Shown here: positions 1 to 64,000 of the stretch, in pieces
How positions within the stretch are numbered: position 1 is the first letter of the stretch
Layout: the number at the start of each line of letters is the position of its first letter
NCBI GenBank assembly: GCA_964291285.2
Contig: OZ219787.1
Span: 288,001-352,000 of the forward strand
Direction of reading: 5' to 3'
Source of the DNA: Alphaproteobacteria bacterium
GTDB lineage: Bacteria; Pseudomonadota; Alphaproteobacteria; Bin95
DNA length: 64,000 nt
Notes under the pieces: model-generated
What the model saw: the letters and a program-made list of their open reading frames with translations, nothing else
Databases searched by the model: none
Told to the model about the DNA's origin: nothing
Position numbers and translations under genes: made by a program

Positions 1-133
1 CGGCGACGACGACGTGCTGGAAAAGGTGCTGGCCGACCTCAGCGCGCAGGGCATAGACACCGACGCCCGGCGGCTGCGCAACCGCATGGAGGAGCTGCTC
101 CAGGAGGCCAAGGCGCAGATCATGGCGGATTAG
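1..133 (+). CDS. DUF1476 family protein (ATP synthase zeta inhibitor-like), 3' part only
   Basis: Frame 2 reads GDDDVLEKVLADLSAQGIDTDARRLRNRMEELLQEAKAQIMAD* to TAG at 131-133, typical of the DUF1476 C-terminus. Confidence 0.75.
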   Translation, partial: GDDDVLEKVLADLSAQGIDTDARRLRNRMEELLQEAKAQIMAD

Positions 134-150
134 CGCCGCCTCGCGCCCCC

Positions 151-1293
151 TCAGCAGTCGCGCCAGCGGCGGGCGAGGGCCTCATATGCTTCCGCCGCCT
201 CGGCGATATGCGCTACGGGGCAGTATTCGTCGGTCTGGTGCGCCATGTGCATCTCGCCCGGCCCGAGGATCACGGTCGGCGGGTGGCCGCAGGCCGGCGT
301 CAGTGCGGAGGCGTCGGTGAAATAGGGCGCGCCGCGCGGCTCGATGCTTTCGCCGAGCAGCGGCTCCATCAGCCGCCAGACCTCCCGGATCCACGGGTGG
401 GTATGCGGGGTATGGACGCCGCCCACATCGACGATACGCGCGATCCGGTTCTCGCCGCCGAGATAACCCTCGAGGCCGGAGACGATCCTGTCATGGTCCT
501 GCTCCGGCAGGGTGCGGATATCGACGGTGAAGGCGGCGCGGTCCGGCACCGAGTTGAGGTTCTGGCCGCCCTCCATGGTGCCGACATTGAGGGTCGAGCG
601 GCCCAGCAGCTCGTGCGGCTTCACGTTGAAGTCGAAATCCTCGAGCTTCGTCACCGCGCGCGCCGCCCTGTAGATGGCGTTCACGCCCCGCTCCGGCATC
701 GAGCCGTGGGCGGCGACGCCTTCCGTCTCCACCCTGAGCCAGAGCGCGCCCTTGTGGCCGAGGACGGGGTAGTTCGCCGTCGGCTCCGCGATGACGATGG
801 CGCCGGCCTCGCCGAGCACGCCGGTCCTGCCCAGATGGGAGGAGCCCTCGCAACCGGTCTCCTCGCCGGCGCAGATCGCGAGCACGATGTCCGCATTCCC
901 CCGCTTTTGGTCGGCCGCGAGCTTCATCGCGGCATGGACGAAGGCGGCGACGCCGGATTTCATGTCGGTCGAGCCGCGCCCGTATAGCCTGTCGTCGATG
1001 ATCTCGGCGCCGAAGGGATCGACCGACCACTCCTTCGCGCCCAAGGGCACCACGTCGATGTGCCCGCCGAAGCACAGCGGCTTCTTCCGGTCCGCGGCGT
1101 CTCCCAGGCCCCGCAACAGGGCGACAAGGCTCGTCCGCCCCGGCGCGAAGTCGTGATAGGAGACTTCGAGACCTGCGCCGGCGAGCAGGTCGCCCAGATA
1201 GCGCGCGCACTCGGCTTCCCGGCCGGGCGGGTTGCGCGTGTCCATGCGGACCAGGTCCCTGGCGATGTCGAGCGCGGACGGAATGGGGGGCAT
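151..1293 (-). CDS. M20 family metallopeptidase (ArgE/DapE-like deacylase)
   Basis: GHIDVVP, GRGSTDMKSG, GEETG, EPT and C-terminal AHQTDE metal-binding motifs. Confidence 0.9.
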   Translation of the reverse strand: MPPIPSALDIARDLVRMDTRNPPGREAECARYLGDLLAGAGLEVSYHDFAPGRTSLVALLRGLGDAADRKKPLCFGGHIDVVPLGAKEWSVDPFGAEIIDDRLYGRGSTDMKSGVAAFVHAAMKLAADQKRGNADIVLAICAGEETGCEGSSHLGRTGVLGEAGAIVIAEPTANYPVLGHKGALWLRVETEGVAAHGSMPERGVNAIYRAARAVTKLEDFDFNVKPHELLGRSTLNVGTMEGGQNLNSVPDRAAFTVDIRTLPEQDHDRIVSGLEGYLGGENRIARIVDVGGVHTPHTHPWIREVWRLMEPLLGESIEPRGAPYFTDASALTPACGHPPTVILGPGEMHMAHQTDEYCPVAHIAEAAEAYEALARRWRDC

Positions 1294-1302
1294 GGCAGGC
1301 GG

Positions 1303-2475
1303 CTACCCCGTCTCCTCCATGAGCTCGCGCCCGATGAGCCAGCGGCGGATTTCGCTGGTGCCCGCGCCGATCTCGTAGAGCTTGGCGTCGCGGACCACGC
1401 GCCCGACGGGGCTTTCGTTGACATAGCCCATGCCGCCCAGGCACTGGACCGCCTCCAGCGCCAGCCAGGTCGCCTTCTCCGCGGCGTAGAGGATGGCGCC
1501 GGCGGCGTCCTTGCGGGTCGTGTCGCCCCGGTCGCAGGCCTGCGCCACCGCATACACATAGGCCCGGCAGGCGTTCATCGTCACATACATGTCGGCGAGC
1601 TTGCCCTGCATGAGCTGGAAGGAGCCGATCGGCTGGCCGAACTGCCGGCGCTCATGCAGATAGGGCACGGCCGCATCCATCGCCGCCTGCATGAGGCCGA
1701 GCGGCCCGCCGGCGAGCACCAGGCGTTCGTAGTCGAGGCCGCTCATCAGCACCCGCACGCCTTCGTTCTCGCAGCCGAGAAGGTTCTCCTCCGGCACCTC
1801 GCAATCCTCGAAGATGAGTTCGCTGGTGCCCGAGCCGCGCATGCCGAGCTTGTCGAGCTTCTGCCCGGGCCGGAAGCCCCGGAAGCCGCTCTCGACCAGG
1901 AAGGCGGAGATGCCGTGCGGGCCGGCGTCCGGCGCGGTCCTGGCATAGACGACCAGCACATCGGCGTCCGGGCCGTTGGTGCACCACATCTTGGTGCCGT
2001 TCAGCACATATCGGGAGCCGCGCCTGTCCGCCCGGCAGGACATGGCGACCACGTCCGAGCCCGCGCCCGGCTCGCTCATGGAGAGCGCCCCCACATGCTC
2101 GCCCGAGATCAGCTTCGGCAGGTAGCGGCGCTTCTGCGCCTCCGTGCCGTTGCGGCGGATCTGGTTGACGCAGAGATTGGAATGCGCCCCGTAGGAGAGG
2201 CCGACCGCTCCGGAGGCGCGGCTGACCTCCTCCATCGCCACGACATGGGCGGTGTAGCCCATCTCCGCGCCGCCGAACTCCTCCTCCACGGTGATGCCGT
2301 GCAGGCCGAGCGCGCCCATTTCCGGCCAGAGCTCGCGCGGGAACTCGTTGGACCGGTCGATGGCGTCGGCGCGCGGCAGGATCTCGTCCGCCGCGAAGGT
2401 CTCGACCGAGGCGCGCAGCAGATCGACCGCTTCGCCCAGGCCGAAGTCGAACGGCGGGAGCGCGTTGGGGCGCAT
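1303..2475 (-). CDS. ivd: Isovaleryl-CoA dehydrogenase
   Basis: [52 protein letters not shown]. Confidence 0.93.
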
Positions 2476-2493
2476 GGGATGCCTCCGGGGCGT

Positions 2494-3330
2494 TCAGCCC
2501 ACTGCAAGCGAGGCGTTGCGCCGGTCCGTCACCAGCATGTGGGCCGGCGTGTGGGTGACGGCGAGCGGCGGCCTCGCCGAGCGCACCGCGACCTGCGGCG
2601 TCACCCCGCAGGCCCAGAAGACCGGCATTTCATCGGGCGCAAGCATCGGGTCGTCGCCCTGCCAGGCGCGGCCGATATCCTCGATGCCGATGAGCTCCGG
2701 CATGCCGAGATGCACAGGCGCGCCATGCACGCGCGGATAGCGGCTGGTGATCTGCACGGCCTTGACCGCATCCGCCGGCGTGAACGGCCGCATCGACACG
2801 ACCATCTTGCCGGAGAACCGGCCGGCGGGCGCGCAGTCGATATCGGTCAGGAACATCGGGCACACGCTGCCGTCCTCCCAGTGGCGGAGCCTGAGGCCGG
2901 CATCCACCAGCGGTTCCTCGAAGGAGAAGGAGCAACCAAGCGCGAAGACCACGAAATCGTCCCGCCAGAGATCCTCGATGCTCACGACATCGCCGTCATA
3001 TTCGCCGTCCCGGAACACCCGGTAGCTGGAGAGGTCCGTCCTGATGTCGAGGTCCTCCGCCAGCTCCGGCAGGCGGGGGTCGCCCGGCTCGGACACGGCC
3101 AGCAGCGGGCAGGGCTTCGGGTTGCGGTGGCAGAACCGGAGGAACTCGTCCGCATAGTCCTCGGGCAGGATCGCCAGATTGGCCTGCACATAGCCCTTGG
3201 CGAGCGCGCCGGTATGGCCGCGATATTCGCCGGTGCGGATATGGCGCCGGACTTCCCGCGGGTCGGTCGTGTCCCATGCGAGCCCGAGCCCGTGGGGGGC
3301 TTCGGCCAGAGCGGTTGCGAATGCGTTCAT
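2494..3330 (-). CDS. Putative hydro-lyase (DUF1445 / D-glutamate cyclase family)
   Basis: GYVQANL, FCHRNPKPCPLL, LGCSFSFEE, VFWACGVTPQ motifs. Confidence 0.88.
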   Translation of the reverse strand: MNAFATALAEAPHGLGLAWDTTDPREVRRHIRTGEYRGHTGALAKGYVQANLAILPEDYADEFLRFCHRNPKPCPLLAVSEPGDPRLPELAEDLDIRTDLSSYRVFRDGEYDGDVVSIEDLWRDDFVVFALGCSFSFEEPLVDAGLRLRHWEDGSVCPMFLTDIDCAPAGRFSGKMVVSMRPFTPADAVKAVQITSRYPRVHGAPVHLGMPELIGIEDIGRAWQGDDPMLAPDEMPVFWACGVTPQVAVRSARPPLAVTHTPAHMLVTDRRNASLAVG

Positions 3331-3408
3331 GACTCCTCCTCGCCGGGACGTCCCGACACGCCGTTATGTCTTCCGGGCCGGGAGTTTAGCCCGGATGTTA
3401 CCGTTCGG

Positions 3409-4647
3409 TCACGGCTTCAGCGCGAGAATGCGGTCGAGGACAGGCAGGAGGTAGCGGCGGAAGGCTTCCGGGTTCTCGGACATCGGGAAGTGGCCGACAT
3501 CCTTCATCACCTCGAAATGCGCCGCGCCGATCAGCTCCGCAAGCTCCCGGCCCATTTCCGGCGTCGCTGACACATCGTAGTCGCCGCTCAGCAGGTAGAT
3601 CGGGCAGTCCGAGTCCGCGAGCGCCGCCGCGCCGCCGTTGCGGAGGTCGCCGTCCTCGAAATAGTAGTGCAGGTCGCCGGCGAAGACCCCCGGGCCGCCC
3701 TGCATGTAGTGCCACATGGTCTCCCACCGCTCTGCCGCGGGCGAGCCGGGCGCCGTCATGCCGGCCATCGAGGCGCCCGCCGCCATGCCCGCATGGATGT
3801 CCGGCCGGGCGAGCGCCAAACCCGGCACGGGGTCGCCCAGGCTCCGGTCCTCGGCGTAGAGCGCCGATTGCAGCCCGATCGCCGCCCGGAAGCGCGCGCC
3901 GTGGCGGAGCGCCAGATGCAGCACGGCGCGGCCGCCGATGGAACAGCCCATGACGACGGGCCGCTCCAGTTGGAGCGCGTCGGCGACGGCCATCACCGTC
4001 TCCACATAGGAGTCGGTGGTGAGCCGGTACACCTCCTTCCCGAAGCCCTCGGGCGGGGAGGACTTGCCGTGCCAGGGCAGGTCGAAGGCGATGACGCGGA
4101 AGCGTGCCGTCACCTCCGGGTCGTTCAGGATATGGCGGTATTGCCGCCCGTCGCTGCCGGCGGTGTGCAGGCAGAGCAGCGGCACGCCCGCGCCCGCCTC
4201 CTCGAAATAGAGCCGGTGCGCGCGGCCGCCGATCCCGAGCCTGAGATAACGCCCGGTCACGGGCTCCACCTCCGGCGCGGCGGGCGGGCCGGCCTCCGGG
4301 CGGTCGTCCTCCAGACGCGAGAACAGCATCTCCAGCAGCAGCAGGTGACGCTGGAATTTCGCCATGTCGCCCGTCACGGTGAGATGCCGGGCGCGGCGCA
4401 TGGTGGCTACGGTCTGGAAGCCCGGCGCCGGGGCCTCCTTGCAAAGCTCCGCCCAGGCTTCCGGGGCCGCGCTCATCACGAGGTCCGCACCACCGGAGGC
4501 GAAGGGTCCGAAGCGAACGCCGCCCGCGTCTATGGTGACGAAGACCGTCTCGCCGCCCGAGCGGAGTTCCAGCACGAGCGGCCCGAAGCCGCGCTGCAGA
4601 GCGATATGCGGATTGGCGTTGGCGCGTTCCGCCAGATAGTCGAACAC
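3409..4647 (-). CDS. Alpha/beta hydrolase with an N-terminal extension (possibly SCP2-like)
   Basis: CLHTAG, FDLPWHGKS, nucleophile elbow GCSIGG, C-terminal GHFPMSENP. Confidence 0.8.
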   Translation of the reverse strand: MFDYLAERANANPHIALQRGFGPLVLELRSGGETVFVTIDAGGVRFGPFASGGADLVMSAAPEAWAELCKEAPAPGFQTVATMRRARHLTVTGDMAKFQRHLLLLEMLFSRLEDDRPEAGPPAAPEVEPVTGRYLRLGIGGRAHRLYFEEAGAGVPLLCLHTAGSDGRQYRHILNDPEVTARFRVIAFDLPWHGKSSPPEGFGKEVYRLTTDSYVETVMAVADALQLERPVVMGCSIGGRAVLHLALRHGARFRAAIGLQSALYAEDRSLGDPVPGLALARPDIHAGMAAGASMAGMTAPGSPAAERWETMWHYMQGGPGVFAGDLHYYFEDGDLRNGGAAALADSDCPIYLLSGDYDVSATPEMGRELAELIGAAHFEVMKDVGHFPMSENPEAFRRYLLPVLDRILALKP

Positions 4648-4713
4648 GGGTTCCGGTTCCTTGGCGCTGCGGTCGCGCTGAGCGTAGCAGGGGCCGATGC
4701 GGGCCGGATAGCG

Positions 4714-5478
4714 CTATCTGAGCCCGAAGGCGGCGTTGGCCATGATGTAGAGGCCGAGCGCCAGCACGGCGAGGAAGAACACCCGCCGGAAACGCGCCTC
4801 GGAGAGCCGCCGCCTAAGCAGCAGCCCGAGCCCCATGCCGAGGAAGGCCGGCGCGAGCGCGGCGGCCGACGCGAGCCCGAGCGGCCCGTCGAGCAGGCCG
4901 TGGCGCTCCAGCGAGACGGCGAGCGCCACGGTCGAGACGGTGAACAGCATGCCCATGGCCTGCACGAGTGCATCGCGGCCGAGGCCGATGGCCTGGAGGT
5001 AGAGCACGCCGGGCACGACGAAGGAGCCGGTCATGCCGGTGAGCACGCCGTTCACGGTGCCGAAGACCGGTCCCGTCCAGCTCTGCCAGCGCGCCGGAAT
5101 CGAGATGCCCAGCCCTGCGAGCCCCTGCGCCGCATAGGCCGCGAGCAGCAGGCCGAGAAGGCCGGAGAGCAGCGCGAGATCGATGCTGACGAGCGCGGCC
5201 GCGCCGATCCACACGGTGAGCGCGGCAGCGGCAAGGAAGGGCCAGAGCCGCCGGATGAGCGCCCGCCCGTTCCCGCCCACGACCGCCTGCAGGAGATTGG
5301 TGGCGAAGGAGGGCGCCACCATCAGCGCCATGGCCGTGGTGAGGTCGAAGGCGGCCGTCAGGAGGCCGAGGCTCACGGTCGGCAGCCCGAGCCCCACCAC
5401 CCCCTTCACGGCGCCCGCAAGCAGGAAGACACCCGCGATCAGCGCAACCGAGGCAGGATCGAACATGATTGCTGTCAC
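4714..5478 (-). CDS. Sulfite exporter TauE/SafE family membrane protein
   Basis: Hydrophobic 254-aa ORF with AGAVKGVVGLGLP and GVLTGMTGS repeated halves. Confidence 0.85.
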   Translation of the reverse strand: MTAIMFDPASVALIAGVFLLAGAVKGVVGLGLPTVSLGLLTAAFDLTTAMALMVAPSFATNLLQAVVGGNGRALIRRLWPFLAAAALTVWIGAAALVSIDLALLSGLLGLLLAAYAAQGLAGLGISIPARWQSWTGPVFGTVNGVLTGMTGSFVVPGVLYLQAIGLGRDALVQAMGMLFTVSTVALAVSLERHGLLDGPLGLASAAALAPAFLGMGLGLLLRRRLSEARFRRVFFLAVLALGLYIMANAAFGLR

Positions 5479-5487
5479 GCTATTGCG

Positions 5488-5832
5488 TCATTCCTTTACC
5501 GGCGGAACCAACGGTTCGAGCATCGCGACGAGGACGGGCATCTCATCGGCCGCCGTCTTCCAAACGATATCGAGGTCTATGTCCCAGTAGGCGTGAACCA
5601 GGCGATTTCGCATTCCGACTATTTCAACCCAAGGGATTTCAGGCAGTTGCGCGCGTCCGGTTTCGCTTGTTCGCGCGGCAGCTTCACCGACAATTTCGAT
5701 CAGCTTGACCAGGGACCGTGCCAGATGGCGGTCTTCCCCAAGATCGCCCCGTTGCCGTCCTCTTACGGACGAAACTGCTTCACTGGCGGCATCCAGCATG
5801 TGCCGCAGGCGAACCTCGTCACTCTTGCGCAT
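5488..5832 (-). CDS. HepT-like HEPN ribonuclease toxin (DUF86)
   Basis: [21 protein letters not shown] (RX4HXY motif); overlaps the upstream MNT gene. Confidence 0.9.
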
Positions 5833-6124
5833 ATTGGAGTTCGGCTTCGTCCATCACCTGCTGGCGAAAGTACCGGCTCAGGTCTCCAGGTGTCCTCAGA
5901 TCGACCTTGCGGCCGTCGAACAACCCGGAAAGCTCCAACTCCATTCCCGTGAGTCGGATCAGGCCCGGAACACGCTCGGGATCGAATTCGACCAGAAGGT
6001 CGATATCGCTGTCCGGTCCGAAATCGTCGCGGAGCGCGGATCCGAAAACAGAGAGCCGCCTTATCCCGTTCGCCCGGCAGAATGCCGCCAACCTCCGCTT
6101 GGGCACGGCCAGTTGCGGGTTCAT
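5819..6124 (-). CDS. Minimal nucleotidyltransferase antitoxin (MntA-like)
   Basis: [21 protein letters not shown] (GSX10DXD) and RKVDL; adjacent to HEPN gene. Confidence 0.9.
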
Positions 6125-6138
6125 CGCTCCCGCCTCCT

Positions 6139-6615
6139 TTAACCGTCGTTCGCGGAAAGGCCGTCCCCGTCGCCGTCCTGCTGCACGGCTTCGGCGAAGC
6201 GGTCGAAGAACTGGCCGGCCAGCTTGCGCGCCGTGCCCTGGATGAGGCGCGAGCCGATCTGGGCGAGCTTGCCGCCCACCTGCGCGTCCGCCTCATAGGT
6301 CAGCACCGTGGCATCCCCGTCCTCGGCGAGCCTGACCCACGCCCCGCCGCGCGCGAAGCCTGCCGCCCCGCCCGTGCCCTCGCCGGAGATGCGGTAGCGT
6401 TCCGGGGCCACGATGTCGGTAAGCTCGACCGCGCCGGCGAAGGTCGCCTTCACCGGCCCGACCTTCGCCTGGACCGTTGCGGCGAAGGCGTTGTCGGCGG
6501 TCTTCTCCAGCTCCTGGCAGCCGGGAATCGCGGCCTTCAGCACTTCGGGGTCGTTGAGCGCCTGCCAGACCGTCTCGCGCGGGGCCTCGATGCGCCGTTC
6601 GCCGGTGAGTTCCAT
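6139..6615 (-). CDS. coxG: CoxG / SRPBCC family protein
   Basis: [36 protein letters not shown]. Confidence 0.85.
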
Positions 6616-6783
6616 GGGTAGGGCAGCCTCCGCGCTTGCCGGAACGGGAACCCGCGCACTCTAACCCGCCTGCGGCAACCCGCAAATGCCGCCGTCTTGG
6701 CCGGGGACCGGCGCTGGGGCATATTGGCCCGTCCTGCGCGCCGGCGGGCCCGGCGGCTTCGGGGGGCTATCGGGGAGGGATCC

Positions 6784-8205
6784 ATGCGTGTGCTTGCCGC
6801 ATCCATTTCGGCCTTGCTGCTCGGCACCGGACCGGCGCTCGCCGCCGGCGCGGGCGCGCCGCATCTGGACGGCGGAGAGCTGGGCCTGATCTGGTGCGTG
6901 CCCTTCGTCGGCATCCTGTTGTCGATCGCGCTCTTCCCGCTGCTGGCGCCGACCTTCTGGCACCACCATTTCGGCAAGGTGTCGGCCTTCTGGGCGTTCG
7001 CCTTCCTGCTGCCCTTTCTCGTGGTGTTCGGCTGGGAGCTCACCCTGTTCGAGATCCTGCATGTCGGGCTGCTCGAATACATCCCCTTCATCATCCTGCT
7101 GCTCTCGCTCTTCACCGTGGCCGGCGGCATCCGGCTCACCGGCCGGCTGGTCGGCACGCCCGTCGTCAACACCGGCATCCTGCTGCTCGGCACGGTGCTG
7201 GCGAGCTGGATGGGCACCACGGGCGCGGCGATGCTGCTCATCCGCCCGATCATCCGGGCCAACGAGTGGCGCCGCTACAAGGTCCACACCATGGTGTTCT
7301 TCATCTTCCTGGTGGCGAACATCGGCGGCTCGCTGACGCCCCTGGGAGACCCGCCGCTGTTCCTGGGGTTCCTGAAGGGCGTCGATTTCTTCTGGCCGAC
7401 CGAGGCGATGCTGGTGCCGATGCTGCTCGTCTCCGTCCTGCTGCTGGTGCTCTATTACGGCGTGGACAGCTTCCTCTACCGGCGCGAGACGGGTGCGCCC
7501 TCGGAGGAGGACGAAGGCGACGGCGAAAGCCTCGGCGTCACGGGCAAGGTCAACTTCCTGCTGCTCGCCGGCGTCGTCGCCGCGGTGCTGATGTCGGGCG
7601 TGTGGCGGCCGGGCGTCTCCTTCGACGTCTTCCATGTGACCGTGGAGCTTCAGAACCTCTGCCGCGACCTCGCCCTGCTCGCCATCGCATACCTGTCCTG
7701 GGTCGTCACCGACCGGGCCAACCGGGACGCCAACGGCTTCTCCTGGTTCCCGATCCTGGAGGTGGGCAAGCTGTTCGCCGGCATCTTCCTCACCATCGTG
7801 CCGGCCATCGCCATACTGCGCGCGGGCACCTCGGGCGCGCTGGAGCCGGTGGTCTCGCTGGTCACGGGCGCGGACGGCCAGCCGGTCGAGGCGATGTATT
7901 TCTGGCTGACCGGCATCCTGTCGGGCTTCCTCGACAATGCGCCGACCTACCTCGTCTTCTTCAACACCGCCGGCGGCGACGCGGAGACCCTGATGGGGCC
8001 GCTCTACGGCACACTGCTCGCGATCTCGGCGGGCGCGGTGTTCATGGGCGCCAACACCTATATCGGCAACGCGCCGAACTTCATGGTGCGGGCGATCTGC
8101 GAGGAGCGCGGCATCCCGATGCCGAGCTTCTTCGGCTACATGGCCTGGTCCGTCGGTATCCTGGCGCCGATCTTCCTGCTGGTAACGCTGGTCTTCTTCC
8201 CGTAG
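6784..8205 (+). CDS. Ion-transporter superfamily permease (sodium:proton antiporter / putative citrate transporter)
   Basis: ANIGGSLTPLGDPPLFLGF, SGFLDNAPTY, TYIGNAPNFMV; start placed at ATG 6784. Confidence 0.85.
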   Translation: MRVLAASISALLLGTGPALAAGAGAPHLDGGELGLIWCVPFVGILLSIALFPLLAPTFWHHHFGKVSAFWAFAFLLPFLVVFGWELTLFEILHVGLLEYIPFIILLLSLFTVAGGIRLTGRLVGTPVVNTGILLLGTVLASWMGTTGAAMLLIRPIIRANEWRRYKVHTMVFFIFLVANIGGSLTPLGDPPLFLGFLKGVDFFWPTEAMLVPMLLVSVLLLVLYYGVDSFLYRRETGAPSEEDEGDGESLGVTGKVNFLLLAGVVAAVLMSGVWRPGVSFDVFHVTVELQNLCRDLALLAIAYLSWVVTDRANRDANGFSWFPILEVGKLFAGIFLTIVPAIAILRAGTSGALEPVVSLVTGADGQPVEAMYFWLTGILSGFLDNAPTYLVFFNTAGGDAETLMGPLYGTLLAISAGAVFMGANTYIGNAPNFMVRAICEERGIPMPSFFGYMAWSVGILAPIFLLVTLVFFP

Positions 8206-8209
8206 CGGG

Positions 8210-8677
8210 CTAGCGGTCCACGCGGCGCCAGGAGAGGCGGTCGCCGGGCGCCATGCCGAGGCGGCGCGCCGTCCCGCCGGCAAGTTCGAGCACCATGCGC
8301 GCCGGATGCGGCGAGGAGATGGTGAGCCGGGAGCGCGGCACGGCGTTGGGGAAGACATGCACGATGCGCCCGTCCGCAGCGATGAACAGCATGTCGAGCG
8401 GCAGCCAGGTATCGGCCATCCACATGGTCGGCCGCTCGCGCTCGGGGAAGAGGAACAGCATGCCGGCATCGGGCGCGAGCGTGCGGCGGAACATGAGGCC
8501 GCGCGCCCGTTGGTCCGGCGTCTCGGCAAGCTCGACATGGAAGAGGCGGACGCCCGCGGCCGTCTCGATCCGCACCTCGCCGCGCCCGAACGCGATGTCC
8601 CCGGCAAAGGCCGTCGGCACCGCCGTCAGCAGCGCCGCCAGCACCCCCAGCACGCCGAACCCGTATCGCTGCCGCAT
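8210..8677 (-). CDS. DUF192 family exported protein
   Basis: Signal peptide then VELAETPDQRARGLMFR, GMLFLF, WM.DT.LPLDMLFI, VLEL; only the last 155 aa of the 1098-aa ORF. Confidence 0.88.
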   Translation of the reverse strand: MRQRYGFGVLGVLAALLTAVPTAFAGDIAFGRGEVRIETAAGVRLFHVELAETPDQRARGLMFRRTLAPDAGMLFLFPERERPTMWMADTWLPLDMLFIAADGRIVHVFPNAVPRSRLTISSPHPARMVLELAGGTARRLGMAPGDRLSWRRVDR

Positions 8678-8833
8678 GGAACAGCTCCCGTTTTGCGCCG
8701 GTATTTGTACCGCCGTCCCCGCCCGGTCGCCACGTCCCAGAGGGCGGCGCTGTTTCCGGGGTGGGAGGAGTTCATTATTCTCCGGCCGGCGATGCGCCGG
8801 GAATAACCGGGCGCATTCGGCGGGAGCAGGGCG

Positions 8834-10165
8834 ATGCGGCAGGCCGGGAGCGCCTATTTCAACGCCGCGGTCGAGACGATGTCGGCCGACGAGACCGCCG
8901 CGATGCAGCAGGCGAAACTCGCCCGCCAGCTCGACTATCTGAAGGCGAAATCGCCCTTCCATGCCGCGAAGCTCGCCGAGGCGGGGGCCGAACCCGGCGA
9001 CATCCGCTCGCTTGCAGACCTCGCCCGGCTGCCGTTCACCGACAAGACCGAGCTCAGGGAGAGCCAGAGGCGCGACCCGCCGCTCGGCAGCCATGCCGCC
9101 GCGCCGATGGAAAATGTGGTGCGCGTGCATGCCTCCTCGGGCACCACCGGAACGCCTTCCTTCATCGGTCTGACCGCCTATGACGCAAGGCGCTGGGCCG
9201 AGTGCATCGCGCGCAGCTACTGGGCGCAGGGGCTTCGTCCGGGGAGCGTCTTCGCGATGGGGCTCAGCATCGGTTTCTTCGTCGGCGGCCTGCCGGTCGC
9301 CGCGGCGGTGGAGGCCGTCGGCGCAACCCTGCTCCCCATCGGCACGGGCGCATCCGACCGGCTCATCGCATCCATCCGGTCGATGAAGGCGGACGTGCTC
9401 GCGACGACGCCCTCCTACGCCCTTTACCTCGCCGAGCTTGCGCGGGAGGAAATGGGCGTCGATCCGGCAGCGCTCGGTGTAAAGCGGGTCATGGTCGGCG
9501 CCGAGCCCGGCGGCGGCGTTCCCGGGATAAGGGCGCAGATCGAGGAAAGGTGGGGCGCGCGCTGCACGGAAGCCGTCGGCATTGCCGACCTCATCACCAT
9601 CCACAGCGCCGAGTGCGAGGCGCGGGACGGCTGCCATTTCATGGTGCCGGACTATCTCGTCATGGAGATCGTCGATCCGGAGACAGGCGCCATCATCCCG
9701 CCGGACAGGCCCGAAATCGAGGGCGAGCTGGTCTTCACCCATATCGACCGCGAGTGCAATCCGATGCTGCGCTTCCGCACCCGCGACCGTGTCATCGTGA
9801 AGACCGGGCCCTGCGGTTGCGGGCGCACCGGGCCGCGGCTGCGCTGCATCGGGCGCACGGACGACATGCTGATCCTTCGCGGCGTCAATGTCTGGCCGTC
9901 GGCGGTCCGGGACGTGGTCGCCGGGTTCCGCCCGGAGGCGACCGGCGAAATGCTGATCCGGGTGGAAGGCGAGGGGCCGAAGGTCGATCCGCCGCTCCGG
10001 GTCCGGGTCGAGGCGGGCAGCGCGGCCGGCGCGGGCCTTGCGGCGCGGATCGAGCAGGCGATTCGCGCAAAGCTCATCGTCCAGGCCAGGGTCGAACTCG
10101 TTCCGCGCGGCGTGCTGCCGCGCACCGAGATGAAAGCGAAGCTCGTGGAGCGCAACATTTCCTGA
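8834..10165 (+). CDS. Phenylacetate-CoA ligase family (PaaK-like) acyl-CoA ligase
   Basis: HASSGTTG, TPSYALYL, GAEPG, LRFRTRD, GRTDDMLILRGVNVWPS. Confidence 0.88.
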   Translation: MRQAGSAYFNAAVETMSADETAAMQQAKLARQLDYLKAKSPFHAAKLAEAGAEPGDIRSLADLARLPFTDKTELRESQRRDPPLGSHAAAPMENVVRVHASSGTTGTPSFIGLTAYDARRWAECIARSYWAQGLRPGSVFAMGLSIGFFVGGLPVAAAVEAVGATLLPIGTGASDRLIASIRSMKADVLATTPSYALYLAELAREEMGVDPAALGVKRVMVGAEPGGGVPGIRAQIEERWGARCTEAVGIADLITIHSAECEARDGCHFMVPDYLVMEIVDPETGAIIPPDRPEIEGELVFTHIDRECNPMLRFRTRDRVIVKTGPCGCGRTGPRLRCIGRTDDMLILRGVNVWPSAVRDVVAGFRPEATGEMLIRVEGEGPKVDPPLRVRVEAGSAAGAGLAARIEQAIRAKLIVQARVELVPRGVLPRTEMKAKLVERNIS

Positions 10166-10174
10166 GGTGCGGCG

Positions 10175-11371
10175 ATGCGATTCGAGAAGGTCCATATCCC
10201 TTACGGCGGCTACTGGAGCACGCCCTTCTGCCGCTGGCAGGGCAGCCTGAGCGGTGAACACCCGATACGGCTTGCCGCCTCCTGCGCCGGCACGTTCCTC
10301 GAAGGGGCCGGATGCGAACCGGAGAGTCTGGACGGCGTCCATTTCGGCATGACGGTGCCGCAGCACAAGAGCTTCTGGGGCGCGCCCTGGATCGGCGCGC
10401 TGATCGGCGCGGAGCGGGTGACGGGACCGACCCTGTCGCAGGCCTGCGCCACCTCCGCGCGCGTCATCGCCTCGGCTGCCTCCGCCGTGGAGCTCGGCGG
10501 CGGCGGGCGGATGCTGGCGCTTGCCGCGGACCGCGTCAGCAACGGGCCCACGCTCTACTATCCCGATCCCTCCGGGCCCGGGGGCCGCGGCGTCACCGAG
10601 CACTGGGTGTGGGACAATTTCAATGAGGACCCGCATGCCGATGTCGCCATGATCCAGACTGCCGAGAATATTGCGGCACGGTTCGGATATTCGCGCCGGG
10701 CGCAGGACGACCTGGCGCTCCGCCGGCAGGAGCAATACGGGATGGCGCTTGCCGACGACCGCGCGTTCCAGCGCCGCTACATGGTCGATGTCCCGGTCGG
10801 CGGGACGCGCCGGGCGAAGACCGTCTCCGGCGACGAGGGCATACGCGCGCGCACCGAAGAGCGGGTGCAGGCGCTCGCGCCGGTCATCGGGAACGGAACC
10901 GTTACCGCCGCCGCGCAGACCCATCCGGCCGACGGCAATGCCGGCCTGCTGCTGACCACGGCCGGGCAGGCCGAGGAGCTTGGCCGCGACGATGCCGTTT
11001 CGGTGCGGCTCCTCTCCTTTGGCGAGGGGCGCGCGGAGAAAGCCTATATGGGCATGGCGCCCGTGGCGGCGGCCGAAACGGCGCTTGCCGACGCCGGGCT
11101 CGGGATCGACCGGATCGCCGCGGTCAAGACGCACAACCCCTTCGCGGTGAACGACCTCTATTTCGCCGAGGCGACGGGGTTCGACGCCGGGCTGATGAAT
11201 AACTACGGCTCCTCCCTCGTCTTCGGCCATCCGCAGGGACCGACGGGGATGCGCCTCGTTCTGGAGCTGATCGAGGAACTGGCGCTCAGGGGCGGCGGAT
11301 ACGGCCTCTTCACCGGCTGCGCGGCAGGCGACAGCGCGGCGGCCCTCGTGCTGAAAGTGGACGTTCGCTGA
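10175..11371 (+). CDS. Thiolase family protein
   Basis: QACATS nucleophile, DEG, ADG, FGHPQGPTG, GCAAG. Confidence 0.85.
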   Translation: MRFEKVHIPYGGYWSTPFCRWQGSLSGEHPIRLAASCAGTFLEGAGCEPESLDGVHFGMTVPQHKSFWGAPWIGALIGAERVTGPTLSQACATSARVIASAASAVELGGGGRMLALAADRVSNGPTLYYPDPSGPGGRGVTEHWVWDNFNEDPHADVAMIQTAENIAARFGYSRRAQDDLALRRQEQYGMALADDRAFQRRYMVDVPVGGTRRAKTVSGDEGIRARTEERVQALAPVIGNGTVTAAAQTHPADGNAGLLLTTAGQAEELGRDDAVSVRLLSFGEGRAEKAYMGMAPVAAAETALADAGLGIDRIAAVKTHNPFAVNDLYFAEATGFDAGLMNNYGSSLVFGHPQGPTGMRLVLELIEELALRGGGYGLFTGCAAGDSAAALVLKVDVR

Positions 11372-11453
11372 CGGGCGCAGAGGGGCGGATTGTCGCAACT
11401 TCCGCAGGCTGTTACGGTCCCTCCCTCCGAAACAGCCTGCGGGACGGCGCGCC

Positions 11454-13175
11454 ATGTCACTTGACCTCCTTATTCGTAACGGCACGGTGGTGGACGGGTC
11501 CGGCATGCCCCGCTACCGGGCCGATGTCGGCGTCAAAGACGGGCGGATCGCCGGGATCGGCCGCATAAGCAGCCCCGCCGGCGAAGTGATCGACGCCGAG
11601 GGCATGGTCGTCGCGCCCGGCTTCATCGACGGCCACACCCACATGGACGCGCAGGTGGCCTGGGACCCGCTCGGCAGCTGCTCCTGCTGGCACGGCGTGA
11701 CCACGGCGGTGATGGGCAATTGCGGCTTCGCGCTGGCACCCTGCAAGCCCGAGGCGCGGGAGTGGTACGCCGAGTGCCTGGAGGCGGTCGAGGACATCCC
11801 CAAGGAGGCGATGACCGCCGGGATCGACTGGCGCTGGGAGACTTTCCCGGACTATATGGACGCCGTCGACTCGTTCCCCAAGGCCATCAACTACGCCGCC
11901 TATATCGGCCACTCGGCGCTGCGCATGTATGCGATGGGCGACCGCGCGCTCGACCGGGAGGCGGACGAGGACGACCTGAAGCTCATGGCGCACCTCGTTC
12001 AGGAGGCGCTCCGCGTCGGCGCGATGGGCTTCTCCTCGTCCAGGGCCAACACCCATATCCGCCCGGACGGCGGGCCGGTCGCAAGCCGCATCGCGGCCTG
12101 GTCGGAGATCGCGCATCTGGTGAACGCGATGGGCGAACTGAACGCCGGCATCTTCCAGGTCGGGCCCGACGTCTCCGGCGGCGCGGCGCAGAAGGCGTGC
12201 TACGAGGAGCTCGCCCGGATCGCCGTCTCCAGCCGCCGCCCGCTCATGCTGGGCGCGTTCTCGTCCAGCCAGGGCGACAACCCCAACCCCTACACCTACC
12301 AGTTCGAGTGGATGGACCGGGTCGCGGCCCAGGGCGGGCGCGTTTTCGGGCAGGCCACCACGCGGACGATCAACGCGCTCTTCTCGATGAAGTCCTACCT
12401 GCCCTTCGACGCGCTGCCGGTCTGGAGCGAGATCCGCAGCCTGCCGGTCGAGGAGCAGAAGGCCCGCTTCCGCGACCCGGAGGTGCGCGCCGGCCTGGTT
12501 GCCGCCGAAGCCGGGATGAAGCCCAAGGGCACCGAGTTCCAGGGCGGCGGCGCGGCCACCACGGACCCGCGCAAGCCGGACTACGCCAACCTGTTCCCGA
12601 TGTTCGACGTGAAGTGGGACGACCCCAGCGTCGCGGACCTGGCCGAGGGCTCCGGGCGCAACCCCGTCGAGGTCATGCTCGACCTGATGGCGGAGAACGA
12701 GGACCTGATGTTCGTCCAGCCGCTGGTCAACGAGAAGCCGCTGGAAGTGCGCGAGATGCTGAAGAACCCGCGCACGCTCGCGACCTTCTCCGACTCCGGC
12801 GCCCATGTCTGCCAGGAGATGGGCTCGTCGCTCCAGACGCACCTCTTGAGCTACTGGGTGCGCGAGAAGCAGGCCTTCACCCTGGAGGAGGCGGTGCGGA
12901 TGCTCACCTTCGAGAACGCCGCCGCCTGGGACATGCGCGACCGGGGCCTGCTGCGCACCGGCATGGCCGCCGACATCGTCGTCTTCGACGAGGACGGCAT
13001 AAACCCCTGCCTGCCGACGGTCGAGACCGACCTGCCCGGCGGGGCGCGCCGCCTGGTGCAGAAGGCCGACGGCATCGCGGCCACGGTGGTGGGCGGCGCG
13101 GTCACGCTCCGCAACGGCGAGCCCACGGGCGCGCACTCGGGAACGCTGATCCGGGGCGGAGCCGCCGGCGGCTGA
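11454..13175 (+). CDS. N-acyl-D-amino-acid deacylase family amidohydrolase
   Basis: PGFIDGHTHMD, GVTTAVMGNCG, SDSGAH, RGLLRTGMAADIVVFD. Confidence 0.88.
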   Translation: MSLDLLIRNGTVVDGSGMPRYRADVGVKDGRIAGIGRISSPAGEVIDAEGMVVAPGFIDGHTHMDAQVAWDPLGSCSCWHGVTTAVMGNCGFALAPCKPEAREWYAECLEAVEDIPKEAMTAGIDWRWETFPDYMDAVDSFPKAINYAAYIGHSALRMYAMGDRALDREADEDDLKLMAHLVQEALRVGAMGFSSSRANTHIRPDGGPVASRIAAWSEIAHLVNAMGELNAGIFQVGPDVSGGAAQKACYEELARIAVSSRRPLMLGAFSSSQGDNPNPYTYQFEWMDRVAAQGGRVFGQATTRTINALFSMKSYLPFDALPVWSEIRSLPVEEQKARFRDPEVRAGLVAAEAGMKPKGTEFQGGGAATTDPRKPDYANLFPMFDVKWDDPSVADLAEGSGRNPVEVMLDLMAENEDLMFVQPLVNEKPLEVREMLKNPRTLATFSDSGAHVCQEMGSSLQTHLLSYWVREKQAFTLEEAVRMLTFENAAAWDMRDRGLLRTGMAADIVVFDEDGINPCLPTVETDLPGGARRLVQKADGIAATVVGGAVTLRNGEPTGAHSGTLIRGGAAGG

Positions 13176-13256
13176 CTCCGGACCGGCCGGCGGGCCGGAA
13201 CCGGCGCGGGCCGTTGTTGCGCCCGGTCCGCGCCGCTGCGCCGGCCCCCGCTCGAC

Positions 13257-13296
13257 CCTCATCCTGAGTAGGCGCGCCAGCGCCGTATCGAAGGAC
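13257..13296 (+). repeat. REP-like palindromic element, left arm (CCTCATCCTGAG...TATCGAAGGAC)
   Basis: Its reverse complement matches 17746-17791; resembles the alphaproteobacterial TCATCCTGAG...TCGAAGGA intergenic element. Confidence 0.7.
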
Positions 13297-13601
13297 GGGA
13301 GCGGAACCGCCCGGATGGGGGAGCGCCGCATCGTCTCCCGCCCTCTCGTCCCGCGCGCTTGTGGATATCTTTCTTCCCGGGGGTTGCAATTCGGGAAAAT
13401 AAGCCCTAATTACCCGCCAATACAGGCATAGAACAGGAACGATGACCTGGTGAAACGGGCCGCATTGCGGCCACGCGACGGGATTTGGGCGGCTGAAAGC
13501 GCCGGGGGCGGCAGAGGGGGAAGCTGCGCGCGCCGGCCGGGCGGGGCGCGCAATGTTTCAATAAACCGGATAGCGAGGCCGGGCGCGGCCGGGGAGGGTG
13601 T

Positions 13602-14015
13602 ATGACGGATATGTTGACAGAGCGCAGACCGGGCAAGTCCGTCGGCGAGGAGCTCAGGCGCCGGGCCGTCGCGGCGGTGCTGGAGAAGGGGATGACCGGC
13701 CGGGCCGCGGCCCTGCTTTTCGAGGTGAGCGAACCCAGCATCTGGCGGTGGATAAAGCGCTATCGGGAGCGCGGCCACCTGCGCGACGCCCCGAAGAGCG
13801 GCCGCCCGTCGCGGACCGAGCCGGAGCGGGAGCGGATTTTCCGCCTTCTGGAGGAGCAGCCGGACCTTTCCGTCCGCGGGCTGCAGCGGGCGCTTGCCGC
13901 CGAGGGCCTGGTCTTCGATCCGGCCACGCTGCACCACTTCCTGAAACGCCACGGCCTCCAGCGCGGCCGCCGCCTCGCATGGCGCCGCAAGCCGGTGCCG
14001 AAGGCCGGCGCCTAG
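13602..14015 (+). CDS. IS630-family transposase N-terminal HTH region only (no DDE domain)
   Basis: ELRRRAVAAV...AALLFEVSEPSIWRWIKRYRERG...GRPS...QPDLSVRGLQ...LHHFLKRHGL; stops at 14015 with no catalytic ORF following. Confidence 0.75.
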   Translation: MTDMLTERRPGKSVGEELRRRAVAAVLEKGMTGRAAALLFEVSEPSIWRWIKRYRERGHLRDAPKSGRPSRTEPERERIFRLLEEQPDLSVRGLQRALAAEGLVFDPATLHHFLKRHGLQRGRRLAWRRKPVPKAGA

Positions 14016-14029
14016 CGCACGGCCGTAGA

Positions 14030-14072
14030 CGATTCCAGGCTAATTAAAAATCGGATTTTGAATTAGCCTGAA
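14030..14072. repeat. 43-bp AT-rich near-palindrome, copy 1
   Basis: cgattccaggctaattaaaaatcggattttgaattagcctgaa; 1 mismatch versus 17435-17477. Confidence 0.9.
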
Positions 14073-14175
14073 TTTCGGCGGCGGGGTCGCCGTATGGCGG
14101 CGGCCCGGACTACCCCGTCTCCGGCGGCGCGGACTACGGCGAACTCAGACGGCTTCGCACATCTGATGGCGAACG

Positions 14176-14514
14176 TCACACGCGATTCTTGTCGCCTTGA
14201 ATCTGGACCACGGTGGCATTGTCGCCGGTCACGTCCGCAGTTTGTGGTGCGTGCCTGGCGCTGGCAGCGCCGAGGAGGTCGCGGAGTTCGTCGGCGAGGT
14301 TCGGAGACGCCTCCAACTCCCGCCGCAGGAGGCGCACCAGTGCGTTCCGTGCCTCACCATCGCCAGGATCGGCGGCGAGATGTTCGGCGGTATCGGCCGT
14401 CTTCGAGCCGACACGCCGCCGCATCCATTCCATGATCGGCCCGGCTGCTGCCTTGACCGTCTCAGTTACGAACACGGCAACCGCCTGCACAGCTAAATCT
14501 TCCATATCGTTCAT
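14176..14514 (-). CDS. Small putative helical effector (Bell-like domain) with C-terminal amyloid-like motif
   Basis: 112 aa; ATG overlaps the NLR stop (ATGA) after an AGGAAGGAG RBS; LAADPGD...LRRELEASPNLADELRDLL core; tail QTADVTGDNATVVQIQGDKNRV. Confidence 0.75.
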   Translation of the reverse strand: MNDMEDLAVQAVAVFVTETVKAAAGPIMEWMRRRVGSKTADTAEHLAADPGDGEARNALVRLLRRELEASPNLADELRDLLGAASARHAPQTADVTGDNATVVQIQGDKNRV

Positions 14515-17240
14515 CCGTTCGCTTCTCCTTCCTCGCACGCAAGGCACTGAAATGCCTCTTCCACCAATGCCAGTAAAGCCGCATCGGGTTCTTGACCGAC
14601 CTCTTCGTAGCGTTTGCGGTAGTCGTGGATCATCCACTCCATTTCCTGCGCAAAACCTGCCGGCCGCCCAAGGAATGTTTGTTTCAGCAACTTCACGGCT
14701 TCCTCGACGGTAGGGAGTACACCTTCCCGCCGACCGTCCTTCAACAGAAGGCGTGACAAATTGCTGAGAGATTTGGCCAAGTCAGGCAGGAAGATGTGGG
14801 GCGACACGGTGGCCAAACCGTGCCGAACTATTACCGCCTCCCTGGCAGTGGCGAGCGCGTCCTCGTGACGCCCAGCTTTCGAAAGATAAGTGAACAAGTT
14901 GTTAAGCGATGCGGCCAAGTAAGGCAGGAAGGCATCGGGGCGGGTTTCTGCCAAGAAACGATAGACCGTCACCGCCTCTTCCACGGCAGCAAGAGCCTCC
15001 TCCAAATGCCCAACTTCCGACAGACAAACGGACTGGTTGCTGAGGGACGTGGCCAAGTAAGGCAGGAAAGAATCGGAACGAGTTGCCGCCAAGTCGCGAT
15101 AGATCATCACTGCCTCTTTCACGGTGGCAAGAGCCTCCTCCGAACGCCCGACTTTCCACAGACAAGCGGACAGATTGTTCAGCGACTCGGCCAAGTCAGG
15201 CAGGAAGGCATCAGGACGGGTGGCCACCAAGCCGCGATAGATCTTCACTGCCTCTTCGGCGGTAGCGAGCGCATCCTGCTGACGCTCGACCGCCAACAGG
15301 CGGTTTGACAAGTTGCTGAGAGACTTGGCCAAGTCTGGCAGGAAGGTATCGGATCTGGTTGCCGCCAAGCCGCGATAGATCGTCAGTGCCTCTTCGTTCC
15401 CGGAGAGTGCGTCCTCATGCCGAAGCATCTTTGACAAGCAGATCGACAGGTTGTTGAGGGACATGGCCAAGCCGGGTCGAAAGGTTTCAGGATAAGCGGC
15501 CGCCAAGTCGCGATAGACCGTCGTCGCCTCTTCAGCAGTCGCCAGCGCGTCCTCCCGCCGCCCGACCTTCGATAAACAGGCGGACAGGTTGTTGAGCGTT
15601 CCAGCTAAACTAGGCAGGAAGGCATCGGGACGGGCGACCTCCAAGTCGCGATAGATCTTCACTGCCTCTTCAGCAACGGCGAGTGCGTCCCCGCGTCTCT
15701 CAACGTCCGATAGGCGGTTTGACATGTGATTGAGCGAGACCGCCAATAGCGCCAAGTGATTCTCCTCTCGCGTCTCATGCACGAGTGGTTCAATCAGTTC
15801 GGCTACGGCGTGTGCTATCTCCACCGCGATTTCGCGTAATTCCACCGTGTGCCGCGGCATCGCAGCGCTCAACTCAATCAGTGTGGAGAGATCGGTTCGG
15901 GCATCGAAAATCCGCTTAAGCCAGTCCATCGGTTGGCGATGGCCGTGGATGGCATAGTCTTGGCAGGTGCGGATGACGGTCTCCATCGTTGCGACCGGTT
16001 CGGCCTCGTGGGCGCGAACGATGGCGGGCAGAGCGTCGGTTTTTCCTTCCCAGACCGAGAGCAACACGGCCTCGCCGATCATGTCCGGCTCGACCGGCGC
16101 CACGCCGCCGCCGTCGGGCAAGGCGGTGGCGATTACGTCGCGCAACGCCGCCGGTCCGGCGGGGAGGGCGTAGCCAAGTTTGACCGCTTCTTCCTCAAGG
16201 ACAAGGCGCGCTGCCTCCCTCGTCAGCCCTTGACGCAGTGTCGCGACGGCGACCACGTGATCGATCAACGGGCCTAGCCCTTCGGTCACGCCGTGGCCGG
16301 CCACGACCTTGCGGATACGCGACAGCTCGGTTTCGGCGATGTTCAGCGCCAGTGTGTCGGTCCCCAAGGCGAGCACATGACCGAAGTCGGTCCGCGCTGC
16401 CGTGACGGCGGCCATCATCAACAGGAGCGGCACGCCGCCCCAGGTCAACTCGGCAAGACGGCGGTCGAAATCCGCGTCCTCCGGTAGCGTCAGGTCGCTG
16501 CCAAGCCGCGCCAGGGTCCGCGTCAGAATCGCTCGCCGATGGCTTGGGTCGTCGAGGGGATGCAAGGCAACGGGCCGGAGCGGGTCGAGCATCTTCTCGA
16601 CCGTCACCGCGTCGTTGCCACGCCCGAACGCCTCAGCCCACCAGCCGTCGCCGTGTGTCGCATGGCGCTCGAGCAGGAGCAGGCGCAGCGGCCGATTACG
16701 CCCGGCATCGTCCTGGCTCCAGACCGGATGATCCGCCAATTCCTTCAACCAGGCGTTGAGGTCGCGTGCGCTGGCCGAGGCGTAGTCCACGACCGCCAGA
16801 ACCCGAGTACTCCAGTCCCAGGCCGCAAGATTCGTCTGTTCGCGAAAACGCGCCAACCCCTCGCGAGTCAGGAAGCCGGCCCGCCAGCCATCCGCCGCCA
16901 TTTCCTCGACCAGTTCCAGCGCCAACCGCGTCTTGCCGAGCCCGGCCCCGCCGGTCAGCACCCTCACGGAAACCGGCTCGCCGTTGTGCAGCCAGTCGCG
17001 CAGGTCGGACAATTCCGTTTCGCGGCCGATAAGGTCGATGGAACGGGCGAAGGGCCCGATCACCTCAATCTCGTTCGGCCTGCCGGTGTCAGGATCGTTG
17101 CCAATGCGGCGGGACAGTCCGGTGCGCCGTGTCAGTTCCAGATACGGCGTCCCGGCAATGACGGTGTTCCCGTCGCCTTGTATCTGGACGATGGTCGATC
17201 CACTGTCCGCTCTTGCCGTCTGACCCGTATTCCCGCTCAT
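14511..17240 (-). CDS. NLR-like STAND P-loop NTPase with C-terminal TPR repeats and N-terminal amyloid-like motif
   Basis: LIGRETEL, Walker A GGAGLGKT, Walker B VLAVVDYA, RLLLLER, GGVPL; eight 46-aa LAxSLNNLS...EEAV.IYR.L repeats. Confidence 0.88.
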   Translation of the reverse strand: MSGNTGQTARADSGSTIVQIQGDGNTVIAGTPYLELTRRTGLSRRIGNDPDTGRPNEIEVIGPFARSIDLIGRETELSDLRDWLHNGEPVSVRVLTGGAGLGKTRLALELVEEMAADGWRAGFLTREGLARFREQTNLAAWDWSTRVLAVVDYASASARDLNAWLKELADHPVWSQDDAGRNRPLRLLLLERHATHGDGWWAEAFGRGNDAVTVEKMLDPLRPVALHPLDDPSHRRAILTRTLARLGSDLTLPEDADFDRRLAELTWGGVPLLLMMAAVTAARTDFGHVLALGTDTLALNIAETELSRIRKVVAGHGVTEGLGPLIDHVVAVATLRQGLTREAARLVLEEEAVKLGYALPAGPAALRDVIATALPDGGGVAPVEPDMIGEAVLLSVWEGKTDALPAIVRAHEAEPVATMETVIRTCQDYAIHGHRQPMDWLKRIFDARTDLSTLIELSAAMPRHTVELREIAVEIAHAVAELIEPLVHETREENHLALLAVSLNHMSNRLSDVERRGDALAVAEEAVKIYRDLEVARPDAFLPSLAGTLNNLSACLSKVGRREDALATAEEATTVYRDLAAAYPETFRPGLAMSLNNLSICLSKMLRHEDALSGNEEALTIYRGLAATRSDTFLPDLAKSLSNLSNRLLAVERQQDALATAEEAVKIYRGLVATRPDAFLPDLAESLNNLSACLWKVGRSEEALATVKEAVMIYRDLAATRSDSFLPYLATSLSNQSVCLSEVGHLEEALAAVEEAVTVYRFLAETRPDAFLPYLAASLNNLFTYLSKAGRHEDALATAREAVIVRHGLATVSPHIFLPDLAKSLSNLSRLLLKDGRREGVLPTVEEAVKLLKQTFLGRPAGFAQEMEWMIHDYRKRYEEVGQEPDAALLALVEEAFQCLACEEGEANG
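14680..15746 (-). repeat. Intragenic tandem 138-bp (46-aa) TPR repeats, 8 units, last one partial
   Basis: Recurring LA.SLNNLS..L..VGR.EDALA..EEAV.IYR.LA..RPDAFLP in translation. Confidence 0.85.
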
Positions 17241-17434
17241 CCGCAGATTATACGGCCCCAATAACAATTGTGCGGCAATCCGATGCCCCGGCTACGCATT
17301 CTCCCACCGGCGCATTTCCTCGACCAAGGCTGCATGGTAGCGGGTTTCGAGCGAGTCCGGGTCCTGCGCCAGAAGGCGTTCGAGTTCGGCCATCCTCGCC
17401 TCCCGGTCCTGCCGGATTTCGTCACGGTCCCGGC

Positions 17435-17477
17435 CGATTCCAGGCCAATTAAAAATCGGATTTTGAATTAGCCTGAA
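17435..17477. repeat. 43-bp AT-rich near-palindrome, copy 2
   Basis: cgattccaggccaattaaaaatcggattttgaattagcctgaa; direct repeat of 14030-14072 at offset 3405. Confidence 0.9.
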
Positions 17478-17526
17478 ATTGGAAGGCGAACGGCAGCCCG
17501 CCCCAACCCCTCTCCGCCGCGCGCCG

Positions 17527-17718
17527 TCAGCGCGGTCTGCGTTGTACCCGCGCATGGCGTTCCGGCGCGCGGCCGGTCCGCTCCGTGCGGCCGGGCGCGG
17601 CAGGTTCGGCCTCCCGCCAGAAATCCGCGTCCAGTTCCGGTATGTCGTCGAAGTCGATCTCCGCATCCTCGACGGAGGTGATCTCAGCCGGCGTCAGGGG
17701 TTTCCCGTATCCGCTCAC
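17527..17718 (-). pseudogene. Degenerate BrnA-like antitoxin
   Basis: EDAEIDFDDIPELDADFWREA matches BrnA-type N-termini; the VTLR...GYQTR ribbon-helix-helix segment appears missing; no BrnT neighbour. Confidence 0.55.
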
Positions 17719-17745
17719 GATATGCCTGCCTTTCCCTGCGGGGCG

Positions 17746-17791
17746 GTCCTTCGATACACGCCCGCTGGCGCGGGCGCTACTCAGGATGAGG
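17746..17791 (-). repeat. REP-like palindromic element, right arm (GTCCTTCGATAC...CTACTCAGGATGAGG)
   Basis: Inverted counterpart of 13257-13296. Confidence 0.7.
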
Positions 17792-17808
17792 AATGGGGCG
17801 GCCCCTTT

Positions 17809-17963
17809 CGTCACCCCGGCCCCCGAGCCGGGGTCCAGCCTCGGTTCTCGCGGTAGCCCCGGATCGGGGTCCGGGGCAGGCCTCGGCGGTCGGTCCCGTT
17901 CTCCACCGGCTGCGGCGGCATCGGGAGTTCGGGATGGACCCCGGCTCGGGCGCCGGGGTGACG
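17809..17963. repeat. REPIN/MITE-like element with palindromic terminal inverted repeats
   Basis: cgtcaccccggcccccgagccggggtcca ... tggaccccggctcgggcgccggggtgacg. Confidence 0.8.
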
Positions 17964-18000
17964 GTGGGGAGGCGTGCAACGCGAAACCGGCAGCCCCGCC

Positions 18001-18864
18001 CTATCCCTTCTCCACCGTGCGCCGCTCGATATCCAGCAGCACTTCCAGGTCGATGTCCTCGTGCAGCTCGTCCTGGAGCGCGCGCCAGCCTTCGGGCGTA
18101 TGGGCGGCGGAGGAGAAGGAGGTTGCCATTTCGCGGTAGAGCGCCTTCGACCTCTCGTAGAGGGCGAGGAACTGGGTCTGCGGGTCGGCGATGATCTTCC
18201 AGCCCATGTCGGCCATTTCCTGCGCGGAGATGCCGATATCGGCCATGCCGCCGGGGCTGGCGAGATACATGAGCGGCCCGCCGAGCCGCTCGGCGACGAA
18301 GCGCGCCTCCTCGGCATTGCGCGGCGAGAGCAGCAGCAGGTCGGCGCCGGCGGCGCGGTAGGCCTCGGCGCGGGCGAGCGCATCGTCCATGTTCGAGGCC
18401 CTGACCGCATTGGTGCGCGCGACGATCAGCAGGTCCTCGCCGCGCCGGGCCCGCACCGCTTCGGCGACCTTCGCTGCCATGATCTCCTTCTCCACCATGT
18501 GCTCCAGCCCGACATGGTGGTGGGCGCGCTTCGGCAGCCACTGGTCCTCGATCTCGATGGCCTGGAAGCCGGCCGCCTCGCTCATGGCGATGGTCCGGCG
18601 CATGTGCATCGGGTCGCCGAAGCCGGCGGCGGCGTCGAAGATGAGCGGCAGCGGCGTCGCCGCGCCGATCTCGATGGCCGCCTGGCACATTTCGGTGACC
18701 GTCAGCGTGGCCTCCAGGTAGATCTTCAGGTAGCCGGTCGCGCCGCCGCCGAGATAGATGGCGCGGAACCCGGCATTCTCGGCCAGCTTCGCCATCAGCG
18801 GGTTCAGCACCAGCGGCGCCAGCACGGGCTCCGGGCCGGCAATCATGTCGCGCAGCTTCGCCAT
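18001..18864 (-). CDS. Isocitrate lyase / PEP mutase superfamily protein
   Basis: AGFRAIYLGG, PLIFDAAAGFG, IEDQ..PKR, IVARTNA, RAEAYRAAGAD; start at ATG 18864. Confidence 0.88.
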   Translation of the reverse strand: MAKLRDMIAGPEPVLAPLVLNPLMAKLAENAGFRAIYLGGGATGYLKIYLEATLTVTEMCQAAIEIGAATPLPLIFDAAAGFGDPMHMRRTIAMSEAAGFQAIEIEDQWLPKRAHHHVGLEHMVEKEIMAAKVAEAVRARRGEDLLIVARTNAVRASNMDDALARAEAYRAAGADLLLLSPRNAEEARFVAERLGGPLMYLASPGGMADIGISAQEMADMGWKIIADPQTQFLALYERSKALYREMATSFSSAAHTPEGWRALQDELHEDIDLEVLLDIERRTVEKG

Positions 18865-18994
18865 TCCTCGGCTTCTCCTCGGCGGGGGACTCGTGCGAGT
18901 CTGCCGCTCCCGCCGCCGCCGGACAAGCAGGGCCGGCCGGGGAGTTGCGTTGAAACCGGGTCCCGTCATGCCCCGAACCGCCATGCCCTCATAT

Positions 18995-19176
18995 CGTCAT
19001 GCCCGGACGCCCCTCTCCGTCACCCCGGACTTGATCCGGGGTCCATCCCTGACCGTTTGCGCCCGCCGCGGCCGTTCGAGGCGGGATACAACCGTCTGCG
19101 CCTGCCGAGAGAGCCGGAGCTGGACCCCGGATCAAGTCCGGGGTGACGGGTGGGGCAGGCAGGTCCGGGCATGACG
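18995..19176. repeat. Nested REPIN-like element
   Basis: Perfect 29-bp IR 19017-19045/19121-19149 inside a 14-bp IR (cgtcatgcccggac/gtccgggcatgacg); same family as 17809-17963. Confidence 0.82.
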
Positions 19177-19205
19177 GAGGGGCGGCGAAAGGGACGCGGC
19201 TGCCG

Positions 19206-20591
19206 ATGACCGGCGCAGACATCGCCATCGTCGGGCTGGGCCCCGTGGGCGCGACACTCGCCAACCTGCTGGGACGCCTCGGCCTCCGGGTCGATGTGTT
19301 CGAGCGCGACCTGAGTCCCTACGCGCTGCCGCGCGCGGTGCATTTCGACGACGAGGCGATGCGCGTCTTCCAGGCCGTCGGCCTCGCCGAAGAGGTTGCC
19401 GCGGGCACGCATGTCTCGCCCGGCACGCTGTTCGTGGACGGCGAAGGGCGGGTGATGCTCGACTGGTCGCGGCGGATGGAAGAGGGGCCGCAGGGCTGGC
19501 ACGAGAGCTACCGCTTCCACCAGCCGACGCTGGAGGGCGTGCTGCGCGCCGGGCTGGAGCGGTTCGCGCATGTCCGGGTGCGGCTCGGCCATGAAGTCCG
19601 GGACCCGGAGGCGCTGGAGGCGCGCTATGTCGTCGGCTGCGACGGGGCGCGCTCGGGCGTGCGCGCGGCCATCGGCGGCGGCAGCGAGGACCTGGGCTTC
19701 CACGAGCGCTGGCTGGTGATCGACCTGCTCCTGAAGCGCCCGCGCCCCGACCTCGGCGACTACACGAGGCAGTTCTGCGATCCCGTGAGGCCCGCGACCT
19801 ATGTGCGCACCACCGGCGACCGCCGGCGCTGGGAAATCCGGGTCGAGGAGGGCGAGGGCGACGATGCCGGAACGGTCTGGCGGCTGCTCGCGCCCTGGAT
19901 CGGCCCGGAGGATGCGGAGATCGAGCGCGCCGTCATCTACACCTTCCACGCCACCGTCGCGCGGCGCTGGCGGCGGGGGCGGCTGTTCATCGCCGGCGAC
20001 GCCGCGCACCAGACGCCGCCCTTCATGGGGCAGGGCATGTGCGCCGGCATCCGCGACGCGGCCAACCTCGCCTGGAAGCTGGCGGCCGTCCTGCGGGGCG
20101 GCGCGCCGGAGGCCCTGCTGGACAGCTACGCAAGCGAGCGCATTCCCCATGTGCGCGACTATGTGGAGCTTGCCGTGCGCATGGGCCGGCTGCTGAATGC
20201 GACCGGCACGGAGGACATGGTGAGCGCCGCAGCCGCGCGGGGCGAGAGCACCGACCGGATGGAGTCGATCCGCCCGCGCCTCGGGCCGGGGCTGCACCGG
20301 GGCGGGGGGCCGCTCGCCGGGCGGCCGGGGCCGCAGCCGCGCCTCGCCGACGGGCGGCGCCTCGACGATGCGGCGGGTCCGGGTCCGGTGCTGCTGCTGC
20401 GCGAGCCGGCGGCGGTGGAGAGTTACGGGGTGCCGGCGGTGGCGGCAGGGGCGGAGTGGCTGGGCGCGCACGGCCTCGCGGCGGCGCTGCTCCGGCCCGA
20501 CCGCTATGTGTTCGGCGTCGCGGCAACACTCGACGAAGCCGCCTCGCTCTGCGAAACCTATGCGGCGGAGACCGGAAGGGCGAACGCATGA
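19206..20591 (+). CDS. FAD-dependent aromatic monooxygenase (MhpA-like)
   Basis: GLGPVG, PRAVHFDDE, VGCDGARS, AGDAAHQTPPFMGQGMCAGIRDAANLAWKL, LRPDRYV. Confidence 0.87.
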   Translation: MTGADIAIVGLGPVGATLANLLGRLGLRVDVFERDLSPYALPRAVHFDDEAMRVFQAVGLAEEVAAGTHVSPGTLFVDGEGRVMLDWSRRMEEGPQGWHESYRFHQPTLEGVLRAGLERFAHVRVRLGHEVRDPEALEARYVVGCDGARSGVRAAIGGGSEDLGFHERWLVIDLLLKRPRPDLGDYTRQFCDPVRPATYVRTTGDRRRWEIRVEEGEGDDAGTVWRLLAPWIGPEDAEIERAVIYTFHATVARRWRRGRLFIAGDAAHQTPPFMGQGMCAGIRDAANLAWKLAAVLRGGAPEALLDSYASERIPHVRDYVELAVRMGRLLNATGTEDMVSAAAARGESTDRMESIRPRLGPGLHRGGGPLAGRPGPQPRLADGRRLDDAAGPGPVLLLREPAAVESYGVPAVAAGAEWLGAHGLAAALLRPDRYVFGVAATLDEAASLCETYAAETGRANA

Positions 20592-21754
20592 AAATCACGA
20601 AGGTGCGGGCGGACTGGCTGCATGTGCCGATCCCGGAAGAGCGGCAGCACCGCAGCGATTTCGGCGTGACGCGCGCCTTCGACTCGACCCTGGTGCGGGT
20701 CGAGACCGACGCCGGCATCACCGGCTTCGGCGAGGCGAAGGCGGCGGTGGGCTCGGCCGGCAACAACATCGCGCTCGCCGCCTGCGTCGAGCGGGAGCTC
20801 GGGCCGCTGCTCGTCGGCGAGGACCCGCGCGACATCTCCCGCCTCTGGGACGTGATGTACAACGGCAGCCGCGCGCACTATGCGATCTCGCGCGGCCATG
20901 TCTTCCCGGTGCTGGGCCGGCGCGGGCTCACCGTCTCGGGGATTTCCGGCATCGACATGGCGCTCTGGGACATTCTCGGCAAGGAGCTGGGCCGGCCCGT
21001 CTGGCAGCTGATCGGCGGGCGCCGCCACGCCGCCATGCCGGCCTACGCCTCCGGCGGCTGGGCGCCGACCGCGGGCATCGTCGCCGAGCTCCAGGGCTTC
21101 CTCGACCGGGGCGGCTTCAGGGCGGTGAAGATGCGGGTCGGCTCCGGCGACGGCACGCTCGCCCACTCCATCGAGCGGGTGAAGGCGGCGCGCGAGGGGC
21201 TCGGCCCCGACATCGACATCCTCTGCGACGCCCACGGCACCTTCGCCGTCGCGGAGGCCAAGCGCTTCTGCCGCGCGGTCGCCGACTGCCATATCGGCTG
21301 GCTGGAGGAGCCCGTCACCGCCGACGACAAGGCGGGCCAGGCGGAGGTCCGGGCCTCGACCGACATCCCCATCGCCAGCGGCGAGAGCGAGTTCACCCGC
21401 TTCGCCTTCCGCGACCTGGCGCTGCTGCGCGCGGCCGACATCTTCCAGCCGGACCTGTCCATCGCCGGCGGGGTCACCGAGGCGATCCGCATCGAGGCGC
21501 TGGCCGCGGCCCACCAGATCCGCTTCGCCCCGCATCTCTGGGGCGGCGCCTGCACCTTCGCCGCCGGCCTGCACGTGCTGGCGGCGGCGACGAGCGGCTT
21601 CATCGTCGAATATTCCCTCGGCGCCAACCCGATGCTGCACGAGCTCGCCGTGGAGGACTTCACCGTCGTGGACGGGATGCTGGAGATCCCGGACCGCCCC
21701 GGTCTCGGCGTCACCATCGACGAGGCGTTCGCGGCGAGATACCGGGCGGAATGA
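20588..21754 (+). CDS. Mandelate racemase / muconate lactonizing enzyme family protein
   Basis: GITGFGE, SGIDMALWDI.GK, KMRVG, DAH, WLEEP, GESE, QPD; ATGA overlap with upstream gene. Confidence 0.9.
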   Translation: MKITKVRADWLHVPIPEERQHRSDFGVTRAFDSTLVRVETDAGITGFGEAKAAVGSAGNNIALAACVERELGPLLVGEDPRDISRLWDVMYNGSRAHYAISRGHVFPVLGRRGLTVSGISGIDMALWDILGKELGRPVWQLIGGRRHAAMPAYASGGWAPTAGIVAELQGFLDRGGFRAVKMRVGSGDGTLAHSIERVKAAREGLGPDIDILCDAHGTFAVAEAKRFCRAVADCHIGWLEEPVTADDKAGQAEVRASTDIPIASGESEFTRFAFRDLALLRAADIFQPDLSIAGGVTEAIRIEALAAAHQIRFAPHLWGGACTFAAGLHVLAAATSGFIVEYSLGANPMLHELAVEDFTVVDGMLEIPDRPGLGVTIDEAFAARYRAE

Positions 21755-22716
21755 CCACGGTCGCGGTCATCGGCGCGGGCGTTGCCGGCCTGACCGCCGC
21801 CACGGTGTTGGCCGAGCGCGGCGCGGCCGTCTCGGTGGTGGACCGCAGCCCCGGCCCCGGGCCGGACCAGTGCTCCTGGTACGCCGGCGGCATGCTGGCG
21901 CCCTGGTGCGAGCGCGAGAACGCCGAGCCGGAAGTCGTGGCGCTCGGCCGGGAAGCGGCGGACTTCTGGGCCGCGCGGGTGCCGGGCGTGGTCCGGCGCG
22001 GCAGCCTGGTGATCGCGCCGGCGCGCGACAGCGGCGAACTCCGGCGCTTCGCCCGGCGCACGGAGAACTTCGAATGGCTCGACAGGGACGGCATCGACGG
22101 GCTGGAGCCGGCGCTGGAAGGGCGGTTCGCGCGCGCGCTGTTCTTCGGCGGGGAGGCCCATCTCGATCCGCGCCTGGCCCTTCGGGCGCTGGTCGAAAAG
22201 CTGGAGGCGTCGGGCGTCGAGGTCCGCTACGGCACGGAGGCCGTTCCGGAAGCCGAGTGGACCGTGGACTGCCGGGGGCTCGCCGCGACGGACCGCCTGC
22301 CGGAGCTGCGCGGCGTCAAGGGCGAGATGCTCTATATCCGCAGTCCGGAGGTGGCGCTGACCCGCACGGTGCGCCTTATCCATCCCCGCATCCCGATCTA
22401 TCTCGTGCCGCGCGGCGACGGCATGTACATGCTGGGCGCGACCACCATCGAGAACGACGAGCGCAAGCGCATCACGGCGCGCTCCGTCGTGGAGCTGCTG
22501 AGCGCCGTCTATGCGCTGCACCCGGCCTTCGGCGAGGCGGAGGTGGTCGAGATCGGCACCGATGCGCGCCCGGCCTTCCCCGACAACCTCCCCCGGCTTG
22601 TCCGCGACGGAAGGCGGCTCCATGTAAACGGCCTCTACCGCCACGGTTTCCTGCTCGCGCCGGCGATGGCGGCCAGGGCGGCGGACATCGTGCTCGGCGA
22701 AGGAGCGGCGCCATGA
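21751..22716 (+). CDS. thiO: Glycine oxidase ThiO
   Basis: GAGVAG, CSWYAGGMLAPWCE, LRGVKGEM, NGLYRHGFLLAP; upstream of thiS-thiG. Confidence 0.9.
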   Translation: MTTVAVIGAGVAGLTAATVLAERGAAVSVVDRSPGPGPDQCSWYAGGMLAPWCERENAEPEVVALGREAADFWAARVPGVVRRGSLVIAPARDSGELRRFARRTENFEWLDRDGIDGLEPALEGRFARALFFGGEAHLDPRLALRALVEKLEASGVEVRYGTEAVPEAEWTVDCRGLAATDRLPELRGVKGEMLYIRSPEVALTRTVRLIHPRIPIYLVPRGDGMYMLGATTIENDERKRITARSVVELLSAVYALHPAFGEAEVVEIGTDARPAFPDNLPRLVRDGRRLHVNGLYRHGFLLAPAMAARAADIVLGEGAAP

Positions 22717-22916
22717 CGGTCCGCATCGACCTCAACGGGGAGCCCGTGTCCACGGAGGCCGCGACGCTTGCCGACCTTCTGGACGAAAAGGGCTATAACG
22801 GGGCCGTGGTGGCGACGGCGCTCAACGGCACCTTCCTCCCGAAGGGGCTGCGGGCGGCGGCGCCGCTTTCCGACGGCGACGCGGTCGAAATCGTGGCGCC
22901 GATGCAGGGAGGCTGA
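22713..22916 (+). CDS. thiS: Sulfur carrier protein ThiS
   Basis: 67 aa, VATALNG, C-terminal EIVAPMQGG. Confidence 0.93.
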   Translation: MTVRIDLNGEPVSTEAATLADLLDEKGYNGAVVATALNGTFLPKGLRAAAPLSDGDAVEIVAPMQGG

Positions 22917-22922
22917 CCGGCC

Positions 22923-23699
22923 TTGGACTTCTACGGCTTCGAGCCCTCGTCGCGCCTGTTCCTGGGCACGGCGCAATATCCCTCCCCGGCGGTGCTGGGC
23001 GAGGCGATCCGCGCGTCCGGCGTGGAGGTCGTCACCGTGTCGCTGCGGCGCGAGTCCGGGGCGGCGCGCGCGGGCCAGGGCTTCTGGGAGCTGATCCGCT
23101 CGCTCGGCGTGCGCGTGCTGCCCAACACCGCCGGCTGCCACAGCGTCCGCGAGGCGGTGACGACGGCCGAGATGGCCCGCGAGGTGTTCGAGACCGACTG
23201 GATCAAGCTGGAGGTGATCGGCGAGGATGACACGCTCCAGCCCGACGTGTTCGGCCTGGTGGAAGCGGCGCGCGTCCTCACCGACTCCGGCTTCAAGGTG
23301 TTCCCCTATACGACCGAGGACCTCGTCGTGGCCGAGCGGCTGCTCCAGGCCGGCTGCGAGGTGCTGATGCCCTGGGGCGCGCCCATCGGCAGCGGGCGCG
23401 GCCTCAACAACGTCTTCGCGCTGCGCGCCATGCGCGCGCACTTCCCCGATGTGCCGCTGGTGGTGGACGCCGGCATCGGCCTGCCGAGCCATGCGGCCGC
23501 GGCGATGGAGCTCGGCTACGACGCCGTGCTGCTGAACACGGCCGTCGCCAGGGCGGGCGACCCGGCCCGGATGGCGGCGGCCTTCGCGCAGGCGGTCGCC
23601 GCCGGCCGCACGGCGTGGGAAGCCGACCCGATGGAGCCCCGCGACATGGCCCGGCCCTCCACGCCCGTCATCGGGCGGGCCGTGCTCGGCGATGCTTGA
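22923..23699 (+). CDS. thiG: Thiazole synthase
   Basis: [40 protein letters not shown]. Confidence 0.95.
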
Positions 23700-24315
23700 C
23701 CCGTTCTACCCGATCTTCGACAGCGCGGCATGGTGCGAACGGCTGGTGCCGCACGGCATCCGGCTGGTGCAGTTGCGCATCAAGGACCGGGCGGAAGCCG
23801 AACTGCGCACCGAGATACGCGCGGCGAAGGCGGTCTGCGCGGCGCACGATTGCCGGCTCATCGTCAACGACTACTGGAAGCTCGCCATCGAGGAGGGCTG
23901 CGATTTCGTCCATCTCGGCCAGGAGGACCTGGACGGGGCGGACCTCGATGCGGTCCGGGCCGCCGGCCTCAGCCTCGGCGTCAGCACGCATGACGATGAG
24001 GAGCTGGAGCGGGCGCTGGCGCTCGCGCCCGATTATGTGGCGCTCGGGCCGGTCTATCCGACGATCCTGAAGGCGATGCGCTTCGGCCCGCAGGGGCTGG
24101 AGCGGGTCGGCGAGTGGAAGCGGCGGGTGGGCGCCCTGCCGCTGGTCGCCATCGGCGGCCTGACGGTGGAGCGCGCGCCCGGCGTGCTGGAGGCCGGCGC
24201 CGACATCCTCTCCGCCGTCACCGACATCACCCTCAACCCCGACCCGGAAGTGCGGGTGCGCGAGTGGCTGGCGGCCACCCGCGCCGATCAATCGACGATG
24301 CCGTTGAGCGCGTAG
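23692..24315 (+). CDS. thiE: Thiamine phosphate synthase
   Basis: [39 protein letters not shown]; stop lies inside the phnA 3' duplicate. Confidence 0.93.
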
Positions 24316-24530
24316 TCGAACGCCTCGTAGCTGTGCAGCCGCCTTTCCTCGGCGCGGCGGGCGTAACCGTCGCTCACCGGGCGGCTCAGGATGATCGGCA
24401 CGTCGGCCTCGTGCAGGCTGCCATGGGTGCGCAGCCGGTGGCTCTTGAGGCCGCTCAGGTCATGGTCCGCCTCCCGGCCCCCGATGACGGTGCGCGCGTC
24501 GGCCAGAACCGCAAGGTCCCCTTCGCGGCC
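24288..24530 (-). pseudogene. Displaced copy of the phnA 3' end (243 bp)
   Basis: Ungapped match to 28038-28280 at offset 3750; 23 mismatches by manual count. Confidence 0.9.
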
Positions 24531-25007
24531 GCCCGGCCCGGCGCGCGGCTCGACGCGGACGCAGTCAAGGCCCATGCGCTGGCTTCGGCGCCCGCCTACA
24601 TGCGCCCCGCCGGGTGCACTCCCTCGACGAATTGCCGCTCGCCAGCACCAACAAGGTGGACCGCGCCGCGCTCACATCGCAGGCGGCCGCCGAGGAAGGT
24701 GCGGCGGGCGTTGCCGAATAGCGAGGCCGTCGTGAGCGATCGCGAACGAAAGGACTTTGACCTGCAAGACCTGCGGGCGCACTTGACCACAGGGTCGAGC
24801 AAGTAAGGTCCGGCGAACTCGCCGAGGGAGACGGCAGCAGGCCATCCGCCGCGCCTTTGGCGCTGTCCGTGCCCGATTCCGAGACAGCCGATTCCTGACG
24901 CCTCTTATCTCGGGCGGCCTGACCTACACAGCTGCCAGGAGCGGTACCTGTAAGGCGATTACCCTATCTGTACATCTAACCATTTATTGACTACCCACCA
25001 CCTTACC

Positions 25008-26682
25008 CTACTTTACCCGCAGGTCCAAGACCTGAAGACCCGTCAGATATTTGACATTCAAGTCCCGAATATTGCTTCCCGAAATACGACTTAATGGTAA
25101 CTCTATAAGCGTCGAAAAATTCTCCCACAATACCGGCGCTATGGTAACTCTGTATTCAGTTTTTCCATCCAATTTTTTGATCCGATCTGCATCCGATTCT
25201 GGTACAAAGGCAATCAAGTTTATATCACCTCCCTTATGGTGATGAACCTCAATGAATTGTCCTGGCACTCGATTGCCTTTATGTGATTTCGTGCTAAGCG
25301 GACTTTCGATACGCAATCTTATATCCAGATCAAAAAAGGATATAAAAGAGTAAGTGCCCGGAGTGGAATCTCTTAGTTCCTTATCCGACTCAATAGTTCT
25401 AATCTCCTTCAACATGTATTTGGAACGTAATTTTTCAACCTTCTCGGCAACAATATCTTCCGACAAGCCATAATGTACAACTAAATTAACAGGCTTCTTC
25501 GGCCTTTCTGAAGCCCCCGGCTCTGTGCTCACTGGTTTCTCAATAAGGTCCTTCTCAACGACTACAGGTCTTGTAGAAGAAACTTCATTCTCATTTGACT
25601 CATCTTCATCATCGCCTAGGTCCTGTGGACGGATTTGATCAAGATGAAGGCAGCGGCGAGTGCGACGAAGGAGCTGAAGTTTGTGGCGGTCTTTTCGCAG
25701 CGCAGGGCGATGCGTTTGAAGCGTTTGAGCTTGCCGACGGCCTGTTCGATGCGCGCCCGTCCTCTGTAGAGCGCGCTTGCGAAGCGCTTTGGCCTGTTTT
25801 TGATGTTCTTCCGGTAGGGAATGACGGTCAGGGCGCCTCTTTTCCGGGCGAGTTGGCGGTTTCCGGCGCTGTCATAGCCCTTGTCGGCGACGATGGCGCG
25901 GGGCCGGACATCGGGGCCGATGTCCATCAGGGTCTCGAAATGCGGACTGTCGGCTGCCTCGCCGCCGGTCAGGTCGAAGGCGATCGGCAGGCCGTCGAAA
26001 TCGGTCTTCAGGTGGATTTTGGTGCTGAAACCGCCCCGCGAGCGTCCAAGCGCCTGACCCTGCTGCCCCCTTTTGCGCCGGCCGCCGATACATGCGCGCG
26101 GGTCACGGTCGAATCGAACATCTGAACCAGGTGCGCCGTGCTGCTCAAATCCGCCAGCGTGGCGAAAAAGTCCTCGAACACCCCTGAACGGCTCAGACGG
26201 TGAAAACGCCGCCATACCGTATTCCAGTGCCCGAACCGCTCCGGCAGCGCCCGCCAGGTGATGTTGTGAACCGCAAAGAAGTGCAGCGCCTCCAGAAACA
26301 GACGGTCGTCCTTCGCCTTCGCACCCCGCCTCGGAAGGCAAAGCCGGAAAACCTCCAGCGCAACCTCCCAGTCTCCATTCGTCATCTTCGTCGACATCAA
26401 CGAAACCCCCGAATCGCCGACGCCTCATGATTCAGACAAATCCTCGCACGGGAATCCCTGAACACGCTCCTGAGTCAATACGTCCACAGGGCCTAAGGGT
26501 TGATGAATATTTTCTGCCTTCTTCGTGTATTCTACAAGTCCCCACAACACTTTTACGTCAGTGCCAGGTTCGGCAGTGAAATGCGCTAATACCCAAACAA
26601 GTATGGCCAGAAAAATTGCAATAATAATTGATAGTAAAACTCCAATCTTTTGTGCTATTTCTTGGAAAATACTGGCAGCCAT
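25008..26682 (-). pseudogene. Membrane-anchored hypothetical protein (~265 aa) interrupted by an IS
   Basis: Removing 25619-26493 and one TA joins ...NIHQPL to GDDEDESNENEV... in frame; N-terminal TM segment IGVLLSIIIAIFLAILVWVLA. Confidence 0.8.
25619..26493 (-). mobile_element. IS5 family (IS427-like) element, 875 bp, two-ORF transposase joined by frameshift
   Basis: IRs GGTCCTGTGGACG/GGCCCTGTGGACG; TA duplicated at 25617-18 and 26494-95; orfA WRALPERFGHWNTV, orfB GRSRGGFSTKIH, ADKGYDS; AAAAGGGGG slippery site at 26066-26074. Confidence 0.92.
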
Positions 26683-26729
26683 TTTATTCGCCTAAGTGCG
26701 CAATAGGCCTTGCTTCTTGTTGATCTCTA

Positions 26730-27660
26730 GAGCCTGACCCAAAAAGAGTTGAGCGGTTTCAAGGGATTGTGATTCAGTTCGGTTATGCATCTGAACGGAG
26801 CCACGAATGCCCTGGACCGAAACCGCTCGCCGGGAGTATCGGCGGGACTGCCCACGATATGCAAGCGATCTGACCGACGCTGAGTGGTCTCTGATCGAGC
26901 CCTTCATGCCGTTGCCCTGCCGTATCGGTCGCCCGCGCCAGACCGATCTGCGCGAGGTCGTAAATGCGGTGCTGTATATGGCCACGACCGGTTGTCAGTG
27001 GCGCCAGCTGCCGAAGGACTTTCCGCCGGTCTCGACGGTGCAGCGCTATTTCTACGAGTGGCGCGACAACAGGCTGTGGCAGACGATCCGGTTCCACCTG
27101 GCCGTGCAGGCGCGCGAACGCGAGGGGCGCGAGGCCCAGCCGAGCGCGGGCGTGATCGACAGCCAGACGGTGAAAACCACGGAGGCAGGCGGGGTTAGCG
27201 GCTATGACGCCGGCAAGAAGGTCAAAGGGCGCAAGCGCCACGCTGTCGTCGACACCATCGGCATGCTCTTCGGCCTCGTCGTACATGCCGCCGACGTTCA
27301 GGACCGCGACGGCGCCCCGGCCGTGCTGAAATCCATCCGCCACGCCTGCCCCTGGCTGCGTCATCTGTTCGCCGATGGCGGATATGCCGGGCCGAAACTG
27401 CGCGGCGCCCTCGACAGGATCGGCAAGTGGACGCTCGAAATCGTCAAACGCTCCGACACCGCCAACGGCTTCGAAGTCCTCCCCGGACGATGGGTCGTCG
27501 AACGCACCTTCGCATGGCTCGGGCGCTGCCGCAGGCTGGCAAAAGACTGGGAAAAATCCATCGCCTCAAGCGAAGCATGGATCAACATCGCCCATATCCG
27601 GCTCACAACACGCCGACTCGCAAGGCCTTGAAAAACTTCAGCGAGTTTCGAGTCAGGCTC
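26730..27660 (+). mobile_element. IS5 family (IS1031-like) element
   Basis: IRs GAGCCTGACCCAAAA/GAGCCTGACTCGAAA, inserted at a CTAG site (TA or CTAG duplication). Confidence 0.9.
26807..27631 (+). CDS. IS5 family transposase
   Basis: YASDLTDAEW, GCQWRQLPKDFPP, IDSQTVK, GYDAGKKVKGRKRH, ADGGY, WVVERTFAW. Confidence 0.95.
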   Translation: MPWTETARREYRRDCPRYASDLTDAEWSLIEPFMPLPCRIGRPRQTDLREVVNAVLYMATTGCQWRQLPKDFPPVSTVQRYFYEWRDNRLWQTIRFHLAVQAREREGREAQPSAGVIDSQTVKTTEAGGVSGYDAGKKVKGRKRHAVVDTIGMLFGLVVHAADVQDRDGAPAVLKSIRHACPWLRHLFADGGYAGPKLRGALDRIGKWTLEIVKRSDTANGFEVLPGRWVVERTFAWLGRCRRLAKDWEKSIASSEAWINIAHIRLTTRRLARP

Positions 27661-28037
27661 TAGTGTGTCAAGAAGTTTTGCAAACATCATCGCTAGTTGT
27701 GATGTACTCACCATAATCGCTTATGGTGGCTGAAGGAGTTGTCGGGCTCGTGCCACGATCTACTCTCTGACTGTAGTTACCCGTTCGACACACGCGCAAT
27801 CAAATGTGCTTCGAAAGGGCTTTCATCTCCGCCTAGTCGGCGAAGTGCCTTTATGACCGCCCTCCACATGTCCTTCCCTTCCTCTTGTGCACGATTTCGA
27901 AGACTCTCCGGCAGCGCTGGTACATCGTCTTCACCAGCATCATCCAATGAAGGTTATGTCAAGCATATCGTCGAGCCGCGAATGGTTCCAGCTTTGTTAA
28001 GGACGGTAGTCGGACGCCGCCGGCATAAGGCTTCAAC

Positions 28038-29294
28038 TCAATCGACGATGCCGTTGAGGGCGTAGTCGAAGGCCTCGTAGCTGTGGAGCTGCGCTTCCTC
28101 GGCGCGGCGCGCATAGGCGTCGCTGACCGGTCGGCTGAGGATGATCGGCACCTGGGCCTCGTGGGTGCTGCCGTGGGTGCGCAGCCGATGGCCCTTGAGG
28201 CCGCTCAGGTCGTGGTCCGCCTCCCGGCCCCCGATGACGGTGCGCGCATCGGCCAGAACCGCAAGGTCCCCTTCGCGGCCCCAGGGCAGGTCGAATTCGC
28301 GCGCCGCCGCCTCGCGGGTGAGCACCCGCTCCACGCCCGGCGCGTCCGCGACGGCCTCGGCCGCCCGCTCGACCGGCAGCCCCTCGCGGCAATAGACGCG
28401 CACGAAGCCGCCGAGCGAGCCGTGATGGCCGACGAAGGCGTCGGTGATCGGGCAGATGACGGTCGAGGCGCCCGCGCCGCACTCGCCGTCCAGGATGTCC
28501 TGGAGCCAGACCACCAGGGGCGCGCCGTCCTCGTCCGCCTTGTCGTTCATGCCGTGGTCGGCGGTGAGCGCCACGGTCGCGCCCAGCTCCTCGAAGGCGC
28601 CGAAGCGCGCGTCCATTTCGGCGTAGAAGCGGTCGGCCTCCGGATGCCCCGGCGCGTAGGCGTGCTGGATATAGTCGGTGAGCGAGAGGTAGAGCATGTC
28701 CGGGCGGCGTTCCTCCAGCAGCTTCAGCCCGGCGTCCAGCACGAACAGCGAGAGGTCCGCCGAATACATGTCCGGCAGCGGCCGGCCGACGAAGCCGAGC
28801 GCGTCCTCGATGCCGTTCTCCTCCATGGTGCAGCGGTCGGCATGCTGCGAGGAGAAGCTGACCGAGCCGTTCGAGAGGTCCATGCCCTTCTGGAGCTGGC
28901 GGCGGAGCTTGTCCTTGGCGGTGATCGAGGCGACCCGCAGGCCGGCGCGCGAGAACTCGCTCATCACCGAGTTGACCTCCAGCAATTCGGGGCCGGTCAT
29001 CACCACCGGCTCGCCCGTCGCGCGGTCGAGGTAGAAATTGCCGGAGATGCCATGCACCGAGGCCGGGCGGCCGGTGACGATGGACATGTTGTTGGGGCAG
29101 GTGAAGCTCGGCATGGTGCCTTGCGCCACCGTGTGGAAGCCGTCCCGCATGTAGCGCGCGATATTGGGCAGGATGCCCGCGCTCAGCCCGTGCTCGACAT
29201 AGGCCGGGTCCCCGCCGTCGATGCACACCGCGACCAGCGGCCGCGCCGGCCGGCGGTACTCGGTGCCGTTCACTTCCAGCCTGTCGCTCGCCAT
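28038..29294 (-). CDS. phnA: Phosphonoacetate hydrolase
   Basis: CIDGG, MPSFTCPNNMSIVTG, AKDKLR, YLSLTDYIQH, TADHGM, ICPITDAFVGHHG, LRTHG. Confidence 0.92.
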   Translation of the reverse strand: MASDRLEVNGTEYRRPARPLVAVCIDGGDPAYVEHGLSAGILPNIARYMRDGFHTVAQGTMPSFTCPNNMSIVTGRPASVHGISGNFYLDRATGEPVVMTGPELLEVNSVMSEFSRAGLRVASITAKDKLRRQLQKGMDLSNGSVSFSSQHADRCTMEENGIEDALGFVGRPLPDMYSADLSLFVLDAGLKLLEERRPDMLYLSLTDYIQHAYAPGHPEADRFYAEMDARFGAFEELGATVALTADHGMNDKADEDGAPLVVWLQDILDGECGAGASTVICPITDAFVGHHGSLGGFVRVYCREGLPVERAAEAVADAPGVERVLTREAAAREFDLPWGREGDLAVLADARTVIGGREADHDLSGLKGHRLRTHGSTHEAQVPIILSRPVSDAYARRAEEAQLHSYEAFDYALNGIVD

Positions 29295-29298
29295 GCCG

Positions 29299-30243
29299 CT
29301 ACTCCATCGCCGCCAGGTATTTCTCGGCCTCCAGCGCCGCCATGCAGCCGAGGCCGGCGGCGGTGACGGCCTGGCGGAAGACCTTGTCCTTCACGTCGCC
29401 CGCCGCGAACACGCCGGGCACGGAGGTAATCGTGCTGTCCGGGCGGGTGATGAGATAGCCCTCCTCGTCCATCTCCAGCAGGCCCCGGAAGATGTCGGTG
29501 TTGGGGCGGTGGCCGATGGCGATGAACACGCCGTCCACCGCGCGCTCGGTCACGGCGCCGGTCTTCACATGGCGCAGCTTCGCCCCGGTGACGCCCGCCG
29601 GTTCGCCGCCGCCCAGCACCTCGTCCAGCACCGTGTCCCAGACCATCTCGACCTTGTCGTTGCGGAACAGGCGCTCCTGGAGGATCTTCTCCGCCCTCAG
29701 GCTGTCGCGGCGGTGGACCACCGAGACCCTGCTGGCATGGTTGGTGAGGTAGAGCGCCTCCTCGACCGCCGTGTTGCCGCCGCCGACCACCAGCACCTCG
29801 CGGTCGCGGAAGAAGAAGCCGTCGCAGGTGGCGCAGGCCGAGACGCCGAAGCCCCGGAAGCGCTCCTCGCTCGGCAGGCCCAGCCACTTCGCCTCCGCGC
29901 CGGTCGAGACCACGACCGCATCGGCCGTATAGACCTGCCCGCTGTCGCCCCTGCAGACCATCGGGCGGGACTCGAAGTCGCATTCGACGATCATGTCGAA
30001 ATAGGTCTCGGTGCCGACATGCCGGGCCTGGCCCTCCATCTGCTCCATCAGCCACGGTCCCTGGATCACGTCGGCGAAGCCCGGATAGTTCTCCACGTCG
30101 GTGGTGATGGTGAGCTGCCCGCCCGGCGCCATGCCCTGCACAAGGCCGGGCCTGAGCGCGGCGCGCGCGGCATAGATCGCGGCCGTATAGCCGGCCGGGC
30201 CGGAGCCGAGGATCAGCACCCTGTGGTGGATGGGGTCGGCCAT
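29299..30243 (-). CDS. trxB: Thioredoxin reductase
   Basis: GSGPAGYTAA, GGQLTITTDVENYPGF, SACATCDG, GGGNTAVEEA, FRQAVTAAG. Confidence 0.96.
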   Translation of the reverse strand: MADPIHHRVLILGSGPAGYTAAIYAARAALRPGLVQGMAPGGQLTITTDVENYPGFADVIQGPWLMEQMEGQARHVGTETYFDMIVECDFESRPMVCRGDSGQVYTADAVVVSTGAEAKWLGLPSEERFRGFGVSACATCDGFFFRDREVLVVGGGNTAVEEALYLTNHASRVSVVHRRDSLRAEKILQERLFRNDKVEMVWDTVLDEVLGGGEPAGVTGAKLRHVKTGAVTERAVDGVFIAIGHRPNTDIFRGLLEMDEEGYLITRPDSTITSVPGVFAAGDVKDKVFRQAVTAAGLGCMAALEAEKYLAAME

Positions 30244-30330
30244 GTCGTCTCACCTCGTAATCGGGGCCGCCGGGCTGGCGCGGCGGGCCCGCTCATGTAG
30301 CATGGCCGGAAAAGGGAGGCACGGGGACAG

Positions 30331-31116
30331 ATGAGGACCATCGTGACGGGCGCGGCGCGCGGCATCGGACGGGCAGTCTGCCGGAGGCTCGCGCAGGATG
30401 CGAGGCGCAGCAACCGGCCGGCGCATATCGCCGCAGTGGACCGGGCGCATGAGGACGAACTGGAGGCCCTGCTCGCCGAACTCCGCGAGGAGGGCGTCGA
30501 GGCCACACCCTTCATGGGCGACCTCGGCGACCCGGAGGAGCCTGCGCGGATCGTCGCGGAGGCGGCGGACGCGATGGGCGGCATCGACGCGCTCGTCTCC
30601 AACGCCGGCATCGCCGCGCCGGCCCCGCTGACGAGGCTCGGGCTCGACGAGTGGGACCTCACCATGAACGTCAACACCCGCGCGACCTGGCTGCTCGGCA
30701 AGGCGGCGCACCCGCACCTGAAGGAAAGCCGGGGCGCCGTCGCCGTCACGGCCTCCATGTCGGGCATGAACCCACACAGCTGGATGGGCGCCTATTCGGC
30801 GAGCAAGGCCGGCGTCATCATCCTCGCCAAGCAGATGGCCCAGGAATGGGCGGCGGACGGCATCCGGGTCAACTGCGTCTCGCCCGGCCTCGTGCGCACC
30901 ATGATGACCGAGGCGATGTACGAGGACCCCGAGATCAAGGCGGCGCGCGAAGAACTGGTGCCGATGGGCCGCGTCGCCGGGCCGGACGACATCGCCGACA
31001 TCATCGCCTTCCTGCTCGGCCCCGATTCCCGTTATGTCACCGGGCAGGTCATCCTCACAGACGGCGGGCTCGCGGAGTCGCTCTTCAACCACATCCCCGG
31101 CCGCCCGCGTTCGTGA
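30331..31116 (+). CDS. Short-chain dehydrogenase/reductase
   Basis: TGAARGIG, SNAG, YSASK, IRVNCVSPG. Confidence 0.92.
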   Translation: MRTIVTGAARGIGRAVCRRLAQDARRSNRPAHIAAVDRAHEDELEALLAELREEGVEATPFMGDLGDPEEPARIVAEAADAMGGIDALVSNAGIAAPAPLTRLGLDEWDLTMNVNTRATWLLGKAAHPHLKESRGAVAVTASMSGMNPHSWMGAYSASKAGVIILAKQMAQEWAADGIRVNCVSPGLVRTMMTEAMYEDPEIKAAREELVPMGRVAGPDDIADIIAFLLGPDSRYVTGQVILTDGGLAESLFNHIPGRPRS

Positions 31117-31152
31117 CCGCAGCCGGCTCTTTCCGGGCCCGCTCCACGTGGA

Positions 31153-31409
31153 TGTCATGGAATGTCATGTTCTGTCATGGGGCCGGTCTCCGCTCCGGTC
31201 GTTCGCAAGGCATCGCAGCCTCCTTGGTCGGTCCGTGGTCCCGGACGCCTCCGTTGCCGGAGGAGCGTCATCCGCCCGCGCATAATGCGCGCCTGCCCGC
31301 GCGTGCGCGTCCGCGTGTGCGTGGCGGCGGGACCGTCCTCTCCACCGTGGATGTCATGGAATGTCATGTTTTGTCATGCGGCCCGCCGGAAATGTCATGG
31401 TCTGTCATG
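31153..31409. repeat. Array of eight TGTCATG heptamers in three clusters with 10-bp period
   Basis: Copies start at 31153, 31163, 31173; 31352, 31362, 31372; 31393, 31403. Confidence 0.85.
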
Positions 31410-31874
31410 GTCCGCCGCGCCTCCGGTCCCGCCGCCGCCCGTCCGCATCCCGCATGCCGTTCCTCCATCGCGTTCCGTTCCGTTCTCCCCGCCGCCGGCT
31501 CCTCCGTGCGGCGGGACCCTGTTTCGCGCGTATCGTGCGCGGGCGCGCCCGCGTGTCGGCGCCGGCGCGGTTCGCGCGCCTGATTGCCCGCGTGCGCGAG
31601 GCCGGGCGCAGGGCGCACGTCTCCCGTCCGTTTTTCGGGGGTCTTTAAAATTCGCGCCGGCGCGAACCGGGAAGCGAAGCGGCTCCGCAGAGGCCGTTCC
31701 CTTCCTCCCGCCCTTATCTGGCTGCTGGGCGTCCCGAAATCAACCCCTTTTCGTGAATTATTTCTGATTCAATGAACGAATATAGAAATACGCAGCGCTT
31801 TACGGCGGGATAGTGCAGCGGGGGCGGGCGGCTTATAGTCCGGCGGCGATTCTTCCCGACTGGAGCGAGAGCCT

Positions 31875-32591
31875 ATGGAACCCGTCTTCCGCGACGACGC
31901 CTATGCCAGGGCCTGCGACGCCGTTGTGACGGCCGTGACCCCGGCCGGCGTTACGCTCGACCGCACGGTGTTCTACCCGACCGGCGGCGGCCAGCCGGGC
32001 GACACCGGCCGGCTGGTGGACGAAAGCGGCGCGGCGTTCGCCGTGCTGCCGGCGGTGAAGGGCGAGGGCGACGCGGTCCTGCACCCCCTCCCGGAGGGAA
32101 CCGCGCCGCCCCGCGTCGGGGCGAAGGTGCGGGCCGAGATCGACTGGGAGCGGCGCTACCGGCACATGCGGATGCACACCTGCCTGCACCTGCTCTCGGC
32201 CGTGGTGACGGGGGGCGTCACCGGCGGCGCCGTCGGCGAGGCGAAGAGCCGGCTCGATTTCGACCTGCCGGACACGGCGCTCGACAAGGAGGCGCTCGAC
32301 GAGGCGCTGAACGCGCTCATCGAGGCCGACCATGCCGTCGTCCCGCGCTGGATCGACGAGGCCGAGCTGGACGCCAACCCGGAACTGGTGCGCACCATGT
32401 CGGTGCAGCCGCCGCGCGGGGCGGGCCGGGTGCGCGTGCTGGAGATCGGCGCCGGCGTGGACCTCCAGCCCTGCGGCGGCACCCATGTCGCGCGGACGGG
32501 CGAGATCGGGCGGGTGCGAATCGGCAAGATCGAGAACAAGGGCCGGCGCAACCGGCGCATCAACGTCCATCTGGAGGCGGAGTCGCCATGA
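31875..32591 (+). CDS. Alanyl-tRNA editing protein (AlaX family)
   Basis: FYPTGGGQPGD, MRMHTCLHLL, QPCGGTHV. Confidence 0.92.
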   Translation: MEPVFRDDAYARACDAVVTAVTPAGVTLDRTVFYPTGGGQPGDTGRLVDESGAAFAVLPAVKGEGDAVLHPLPEGTAPPRVGAKVRAEIDWERRYRHMRMHTCLHLLSAVVTGGVTGGAVGEAKSRLDFDLPDTALDKEALDEALNALIEADHAVVPRWIDEAELDANPELVRTMSVQPPRGAGRVRVLEIGAGVDLQPCGGTHVARTGEIGRVRIGKIENKGRRNRRINVHLEAESP

Positions 32592-33394
32592 GCGCGCTGA
32601 TTTCCACGGCGGACCTGGCCGCGCGGCTGGGCCGGGTCGTGCTGCTGGACGGCAGCCACCATCTGCCGGCCGCCGGGCGCGATGCGGGCGCGGAGTTCCT
32701 GGAGGCGCACATTCCGGGCGCGCGCTTCTTCGACATAGACGGCGTGGCCGACAGGGCGAGCGACCTGCCGCACATGCTGCCCGGCGAGAAGGAATTCGCG
32801 CTCGCCATGGGGGCGATGGGGATCGGGCGGGACGACGAGGTCGTGGTCTATGACACGGTCGGCACCACGGGCGCGGCGCGCGTCTGGTGGACCTTCCGGG
32901 CCTTCGGCCACGGGCGGGTGCGCGTGCTCGACGGCGGCCTGCCGAAATGGCTTGCCGAGGGCCGGCCCGTCGAGGCGGGCTATGCGGCCGAGGCGCAGCC
33001 GGCGCTGGTACGCGCGCGGGAAGACATGCTGGCCAATATCGAAAGCCGCGCCGAACAGGTGCTGGACGCGCGCAGCGCCGGTCGTTTCGCCGGGACCGAG
33101 CCGGAGCCCAGGGCCGGCATGCGCAGCGGCCATATCCCCGGCAGCCTCAACCTGCCCTACACGGAGATTCTGGACCCGGCGAGCCGCACCTTCCGGGACA
33201 GGGCGGCGCTCCGGGCGGCGTTCGAGGCGGCGGGGCTCGACCTCGACAGGCCGGTGGCGACCACCTGCGGGTCGGGCGTCACCGCCGCCGTGCTGGCGCT
33301 CGGGCTTTACGAACTGGGACACACCGATGCGGCCGTCTATGACGGCTCGTGGAGCGAATGGGGATCGCGAGAGGACACGCCGGTAGAGACATGA
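32588..33394 (+). CDS. sseA: 3-mercaptopyruvate sulfurtransferase
   Basis: HIPGA, LPHMLP, RVWW, DARS..RF.G..PEPR, CGSGVTA, YDGSWSEW. Confidence 0.9.
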   Translation: MSALISTADLAARLGRVVLLDGSHHLPAAGRDAGAEFLEAHIPGARFFDIDGVADRASDLPHMLPGEKEFALAMGAMGIGRDDEVVVYDTVGTTGAARVWWTFRAFGHGRVRVLDGGLPKWLAEGRPVEAGYAAEAQPALVRAREDMLANIESRAEQVLDARSAGRFAGTEPEPRAGMRSGHIPGSLNLPYTEILDPASRTFRDRAALRAAFEAAGLDLDRPVATTCGSGVTAAVLALGLYELGHTDAAVYDGSWSEWGSREDTPVET

Positions 33395-34566
33395 CAGAGG
33401 GAAAACGCCCGGACACGGTGCTCACCCATGCAGGGCGCCACCCGCACGACTATTTCGGCGTGGTCAACACGCCGGTCTTCCGCGCCTCGACGATCCTCTC
33501 CCGCACGGTCGCCGAGCGGCTCGCGCCCAAGGGCCCGCGCGACCCCGCCTACGGGCGGCGCGGCACGCCCACCATGTTCACCCTGGAGGACGCGGTGGCG
33601 GAGATCGAGGGCGCGGCCGGCGCGGTCATCTGCCCCTCCGGCATGGCGGCGGTCGCGCTCGGCTACTCCTCCATGCTGTCGGCCGGCGACCATGTGCTGG
33701 TGGCGGACTGCGTTTATGCCCCGGCGCGGCGCTACGCCGCCGAGGCGCTGCCGCGCCACGGCATCGGGGCGACCTTCTTCGACCCCGGCATCGGTGCCGG
33801 CATCGCGGAACTGATGCGCCCGGAGACGAAGCTGGTCTATCTGGAGGCGCCCGGCTCGCAGACCTTCGAGATGCAGGACGTACCGGCGATCGCGGAAGTG
33901 GCCCGTGCCCGCGGCGCGCGCGTCGCGATCGACAATACCTGGGCGACGCCGCTCTTCTTCAGGCCGTTCGAGCACGGCGCGGACCTCTCCATCCACGCCG
34001 CCACCAAATATATCGTCGGCCATTCGGACGCGATGCTGGGGGTCGTCACCTGCCGCGACGCCGAGACCCTGGAGGCGGTGCGCGCCTGGTGGAACATGAC
34101 CGGGCTCTGCGCCGGCCCGGACGACATCTATCTCGGCACGCGCGGCATCCGCACGATGAGCGTCCGGCTCGCCCGCCACCAGGAGAACGCGATGCGGGTC
34201 GCGACCTGGCTGCAGGGCCGGGCGGAGGTCGAGCGGGTGCTCTACCCGGCGCTGCCCGACGATCCCGGCCATGCGATCTGGAAGCGCGACTTCACCGGGG
34301 CGTCCGGCCTGTTCGGCCTGCTGTTGCACCCGGCGAGCGCAGAGGCGGTGGCGGCGATGCTGGACGGGCTGGAGCTGTTCGGCATGGGCTCCAGCTGGGG
34401 CGGCTTCGAGAGCCTGATCGTGCCGAGCGACCCTTCGGCCTGGCGCACGGCCACGGTCTGGAACCCCGCCGGCCCCCTGCTCCGCCTCCATATCGGCCTG
34501 GAGGACCCGGACGACCTGATCGCCGACCTCGAAGCCGGCTTCGCAAGGCTCCGCGCGGCGGGGTAG
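33391..34566 (+). CDS. metC: Cystathionine beta-lyase
   Basis: VNTPVFRAST, YGRRGTPT, EAPGSQTFE, DNTWATP, ATKYIVGHSD, SWGGFESL. Confidence 0.9.
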   Translation: MTEGKRPDTVLTHAGRHPHDYFGVVNTPVFRASTILSRTVAERLAPKGPRDPAYGRRGTPTMFTLEDAVAEIEGAAGAVICPSGMAAVALGYSSMLSAGDHVLVADCVYAPARRYAAEALPRHGIGATFFDPGIGAGIAELMRPETKLVYLEAPGSQTFEMQDVPAIAEVARARGARVAIDNTWATPLFFRPFEHGADLSIHAATKYIVGHSDAMLGVVTCRDAETLEAVRAWWNMTGLCAGPDDIYLGTRGIRTMSVRLARHQENAMRVATWLQGRAEVERVLYPALPDDPGHAIWKRDFTGASGLFGLLLHPASAEAVAAMLDGLELFGMGSSWGGFESLIVPSDPSAWRTATVWNPAGPLLRLHIGLEDPDDLIADLEAGFARLRAAG

Positions 34567-34575
34567 TCAGCCGCG

Positions 34576-35424
34576 TCAGGCGACGGGGGCGAGGCGGGTG
34601 ATGGCGGTGGTGTGGGTCTCGACGAAATAGAGCGTCCCGTCGGCCGCGCCGGCGACCCCGTGCGGCATGACCGCCACCGGTTTGCAGCTTCCGAAGATCG
34701 TCCCGTCGGAACCGAGCGCCGTCACGCGGGGTACCTGGTCCGAGACAAAGATCCGCTGCTCGCCGTCGATATGGATGTCCATCGGCTTGTAGAAGGGGCC
34801 GAAATCCGCGAGGTGGCCGCCGTCGGGCGAGAAGACCTGGACGCGGTTGTTCTCCCGGTCCCCGACCAGCACCCGCCCGTCGCCGAGCACGCCGATGCCG
34901 TGCGGCGTCGTGAACTCGCCGGGACCGCTGCCGCGTCCGCCCCAGCTCGCCAGATGCGCGCCGTCGGGTGCGAAGCGGTGGACCATGGTGTTGCCGTAGC
35001 CGTCGGAGACATAGAGGTCGCCGTCCGGCCCGACCGCGACATCGGTCGGGTGGTTGAAGGGCGCCTGGGTCCGGGGGCGGTGCCGCTCGCCGAGCGCCAG
35101 CAGCAGCTTGCCTTCGGCATCGAAGGCGAGCACCTGGTGCGCGTCCCGGTCCACGACCAGGATGCGCCCGTCCGGGGCCGCGGCGATGCCGTGCGGGTCG
35201 GCGATCTCGCCGTCGCCCCAGCTTCGCAGGAAGTTCCCCTCCGGGTCGAACACCAGGACCGGGGTCGAGCGCCGCTGGCAGACATAGAGGTTGCCGCCGG
35301 CATCGACCGCGCATTTGCTGATGATTCCGACCGGAATATGCTCCGGCCAGCGGCCCCAGGGCCTGTCGATCCGGTAGCGCTGCTCGCCCAGTACGGCGAA
35401 CAGTTCGCCGTTTCCCGTCTCCAT
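34576..35424 (-). CDS. NHL-repeat beta-propeller (PAL-like family)
   Basis: FNHPTDVAVGPDGDLYVSDGYGN, GEFTTPHGI, DRENNRVQVF. Confidence 0.85.
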   Translation of the reverse strand: METGNGELFAVLGEQRYRIDRPWGRWPEHIPVGIISKCAVDAGGNLYVCQRRSTPVLVFDPEGNFLRSWGDGEIADPHGIAAAPDGRILVVDRDAHQVLAFDAEGKLLLALGERHRPRTQAPFNHPTDVAVGPDGDLYVSDGYGNTMVHRFAPDGAHLASWGGRGSGPGEFTTPHGIGVLGDGRVLVGDRENNRVQVFSPDGGHLADFGPFYKPMDIHIDGEQRIFVSDQVPRVTALGSDGTIFGSCKPVAVMPHGVAGAADGTLYFVETHTTAITRLAPVA

Positions 35425-35456
35425 CTCCACCTCCTCGCCGCCGGGGGCCCGGCCCT

Positions 35457-35924
35457 TCAGGCCCCGGGCCGCGCCGGACCTGTCCAGTTCCGGCGGATCG
35501 CCTCGCATTCCGCCGTGCGCACGCCGGTGACGATCTCCACAGACCGCCCGGTCAGCTCCAGCAGCGTCTCGACACTGTAGCGGCCGTAGTTCGTGCGGCG
35601 CATCTCCGCATGGCGTGCGCCCAGCACCAGCCGGGCGACGCGCGCTTCCTGCAGCGCCCAGCAGCACATCGGGCAGGGCTCCATCGTGGTGTAGCAGGCG
35701 GCGCCCGAAAGGTCCGGGCTGTCGAGGTTGCGGCAGGCGTCCCTGAGCGCGTCCACTTCGGCATGGCAGGTCGGGTCGCGGTCCGAGGCGACGCGGTTGC
35801 GGCCGCGCCCGATGACCTCGCCGCCGCGCACGATGACGGAGCCGACCGGGACATTACCCTCCGCCTGTCCCCGCTCCGCTTCCTCGAGCGCGAGGCCCAT
35901 GAAACGATCGTGGTCTTCCGGCAT
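35457..35924 (-). CDS. Nucleoside/nucleobase deaminase (cytidine deaminase-like fold)
   Basis: HAE and EPCPMC zinc motifs. Confidence 0.88.
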   Translation of the reverse strand: MPEDHDRFMGLALEEAERGQAEGNVPVGSVIVRGGEVIGRGRNRVASDRDPTCHAEVDALRDACRNLDSPDLSGAACYTTMEPCPMCCWALQEARVARLVLGARHAEMRRTNYGRYSVETLLELTGRSVEIVTGVRTAECEAIRRNWTGPARPGA

Positions 35925-35967
35925 GGCGAAGCTCCTCCTTTCTGCGCCGCCGGACCCGTGCCGCCCG

Positions 35968-37941
35968 TCACTCGAAATAGAGGATCGGCTGGTCGGCGGC
36001 GAGATTGTCGCCGGCTGCGGTCGGGATGGATTTGATCCGCCCCGGCCGCTCGGCGCGCAGCACGTTCTCCATCTTCATCGCCTCGACCGTGGCGAGCGCC
36101 TGCCCGGCCTCCACCTCGTCGCCTTCCGCGACCGCCAGCGAGACCAGCAGGCCCGGCATCGGCGAAAGCAGCACCTTCGAGGTGTCCGGCGGCGCCTTCT
36201 TCGGCATGAGGCGCGCGAATTCCGCGACGCGCGGCGGCACCGCCCGCACCTTCGCCTGCGCGCCCCGGTAGGACAACAGCCAGCCGGCGCCGTCTTCCTC
36301 GACCCGCACCGCAACCGCCTCGCCGTCGAACCGCCCCTCGAAATGCGTCCCGCCGGGCGGGCGCGCGCCTTCCAGCCTTGCTGCCGCGCCGTCGATCTCC
36401 AGCCTGAGGCCCTCCCCGTCCGGCTCCGCCGCTACCGTGGCCGCATCGTCCCCGGACAGGACGGCCCAGTCGCGCCGTGCCGCGCCGCCCGAGGCCGCCG
36501 CCTCGCTTTGCGCGAGCGCCGCGGCCACGGCCGCAAACAATCGGCGGTGCGCCCCGGCACCCCCGGCCGGGTCGTAGCCCTCCGGGAACTCCTCGTCGAT
36601 GAAGGCGGTGCTGAGCCGGCCCTCGGCAAAGCGCGGGCGGTCGGCAATCGCGGCGAGGAAGTCGATATTGTGCCCGACGCCGGCGATGGCGAAGCGGCCG
36701 AGCGCGCCCGCGAGCCTTGCGCGCGCCTCCTCCCGCGTCGCCCCGTGGGCGGCGAGCTTGGCGATCATCGGGTCGTAGAACATGGTGATCTCGGAGCCCT
36801 CGACCACGCCCGTGTCGATGCGCACGCCGCCCTCTTCCGCCGGCGGGCGGAAAGTCTCCAGCCGCCCGATGGAGGGCGCGAAATTGCGCTCCGGCCGCTC
36901 CGCATAGACCCGCGCCTCGATGGCCCAGCCGTCCAGGCGGACATCCTGCTGGCCGAAGGCGAGCGGCTCGCCCGCCGCCACGCGCAGCATCTGCTCCACG
37001 AGGTCCAGCCCGGTGACCATTTCCGTCACCGGATGTTCCACCTGGAGGCGGGTGTTCATCTCCAGGAAGTAGAAATTGCGCTCACGGTCCACGATGAACT
37101 CGACGGTGCCGGCCGAGCGGTAGTCGACGGCGCGGGCGAGCGCCACGGCGCGGGCGCCCATTTCCGCGCGGAGCGCCTCGTCGACGAACGGGCTCGGGCA
37201 TTCCTCGACCACCTTCTGGTGGCGGCGCTGGATCGAGCATTCGCGCTCGCCGAGATGCACGGCGTTGCCATGCGCGTCGGCCAGCACCTGGATCTCGATA
37301 TGGCGCGGCTCCTCGACATATTTCTCGACGAAGACGCGGCCGTCCCCGAAGGCGCTTACGGCCTCGTTCACGGTCGAGCCGAAGACCTGCCGGAGCTCGT
37401 CGTCGGAGCCGGCGATGCGCATGCCCTTGCCGCCGCCGCCCGCGGACGCCTTGACCATGACCGGGTAGCCGATCCGGCGCGCGCTGGCGACGGCCCCCTC
37501 GGCGTCCGCGATCTCTCCGGCGTCGCCGGGCACGACGGGCACGCCCGCCCGCTCCGCAAGCCGCTTGCTCTCGATCTTGTCGCCCATGGCGGCGATGGCG
37601 GCCGCGCCGGGCCCGATGAACACCAGCCCCGCCGCTTCGACGGCCTCGACGAAGCCCGCATTCTCGGAGAGGAAGCCGAAGCCCGGATGGATGGCCTCCG
37701 CGCCCGTCTCGAGCGCCGCGCGGACGATGCGCTCGCCGTCCAGATAGCTTTCCGACGGCGCGGAGCCGCCGATGGCGACCGCCTCGTCGGCCATGCGCAC
37801 ATGCAGGGCATCGGCGTCGGCCTCGGAATAGACGGCCACCGTGGCCGTGCCGAGGCGCCGGGCGGTGCGTGCGATCCGGCAGGCGATCTCGCCGCGGTTG
37901 GCGATCAGGATCCGGCCGAACGGAGGCGCCCCGGCGGTCAC
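35968..37941 (-). CDS. Acetyl/propionyl/methylcrotonyl-CoA carboxylase alpha subunit
   Basis: ILIANRGEIA, GGGGKGMR, ERECSIQRR, EMNTRLQVEHPVTE, biotinylation site EAMKM. Confidence 0.92.
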   Translation of the reverse strand: MTAGAPPFGRILIANRGEIACRIARTARRLGTATVAVYSEADADALHVRMADEAVAIGGSAPSESYLDGERIVRAALETGAEAIHPGFGFLSENAGFVEAVEAAGLVFIGPGAAAIAAMGDKIESKRLAERAGVPVVPGDAGEIADAEGAVASARRIGYPVMVKASAGGGGKGMRIAGSDDELRQVFGSTVNEAVSAFGDGRVFVEKYVEEPRHIEIQVLADAHGNAVHLGERECSIQRRHQKVVEECPSPFVDEALRAEMGARAVALARAVDYRSAGTVEFIVDRERNFYFLEMNTRLQVEHPVTEMVTGLDLVEQMLRVAAGEPLAFGQQDVRLDGWAIEARVYAERPERNFAPSIGRLETFRPPAEEGGVRIDTGVVEGSEITMFYDPMIAKLAAHGATREEARARLAGALGRFAIAGVGHNIDFLAAIADRPRFAEGRLSTAFIDEEFPEGYDPAGGAGAHRRLFAAVAAALAQSEAAASGGAARRDWAVLSGDDAATVAAEPDGEGLRLEIDGAAARLEGARPPGGTHFEGRFDGEAVAVRVEEDGAGWLLSYRGAQAKVRAVPPRVAEFARLMPKKAPPDTSKVLLSPMPGLLVSLAVAEGDEVEAGQALATVEAMKMENVLRAERPGRIKSIPTAAGDNLAADQPILYFE

Positions 37942-37954
37942 GGGCTCTGCCGCC

Positions 37955-38176
37955 TCAGGCCTCGACGACGGCGACTTCCTGGCCTTCCTCGACCGCCTCG
38001 CCTTCCTCGACCAGAATTTCGGCGACCCGGCCCGCTTGAGGCGCGCCCACCGGAATCTCCATCTTCATCGACTCCAGTATGACCACCGGATCGTCCTCCG
38101 CCACCTCGTCGCCGACCTCGACCTCGATCTTGAACACCGTCCCCGGTATCTCGGACAGCACAGGCACCGCCGCCAT
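37955..38176 (-). CDS. Stand-alone biotin carboxyl carrier protein
   Basis: 73 aa with ILESMKMEIPV. Confidence 0.85.
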   Translation of the reverse strand: MAAVPVLSEIPGTVFKIEVEVGDEVAEDDPVVILESMKMEIPVGAPQAGRVAEILVEEGEAVEEGQEVAVVEA

Positions 38177-38189
38177 GAACCCCACCCCC

Positions 38190-38750
38190 TCAGTCTCGCC
38201 CCTCCCTGTTAGGCGGAAGGGCGGAAAAGCGCAAGAAGGCGAGCGCCGTGCGGCCGTAGCGGCGGCGGTCGATGAGGCCGGGCAGGTCGGGCGCATCGTC
38301 ATGCGCGCTCTCGACGACGACCAGCGCGCCGGGCCGGAGCCAGCCCTCGCGGCCGAGCGCGGCGAGCGCCGGCGCGGCCAGCCCGGAGCGCCAGGGCGGG
38401 TCCAGCCAGGCGATATCGTGGGCCGCGGGCGCGGGCCCCGGTGAGGCGGCGTCGCGGGCGTGGATCGTGCCGGCATCGCCGACATTGCCGCGGAGCAGGG
38501 CGAGCGCCGCAGGATCGCTCTCGATGAAGGACGCCCGCGCCGCGCCGCGCGAAAGCGCCTCCAGCCCGACCGCGCCCGTGCCGGCGAAGACATCGAGGAA
38601 GGCCGCGCCTTCGAGCGGCGGGTCGAGCCCGGCATGGACCAGCCGGTTGAACGCCGCCTCGCGCACCCGCTCGGCCGTCGGGCGCACGGAGCGGTCCGCC
38701 GGCACGGCAAGCCGCCGCCCGCGCCAGCGCCCGCCGGTAATGCGGATCAC
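38190..38750 (-). CDS. rsmD: 16S rRNA (guanine966-N2)-methyltransferase
   Basis: RITGG..RGR.L, RPT..RVREA.FN, LDVFAGTGAVGLEALSRGA, DPPW. Confidence 0.9.
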   Translation of the reverse strand: MIRITGGRWRGRRLAVPADRSVRPTAERVREAAFNRLVHAGLDPPLEGAAFLDVFAGTGAVGLEALSRGAARASFIESDPAALALLRGNVGDAGTIHARDAASPGPAPAAHDIAWLDPPWRSGLAAPALAALGREGWLRPGALVVVESAHDDAPDLPGLIDRRRYGRTALAFLRFSALPPNREGRD

Positions 38751-38888
38751 GGCGCGGTTCGAACCATGCGGACGGCTCGCCTCCTCAATTGCCGGGCGGG
38801 CCCCGATAACCTAGACTGAAAACAGCTATTCGGGCGGTTGCCGACACTCGGGGTTGCGCGCCGCCCGGTTTTCTCAAGGGAGAACGCT

Positions 38889-40067
38889 ATGCGAAAGATC
38901 CTCATTGCATTTGCAGCCCTGTTCGCAATGGCATCGGCGGAAGCCGCCGAAGTCAAGATCGGCGTGATGATGGGCTTTACCGGGCCGATCGAATCGCTGA
39001 CGCCGGACATGGCGGCCGGCGCGGAACTCGCGATCAGCGAAGTCAATGACAGCAAGGGCCTGCTCGGCGGCGCGGCCGTGACGCCGGTGCGCGGCGACAC
39101 GACCTGCATCGATTCCGCGGCGGCAAGCGCGGCGGCGGAGCGGCTGATCACCGCCGACCGGGTGAACGCCATCGTCGGCGGCGACTGCTCGGGCGTGACC
39201 ACGGCCATGCTGCAGAATGTGGCCATGCCGAACGGCACCGTCATGATCTCGCCGTCGGCCACCTCGCCGGCGCTCTCCACGCTGGAGGACAACGGCCTGT
39301 TCTTCCGCACCGCGCCCTCCGACGCCCGCCAGGGGCAGGTGATTTCCGAGGTGCTGAAGGAGCGGGGTGTGGGGACCATCGCCATCACCTATACCAACAA
39401 CGACTACGGCAAGGGCCTCGCCGACAGCATCGCCACCAATTTCAAGGCGATGGGCGGCACGGTGACCATCGAGGCCGCGCACGAGGACGGCAAGGGCGAC
39501 TATGCGGCCGAAGTCGCCGCGCTCGCGGCCGCCGGCGGGGACGTGCTCGTGGTCGCAGGCTATCTCGACCAGGGCGGCAAGGGCATCATCCAGGGCGCGC
39601 TCGATACCGGCGCGTTCGAGACCTTCGTGCTGCCCGACGGCATGGTCGGCGACAGCCTGGTCGAGGCCATCGGGGCGGACCTCAACGGCTCCTTCGGAAC
39701 GGTGCCGGGCACGGACAGCACCGGGGCCGCGACCTTCGCCGAGATGGCGGGCGCCGCGGGCTTCAAGGCCGGCCCGTTCACGGGCGAGGCCTATGACGCC
39801 GCCGCCCTCATCATGCTGGCCATGCAGGCCGCCGGCTCCGCCGACAGCGGCAAGCTGAAGGGCCATGTGATGGCGGTCGCCAACGCGCCCGGAGAGAAGA
39901 TCCATCCGGGCGAGCTCGGCAAGGCGCTCGAAATCATCGCCGGCGGCGGCGACGTGGACTATGTCGGCGCGTCTGCGGTCGAGCTGATCGGCCAGGGCGA
40001 GAGCGCGGGCAACTACCGCGAGATCGCGGTCGAGGACGGCAAGATCACCACCGTCCGGTACCGCTGA
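38889..40067 (+). CDS. Branched-chain amino acid type ABC substrate-binding protein
   Basis: Signal peptide, SPSATSPAL, FFRTAPSD, NNDYGKGL. Confidence 0.9.
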   Translation: MRKILIAFAALFAMASAEAAEVKIGVMMGFTGPIESLTPDMAAGAELAISEVNDSKGLLGGAAVTPVRGDTTCIDSAAASAAAERLITADRVNAIVGGDCSGVTTAMLQNVAMPNGTVMISPSATSPALSTLEDNGLFFRTAPSDARQGQVISEVLKERGVGTIAITYTNNDYGKGLADSIATNFKAMGGTVTIEAAHEDGKGDYAAEVAALAAAGGDVLVVAGYLDQGGKGIIQGALDTGAFETFVLPDGMVGDSLVEAIGADLNGSFGTVPGTDSTGAATFAEMAGAAGFKAGPFTGEAYDAAALIMLAMQAAGSADSGKLKGHVMAVANAPGEKIHPGELGKALEIIAGGGDVDYVGASAVELIGQGESAGNYREIAVEDGKITTVRYR

Positions 40068-40092
40068 CGGCAAAGCGGGCGGCGCGGGCGCG

Positions 40093-40866
40093 GTGATCCG
40101 CGTCGCCGGGGTCTCCAAGCGCTTCGGCGGCGTCGCGGCCGTGGACGGCGCAACCCTGGAGATCGCCGAGGGCTCGATCACCGGGCTGATCGGCCCGAAC
40201 GGCGCGGGCAAGACCACGCTGTTCAACCTGATCGCGGGCGTGCTCGCGCCCGATTCGGGGCGCATTTTCCTCGGCGCGGAGGACGTGACCGGCCTCAAGC
40301 CGCACCGGCTTTTCCACCGGGGCCTGCTGCGGACCTTCCAGATCGCGCACGAGTTCTCCACGCTCACGCTCCGCGAGAACCTGATGACCGTGCCCGCGCA
40401 CCAGACCGGGGAGAGCCTTCTGGGAGCCTGGCTGCAACCCGGCGCGGTTCGCGAGGAGGAGCGCGCGAACCGGGAGAAGGCCGACGAAGTGATTGACTTC
40501 CTCGGCCTCGGCCCTGTCGCCGACGAGCGGGCCGGCAACCTCTCGGGCGGCCAGAAGAAGCTGCTGGAGCTCGGGCGGACGATGATGGCCGATGCCCGCA
40601 TCGTGCTGCTGGACGAGGTCGGCGCCGGCGTCAACCGCACCCTGCTGCGCCGGATTACCGAGTCCATCCTCCGCCTGAACCTGGAGCGCGGCTACACCTT
40701 CTGCATGATCGAGCACGACATGGAGTTCATCTCGCGGCTCTGCGACCCGGTGATCGTGATGGTGGAAGGCCGGGTGCTGACCCAGGGGCCGGCCGACCGG
40801 ATCATGGCGGATGAAGCGGTGATCGAGGCCTATCTCGGCCGGGGCGCGGCGGCGGACCGGACATGA
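40093..40866 (+). CDS. ABC ATP-binding protein (LivG-like)
   Basis: GPNGAGKTT, RTFQ, LSGGQKK, IEHDM. Confidence 0.92.
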   Translation: MIRVAGVSKRFGGVAAVDGATLEIAEGSITGLIGPNGAGKTTLFNLIAGVLAPDSGRIFLGAEDVTGLKPHRLFHRGLLRTFQIAHEFSTLTLRENLMTVPAHQTGESLLGAWLQPGAVREEERANREKADEVIDFLGLGPVADERAGNLSGGQKKLLELGRTMMADARIVLLDEVGAGVNRTLLRRITESILRLNLERGYTFCMIEHDMEFISRLCDPVIVMVEGRVLTQGPADRIMADEAVIEAYLGRGAAADRT

Positions 40867-41567
40867 CCTTCCTCGAGGGCGAGGCCATGACCGGCGGCTA
40901 TGGCGGGGCCGACATCATCCGCGGCTGCGCCATCGCCGTGGAGCGCGGCGAGATCGCCGTCATCGTCGGCCCGAACGGGGCGGGCAAGTCCACGGCCATG
41001 AAGGCGCTGCTCGGCATGGTGCGGCTCCGCTCCGGCACGGTGCGGCTCGGCGGCGAGGACATCACCGGCCTCTCGCCCCAGGACAGGGTCGGGCGCGGCA
41101 TGGCCTTCGTGCCGCAGACCGACAATGTGTTCGCAACCCTGACGGTGCGCGAAAACCTTGAGATGGGTGCGTTCCTCCGGCGCGAGGGCGTCGGGGAAAC
41201 CATGGAACGGGTCTTCGACCTCTTCCCGGCCGTCCGGGAGAACCGGGACCGGCCGGCGGGCGAGCTCTCGGGCGGCCAGCGCCAGCAGGTCGCTGTCGGC
41301 CGCGCGCTGATGACCGAGCCCGCGGTGCTGATGCTGGACGAGCCGACGGCCGGCGTTTCGCCCATCGTGATGGACGACCTGTTCCAGCGCATGCTGGAGA
41401 TCCGCGGCGCCGGCATCGCGATCCTGATGGCGGAACAGAACGCCCGCCAGGCGCTCGCCATCGCCGACCGGGGCTATGTGCTCGTCACCGGCGAGAACCG
41501 CTTCACCGATACGGGCGCGGCGCTCCTCGCCGATCCGGAAGTGCGCCGGTCCTTTCTCGGAGGCTGA
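40863..41567 (+). CDS. ABC ATP-binding protein (LivF-like)
   Basis: GPNGAGKST, LSGGQRQ, LDEPT, EQNA. Confidence 0.92.
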   Translation: MTFLEGEAMTGGYGGADIIRGCAIAVERGEIAVIVGPNGAGKSTAMKALLGMVRLRSGTVRLGGEDITGLSPQDRVGRGMAFVPQTDNVFATLTVRENLEMGAFLRREGVGETMERVFDLFPAVRENRDRPAGELSGGQRQQVAVGRALMTEPAVLMLDEPTAGVSPIVMDDLFQRMLEIRGAGIAILMAEQNARQALAIADRGYVLVTGENRFTDTGAALLADPEVRRSFLGG

Positions 41568-41570
41568 GGG

Positions 41571-42587
41571 GTGCCGGCCGACCTCCTGAATGCAACGGTC
41601 CTGCTCGGCAACTATGTCCTCGTGCCGGGGCTCGCCTACGCGGCGCAGCTTGCGCTCGGGGCGCTCGGCATCACGCTCGTCTTCGGCATACTGCGCTTCG
41701 CCAATCTGGCCCATGGCGACCTGATGGCCTTCGGCACCATGGCAACCATTCTCGCGACCTGGCTGCTCCAGGCCTGGGGCGCCGGCCTCGGGCCCCTGCC
41801 GACGGCGCTCCTGGCGCTCCCCTTCGGCATCCTCGCCGCCATCGCCGCCGCGCTCGCCGCCGACCGGCTGGTGTTCCGTTTCTACCGCCGGCAGCGCAGC
41901 GCCCCCATCGTGCTCGTCATGGCCTCGCTCGGCGTCATGTTCCTGCTGAACGGCGCGGTGCGCTTCATCATCGGGCCCGGCGACCGGCAATTCACGGACG
42001 GCGAGCGCTTCGTCGTGAAGGCGCGGGAATTCAAGCGCGCCACGGGGCTCGCCGAAGGCCTCTCGATCAAGACGACGCAATGCCTGACCGTCGTCATTGC
42101 CATCATCGCCGTCTTCCTGCTCTTCCGCTTCCTGCAGCGCACCCGGACGGGCAAGTCCATGCGCGCCTACTCCGACAATGAGGACCTGGCGCTGCTTTCC
42201 GGCATAAATCCCGAGCGCGTCGTGCTCATCGCCTGGGCGATCGCGGCGGCGCTCGCCGCCATTGCGGGCGCGCTTTACGGCCTCGACAAGAGCTTCAAGC
42301 CCTTCACCTATTTCCAGCTCCTGCTGCCGATGTTCGCCGCCGCGATACTGGGCGGCATCGGCCAGCCGGTCGGCGCCATCGTCGGCGCGGTGATCGTCGC
42401 CTTCTCCGAGGTCACCGTCACCTATGCCTGGAAGAAGTTCCTGCACTACCTGCTGCCCGGTCCCTGGCAGCCGGACGGCCTCGCCCAGCTGCTCTCGACC
42501 GACTACAAGTTCGCCGTCTCCTTCATGATCCTGGTGCTCGTCCTGCTGCTCCGGCCGTCGGGCATATTCCGGGGGCGGGTGCTGTGA
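41571..42587 (+). CDS. ABC permease (LivH-like)
   Basis: GILRFANLAHGD, GKSMRA, AAILGGIG. Confidence 0.9.
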   Translation: MPADLLNATVLLGNYVLVPGLAYAAQLALGALGITLVFGILRFANLAHGDLMAFGTMATILATWLLQAWGAGLGPLPTALLALPFGILAAIAAALAADRLVFRFYRRQRSAPIVLVMASLGVMFLLNGAVRFIIGPGDRQFTDGERFVVKAREFKRATGLAEGLSIKTTQCLTVVIAIIAVFLLFRFLQRTRTGKSMRAYSDNEDLALLSGINPERVVLIAWAIAAALAAIAGALYGLDKSFKPFTYFQLLLPMFAAAILGGIGQPVGAIVGAVIVAFSEVTVTYAWKKFLHYLLPGPWQPDGLAQLLSTDYKFAVSFMILVLVLLLRPSGIFRGRVL

Positions 42588-43945
42588 CGCCGGCGCTCAG
42601 GAACGCGACGGCGCTCGCCATTGTGGGCGCGGGGCTGGCCGCGGTCGGCTTCGGCCAGTCCTGGCCGCTGGCGCTGGCGGTGCTCAATCTCTGTCTCATC
42701 TCCGCCCTCATGTCGCTCGCGGTGAACATCCAGTGGGGTTATGCGGGCCTCTTCAATATCGGCATCATGGGATTCGCGGCGCTGGGCGGGCTTGCGGGCG
42801 TGCTCGTCTCCCGCCCGCCCGTGCCGGCCGCCTGGGCGGCGGGCGGCGGCGGGCTGTTCATCGCGCTCCTCATCCTGATGGCGGCGGGCGGGCTTGCGCT
42901 GGCGCTTGCCCGATACATGCCCCGCAACCGCGCCCGCACGGCGGCGCTCGCCGCGGTCGTGCTCGTTGGGCTCTTCGGCGCGGGAGTCTTCTTCGATCCG
43001 GCGGTCGATGCCATCGAGGCGGTGGAGCCCGCGAAGACCGGCTATCTCGGCGGCCTCGGCCTGCCGATCATCCTCTCCTGGTTCGCGGGCGGGCTGCTCG
43101 CCGCCGGGGCCGCCTTCGTCATCGGGCGGATCGCGCTCGGGCTGCGCTCGGACTATTTCGCCATCGCCACGCTCGGCATATCCGAGATCGTCATCGCCGT
43201 GCTCAAGAACGAGGACTGGCTGACGCGCGGGGTGAAGAACGTGACCGGCCTCGACCGCCCGGTGCCCTACGAGGTGGACCTGCAGCGGGACCCCTGGTTC
43301 GTCGACCTCGTGGCCGTGCTGCACAGCCGGAGCCTGGAGGCGCTCTCGGGAGAGGCGCATGAAGCCGCGCTCCGGGAGTTCGCGGTCCAGTCCTCCAGCC
43401 TGTTCGTGAAGCTCTGTTATGCGGGCCTGTTCCTCGCCGTGCTGGCGGTCGTGTTCTGGCTCTCGGAGCGCGCGCTGCATTCCCCCTGGGGCCGGATGAT
43501 GCGGGCGATCCGCGACAATGAGACCGCCGCCGGCGCCATGGGCAAGGACGTGACCCGCCGCCACCGGCAGGTGTTCATACTCGGCTCCGCCGTGGTCGGC
43601 GTCGCCGGCGCCATGCTGACCACGCTCGACGGCCAGTTCACCCCGGCGGGCTACCAGCCGCTGCGCTTCACCTTCCTCATCTGGGTGATGGTGGTGGTCG
43701 GCGGCTCCGGCAACAATCTGGGCGCGGTGCTGGGCGGCTTCCTCATCTGGTTCGTCTGGATCGAGGCGGAGCCGGCGGGCCTCTGGCTGATGCAGGCGCT
43801 GACGGCGGGCCTGCCCGAAGGGAGCGCCTTCCGCGAGCACCTGCTGGAAAGCGCAGCGCATATGCGCCCGTTGGTCATGGGCCTCATCCTGCTGCTCGTC
43901 ATGCGCTTCCGCCCCCGCGGCCTCATTCCTGCCGGCGGGCGGTGA
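42584..43945 (+). CDS. ABC permease (LivM-like)
   Basis: [34 protein letters not shown]. Confidence 0.9.
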
Positions 43946-44054
43946 GTCCCGGAGCCACGCGCAGGCCCCGCCGGACCGGTTGACCCCGACAGGGCCGAGC
44001 GCCAGAGTCCCGCCTTCCCGAAGTCCCGCGGCAATGGAGGCGGAAGCGCGCCCG

Positions 44055-44831
44055 ATGAACTACGAACATATCCTGGTCGAAACCCGGGGGGCGGTCGGCA
44101 TCGTCACCCTGAACCGCCCGGAAGCGCTGAATGCGCTTTGCGCGAAGCTGATCGAGGAGCTGGCCGGGGCGCTCGACGCCTTCGAGGCCGACGACGCCAT
44201 CGGCTGCGTCGTGGTGACGGGCTCCGAGCGCGCCTTCGCCGCCGGGGCCGACATCAAGGAGATGCAGCCCAAGACCTATATGGACGCCTATCTGGAGGAC
44301 TTCATCACCGTCGGCTGGGAGCGGGTGACGGGCTGCCGCAAGCCGGTGATCGCGGCGGTGGCGGGCTATGCGCTCGGCGGCGGCTGCGAGATGGCGATGA
44401 TGTGCGATTTCATCATCGCCGCCGACACGGCGCGGTTCGGCCAGCCCGAGATCAACCTCGGCGCGCTGCCGGGCGGCGGCGGCACGCAGCGCCTGGCGCG
44501 CTTCATCGGCAAGTCGAAGACCATGGACATGTGCCTGACGGGCCGGATGATGGATGCGGCCGAGGCCGAGCGCTCGGGCCTGGTGAGCCGCGTGGTGCCG
44601 GCCGACAAGCTGCTCGATGCGGCGGTCGAGGTCGCGGCGTCGATCGCCGCCAAGTCGCGCCCTGCCGCGATGATCACCAAGGAATGCGTCAACCGCGCCT
44701 ACGAGATGCCGCTCTCCGAGGGGGTGAAGTTCGAGCGGCGCATGTTCCACTCGACCTTCGCCACCGAGGACCAGAAGGAAGGCATGGCCGCCTTCATCGA
44801 AAAGCGCGAGCCCGTCTTCAAGGGGCGTTGA
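44055..44831 (+). CDS. Enoyl-CoA hydratase
   Basis: [40 protein letters not shown]. Confidence 0.93.
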
Positions 44832-44887
44832 AAGCGCGGGGCCGGTCTCGAACGGTGAGGCCGGCCTGCACTCCTTCCGAACCGCTG

Positions 44888-45706
44888 CTATGCCGTTCCG
44901 GTCTTCGCCTCAAGAAGATCGGCGCAAGAGCCTAATTCGACGCCGAAGCGGAGAAGTCCGGCAAGATTACGGTTTCCCCCACGGTGGGTAAGCCAGCAGC
45001 AACAAGTGCTCATGCCGGCACAATGCGCAAGGCGTTCAATGAATTTCTGGAATTGCTCCTGGACGGATTTCCTGACGTTATATACGAACAGGATTGCGAC
45101 CCCCGGTTGTCTGCTCGCAACATATGCTTTCAGCGCATCCGACAGCCGAGAAAAATCGTTTCTGTGAAGCCTGTTGCTACATTCATCGCCATCATCATCA
45201 CTATATGTCATTGGGTCCATGCTGAATAACCATGGCATTTGAAGATTATAAGGGCAGGATAGAATACCCGTTTGCAATTCCGTACGCCAAGAGGCGCAGC
45301 ATGCTTTGACTTTCGAGTTACGACAGGCGTGTGTAAGCCATTTATGTTTTGCAGGGCAAATTTCTGTAATGCCACCATATAGCTTTTCAGAGCCAATTAT
45401 AGCTTTCAACAACTCCAGAGAATTAGGATAGCGTTTCTCGGTCGCGCCTGTTTTCCTATAAGCGTGAACTATCGCTCTCTCGTTTCCTGATTGCCGCTTG
45501 GTGGCTTCTTTCAACGCCCATTTTATGTCCCTCCGGGTCAGTCCGGGCCTCATTTCCTGAAGTGGTATCTCGAATGGCTCGTACGGTTTCATACCGTGCG
45601 TCAGCGCCAAATGAAGCCTTCCCTCGCAATCCATGTCGGCAAGGCGCCTCGCCGCGGCAACCTCGATAGAGTGTTGCAGGTAATTTCCGTCGTTGCCTTT
45701 TGCCAT
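44888..45706 (-). CDS. Lower-GC hypothetical protein, possibly remote RlmJ-like SAM-dependent methyltransferase fold
   Basis: 272-aa intact ORF in AT-richer DNA; KGNDGNYLQH, YPNS, FSMDPMTY. Confidence 0.65.
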   Translation of the reverse strand: MAKGNDGNYLQHSIEVAAARRLADMDCEGRLHLALTHGMKPYEPFEIPLQEMRPGLTRRDIKWALKEATKRQSGNERAIVHAYRKTGATEKRYPNSLELLKAIIGSEKLYGGITEICPAKHKWLTHACRNSKVKACCASWRTELQTGILSCPYNLQMPWLFSMDPMTYSDDDGDECSNRLHRNDFSRLSDALKAYVASRQPGVAILFVYNVRKSVQEQFQKFIERLAHCAGMSTCCCWLTHRGGNRNLAGLLRFGVELGSCADLLEAKTGTA

Positions 45707-45728
45707 GTCACCGTTCGCCCCGGTAACC

Positions 45729-47396
45729 TCACCCCACTGGCAATGCGCGCGTCAGGATGGCGTCCGTGTCCGTGCCGGGCGGCAGAGTGCCGTAGGCGCC
45801 GGTCCAGCGGTCGCCCAGCCGGCTGGCGCAGAAGGCGTCGGCGACCGCCTGCGGCGCGTGGCGGACGAGCAGGGAGGCCTGCAGCGCCAGCGCCATCCGC
45901 TCGGTGAGCGCCCGGGCGCCGGACTCGAACTCTTCCGGCTTTGAGAGGTCGTCCCGGAGCGCGTCGGCCGCCCCGTCGAGCCCCGGATGCGCGCCGCGCG
46001 CGGCGTCGATCTCCGCCAGCAGCGCCGGCACGGCCTCCTCCTCGCGGGCCATGGCGCGCAGCACGTCGAGGCAAAGCACGTTGCCCGAGCCTTCCCAGAT
46101 GCTGTTGAGCGGCGCTTCCCTGTAGAGTCGGGCCATCGGCCCGTCCTCGATGTAGCCGGGGCCGCCATGGCACTCCAGCGCCTCGAACGCATGGCCCGGC
46201 GCGCGCTTGCAGACCCAGTATTTGGCAATCGCCGTGCTGATGCGCGCGAAGGCCCGCGCCTGCGGACCGTCTTCGGCCTCGTCCACGGCGCGGGCGGTCC
46301 TGAGGCCGAGCGCCAGCGCCGCCTCGGCTTCCAGCGCAAGGTCGGCCAGCACATTGCGCATGAGCGGCTGGTCGGCGAGCCGGCGCTGGAAGGCGCTGCG
46401 GTGGCGGGTGTGGTGAAGGGCCTGCACGACGCCCTGGCGCATCAGGGCCGCGGAGCTGACCGCGCAATAGAGCCGGTTGCCCTGCACCATGTCGATGATG
46501 GTGCGGATGCCGCGCCCGTCCTCGCCGACCATGACGGCCCAGGCGTCCTCCAGCTCGATCTCGACGGAGGCGTTGGAGCGGTTGCCGAGCTTGTCCTTGA
46601 TATGCCGGATCGAGATGGCGTTGCGCTCGCCCTCCGGCGTCCAGCGGGGCAGCAGGAAGCAGGAAATGCCGGCATCGGTCCGGGCAAGCGTCAGGAAGGC
46701 GTCCGACATCGGCGCTGAGCAGAAATATTTGTGCCCGGTGAGCCGCCAGGCGCCGTCCGCACCACCGTTCGCCGGCCTCGCGACGGTCGAGTTGGAGCGG
46801 ACGTCGGACCCGCCCTGCTTCTCGGTCATGAACATGCCGACGGTGCCGCCGGGCTTGTCCTCCACCGGCACATCGCGCCCGTCATAACGGCCGGACAGCG
46901 CGCGCGGGACCCAGGCTTCGGCGATGGCCGGCGACGCCCTGAGCGCGGGGACCGCCGCGTAGGTCATCGCCATCGAGCACATCACGCCGCATTCCACCTG
47001 GCTGATCAGGTAGGTCAGCGCCATATGGCCGACATGCGCGCCCGGCCCGGCATGGTTCCAGGCGAAGCTCGCAACCTCGTTCCCGACCGCGAGCGCCATC
47101 AGGTCGTGATAGGCGGGGTGGTATTCGACCCGGTCGATCCGCATGCCGTAGCGGTCGAAGGGTTTCAGTTCTGGACCGTGGCGGTTGGCCTGTTCCGCCT
47201 TCTCCGCCACTTCGGCGCGGCCGATAAGGCGCCCGAACGCGGCGATGCGGTCCTCCGCCCAGGCTGCGCCCTCGCGCCGCACGCCTTCCCGGAGCGCCGC
47301 GTCCTCGGCCCAGAGGTCCCGGTCGCCCATGTGCGGCGGCATGTTGAAGACGTCATGTGTCGCCAGCGCCGCGCGCGGCCTGAGCGGAGCGGTCAA
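45729..47396 (-). CDS. aidB: AidB-like acyl-CoA dehydrogenase
   Basis: [51 protein letters not shown]. Confidence 0.85.
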
Positions 47397-49258
47397 CGCG
47401 CCGGCCTGGGGGCGCCGCGCGCCTGGCGGCGGCGGCTTTCCTCGTCGAAGAGGCCGGCGAGCTGCTCCATCATCGCCCCGCCGAGCTGGTCGGCGTCGAA
47501 GATCGTCACCGCATGGCGGTAATAGCGGGTCACGTCATGGCCGATGCCGATGGCGATCAGCTCCACCGGTGAGCGCGTCTCGATCCACTCGATGACCTCG
47601 CGCAGATGGCGTTCGAGATAGTTGCCGGGATTGACCGAAAGCGTGGAATCGTCCACCGGCGCGCCGTCCGAGATGACCATGAGGATGCGCCTGTCCTCCG
47701 GCCGGCCGAGCAGGCGTTGGTGCGCCCAGAGCAGCGCCTCGCCGTCGATGTTCTCCTTCAATATGCCCTCGCGGAGCATCAGGCCCAGATTCCTGCGCGC
47801 CCGGCGCAGCGGTGAGTCGGCCTCCTTGTAGACGATGTGGCGCAGGTCGTTCAGCCGGCCCGGATTGGCGGGCTTGCCGGCCGCGAGCCACTTCTCGCGC
47901 GACTGCCCGCCCTTCCAGGCGCGGGTGGTGAAGCCCAGAACCTCGGTCTTGACCCCGCAGCGCTCCAGCGTGCGGGCGAGAATGTCGGCGCTCATTGCCG
48001 CGACCGAGATCGGCCGGCCCCGCATGGAGCCGGAATTGTCGATCAGCAGCGACACCACCGTGTCGCGGAAATCGGTCTGCTTCTCCATCTTGTAGGAGAG
48101 CGAGCGGATCGGGTCGGCCACGACGCGCGCGAGGCGGGCGGCGTCCAGCAGCCCCTCCTCCAGGTCGAACTCCCAGGCCCGCACCTGCTGGGCCATCAGG
48201 CGGCGCTGCAGGCGGTTGGCGAGCCGGCTGACGACCCCCTGGAGGCTCGCAAGCTGCTGGTCGAGATGGTGGCGCAGGCGGGCGAGCTCGTCCGCATCGC
48301 ACAGCTCTTCGGCATGGACGATCTCGTCGAACTCCCCGGTCCATGGCATGTAGGCCGGCCCGGCATTGTCATTGCGGCCGTGCATCGGGTGTTCCTGCGG
48401 CGAGGACCGGCCGGGCTCCTCGTCGCCCATGCCCGGCATGATCTCCGCATCGGCGTCGTCCGCGCCGGCCTCCCCGGTATCCTCTCCCTCGACATCCGAC
48501 ATGTCCGAGGCATCCGACATCAGCGTCCCGTCGCTCTCGCCCTCGGTCCCGTCGCCCTCGCCGTCCTCGGACGAATCGTCGGCGTCGTCTTCGGAGCCTT
48601 CCTCCTCGCCGGATGCCGCATCGTCGAGCAGCTCCAGGTCTTCCATCAGGCGCCCGGCGAGCGCCGCAAACGCCTCCTGGTCGTGAATCTGGCCGGCCAT
48701 GCGGGCGAACGCCTTTGCGGCGCGCTCGTCGAACCAGTCCCGCCAGAGGTCGAGCACCCCGGACGCCACGGGCGAGGAGGCCTGTCCGCTGAGCGTTTCG
48801 CGGGCATAGAGGCCGACGGCCTCCGCCAGCGGCACGTCATCGGCCGAGGCGGCGCGGGTGAAACCCTGCCGCCGGCAGCGCTCATCGACGGCCGCGGAGA
48901 GGTTGCGCGCCGCGCCCGTCATGTGGCGTGCGCCCCAAGCCTCGACCCGCGCCTGTTCCAGCGCATCGAACACGGCGCGCGCCTGCGGGCCGCCGCGCGC
49001 GAGCCGCGCATGCATCTCGGCGTCGTGATGGCGCTCGCGCAGGGCCAGGGAATCGGCTTCGCCGCGCACGAAGGCGGCTTCGGCCGCCGGCAGGTCGCGC
49101 CCCGGCATCGGCAGCTTGGCGTGGCCCCGCTCCAGCGACGCCCGGTCGGGTCCGAAGGAGACTTCCAGCTCGTCCATGTCGCCGATCGCGCGCATGGTGG
49201 CGGCCGTCACCCGCTTGAACGAGTCGAGCGGCGTCTCCTTGTCCCCGGCAAGGCTCAT
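47393..49258 (-). CDS. cobT: Cobaltochelatase subunit CobT
   Basis: [22 protein letters not shown], v[23 protein letters not shown]. Confidence 0.95.
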
Positions 49259-50262
49259 GGTGCGCGGCCGATCCCCGACGCCACCACGGACTCGGGCAGC
49301 TCGCTGTCGAAGCAGCGCTGGAAATACTCGGCCACGATGGGCCGCTCCGCCTCGTCGCACTTGTTGAGGAAAGTGACGCGGAAGGCGAAGCCGAGATCGT
49401 TGAAGATGCGCGTGTTCTCGGCCCATGTGATGACGGTGCGCGGCGACATGACGGTGGAAATGTCGCCGTTCATGAAGCCCCGGCGGGTGAGCTCCGCAAG
49501 CTGGATCATCTGCTTGCCGCGCTCGAGCCCCTTCTTGTCGGAGAGCTCCGGCACCTTGGCGAGGATGATCTTCAACTCCTCGTCCTCGGGCAGGTAGTTC
49601 AGGGTCGCCACCACGTTCCAGCGGTCCATCTGGCCCTGGTTGATCTGCTGGGTGCCGTGATAGAGGCCGGTCGTGTCGCCGAGGCCGACCGTGTTCGAGG
49701 TCGCGAACAGCCGGAAGGACGGGTGCGGGCGGATGACCCGGTTCTGGTCGAGCAGCGTCATCTTGCCCTCGACCTCGAGCACGCGCTGGATGACGAACAT
49801 CACGTCCGGGCGGCCGGCATCATATTCGTCGAAGACGATGGCGGTCGCGTGCTGCAGCGCCCAGGGCAGCATGCCCTCGCGGAATTCGGTGACCTGCTTG
49901 CCGTCGCGCACCACGATGGCGTCGCGGCCGACAAGGTCGATGCGGCTCACATGGCTGTCGAGATTGATGCGGATGCACGGCCAGTTGAGCCGGGCCGCGA
50001 CCTGCTCGATATGGGTCGATTTGCCGGTGCCGTGATAGCCCTGGATCATCACGCGGCGGTTGTGGGCGAAGCCGGCCAGGATCACGAGCGTGGTCTGTTC
50101 GTCGAAATGGTAGGCGGTATCGATCTCGGGCACGTAGGCGTTCGCCTCCGAGAAGGCGGGCGCGACCATGTCCGTGTCGATCCCGAAGACCTCGCGCACG
50201 GAAATTGTCTTGTCGGGCTCGCGGGTATGCGCGTCGCTCTGGATGCCGTGCATCGTGCTCAT
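49255..50262 (-). CDS. cobS: Cobaltochelatase subunit CobS
   Basis: [46 protein letters not shown]. Confidence 0.96.
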
Positions 50263-50290
50263 GCGATTTTCCAACCGGCTTGGTGACAGG

Positions 50291-50824
50291 CTACCGGGCC
50301 GGCGCCGCCGAAAGCGCCTCGTGCAGGACCCGGTAGGCACGGGTTATGGATTTCATTCGTTCCTCCGACGCCGGGCAGCCGCCATTGGCGTCGGGATGGT
50401 GGTGCTTGACCAGTTCCTTATAGCGCGATTTCAGCGCGGGGAGAGTCATGTCGTCGGAAAGCGCCATGGCCGCTGCCGCTTCCGCCTCCGGGCTTCCGGG
50501 CGGCCAGCGCCGCGAGGGCGGCGTCCGGGCGGCGGCTCCGCCGAAGATGTCGAGGGGATCGTCGAAGGCGGGTGAGGCGCTGAAGCGGCCATACCGCCCG
50601 CCGGGCTCCAGGCTGCTGCGCACCGCCGCGTCGATATCCGCCCGGTCCATATCGGGGCAGAAGCTCCATTCGCGGTTGTAGGCGCGGACATGGTCCAGGC
50701 AGAACCAGACATAGTCGTGCAGCCGGTCCGATGCGCGCGGCGCCGGATAGGAGGCTGCCGCCCGGCAGCCCGGCCATTCGCAGCGGGCGCCGGGAGCGGG
50801 GCGCTGTCGGGTGTGATAGACCAT
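50291..50824 (-). CDS. DnaJ-domain protein
   Basis: CEWPGC...[12 protein letters not shown]-terminus and C-terminal HHPD J-domain; usual bolA-cobS context. Confidence 0.88.
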
Positions 50825-50874
50825 GACCGTCCGAGTATGGAAACACCGCAGCAAGGGAACAAGGGGGCCGGGCC

Positions 50875-51135
50875 ATGGCTGTCCGCGACGATATCGCCCG
50901 CAAGCTCCGCGAGGCGTTCGAGCCGAGCCGGCTCGAGGTGATCGACGAATCGCACCTGCATGCAGGCCATGTCGGCGCCCGGCCGGGCGGGGAATCGCAT
51001 TTCCGCGTGGAGATCGCGGCCGGCGCCTTCCGTGGCATGAGCCGCGTCGCCCGGCAGAAGGCCGTGTATGGCGTGCTGGCCGAGGAGATGGCGGGGCCGG
51101 TGCATGCGCTGTCGATCCGGGCGGAGGACGGTTAG
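50875..51135 (+). CDS. bolA: BolA family protein
   Basis: VIDESHLHAGH, GESHF, VHALSI. Confidence 0.92.
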   Translation: MAVRDDIARKLREAFEPSRLEVIDESHLHAGHVGARPGGESHFRVEIAAGAFRGMSRVARQKAVYGVLAEEMAGPVHALSIRAEDG

Positions 51136-51716
51136 CCCGGCCGGGCCGGCTCCGCCTCGCGGTATTCCTCCGGCCAGAGCGTCCTGACCACCGGGCTCGA
51201 CCGGGCGAACGCCATGCAGGAGTCGAGGCCGGGACCGCCCTTCATGCTCTCCGCCTCGCTCATGCCGGCCTGTCGGCGCTGATGCTCCCGCCAGGGGCCG
51301 AGGGTCTGGTAGGCGCTGGTGCCGAGCGGATAGAGCAATTCCAGGATATGCGTGCAGCCGGCGGTCCGGCCGTAACGCTCCTTGACCCGGCGCATCCAGC
51401 CCGGGCCGATGCGCAGCCCGACAAGGCGGGAAAAGTTCCCGGCGGCGTCCGCGCAGACGGCATAAGGGCTTTCCAGCGTCTCGGCTTCGGCGGCGAGGAT
51501 CGTCAGGCGGTCGTCGAGGGTGAGCCTGACCCGCATCCGGTGGACCGGGACGCCCGGCTCGACCCGACCGCGCCAGTGGTTCTCGAAGGCGTAGGTCTTG
51601 GTATCGACGAGTTCGGCCTCCAGGTCCCAGAGCCCGTCCTCGCGCAGGAAACCCTCGCAACGGACCTGGCGGCTGTGGATGTGGCGGCGGCGGGGCGCAG
51701 GCGGGGAGAGCGGCAA
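51132..51716 (-). CDS. DUF2889 family protein
   Basis: REDGLWDLEA..VDTK, VHRM, PY..C, GCTHILELL, DSC. Confidence 0.8.
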   Translation of the reverse strand: MPLSPPAPRRRHIHSRQVRCEGFLREDGLWDLEAELVDTKTYAFENHWRGRVEPGVPVHRMRVRLTLDDRLTILAAEAETLESPYAVCADAAGNFSRLVGLRIGPGWMRRVKERYGRTAGCTHILELLYPLGTSAYQTLGPWREHQRRQAGMSEAESMKGGPGLDSCMAFARSSPVVRTLWPEEYREAEPARPG

Positions 51717-51770
51717 GGGCGGACGTTTCCTTCGCTGGGAGGCCGGGGTCGGCGGGCAGGGGACGGGGGC

Positions 51771-54464
<2,694 letters not shown>

Positions 54465-54587
54465 GAAGCGTTCCCCGAAAGATGGCAGGCCGGCCCGCAG
54501 GCGTCCCGCCCTTCGGCCAAGATTTAGAAACGCGGCCCGCCGCTGTCAACGCATCGGCGTCTTGGGCGACGGGCCGCGGGGAACCGA

Positions 54588-54797
54588 TCAGACGAATTGG
54601 ATGTTGTCGGCTGCGAATTTGCCCTTGCGCGGATCCCGGCGCAGTTCATAGCTGATCCGCTGGCCCTCGGCCGGAGCATTGAGGCCGGCGCGCTGCACCG
54701 CCGAAATATGGACGAAGACGTCGGCCCCGCCCTCGTCGGGTTCGATGAACCCGTATCCTTTGGTCGTGTTGAACCATTTCACGGTACCGGTAGCCAT
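54588..54797 (-). CDS. Cold-shock protein
   Basis: [21 protein letters not shown]. Confidence 0.93.
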
Positions 54798-54900
54798 ACG
54801 AATCGACACTCCTTAGTCACGGCACGTCGTCTCTTTTCGGGTATTTGTTCAACGTCACGCGACGTGGTCGCGACGCAATCCGCCTTGTCATGGCGGCGGA

Positions 54901-55218
54901 CTATACCACGTTTGTCTCCATGAGCGCGCGGATATCCCGCAACTCCTCCAGAATGCTCCGCAATTCGGATTCCGGCACGTCCTGCCCCGACAGCGCCCTG
55001 CGCGCGCCCTCGATGGTGAAACGCCGTTCATGCAGCAGTTCGCGAATGGCCAGAATCGTATCGACATCCTCAGGGCGGTAATAGCGCCGCCCGCCGGCCC
55101 GCTTCAACGGCTGCAATTGTGGAAATTTGCTCTCCCAGAAACGAAGCACATGGGGCTCGAGCCCGACCTCCCGCGCGACTTCCGATATCGTGCGATAGGC
55201 GGTCGGGTGTTTTTCCAT
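54901..55218 (-). CDS. MerR family regulator
   Basis: TISEVA...HVLRFWE..F...[10 protein letters not shown]; follows ihfA. Confidence 0.92.
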
Positions 55219-55230
55219 GGAAGCCGGCGC

Positions 55231-55539
55231 CTACTCCGCCGCCGCGCCGCCCGCATTGACGCGCTGCTTCAACACCTGCGACGCGCGGAACGCGACCACG
55301 CGGCGAGGCGGAATGGCGACCTCTTCGCCGGTGCGCGGGTTGCGCCCCGTCCGCTCGCCCTTCATCCGCATGGTAAACGTGCCGAAGGAGGAGATCTTGA
55401 CCGTGCCTTCGGACTCCAGCGCCCAGACGAGTTCTTCCAGAACGGCTTCCACCAGCATTGCCGAATCGCTTCGCGAGAGGCCGATATTGCGATAGACCGC
55501 CTCGCAGAGGTCGGCGCGGGTCAGGGTCCTGCCACTCAT
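55231..55539 (-). CDS. ihfA: Integration host factor alpha
   Basis: [24 protein letters not shown]. Confidence 0.94.
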
Positions 55540-55600
55540 GAAAAGGACGCTAACCCGGACGCATATGTCCGGTCAACGCAGATACGGGCGGCATTGGCGC

Positions 55601-56566
55601 TCACCATCGGGCGAGCGCCGCGCCCCAGGTGAAACCGCCGCCCATCGCCTCAAGCAGCAGCATGTCGCCTTCCGCGATCCGCCCGTCCCCGACACCGGCC
55701 GCCAGGGCCAGGGGAATCGAGGCGGCCGAAGTGTTGGCGTGGCGGTCCACCGTCACGATCACCCGGTCGTCGCCAATGCCGAGCTTGCGCCCGGTGGCGC
55801 GCAGGATGCGCAGATTGGCCTGGTGCGGCACGATCCAGTCGATGGCCTCGGGCCCGAGGCCGTTGGCCGTCAGCGCCTCGTCAACGACCTCGGTGAGATT
55901 GGTGACCGCGTGCTTGAAGACTTCCCGCCCCTTCATCCGCAAATGCCCGACGGTCCGGGTCGATGACGGACCGCCATCTACATAGAGCAGGTCGCCATGG
56001 CGACCGTCCGAATGCAGGTGGGTGGACAGGAGGTGGCGCGGATCGTCCTCGCAGGCTTCCAGCACCACCGCGCCGGCGCCGTCGCCGAACAGCACGCTGG
56101 TCTCGCGCTCGTTCCAGTCCAGGATCCGGGAAAAGGTCTCGGCGCCGATCACCAGCGCGCTTCGCGACTGGCCGGCGCGGATGAAATTGTCCGCCACGGC
56201 AAGCGCGTAGATGAACCCGGAGCAGACCGCCTGGACATCGAATGCAACGCCCTCCGTCATGCCGAGCCCGGCCTGGACGGCCGTTGCCGTGGAGGGGAAG
56301 GTCCGGTCGGGCGTCGCGGTGGCGAGCACGATCAGGTCGAGTTCACAGGCGTCCCTTCCGGCGGCAGCGAGCGCGCGCCTGGACGCTTCGAGCGCGAGGT
56401 CCGAGGTCTTTTCATCCGGCGCGGCGATCCGCCGCTCGCGGATGCCGGTGCGTTCGCGGATCCAGGCGTCGGAGGTGTCCATGCGGGCCGCGAGCTCGTC
56501 ATTGGTGACGACGCGCTCCGGCAGATAGCCGCCGACGCCCCGGAATTGCGCCCGCCGTCCGGTCAA
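55601..56566 (-). CDS. fabH: 3-oxoacyl-ACP synthase III
   Basis: [31 protein letters not shown]. Confidence 0.95.
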
Positions 56567-57600
56567 GAGGCCGTCGCCGCCACCGGCGGCGCCATCCGCT
56601 CGAAGGCCGAGCGGACATCCTCAAGGAAACCGTGGCGGCTCATATCGACCGCAAAGCCGATCGCATTGGCGAACGAGAAGGCGTCCGAACTGCCATGGGC
56701 CTTGACGACGATGCCGTTCAACCCGACGAACACCGCGCCGTTGTAGCGGCGCGGGTCGAAACGGTCGCGCACTTTGTCGAGCGCCCGCCGCGCCAGCCAG
56801 AAACCCGCCATGCCGGCGAACGAGCTCTTCACCGCGCGCCGGAGCGCCGCGCTGTAAAGCCGCGCGGAACCTTCCAGCGCCTTGAGGGCGACATTTCCGG
56901 TGAAGCCGTCGGTCACCACCACATCGACGGCGCCGGCGGTTATGTCATCGCCCTCGATGAAACCCCTGAAATCGAAGCCGGGATCGGCAACGGCGCGGAG
57001 CCTGGCGGCGGCATCGCGCAAGGCCGTGCCCCCCTTCAGCTCCTCCTGGCCGACATTCAGCAGGCCGACCGTCGGGCGCCGGTCCAGGACCGCCGAAGCG
57101 AAAGCGGCGCCCATGACCGCGAACTGGAACAGGTTTTCGCCGTCGCATTCGATATTCGCGCCGAGATCGAGCATGGCGATTTCGGCGCGCAGGGTCGGCA
57201 TGATGGAGCAGATAGCGGGCCGGCCGACGCCCGGAGGCGTGCGCAGCAGGAACTTGGAAACGGCCATCAGCGCGCCGGTATTGCCGGCCGAAACGATGCC
57301 GGCGGCCTGACCGTCGCGCACCTTCGCTACGGCGTTCCACATCGACGAGCCCTCGCCGCCGCGCAGCGCCGAGGAGGGCCTGGCGTCATCGGCGATCACC
57401 TTTTCGGCGGCATGCAGCTCGACCCGGTCGCCAAAGCCCTTCAGCTTCGCCAGGCCGCGCTCCATCCGCGCCGGATCTCCATGGATCAGGAAGCGGGCTT
57501 CCGGGTAGCGCTCGCCGGCCAGGGCTGCGCCCCGAAGCACGATATCAGGCGCCCGGTCTCCGCCCATGCCGTCGAGCGCAATGACGATGGGATCGGGCAC
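56563..57600 (-). CDS. plsX: Phosphate acyltransferase PlsX
   Basis: [34 protein letters not shown]. Confidence 0.95.
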
Positions 57601-57607
57601 AGGAGCC

Positions 57608-57796
57608 TTAGGCGGCTTCGTCTCTGGCTACGACGACCTCGCGGCCGCGGTAATAGCCGCATGCCGCGCAAACATGGTGCGGGCGCATCCGTTCGCCGCA
57701 ATTCGGGCATTCGACATGCGTTTCGGCGCCCAGACGGTGATGGGAACGGCGCTTGTCGCGGCGCGACCGGCTCACCTTCTTCTTCGGAACGGCCAT
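57608..57796 (-). CDS. rpmF: 50S ribosomal protein L32 (zinc-ribbon form)
   Basis: [19 protein letters not shown]...CPNCG...[11 protein letters not shown]. Confidence 0.95.
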
Positions 57797-57878
57797 CGGG
57801 CATCCTCTTTCGGATATCTGGCAGCGGCGTTGTCTATACCAAAGCCGCCGGGGCGGCAACCGCCGCCTGCCGCTCCGG

Positions 57879-59501
57879 TCATGCGGTCTCCGGGGCCGGC
57901 TCGACGCTGTCGATGGCTCCGGCAAGTTTGTCCGCGACGCCCTGCAATTCGACGGCGACGGTGTCCGCGCCCACCCGGCGCAATTCTTCCGCCCAGTGCT
58001 CGTCATGGGCGCGGGCGACGATGCGCAGGCGTGGGAAAATGTAGCGCAGCTGGCTAACGATGGTGACGGCGCGCCTGGGGTCGTTGAACGCCACGATGAC
58101 CGCGCTGGCACTCTCGACGCCGGCCGCCTCCAGCACTTCCGGACGGGCCGCATCGCCATGGAACACCTCGAAACCCAGCCGGCGGCCCGCGGTGATGTTG
58201 TCGGCATGGATGTCGATGCCGACCGGCAGCTTGCCCGCCTCCCGCAACTGGGCCGCGCATTCCCGGCCGGCGCGGCCGAAGCCGGCGACGACGACATGGC
58301 CCGAATGCGGCCCCGCGGCCTCCACCCGCTCGCCGGACTCCTGCGCGATGTCGGGCAGGATGCGGCGCCCGGCGAACGCCAGCAGCGGGGTCGCCGCCAT
58401 GGAAAGCGTGATCGCCATGCCGAGGAGCTGCGCATCCGGACTGTCCAGCAGCGAGCGCCCGACCGCCGCGCCCAGCAGCACGAAGCCGAACTCCCCGCTG
58501 CCCGCCAGCAGCAGCCCGACATAGATCGCCCGCCCCCTCGGCATGCCGAGCACGGCCCCGATTGCGGCGGCAACCGCGGTCTTGACCACCAGCAGGCCGA
58601 CCACGACGGCCGCCAGCGCGCCGGCCCGCGACACCACCCCGCCCGCGTCGATCGCCATGCCGACCGTCATGAAGAAGAGCCCGAGCAACAGGCCGCGGAA
58701 GGGCTGGATGACGGCCGCGACCTGATGGCGGTGGCGGGTGTCGGCCAGCAGCATGCCTGCAAGGAAGGCGCCGAAAGCCATCGAGAGGCCGGCGAGTTCG
58801 GTGGCGAGGCCCGTCGCCAGCACGATCAGCAGGGTGAGCGCGGTGAAGGTTTCGATCTGGCCGCCCTCGGAGAGCGGCCCGTAAATTGGACGCACCACCC
58901 AGCGTCCGACCGCCAGGATGCCCACCACGGCCGCGAGCGCCTTCAGCACCGACCAGAAGAGCGCTTCCGCCACCGCCTCCGGCGCGCCGCCGAGCACCAG
59001 CGTGATGACCAGCAGCGGACCGACGGCTATGTCCTGGACCAGAAGCACGGCGAAGGCGGACCGTCCCGCCTGGCTTGTCAGTTCGCCCCGCTCGGCCAGC
59101 AATTGCAGCACCATGGCGGTCGAGGAGAGCGCGAGCGCCGCGGCCACCACGAATGCGGCCTGGGGCGGCAGCCCGAAGGCGATCCCCGCGCCGGAGAACA
59201 CCGCCATGGTGAGCAGGACCTGCAGCAGGCCGAGGGCGAATTTGCCGCCCCCGAGAGCGCGCAGGCGGTCGAGCGGCAGCTCCAGCCCGACCGTGAACAA
59301 CAGGAAGACGACGCCGAACTCCGCCAGCGCGCGGGCGCTGTCGATCCGTTCGACCAGGCCGAGCGCATGGGGGCCGATGACGGCGCCGGCGCCGATATAG
59401 CCGAGCACCGCCGCCAGCCCGAGACGGCGGAACAGCGGCACCGCGACAACAGCCGCGAGCAGGAAGATCAGGACGTCAGCGAGATAGCTCGGATGGTCCA
59501 T
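57879..59501 (-). CDS. Kef-type cation:proton antiporter with TrkA-N domain
   Basis: [42 protein letters not shown]. Confidence 0.9.
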
Positions 59502-59572
59502 GCCGGCCCTTCCGATGCCGGCCGGGCAGTTCGGCCGCCGGCAGGTTCAGCCGCGCCTCCACAAGGCGACCG

Positions 59573-59752
59573 TCAGCCGGAGCGCTCCAGGGCTGCGATT
59601 TCATCCTTCAACGCCAGCTTGCGTTTCTTGAGCGTCTGCAATTGCAGGTCGTCAGCGGAGGGATTGTTTTCAAGGGCGCGGATCTCGTCGTCGAGCGCAG
59701 CATGCTGGGCCGCTAGCGCCGCCCGGCGGTCCTGCAAGTCCGTCATGCGCAT
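59573..59752 (-). CDS. DUF465 (YdcH-like) small protein
   Basis: Manual translation MRMTDLQDRRAALAAQHAALDDEIRALENNPSADDLQLQTLKKRKLALKDEIAALERSG; below the ORF-track cutoff. Confidence 0.85.
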   Translation of the reverse strand: MRMTDLQDRRAALAAQHAALDDEIRALENNPSADDLQLQTLKKRKLALKDEIAALERSG

Positions 59753-59873
59753 CTTCCTCTTTGCTGCGATACTGCGGGCGCGCGCCGCCCGCAGGTCCCT
59801 TTGCGAGACTGGCCCATGACGGGCGGTTTGTCACCCCGCCGGCCGCTGCTACCGGCGAAGCGAGGACGAGACG

Positions 59874-60692
59874 ATGAAATCGATTCTGGTGCCGACCAAC
59901 GACCTGGACACACTGGAGAGCGTGCTTGCCGCCGCCGAGTGCCTGCGCGCCCGCATCGACGGCTGGCTGGAGGCCGCCCATTTCCACACCGACCCCTCCG
60001 CCATCATGGCGACCGACGACAGCGGCGCCGCGCTGCCGGCGCTCGTGGAGCGGTTCGAGCGCGAGGACGACCGCCGCGCCGCCGAGGCGCGGCGGCGGTT
60101 CGACGCCTTTGCCGAAGCCGCGGGACTCGGCGACCGGGCTGTCTGGTCGGAGAGCGAGACGGGCCTCGACAATCTCGGCAACCATGCCCGCGTGTATGAC
60201 GTCGTGGTGGTCGGCCGGCCGGTGAAGGGCTCCAGCGGGCCCTCGCTCGGCACGCTCGAGACGGCGCTGTTCGACAGCGGCCAGGCGATTCTGGCGGTGC
60301 CGTCCGGACCCCCGGCCGCGTTTGGCCGCAACATAATGATCGCGTGGAACGGCTCCTCCGAGACCGCCCGCACCATCCGCGCCGCGCTCGACCTGCTGCG
60401 CCTTGCCGAGCAGGTGACGGTGCTGACCGTGACCGGCATGACGGTGCCGGGGCCGACCGGAGAAGCGGTCGCGCGCCAGCTTCGCCGCGAGGGCATCGAG
60501 GCCGGCTCGCTGGTCGTCGAGGCGGGGCTCGGGGAGAGCGGCCACAAGACCCTTGAAGTCGCGGCCGAACGCGGCGCCGATCTGCTGCTCAAGGGCGGCT
60601 ATACCCGGGGCCGGCTGCGCCAGGCGCTGTTCGGCGGGCCGACCAACTATATCCTGTTCAATGCCGGACTCCCGGTGTTCATGGCGCATTGA
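59874..60692 (+). CDS. Universal stress protein (tandem USP)
   Basis: MKSILVP, IAWNGS, ADLLLKGGY...FGG.T. Confidence 0.88.
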   Translation: MKSILVPTNDLDTLESVLAAAECLRARIDGWLEAAHFHTDPSAIMATDDSGAALPALVERFEREDDRRAAEARRRFDAFAEAAGLGDRAVWSESETGLDNLGNHARVYDVVVVGRPVKGSSGPSLGTLETALFDSGQAILAVPSGPPAAFGRNIMIAWNGSSETARTIRAALDLLRLAEQVTVLTVTGMTVPGPTGEAVARQLRREGIEAGSLVVEAGLGESGHKTLEVAAERGADLLLKGGYTRGRLRQALFGGPTNYILFNAGLPVFMAH

Positions 60693-60734
60693 CAAGCCGG
60701 CCCGGCGTCTGCGACCATTCCCCCGCCGTTGATC

Positions 60735-60902
60735 TGCGCGGGAGAGTCCGGCGATCAGGGCCGGCGCCGAAGGAGCAACCGCCCCGGAAACTCTCAGGCA
60801 CCCGGACCGCGCGGGGAGGCAACTCTGGAAAGCGGGCGCATACGCCCCACCGAAGATGTAACGGCGACGCCGGAATCTTTCAGGTCGGACGGACAGAGGG
60901 GG
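60735..60902 (+). ncRNA. Tandem glycine riboswitch
   Basis: GGAGAG...CCGAAGGAGCAA...AAACTCTCAGGC then CTCTGGAAAG...CCGAAG...AATCTTTCAGG...GACAGAG, upstream of gcvT. Confidence 0.92.
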
Positions 60903-60950
60903 CAGACGGGCAGGCCGCAAGGGCAGGCCCGGAAGCCGGAGGGTCCGTCG

Positions 60951-62030
60951 ATGACCGATTTGCTCAAGACCCCGCTTCACGCGATGCACCTCGCCGCCGG
61001 CGCGCGCATGGAGCCCTTCGTGGGCTACGACATGCCGCTGCGCTATCCCGAGGGCAGCGTCGCCGAGCACAACCAGGCCCGCAACCGCGCGGCGCTGTTC
61101 GATGTCAGCCATATGGGCCAGCTGCGGCTGATGGGCGAGGGCGCCGATGCGGCCCTGGAGACGCTGGTGCCGGGCGACATACAGGGCCTCGGCGACGGCG
61201 CCATGCGCTACACCCTCTTCACCCTCGAAAACGGCGGCATCCTGGACGACCTGATCGTCTCCCGCGTGCCGGGCGGCCTCGGGCTGGTGGTCAACGCCGC
61301 GCGCCGGAACCGGGACGCGGAGCATCTTCGCAGCCATCTCGGCGGCAGGGTGGATATCGTGCCGGAGCCGGACCGCGCCCTGCTGGCCCTGCAGGGGCCG
61401 GCGGCGGCGGCGGTGCTGCCGGATTTCGCGGACCTGCCGTTCATGGCCTGGCGCGAGGGCGAGGCCTGCGGCGTGCCGGCCCGGGTCTCGCGGTCGGGCT
61501 ATACGGGCGAGGACGGTTTCGAGCTGTCGGTCGCCGGCGCCGACGCCGAAGCGCTCGCCGGGCGGCTGCTCGCCCATGAGGCCGTCGCCTGGGCGGGGCT
61601 CGACGCGCGCAACTCGCTCAGGCTGGAAGCGGGCCTCTGCCTCTACGGGCGGGACCTCGACGAGGATACGACGCCGCTGGAAGCCGGCCTTGGCTGGACG
61701 ATGCCGAAGCGCCGGCGCGAGGAGCGCGGCTTCCCCGGCGCGGCGCGCATTCTCGACAATCCTCCCACGCGCCGCCGCGCCGGCATGAGGCCCGAGGGCC
61801 GGGTCATCGCGCGCGAGGGCTCCGACCTGCTCGACGGCTCCGGCGAGCCGGTCGGCTGGGTGGCCAGCGGCGGTTTCTCGCCGGTGCTCGGCGGCCCGGT
61901 CGCCATGGGCTACCTGCCGCTCGCGCTCGCCGCGCCCGGCACGGAGGTCGCCTTCGACATCCGCGGGAAGCCGCGGCCCGGGCGGGTCGTCCGCCTTCCC
62001 TTCGTTCCCCACAACTATTTCCGAGGCTGA
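60951..62030 (+). CDS. gcvT: Glycine cleavage aminomethyltransferase T
   Basis: [44 protein letters not shown]. Confidence 0.95.
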
Positions 62031-62038
62031 GGACTCCG

Positions 62039-62419
62039 ATGGCAGTCAGGACCTACTACACGCGCGAACATGAATGGGTGCGGATCGAGGACGGTGTCGC
62101 GGTCTGCGGCATCACCGACTACGCCCAGACGCAACTGGGCGACGTCGTCTATGTCGAACTGCCGGAGGTGGGCGCGCGGGTCGCCCGCGACGGCGAGGCC
62201 GCGGTGGTCGAGAGCACCAAGGCGGCAAGCGACGTCTATGCGCCGCTGACCGGCACCATCGTCGCGGTCAATGAGCGGCTCGACGAGTCGCCCGACCTCG
62301 TCAACGAGTCCGCCGAGGACGCAGGCTGGTTCTTCCGCATGGAGGTCGATGACGAGGGCGAGCTGGACGAGCTGATGGACGAAGAGGGCTACCAGGCGTT
62401 CGTCGAGGAACTGGACTGA
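62039..62419 (+). CDS. gcvH: Glycine cleavage H protein
   Basis: [22 protein letters not shown], lipoyl site VESTKAASD. Confidence 0.96.
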
Positions 62420-63738
62420 TGCGCTACCTGCCGATCACCGGCGCCGACCGCAGCGAAATGCTGCAGGCGGTCGGCGCGCCGTCGGTGGAGGCGCTGTTCT
62501 CGGACGTGCCCGAAGATGCGTTGCTGGCGGAACCCGTGGACCTGCCGCGCCATGCCGGCGAATTCGAGGTCGAGCGGCGGCTCTCCCGCCTCGCCGCGCG
62601 CAACCGGGCGGCGGGCGCAGGCCCCTTCTTCTGCGGGGCCGGCAGCTACCGCCACCATATCCCGGCCTCCGTGGACTACCTGATCCAGCGCGGCGAGTTC
62701 CTCACCTCCTATACGCCCTACCAGCCGGAAATCGCCCAGGGCACCCTGCAATACCTGTTCGAGTTCCAGACCCAGGTCTGCCTGCTGACCGGCATGGAGG
62801 TCGCCAACGCCTCCATGTATGACGGCGCGACCGCGACGGCCGAGGCCGTGATGATGGCGAACCGCGTCACCCGGCGCTCGAAGGCGGTCGTCTCCGGCAA
62901 CCTCCACCCGCATTACCGCGACACGGCCGCGACCCTCGCGCGCTTCCAGGGCTTCACCCTGGAGGCCGGCCCACCCGTGCCGGCCGGCGGCGAGGACCTG
63001 GCGTCGCGGATCGACGGCGACACCTCCTGCGTCGTCGTCCAGTATCCGGACCTGTTCGGCAATATCGCCGACTTCTCGGAGCTCGCCGAAGCCGCCCATG
63101 CGAAGGGCGCGCTGCTGGTGGTCGTCGTCACCGAGGTCGTGGCGCTCGGCGCGCTCAAGCCGCCAGGGGAGATGGGCGCCGACATCGTGGCGGCGGAAGG
63201 CCAGTCCATCGGCAATGCGATGAGCTTCGGCGGCCCGCATCTCGGCCTCTTTGCGGCGCGCACGCGGCATATGCGCCAGATGCCGGGCCGGCTCTGCGGC
63301 GAGACCGTGGATGCCGAGGGCCGGCGCGGCTATGTGCTGACCCTTGCGACGCGCGAGCAGCATATCCGCCGCGAACGCGCGACCAGCAACATCTGCACCA
63401 ATTCGGGCCTCTGCGCGCTCGCCTTCACCATCCATCTGACCCTGCTGGGCGAGACCGGGCTGAAACGCCTGGCCGCGCTCAACCATGCGGGCGCCGTCTC
63501 GCTGGCCGACCGGCTCGGCGAACGGGTCGTGACCCCGGCCTTCTTCAACGAGTTCGCCGTGCGCCTCGACGGCGGTGCGGCCGAGGCGGTCGAGCGCCTT
63601 GCGGGCGACGGCATCCTTGCGGGCGTGCCCGTCTCGCGCCTCCATCCGGGCGCGGGACTCGACGACCTGCTGCTGGTCGCGGTGACGGAGACGGCGGACG
63701 CGGACGACATAGAGGCCCTGGCGGAGGCGCTCCAATGA
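62419..63738 (+). CDS. gcvPA: Glycine dehydrogenase subunit 1
   Basis: [38 protein letters not shown]. Confidence 0.96.
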
Positions 63739-64000
63739 CCGGCAACTCCCACGACACGGTCTCCGGCGACCTCGGGCTCAGCATCGAGGAGCCGCTGATC
63801 TTCGAGCAGGACAGCCCCGGCGCCCTCGGCGTGGACTGGCCGGAAGCGGAAGCGGGCCCCGACCGGCTGGGCGGCCTTGCGCGCTCCGGCCCCATCGGCC
63901 TGCCGAGCCTGGCGGAGCCGACCGTGGTGCGCCACTACACCCGCCTCTCGCAGAAGAATTACGGCATCGACACGGGCCTCTTCCCGCTCGGCTCCTGCAC
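63735..64000 (+). CDS. gcvPB: Glycine dehydrogenase subunit 2, 5' part
   Basis: EEPLIFE...[25 protein letters not shown]; runs off the window. Confidence 0.92.

Follow-up and report, generated by a model that had tools for sequence, protein, structure and literature searches.

Does a short motif shared by two adjacent genes of an alphaproteobacterium mark their products as partners in amyloid signalling? The question arises at one locus in a 64,000-nucleotide window of contig OZ219787.1, where a large NLR-like gene and a small gene that follows it are encoded on the minus strand (Table 1). The NLR-like frame opens at ATG 17240 and stops at 14511-14513, and the small frame opens at ATG 14514 and stops at 14176-14178; the ATGA sequence common to both suggests that their translation is coupled. 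The head of the large protein and the tail of the small one follow the pattern QTAxxxGxxNxxVQIQGDxNxV. An earlier annotation made from the letters alone, here called the sequence-only reading, took the two for an NLR and its effector. Its coordinates and sequences for both genes and motifs are correct, as is the 17/18 nucleotide match that it saw between the motifs, which sits inside a 29-nt stretch of 83% identity. The motif belongs to the translated NLR, as homologues begin M-M/R-Q-T-A. A second in-frame start candidate, TTG 17267, likewise lies upstream of it. Our best reading, to which we assign a probability of roughly 0.7, is that the pair is a BASS/Bell-type amyloid-signalling cell-death module that was acquired horizontally.

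Table 1. Features of the locus, in window coordinates.
Feature	Position	Strand	Basis or remark
Palindrome P2, 35 bp, AT-rich	14036..14070		native genus element, outside cassette
DNA absent from the congeners' syntenic site, 3.2 kb	14071..17264		GC and synteny comparison
Effector gene, 112 aa, Bell-like (candidate)	14176..14514	minus	
Effector-side motif, residues 91-112, QTADVTGDNATVVQIQGDKNRV	14179..14244	minus	disordered in monomer model
Predicted five-helix domain, residues 1-86	14257..14514	minus	structure model
ATGA overlap, 4 bp, NLR stop/effector start	14511..14514	minus	
NLR-like gene, 909 aa	14511..17240	minus	motif head, STAND-type NTPase, TPR-like repeats, C-terminal helical cap
TPR array	14646..15761	minus	Pfam TPR_12 1.6e-27, TPR_10 6.3e-18
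TPR array core, 6.1 tandem copies of a 138-nt unit	14845..15690	minus	
NTPase (NOD) module, residues about 66-480	15801..17045	minus	Pfam, AF2, Foldseek
Walker A GGAGLGKT, residues 97-104	16929..16952	minus	
NLR-side motif, residues 7-27, QTARADSGSTIVQIQGDGNTV	17160..17222	minus	
AAA_14/DUF4143 ATPase gene, 3' relic (last ~50 codons and stop)	17287..17439	minus	
Palindrome P1, 35 bp	17441..17475		native genus element; adjoins PEP-mutase gene

The best local alignment of the two proteins joins effector residues 99-112 to NLR residues 14-27 with a score of 46. None of 5000 shuffles reached this score when the 30-residue tail was compared with the 40-residue head, and 190 of 2000 did when the whole effector was compared with the whole NLR, so this single pair is not decisive alone. 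The families are decisive. An hhalign comparison of the two family profiles, which have one consensus, returned effector tail and NLR head as its sole match (30 columns, probability 95.4%, E 1.7e-8). QxxGxxN is present in the head of 101 of the 119 NLR homologues among the matches listed, which are 41-71% identical; the other 18 comprise four with a loose variant, 11 gene calls that start inside the NTPase and three with other heads. The motif also falls in the last 45 residues of 61 of 71 effector homologues. Across 56 NLR sequences Q19 and G22 are invariant and G24 and N25 are found in at least 90%, and the same level is reached by Q104, G107 and N110 across 65 effector sequences. The two half-repeats 10 residues apart, first noticed on the effector tail, occur on both partners (profile positions G7/G17 89-100%, N10/N20 32-95%). 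A functionless by-product, either chance likeness in low-complexity sequence or recent gene conversion between the gene ends, would explain the nucleotide identity and the whole-protein shuffles that equal the pairwise score. This explanation is hardly credible, given that the motif is kept in both families across phyla at the overall identities above, that the profiles match as they do and that no tail shuffle reached the score. For practical purposes, family conservation refutes it.

Similar pairs occur elsewhere, in Acidobacteriota, Planctomycetota and other Alphaproteobacteria, and they keep the motif; on this point and on the NLR start, the checks that could have overturned the sequence-only reading favoured it. 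In the window and the examined loci, an effector-family ORF adjoins nine of 13 motif-bearing NLR genes (the window, L019 with two, L021, L022, L025, L065, L077 and L128), and both gene orders are found. The remaining four have no adjacent effector in the DNA at hand, and three of these are cut by contig ends. Where members of the effector family carry an alternative tail motif, the neighbouring NLR carries that same motif on its head, for example at L123 and at L117 of G080, another alphaproteobacterium; the partner at L117 is an NB-ARC protein by Pfam (2.8e-11). We evaluated this co-variation by permuting partners. Over nine pairs the cognate pairing beat 99,903 of 100,000 permutations, with 97 reaching the cognate score. 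Within the seven pairs that share one motif, 354 of 5040 permutations did so, and cognates were not clearly better matched. At this fine scale, inside one motif family, co-variation is weak. The assignment of the locus to an alphaproteobacterium is supported: the NLR of G218, a genome labelled as of the same class, is identical over its first 75 residues to a protein that NCBI assigns to a Parvibaculaceae bacterium.

Conservation and motif switching demand a match between head and tail, and they are silent on the mode of interaction. The motif could therefore be a non-amyloid homotypic adaptor, a short beta-strand tag by which the small protein binds the NLR, perhaps once oligomerised, stoichiometrically and with no templating. 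The low confidence of both motifs in monomer models agrees with such a tag. We consider this unlikely, as the Q/N/G/V/I composition, the 22-residue length and the terminal sites are traits of BASS and fungal amyloid motifs as the available parts of the literature describe them. Two G-x-G-N turns 10 residues apart are likewise found in those motifs, and the like-sized Bab/Agp motif proved to be amyloid. A complex prediction with three effector tails and one NLR head scored 0.15, with a mark of 0.32, and gave no verdict either way.

The receptor is NLR-like in a looser sense than first proposed. Pfam places AAA_16 (7.8e-6) and nSTAND_NTPase5 (1.4e-3) on its NTPase module, both under the curated cut-offs, and lists neither NB-ARC nor NACHT at E<=1. 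The AF2 model of the module (pLDDT 90.2) has Foldseek matches that include MalT, NRC NB-ARC, Avs5, NLRP2, Apaf-1 and ORC/Cdc6. By its model only, then, the NTPase appears to have a NOD-like, STAND-like/AAA+ fold outside Pfam NB-ARC and NACHT, and the name NLR does not apply strictly. About eight TPR-like repeats of 46 aa each follow. Apart from the TPR families and the weak P-loop matches Pfam shows nothing else, which bears out the claim that this NLR has no enzymatic effector domain of its own. PADLOC gave no real match for the pair; its best, PDC-M16A (E 0.0043), covers 43 residues around the P-loop. NOD-TPR relatives carry CHAT, Trypsin_2, DUF4062 or GT4-conflict domains at the position of the motif. 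Because these enzymatic, killer-type domains stand exactly where the motif does, we take the head of the NLR to be its output end.

The small protein is modelled as five helices; pLDDT exceeds 90 at residues 31-80 and falls below 50 in the tail (88-112). An acidic cap (D3/E5/D6) precedes the hydrophobic helix 1, which spans residues 3-18, and the best 11-residue Kyte-Doolittle mean is 2.24; D or E occurs at positions 2-6 in 62 of 65 family members. Helical domains with a hydrophobic, acidic-capped first helix are the hallmark of Bell and HeLo proteins in the available parts of Dyrka 2020 (bioRxiv 10.1101/2020.01.06.895854). The five predicted helices, the hydrophobic helix 1 and the acidic residues fit the Bell type, and the model agrees with the helical effector domain that had been postulated. 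By fold and family searches, however, the protein is no more than a candidate member of the Bell/Babybell fold. No Pfam family was found for the effector, Foldseek of its model against the PDB gave no match at E<=1e-3, a VIA structure comparison returned no significant neighbour (best Z 5.9, generic helical), and the effector profile matched only designed helical repeats among PDB sequences. A profile search, which is weak evidence on this point, found no fused forms of the domain among longer proteins. Ten clusters of homologues were checked for names: three are called 'hypothetical protein' and the others are nameless. Atlas matches are confined to unnamed clusters of ~123-131 aa, mostly from Actinomycetota, and in one of the matching clusters 11% of members carry HetE-N.

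A protein that matches no pore-former by fold, beside an NLR that itself lacks an effector domain, might instead regulate that NLR, for instance as a decoy that caps the head in an off state, with the output of the NLR elsewhere. We regard this role as quite improbable: the killer-type domains of relatives occupy the very position of the motif, and the hydrophobic, acidic-capped helix 1 is retained in nearly all members of the effector family.

Under the amyloid-signalling reading that we favour, the NLR-like protein would sense a ligand through its TPR array. Oligomerisation of the STAND NTPase module would then crowd the N-terminal, Q/N/G-rich motifs of 22 residues, which could take up a cooperative, amyloid-like beta fold. 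The 112-aa protein, translated together with the NLR, carries the matching motif at its tail, and there the fold would act as a template. Conversion of the tail may free hydrophobic helix 1 from the five-helix bundle, and the freed helix would attack the membrane and kill the cell, in abortive infection or a similar sacrifice. The pair would, in such a scheme, form fibrils, be toxic when triggered and serve in defence.

The layout of the locus fits known amyloid-signalling pairs. In the bacterial NLR/Bell pairs of Dyrka 2020 (bioRxiv 10.1101/2020.01.06.895854), as far as the available text describes them, the effector carries the motif at its tail and the NLR carries it at its head. Like those pairs, the genes studied here are adjacent and collinear, with a 4-bp overlap, and encode a helical protein of ~110-130 aa, a motif of ~22 aa rich in Q/N/G/V/I, and a NOD with a TPR sensor; 'all-in-one' relatives occur, and in another alphaproteobacterium the effector family pairs with a Pfam NB-ARC protein. 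Unlike them, the receptor here is without Pfam NB-ARC or NACHT, while its TPRs conform. The present type of pair is hosted by Alphaproteobacteria, Acidobacteriota and Planctomycetota, whereas the Dyrka pairs belong to filamentous Actinobacteria and Cyanobacteria. By its available description, the Dyrka 2020 screen took only neighbours of NB-ARC and NACHT genes (bioRxiv 10.1101/2020.01.06.895854), and it would have missed the present NLR because its NOD is neither by Pfam.

Novelty of host range, which the sequence-only reading had suggested, is unsupported or at least overstated. Bab/Agp (BASS11; GenBank OWC60847.1 and OWC60848.1) has been described since 2024 as an amyloid Abi pair in E. coli, with function established by experiment, and BASS11 has also been found with NACHT and NB-ARC (Ibarlosa 2024, bioRxiv 10.1101/2024.11.07.622273). 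In the available parts of that preprint, Bab resembles our effector in size (109 vs 112 aa), in its proteobacterial host and in its helical domain of ~80 aa, where helix 1 lies in a cup of four helices, and the pair similarly carries a motif of ~20 residues on effector tail and sensor head. Residues mutated in that study were Q92, D99 and N100 of Bab and N12 of Agp (Ibarlosa 2024, bioRxiv 10.1101/2024.11.07.622273). The Q-x6-D-N spacing in Bab would correspond to Q91, D98 and N99 here, by residue numbers only and not by motif sequence. The sensors differ: Agp is described as TPR-GreA/B-C-PIN, unlike the present STAND NTPase protein, which has no GreA/B or PIN domain. Bab resides in prophage defence islands, whereas the present pair lies between metabolic genes.

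The proposed mechanism also resembles fungal HET-S/NWD2 and mammalian RHIM signalling, in which the receptor oligomerises and acts as template for an amyloid motif, and a helical, membrane-targeting domain is thereby activated. The motifs themselves are not alike. In HET-s the effector bears two 21-residue repeats joined by a flexible loop and the NLR bears a single repeat, whereas here both partners carry one 22-residue motif with two halves of 10 residues. Pfam lists RHIM for neither protein at E<=1, and the core VQIQG differs from the (I/V)Q(I/V)G of RHIM, BASS3 and PP. In sum, the sequence-only reading is borne out in part: the gene layout agrees with it, and the supposed likeness to RHIM, strict NLR status and a new host range are unsupported or overstated.

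Metagenomes contain more than a hundred relatives of this 3.2-kb pair, and the Q, G and N positions are near-invariant on both partners. We tentatively suggest, at somewhat less than even odds for the two statements jointly, that QTAxxxGxGNxxVQIQGxGNxV defines a further BASS family apart from BASS1-11 (the BASS1-10 logos lay outside this comparison), which is widespread among soil Acidobacteriota and scattered by transfer into Alphaproteobacteria and Planctomycetota, and that its receptors form a NOD clade distinct from NB-ARC and NACHT. A text search of the literature for the motif strings, which did not extend to logos in figures or supplementary tables, matched no paper; the supplementary tables of Dyrka 2020 (S2) and Ibarlosa 2024 (S1/S2) may already list this motif or its relatives. 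If such a clade exists, it would be invisible to published screens. The rule that these pairs belong to 'multicellular bacteria' comes from screens confined to NB-ARC and NACHT neighbours of Bell proteins, and amyloid-templated death signalling would instead be a broadly mobile module, not a speciality of filamentous 'multicellular' bacteria. To our knowledge, Bab/Agp is the only bacterial amyloid-signalling system with a demonstrated function. The present pair offers a clean second model in which to study templating with a different NOD, the residues that set partner specificity and the TPR ligand, and the motif profile can be used to find further such pairs.

The genomic setting points to a horizontal origin of the cassette. 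The cassette has a GC content of 62% compared with 69% in its flanks, and the GC3 of the NLR gene is 0.73 compared with about 0.9. The pair was not found in 16 congeners. The GC difference and this absence argue for horizontal acquisition. Neither protein had a tblastn match in the plasmid collection, and a promoter and terminator scan of the locus gave nothing useful. The genes on either side are metabolic, with no defence island. We considered whether the two 35-bp palindromes mark the ends of a mobile cassette and rejected the idea, since six of the 16 congeners have the palindrome beside the PEP-mutase gene, as here, yet lack the pair. A tblastn match of effector residues 34-112 to 17160-17408, which runs across a TAG stop (E 0.01), raised the idea of a duplicated effector relic upstream of the NLR. 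The stretch instead comes from a native AAA_14/DUF4143 gene, whose 3' end lies directly upstream of the NLR as a relic with the body missing; in congeners this gene is intact.

The window carries two same-strand genes, overlapping by ATGA, whose products share a 22-residue Q/N/G-rich motif, and the layout of an amyloid-signalling pair proposed for them is borne out. In Pfam, the 909-aa NLR-like protein (NLR) matches TPR_12 (1.6e-27) and TPR_10 (6.3e-18). Its P-loop matches are weak, AAA_16 at 7.8e-6 and nSTAND_NTPase5 at 1.4e-3, both under curated cut-offs. The NLR gave no NB-ARC, NACHT, RHIM or enzymatic domain in Pfam at E<=1; the sequence-only reading was thus right that it has no enzymatic effector domain of its own, and overstated the likeness to RHIM. 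The predicted structure of residues 1-480, the NTPase module (pLDDT 90.2, pTM 0.90), yielded 382 Foldseek matches at E<=1e-3, the best of them to ORC/Cdc6, MalT, tomato NRC NB-ARC, EfAvs5, NLRP2 and Apaf-1 (E 1e-6 to 3e-5, TM 0.27-0.39). As modelled, the fold of this module is STAND/AAA+. A 138-nt unit repeated 6.1 times in tandem makes up the TPR array, its copies free of indels and matching at 71%. Internal repeat identity as high as this has been reported for NLR sensor repeats evolving by unit shuffling.

Features of the gene pair and its surroundings, in window coordinates
Feature	Position	Strand	Basis
NLR-like ORF, 909 aa	ATG 17240 to stop 14511-14513	-	ORF reading
Effector ORF, 112 aa	ATG 14514 to stop 14176-14178	-	ORF reading
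TPR array	14845-15690		
Cassette	~14071-17264		
Palindrome P1	17441-17475		
Palindrome P2	14036-14070		
3' relic of AAA_14/DUF4143 ATPase gene, last ~150 nt	17287-17439	-	congener synteny
IS630/Tc3-type HTH ORF, 137 aa	13602-14015	+	
Inverted repeat, two arms	17809-17840 / 17932-17963		

Residues 7-27 of the NLR (QTARADSGSTIVQIQGDGNTV) are similar to residues 91-112 of the effector (QTADVTGDNATVVQIQGDKNRV), and the DNA-level match of 17/18 seen in the sequence-only reading was recovered inside a 29-nt stretch of 83% identity. The best local alignment of the two proteins scores 46. When the comparison is confined to the 30-residue tail and the 40-residue head, 0/5000 shuffles reach this value; with effector and 909-aa protein both at full length, 190/2000 do. 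The match in this single pair is suggestive and not decisive alone; the family evidence settles that it exceeds chance. Residues 1-480 of the NLR, queried in a word-indexed search, matched 171 proteins at E<=1e-3, and we compared the N-termini of the 119 listed, excluding the window's own (41-71% identity). QxxGxxN lies within the first 110 residues of 101 of these; the others comprise 4 loose variants, 11 gene calls starting inside the NTPase and 3 other heads. The effector, used as query in an exhaustive HMMER search, drew 71 representatives at E<=1e-3 (counting the window's own protein), nearly all of 100-135 aa. The motif is kept here as well: QxxGxxN falls within the last 45 residues of 61/71, and most others show near variants. 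Effector Q104, G107 and N110 are each conserved at >=90% (65 aligned sequences), and in the NLR Q19 and G22 are invariant and G24 and N25 reach >=90% (56 sequences). Both profiles share the consensus QTAxxxG(D/S)GNx(V/I)(V/I)QIQGxGNxV, and hhalign returned a single match between them, tail to head, over 30 columns (probability 95.4%, E 1.7e-8), which confirms the shared motif. NLR homologues begin M-M/R-Q-T-A, which places the NLR start codon ahead of the motif. A rare variant, VIQAGRDV, is carried by a single NLR (P0118) and a single effector (P0193), which lie on different contigs.

The NLR alignment, scanned against genome and metagenome contigs, gave at least 44 and at least 52 loci, and every ORF was scored with HMMs of both families. 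Among the window and the listed loci, an effector-family ORF adjoins 9 of 13 motif-bearing NLR genes. Pairs occur in an alphaproteobacterial MAG (L021), Thermoanaerobaculia (L022, effector upstream), Planctomycetaceae (L025, partly masked), L065, L077 and L128 of genome G218, whose NLR is identical over its first 75 residues to a protein that NCBI lists under a Parvibaculaceae bacterium. In an Acidobacteriaceae MAG (L019/L121/L124) two pairs lie in tandem, with one effector broken by a stop or frameshift. L067 has a pair whose NLR head is lost at the contig end. No partner is seen for L066, L069, L072 and L075 in the sequence covered, which for three of the four stops at a contig edge. The effector homologue P0126 and the NLR homologue P0066 probably form another pair; both derive from one 6014-base ENA contig.

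Whether the two motifs co-vary depends on the scale. Among 7 complete pairs of the same motif family, 354/5040 permutations reached the cognate score; cognate pairing within the family is not clearly above random, and the motif is conserved family-wide. Over all 9 pairs only 97/100,000 permutations did so. Other tails are also found on the effector helical domain, and the adjacent NLR head then bears that other motif: in G080, a genome of the same class, tail GAVAIGGNANNARIN faces head GAVGIGGDANNAIIN of an NB-ARC protein (Pfam 2.8e-11), and in L123 both partners carry a GSGAIAQ...VAAG...AVG motif. L117 and L118, on two contigs of the alphaproteobacterial G080, hold paralogous Bell-like effector/NB-ARC pairs with a G/A/N-rich motif, GAVAIGGNANNA. 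Two relatives with the same NTPase-TPR architecture, L070 (324-3038) and L078, have a different head motif, ARDISxSVVVTGDGNxV. The next ORF in L070 encodes 140 aa with no Pfam family; its copy of the motif is N-terminal, not C-terminal, and is followed by a hydrophobic C-terminal part. This product looks like a different partner type.

In more distant NTPase-TPR relatives within the fetched loci, the motif position is occupied by CHAT (L063), Trypsin_2 (L033, L040), DUF4062 (L068) or GT4-conflict (L024, L037). These swaps point to the NLR head as the end from which a conflict system delivers its output. Dyrka et al. (2020, bioRxiv 10.1101/2020.01.06.895854) describe this alternation in fungal and bacterial NLRs between 'all-in-one' proteins and a motif plus separate effector.

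The effector has no family match in Pfam, NCBIfam or PADLOC, and structure searches with its model found no significant match among solved structures. The model, built from 65 aligned sequences, has five helices (3-18, 24-34, 37-48, 53-69, 71-86), with pLDDT >90 at residues 31-80 and <50 in the tail (88-112). The first helix is hydrophobic, its best 11-residue stretch having a Kyte-Doolittle mean of 2.24 (the family median is 1.92), and 62/65 family members have D/E at positions 2-6. The same features are described for Bell and HeLo-type domains (Dyrka et al., 2020) and for the ~80-aa 'Babybell' of Bab, whose helix 1 is cupped by four helices (Ibarlosa et al., 2024, bioRxiv 10.1101/2024.11.07.622273). 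On these features the effector is likely a Bell family member.

Pairs of this kind are already known, and the novelty first suggested was overstated. Ten BASS motif families on NLR/Bell pairs were reported in 2020, mainly from filamentous Actinobacteria and Cyanobacteria (Dyrka et al., 2020), and Bab/Agp of E. coli, with an eleventh motif, was shown in 2024 to act as an amyloid-dependent abortive-infection system (Ibarlosa et al., 2024). Unlike the 2020 pairs, the window NTPase module lies outside Pfam NB-ARC and NACHT, so that screen would have missed it; the hosts differ as well. The window motif may differ from published BASS motifs; the motif strings are absent from the searchable full text, which does not extend to logos in figures or tables in supplements. 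The Bab residues reported as mutated are, by their residue numbers, spaced Q-x6-D-N, as are effector Q91/D98/N99, which raises a possible link to BASS11.

The effector profile was found in 0/16 congeners (genomes of the same genus) and in 3/401 genomes of the class, the window's own counted; in the congeners the NLR gave nothing beyond TPR matches. The ~3.2-kb cassette contains the two genes and nothing else, lies among metabolic genes, and has a GC content of 62% versus 69% and 68% in its flanks; NLR GC3 is 0.73 versus ~0.9 in adjacent genes. Three congeners (G016, G007, G008) are syntenic with the window on both flanks. The congener order is PEP-mutase, P1, an AAA_14/DUF4143 ATPase gene (507-511 aa), 190-360 nt and an IS630-like HTH ORF. 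About 1.39 kb of the ATPase gene kept by congeners is absent in the window, with the deletion border exactly at P1. The HTH ORF (HTH_32 3.7e-12), a transposase HTH without catalytic domain, occupies the same site in congeners at 77-81% nucleotide identity.

The palindromes P1 and P2, the sole two copies in the 6.1-Mb genome, bracket the cassette. Both are 35-bp, AT-rich perfect stems (hairpin -24 to -25 kcal/mol, z -3 to -4). We considered them as cassette ends and rejected this, since they are native genus elements: 6/16 congeners have one copy each beside the same PEP-mutase gene. The palindrome may be a bidirectional terminator or recombination site. G008 has an apparent second, more diverged copy. 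The stretch separating the cassette from the PEP-mutase gene holds a 32-nt inverted repeat whose arms are 94% complementary and separated by 91 nt; similar sequences of the GC-rich GGGTCCAGCC type recur nearby and look like REP-type elements. In sponge-metagenome run X4, 9% of sampled cassette words were present.
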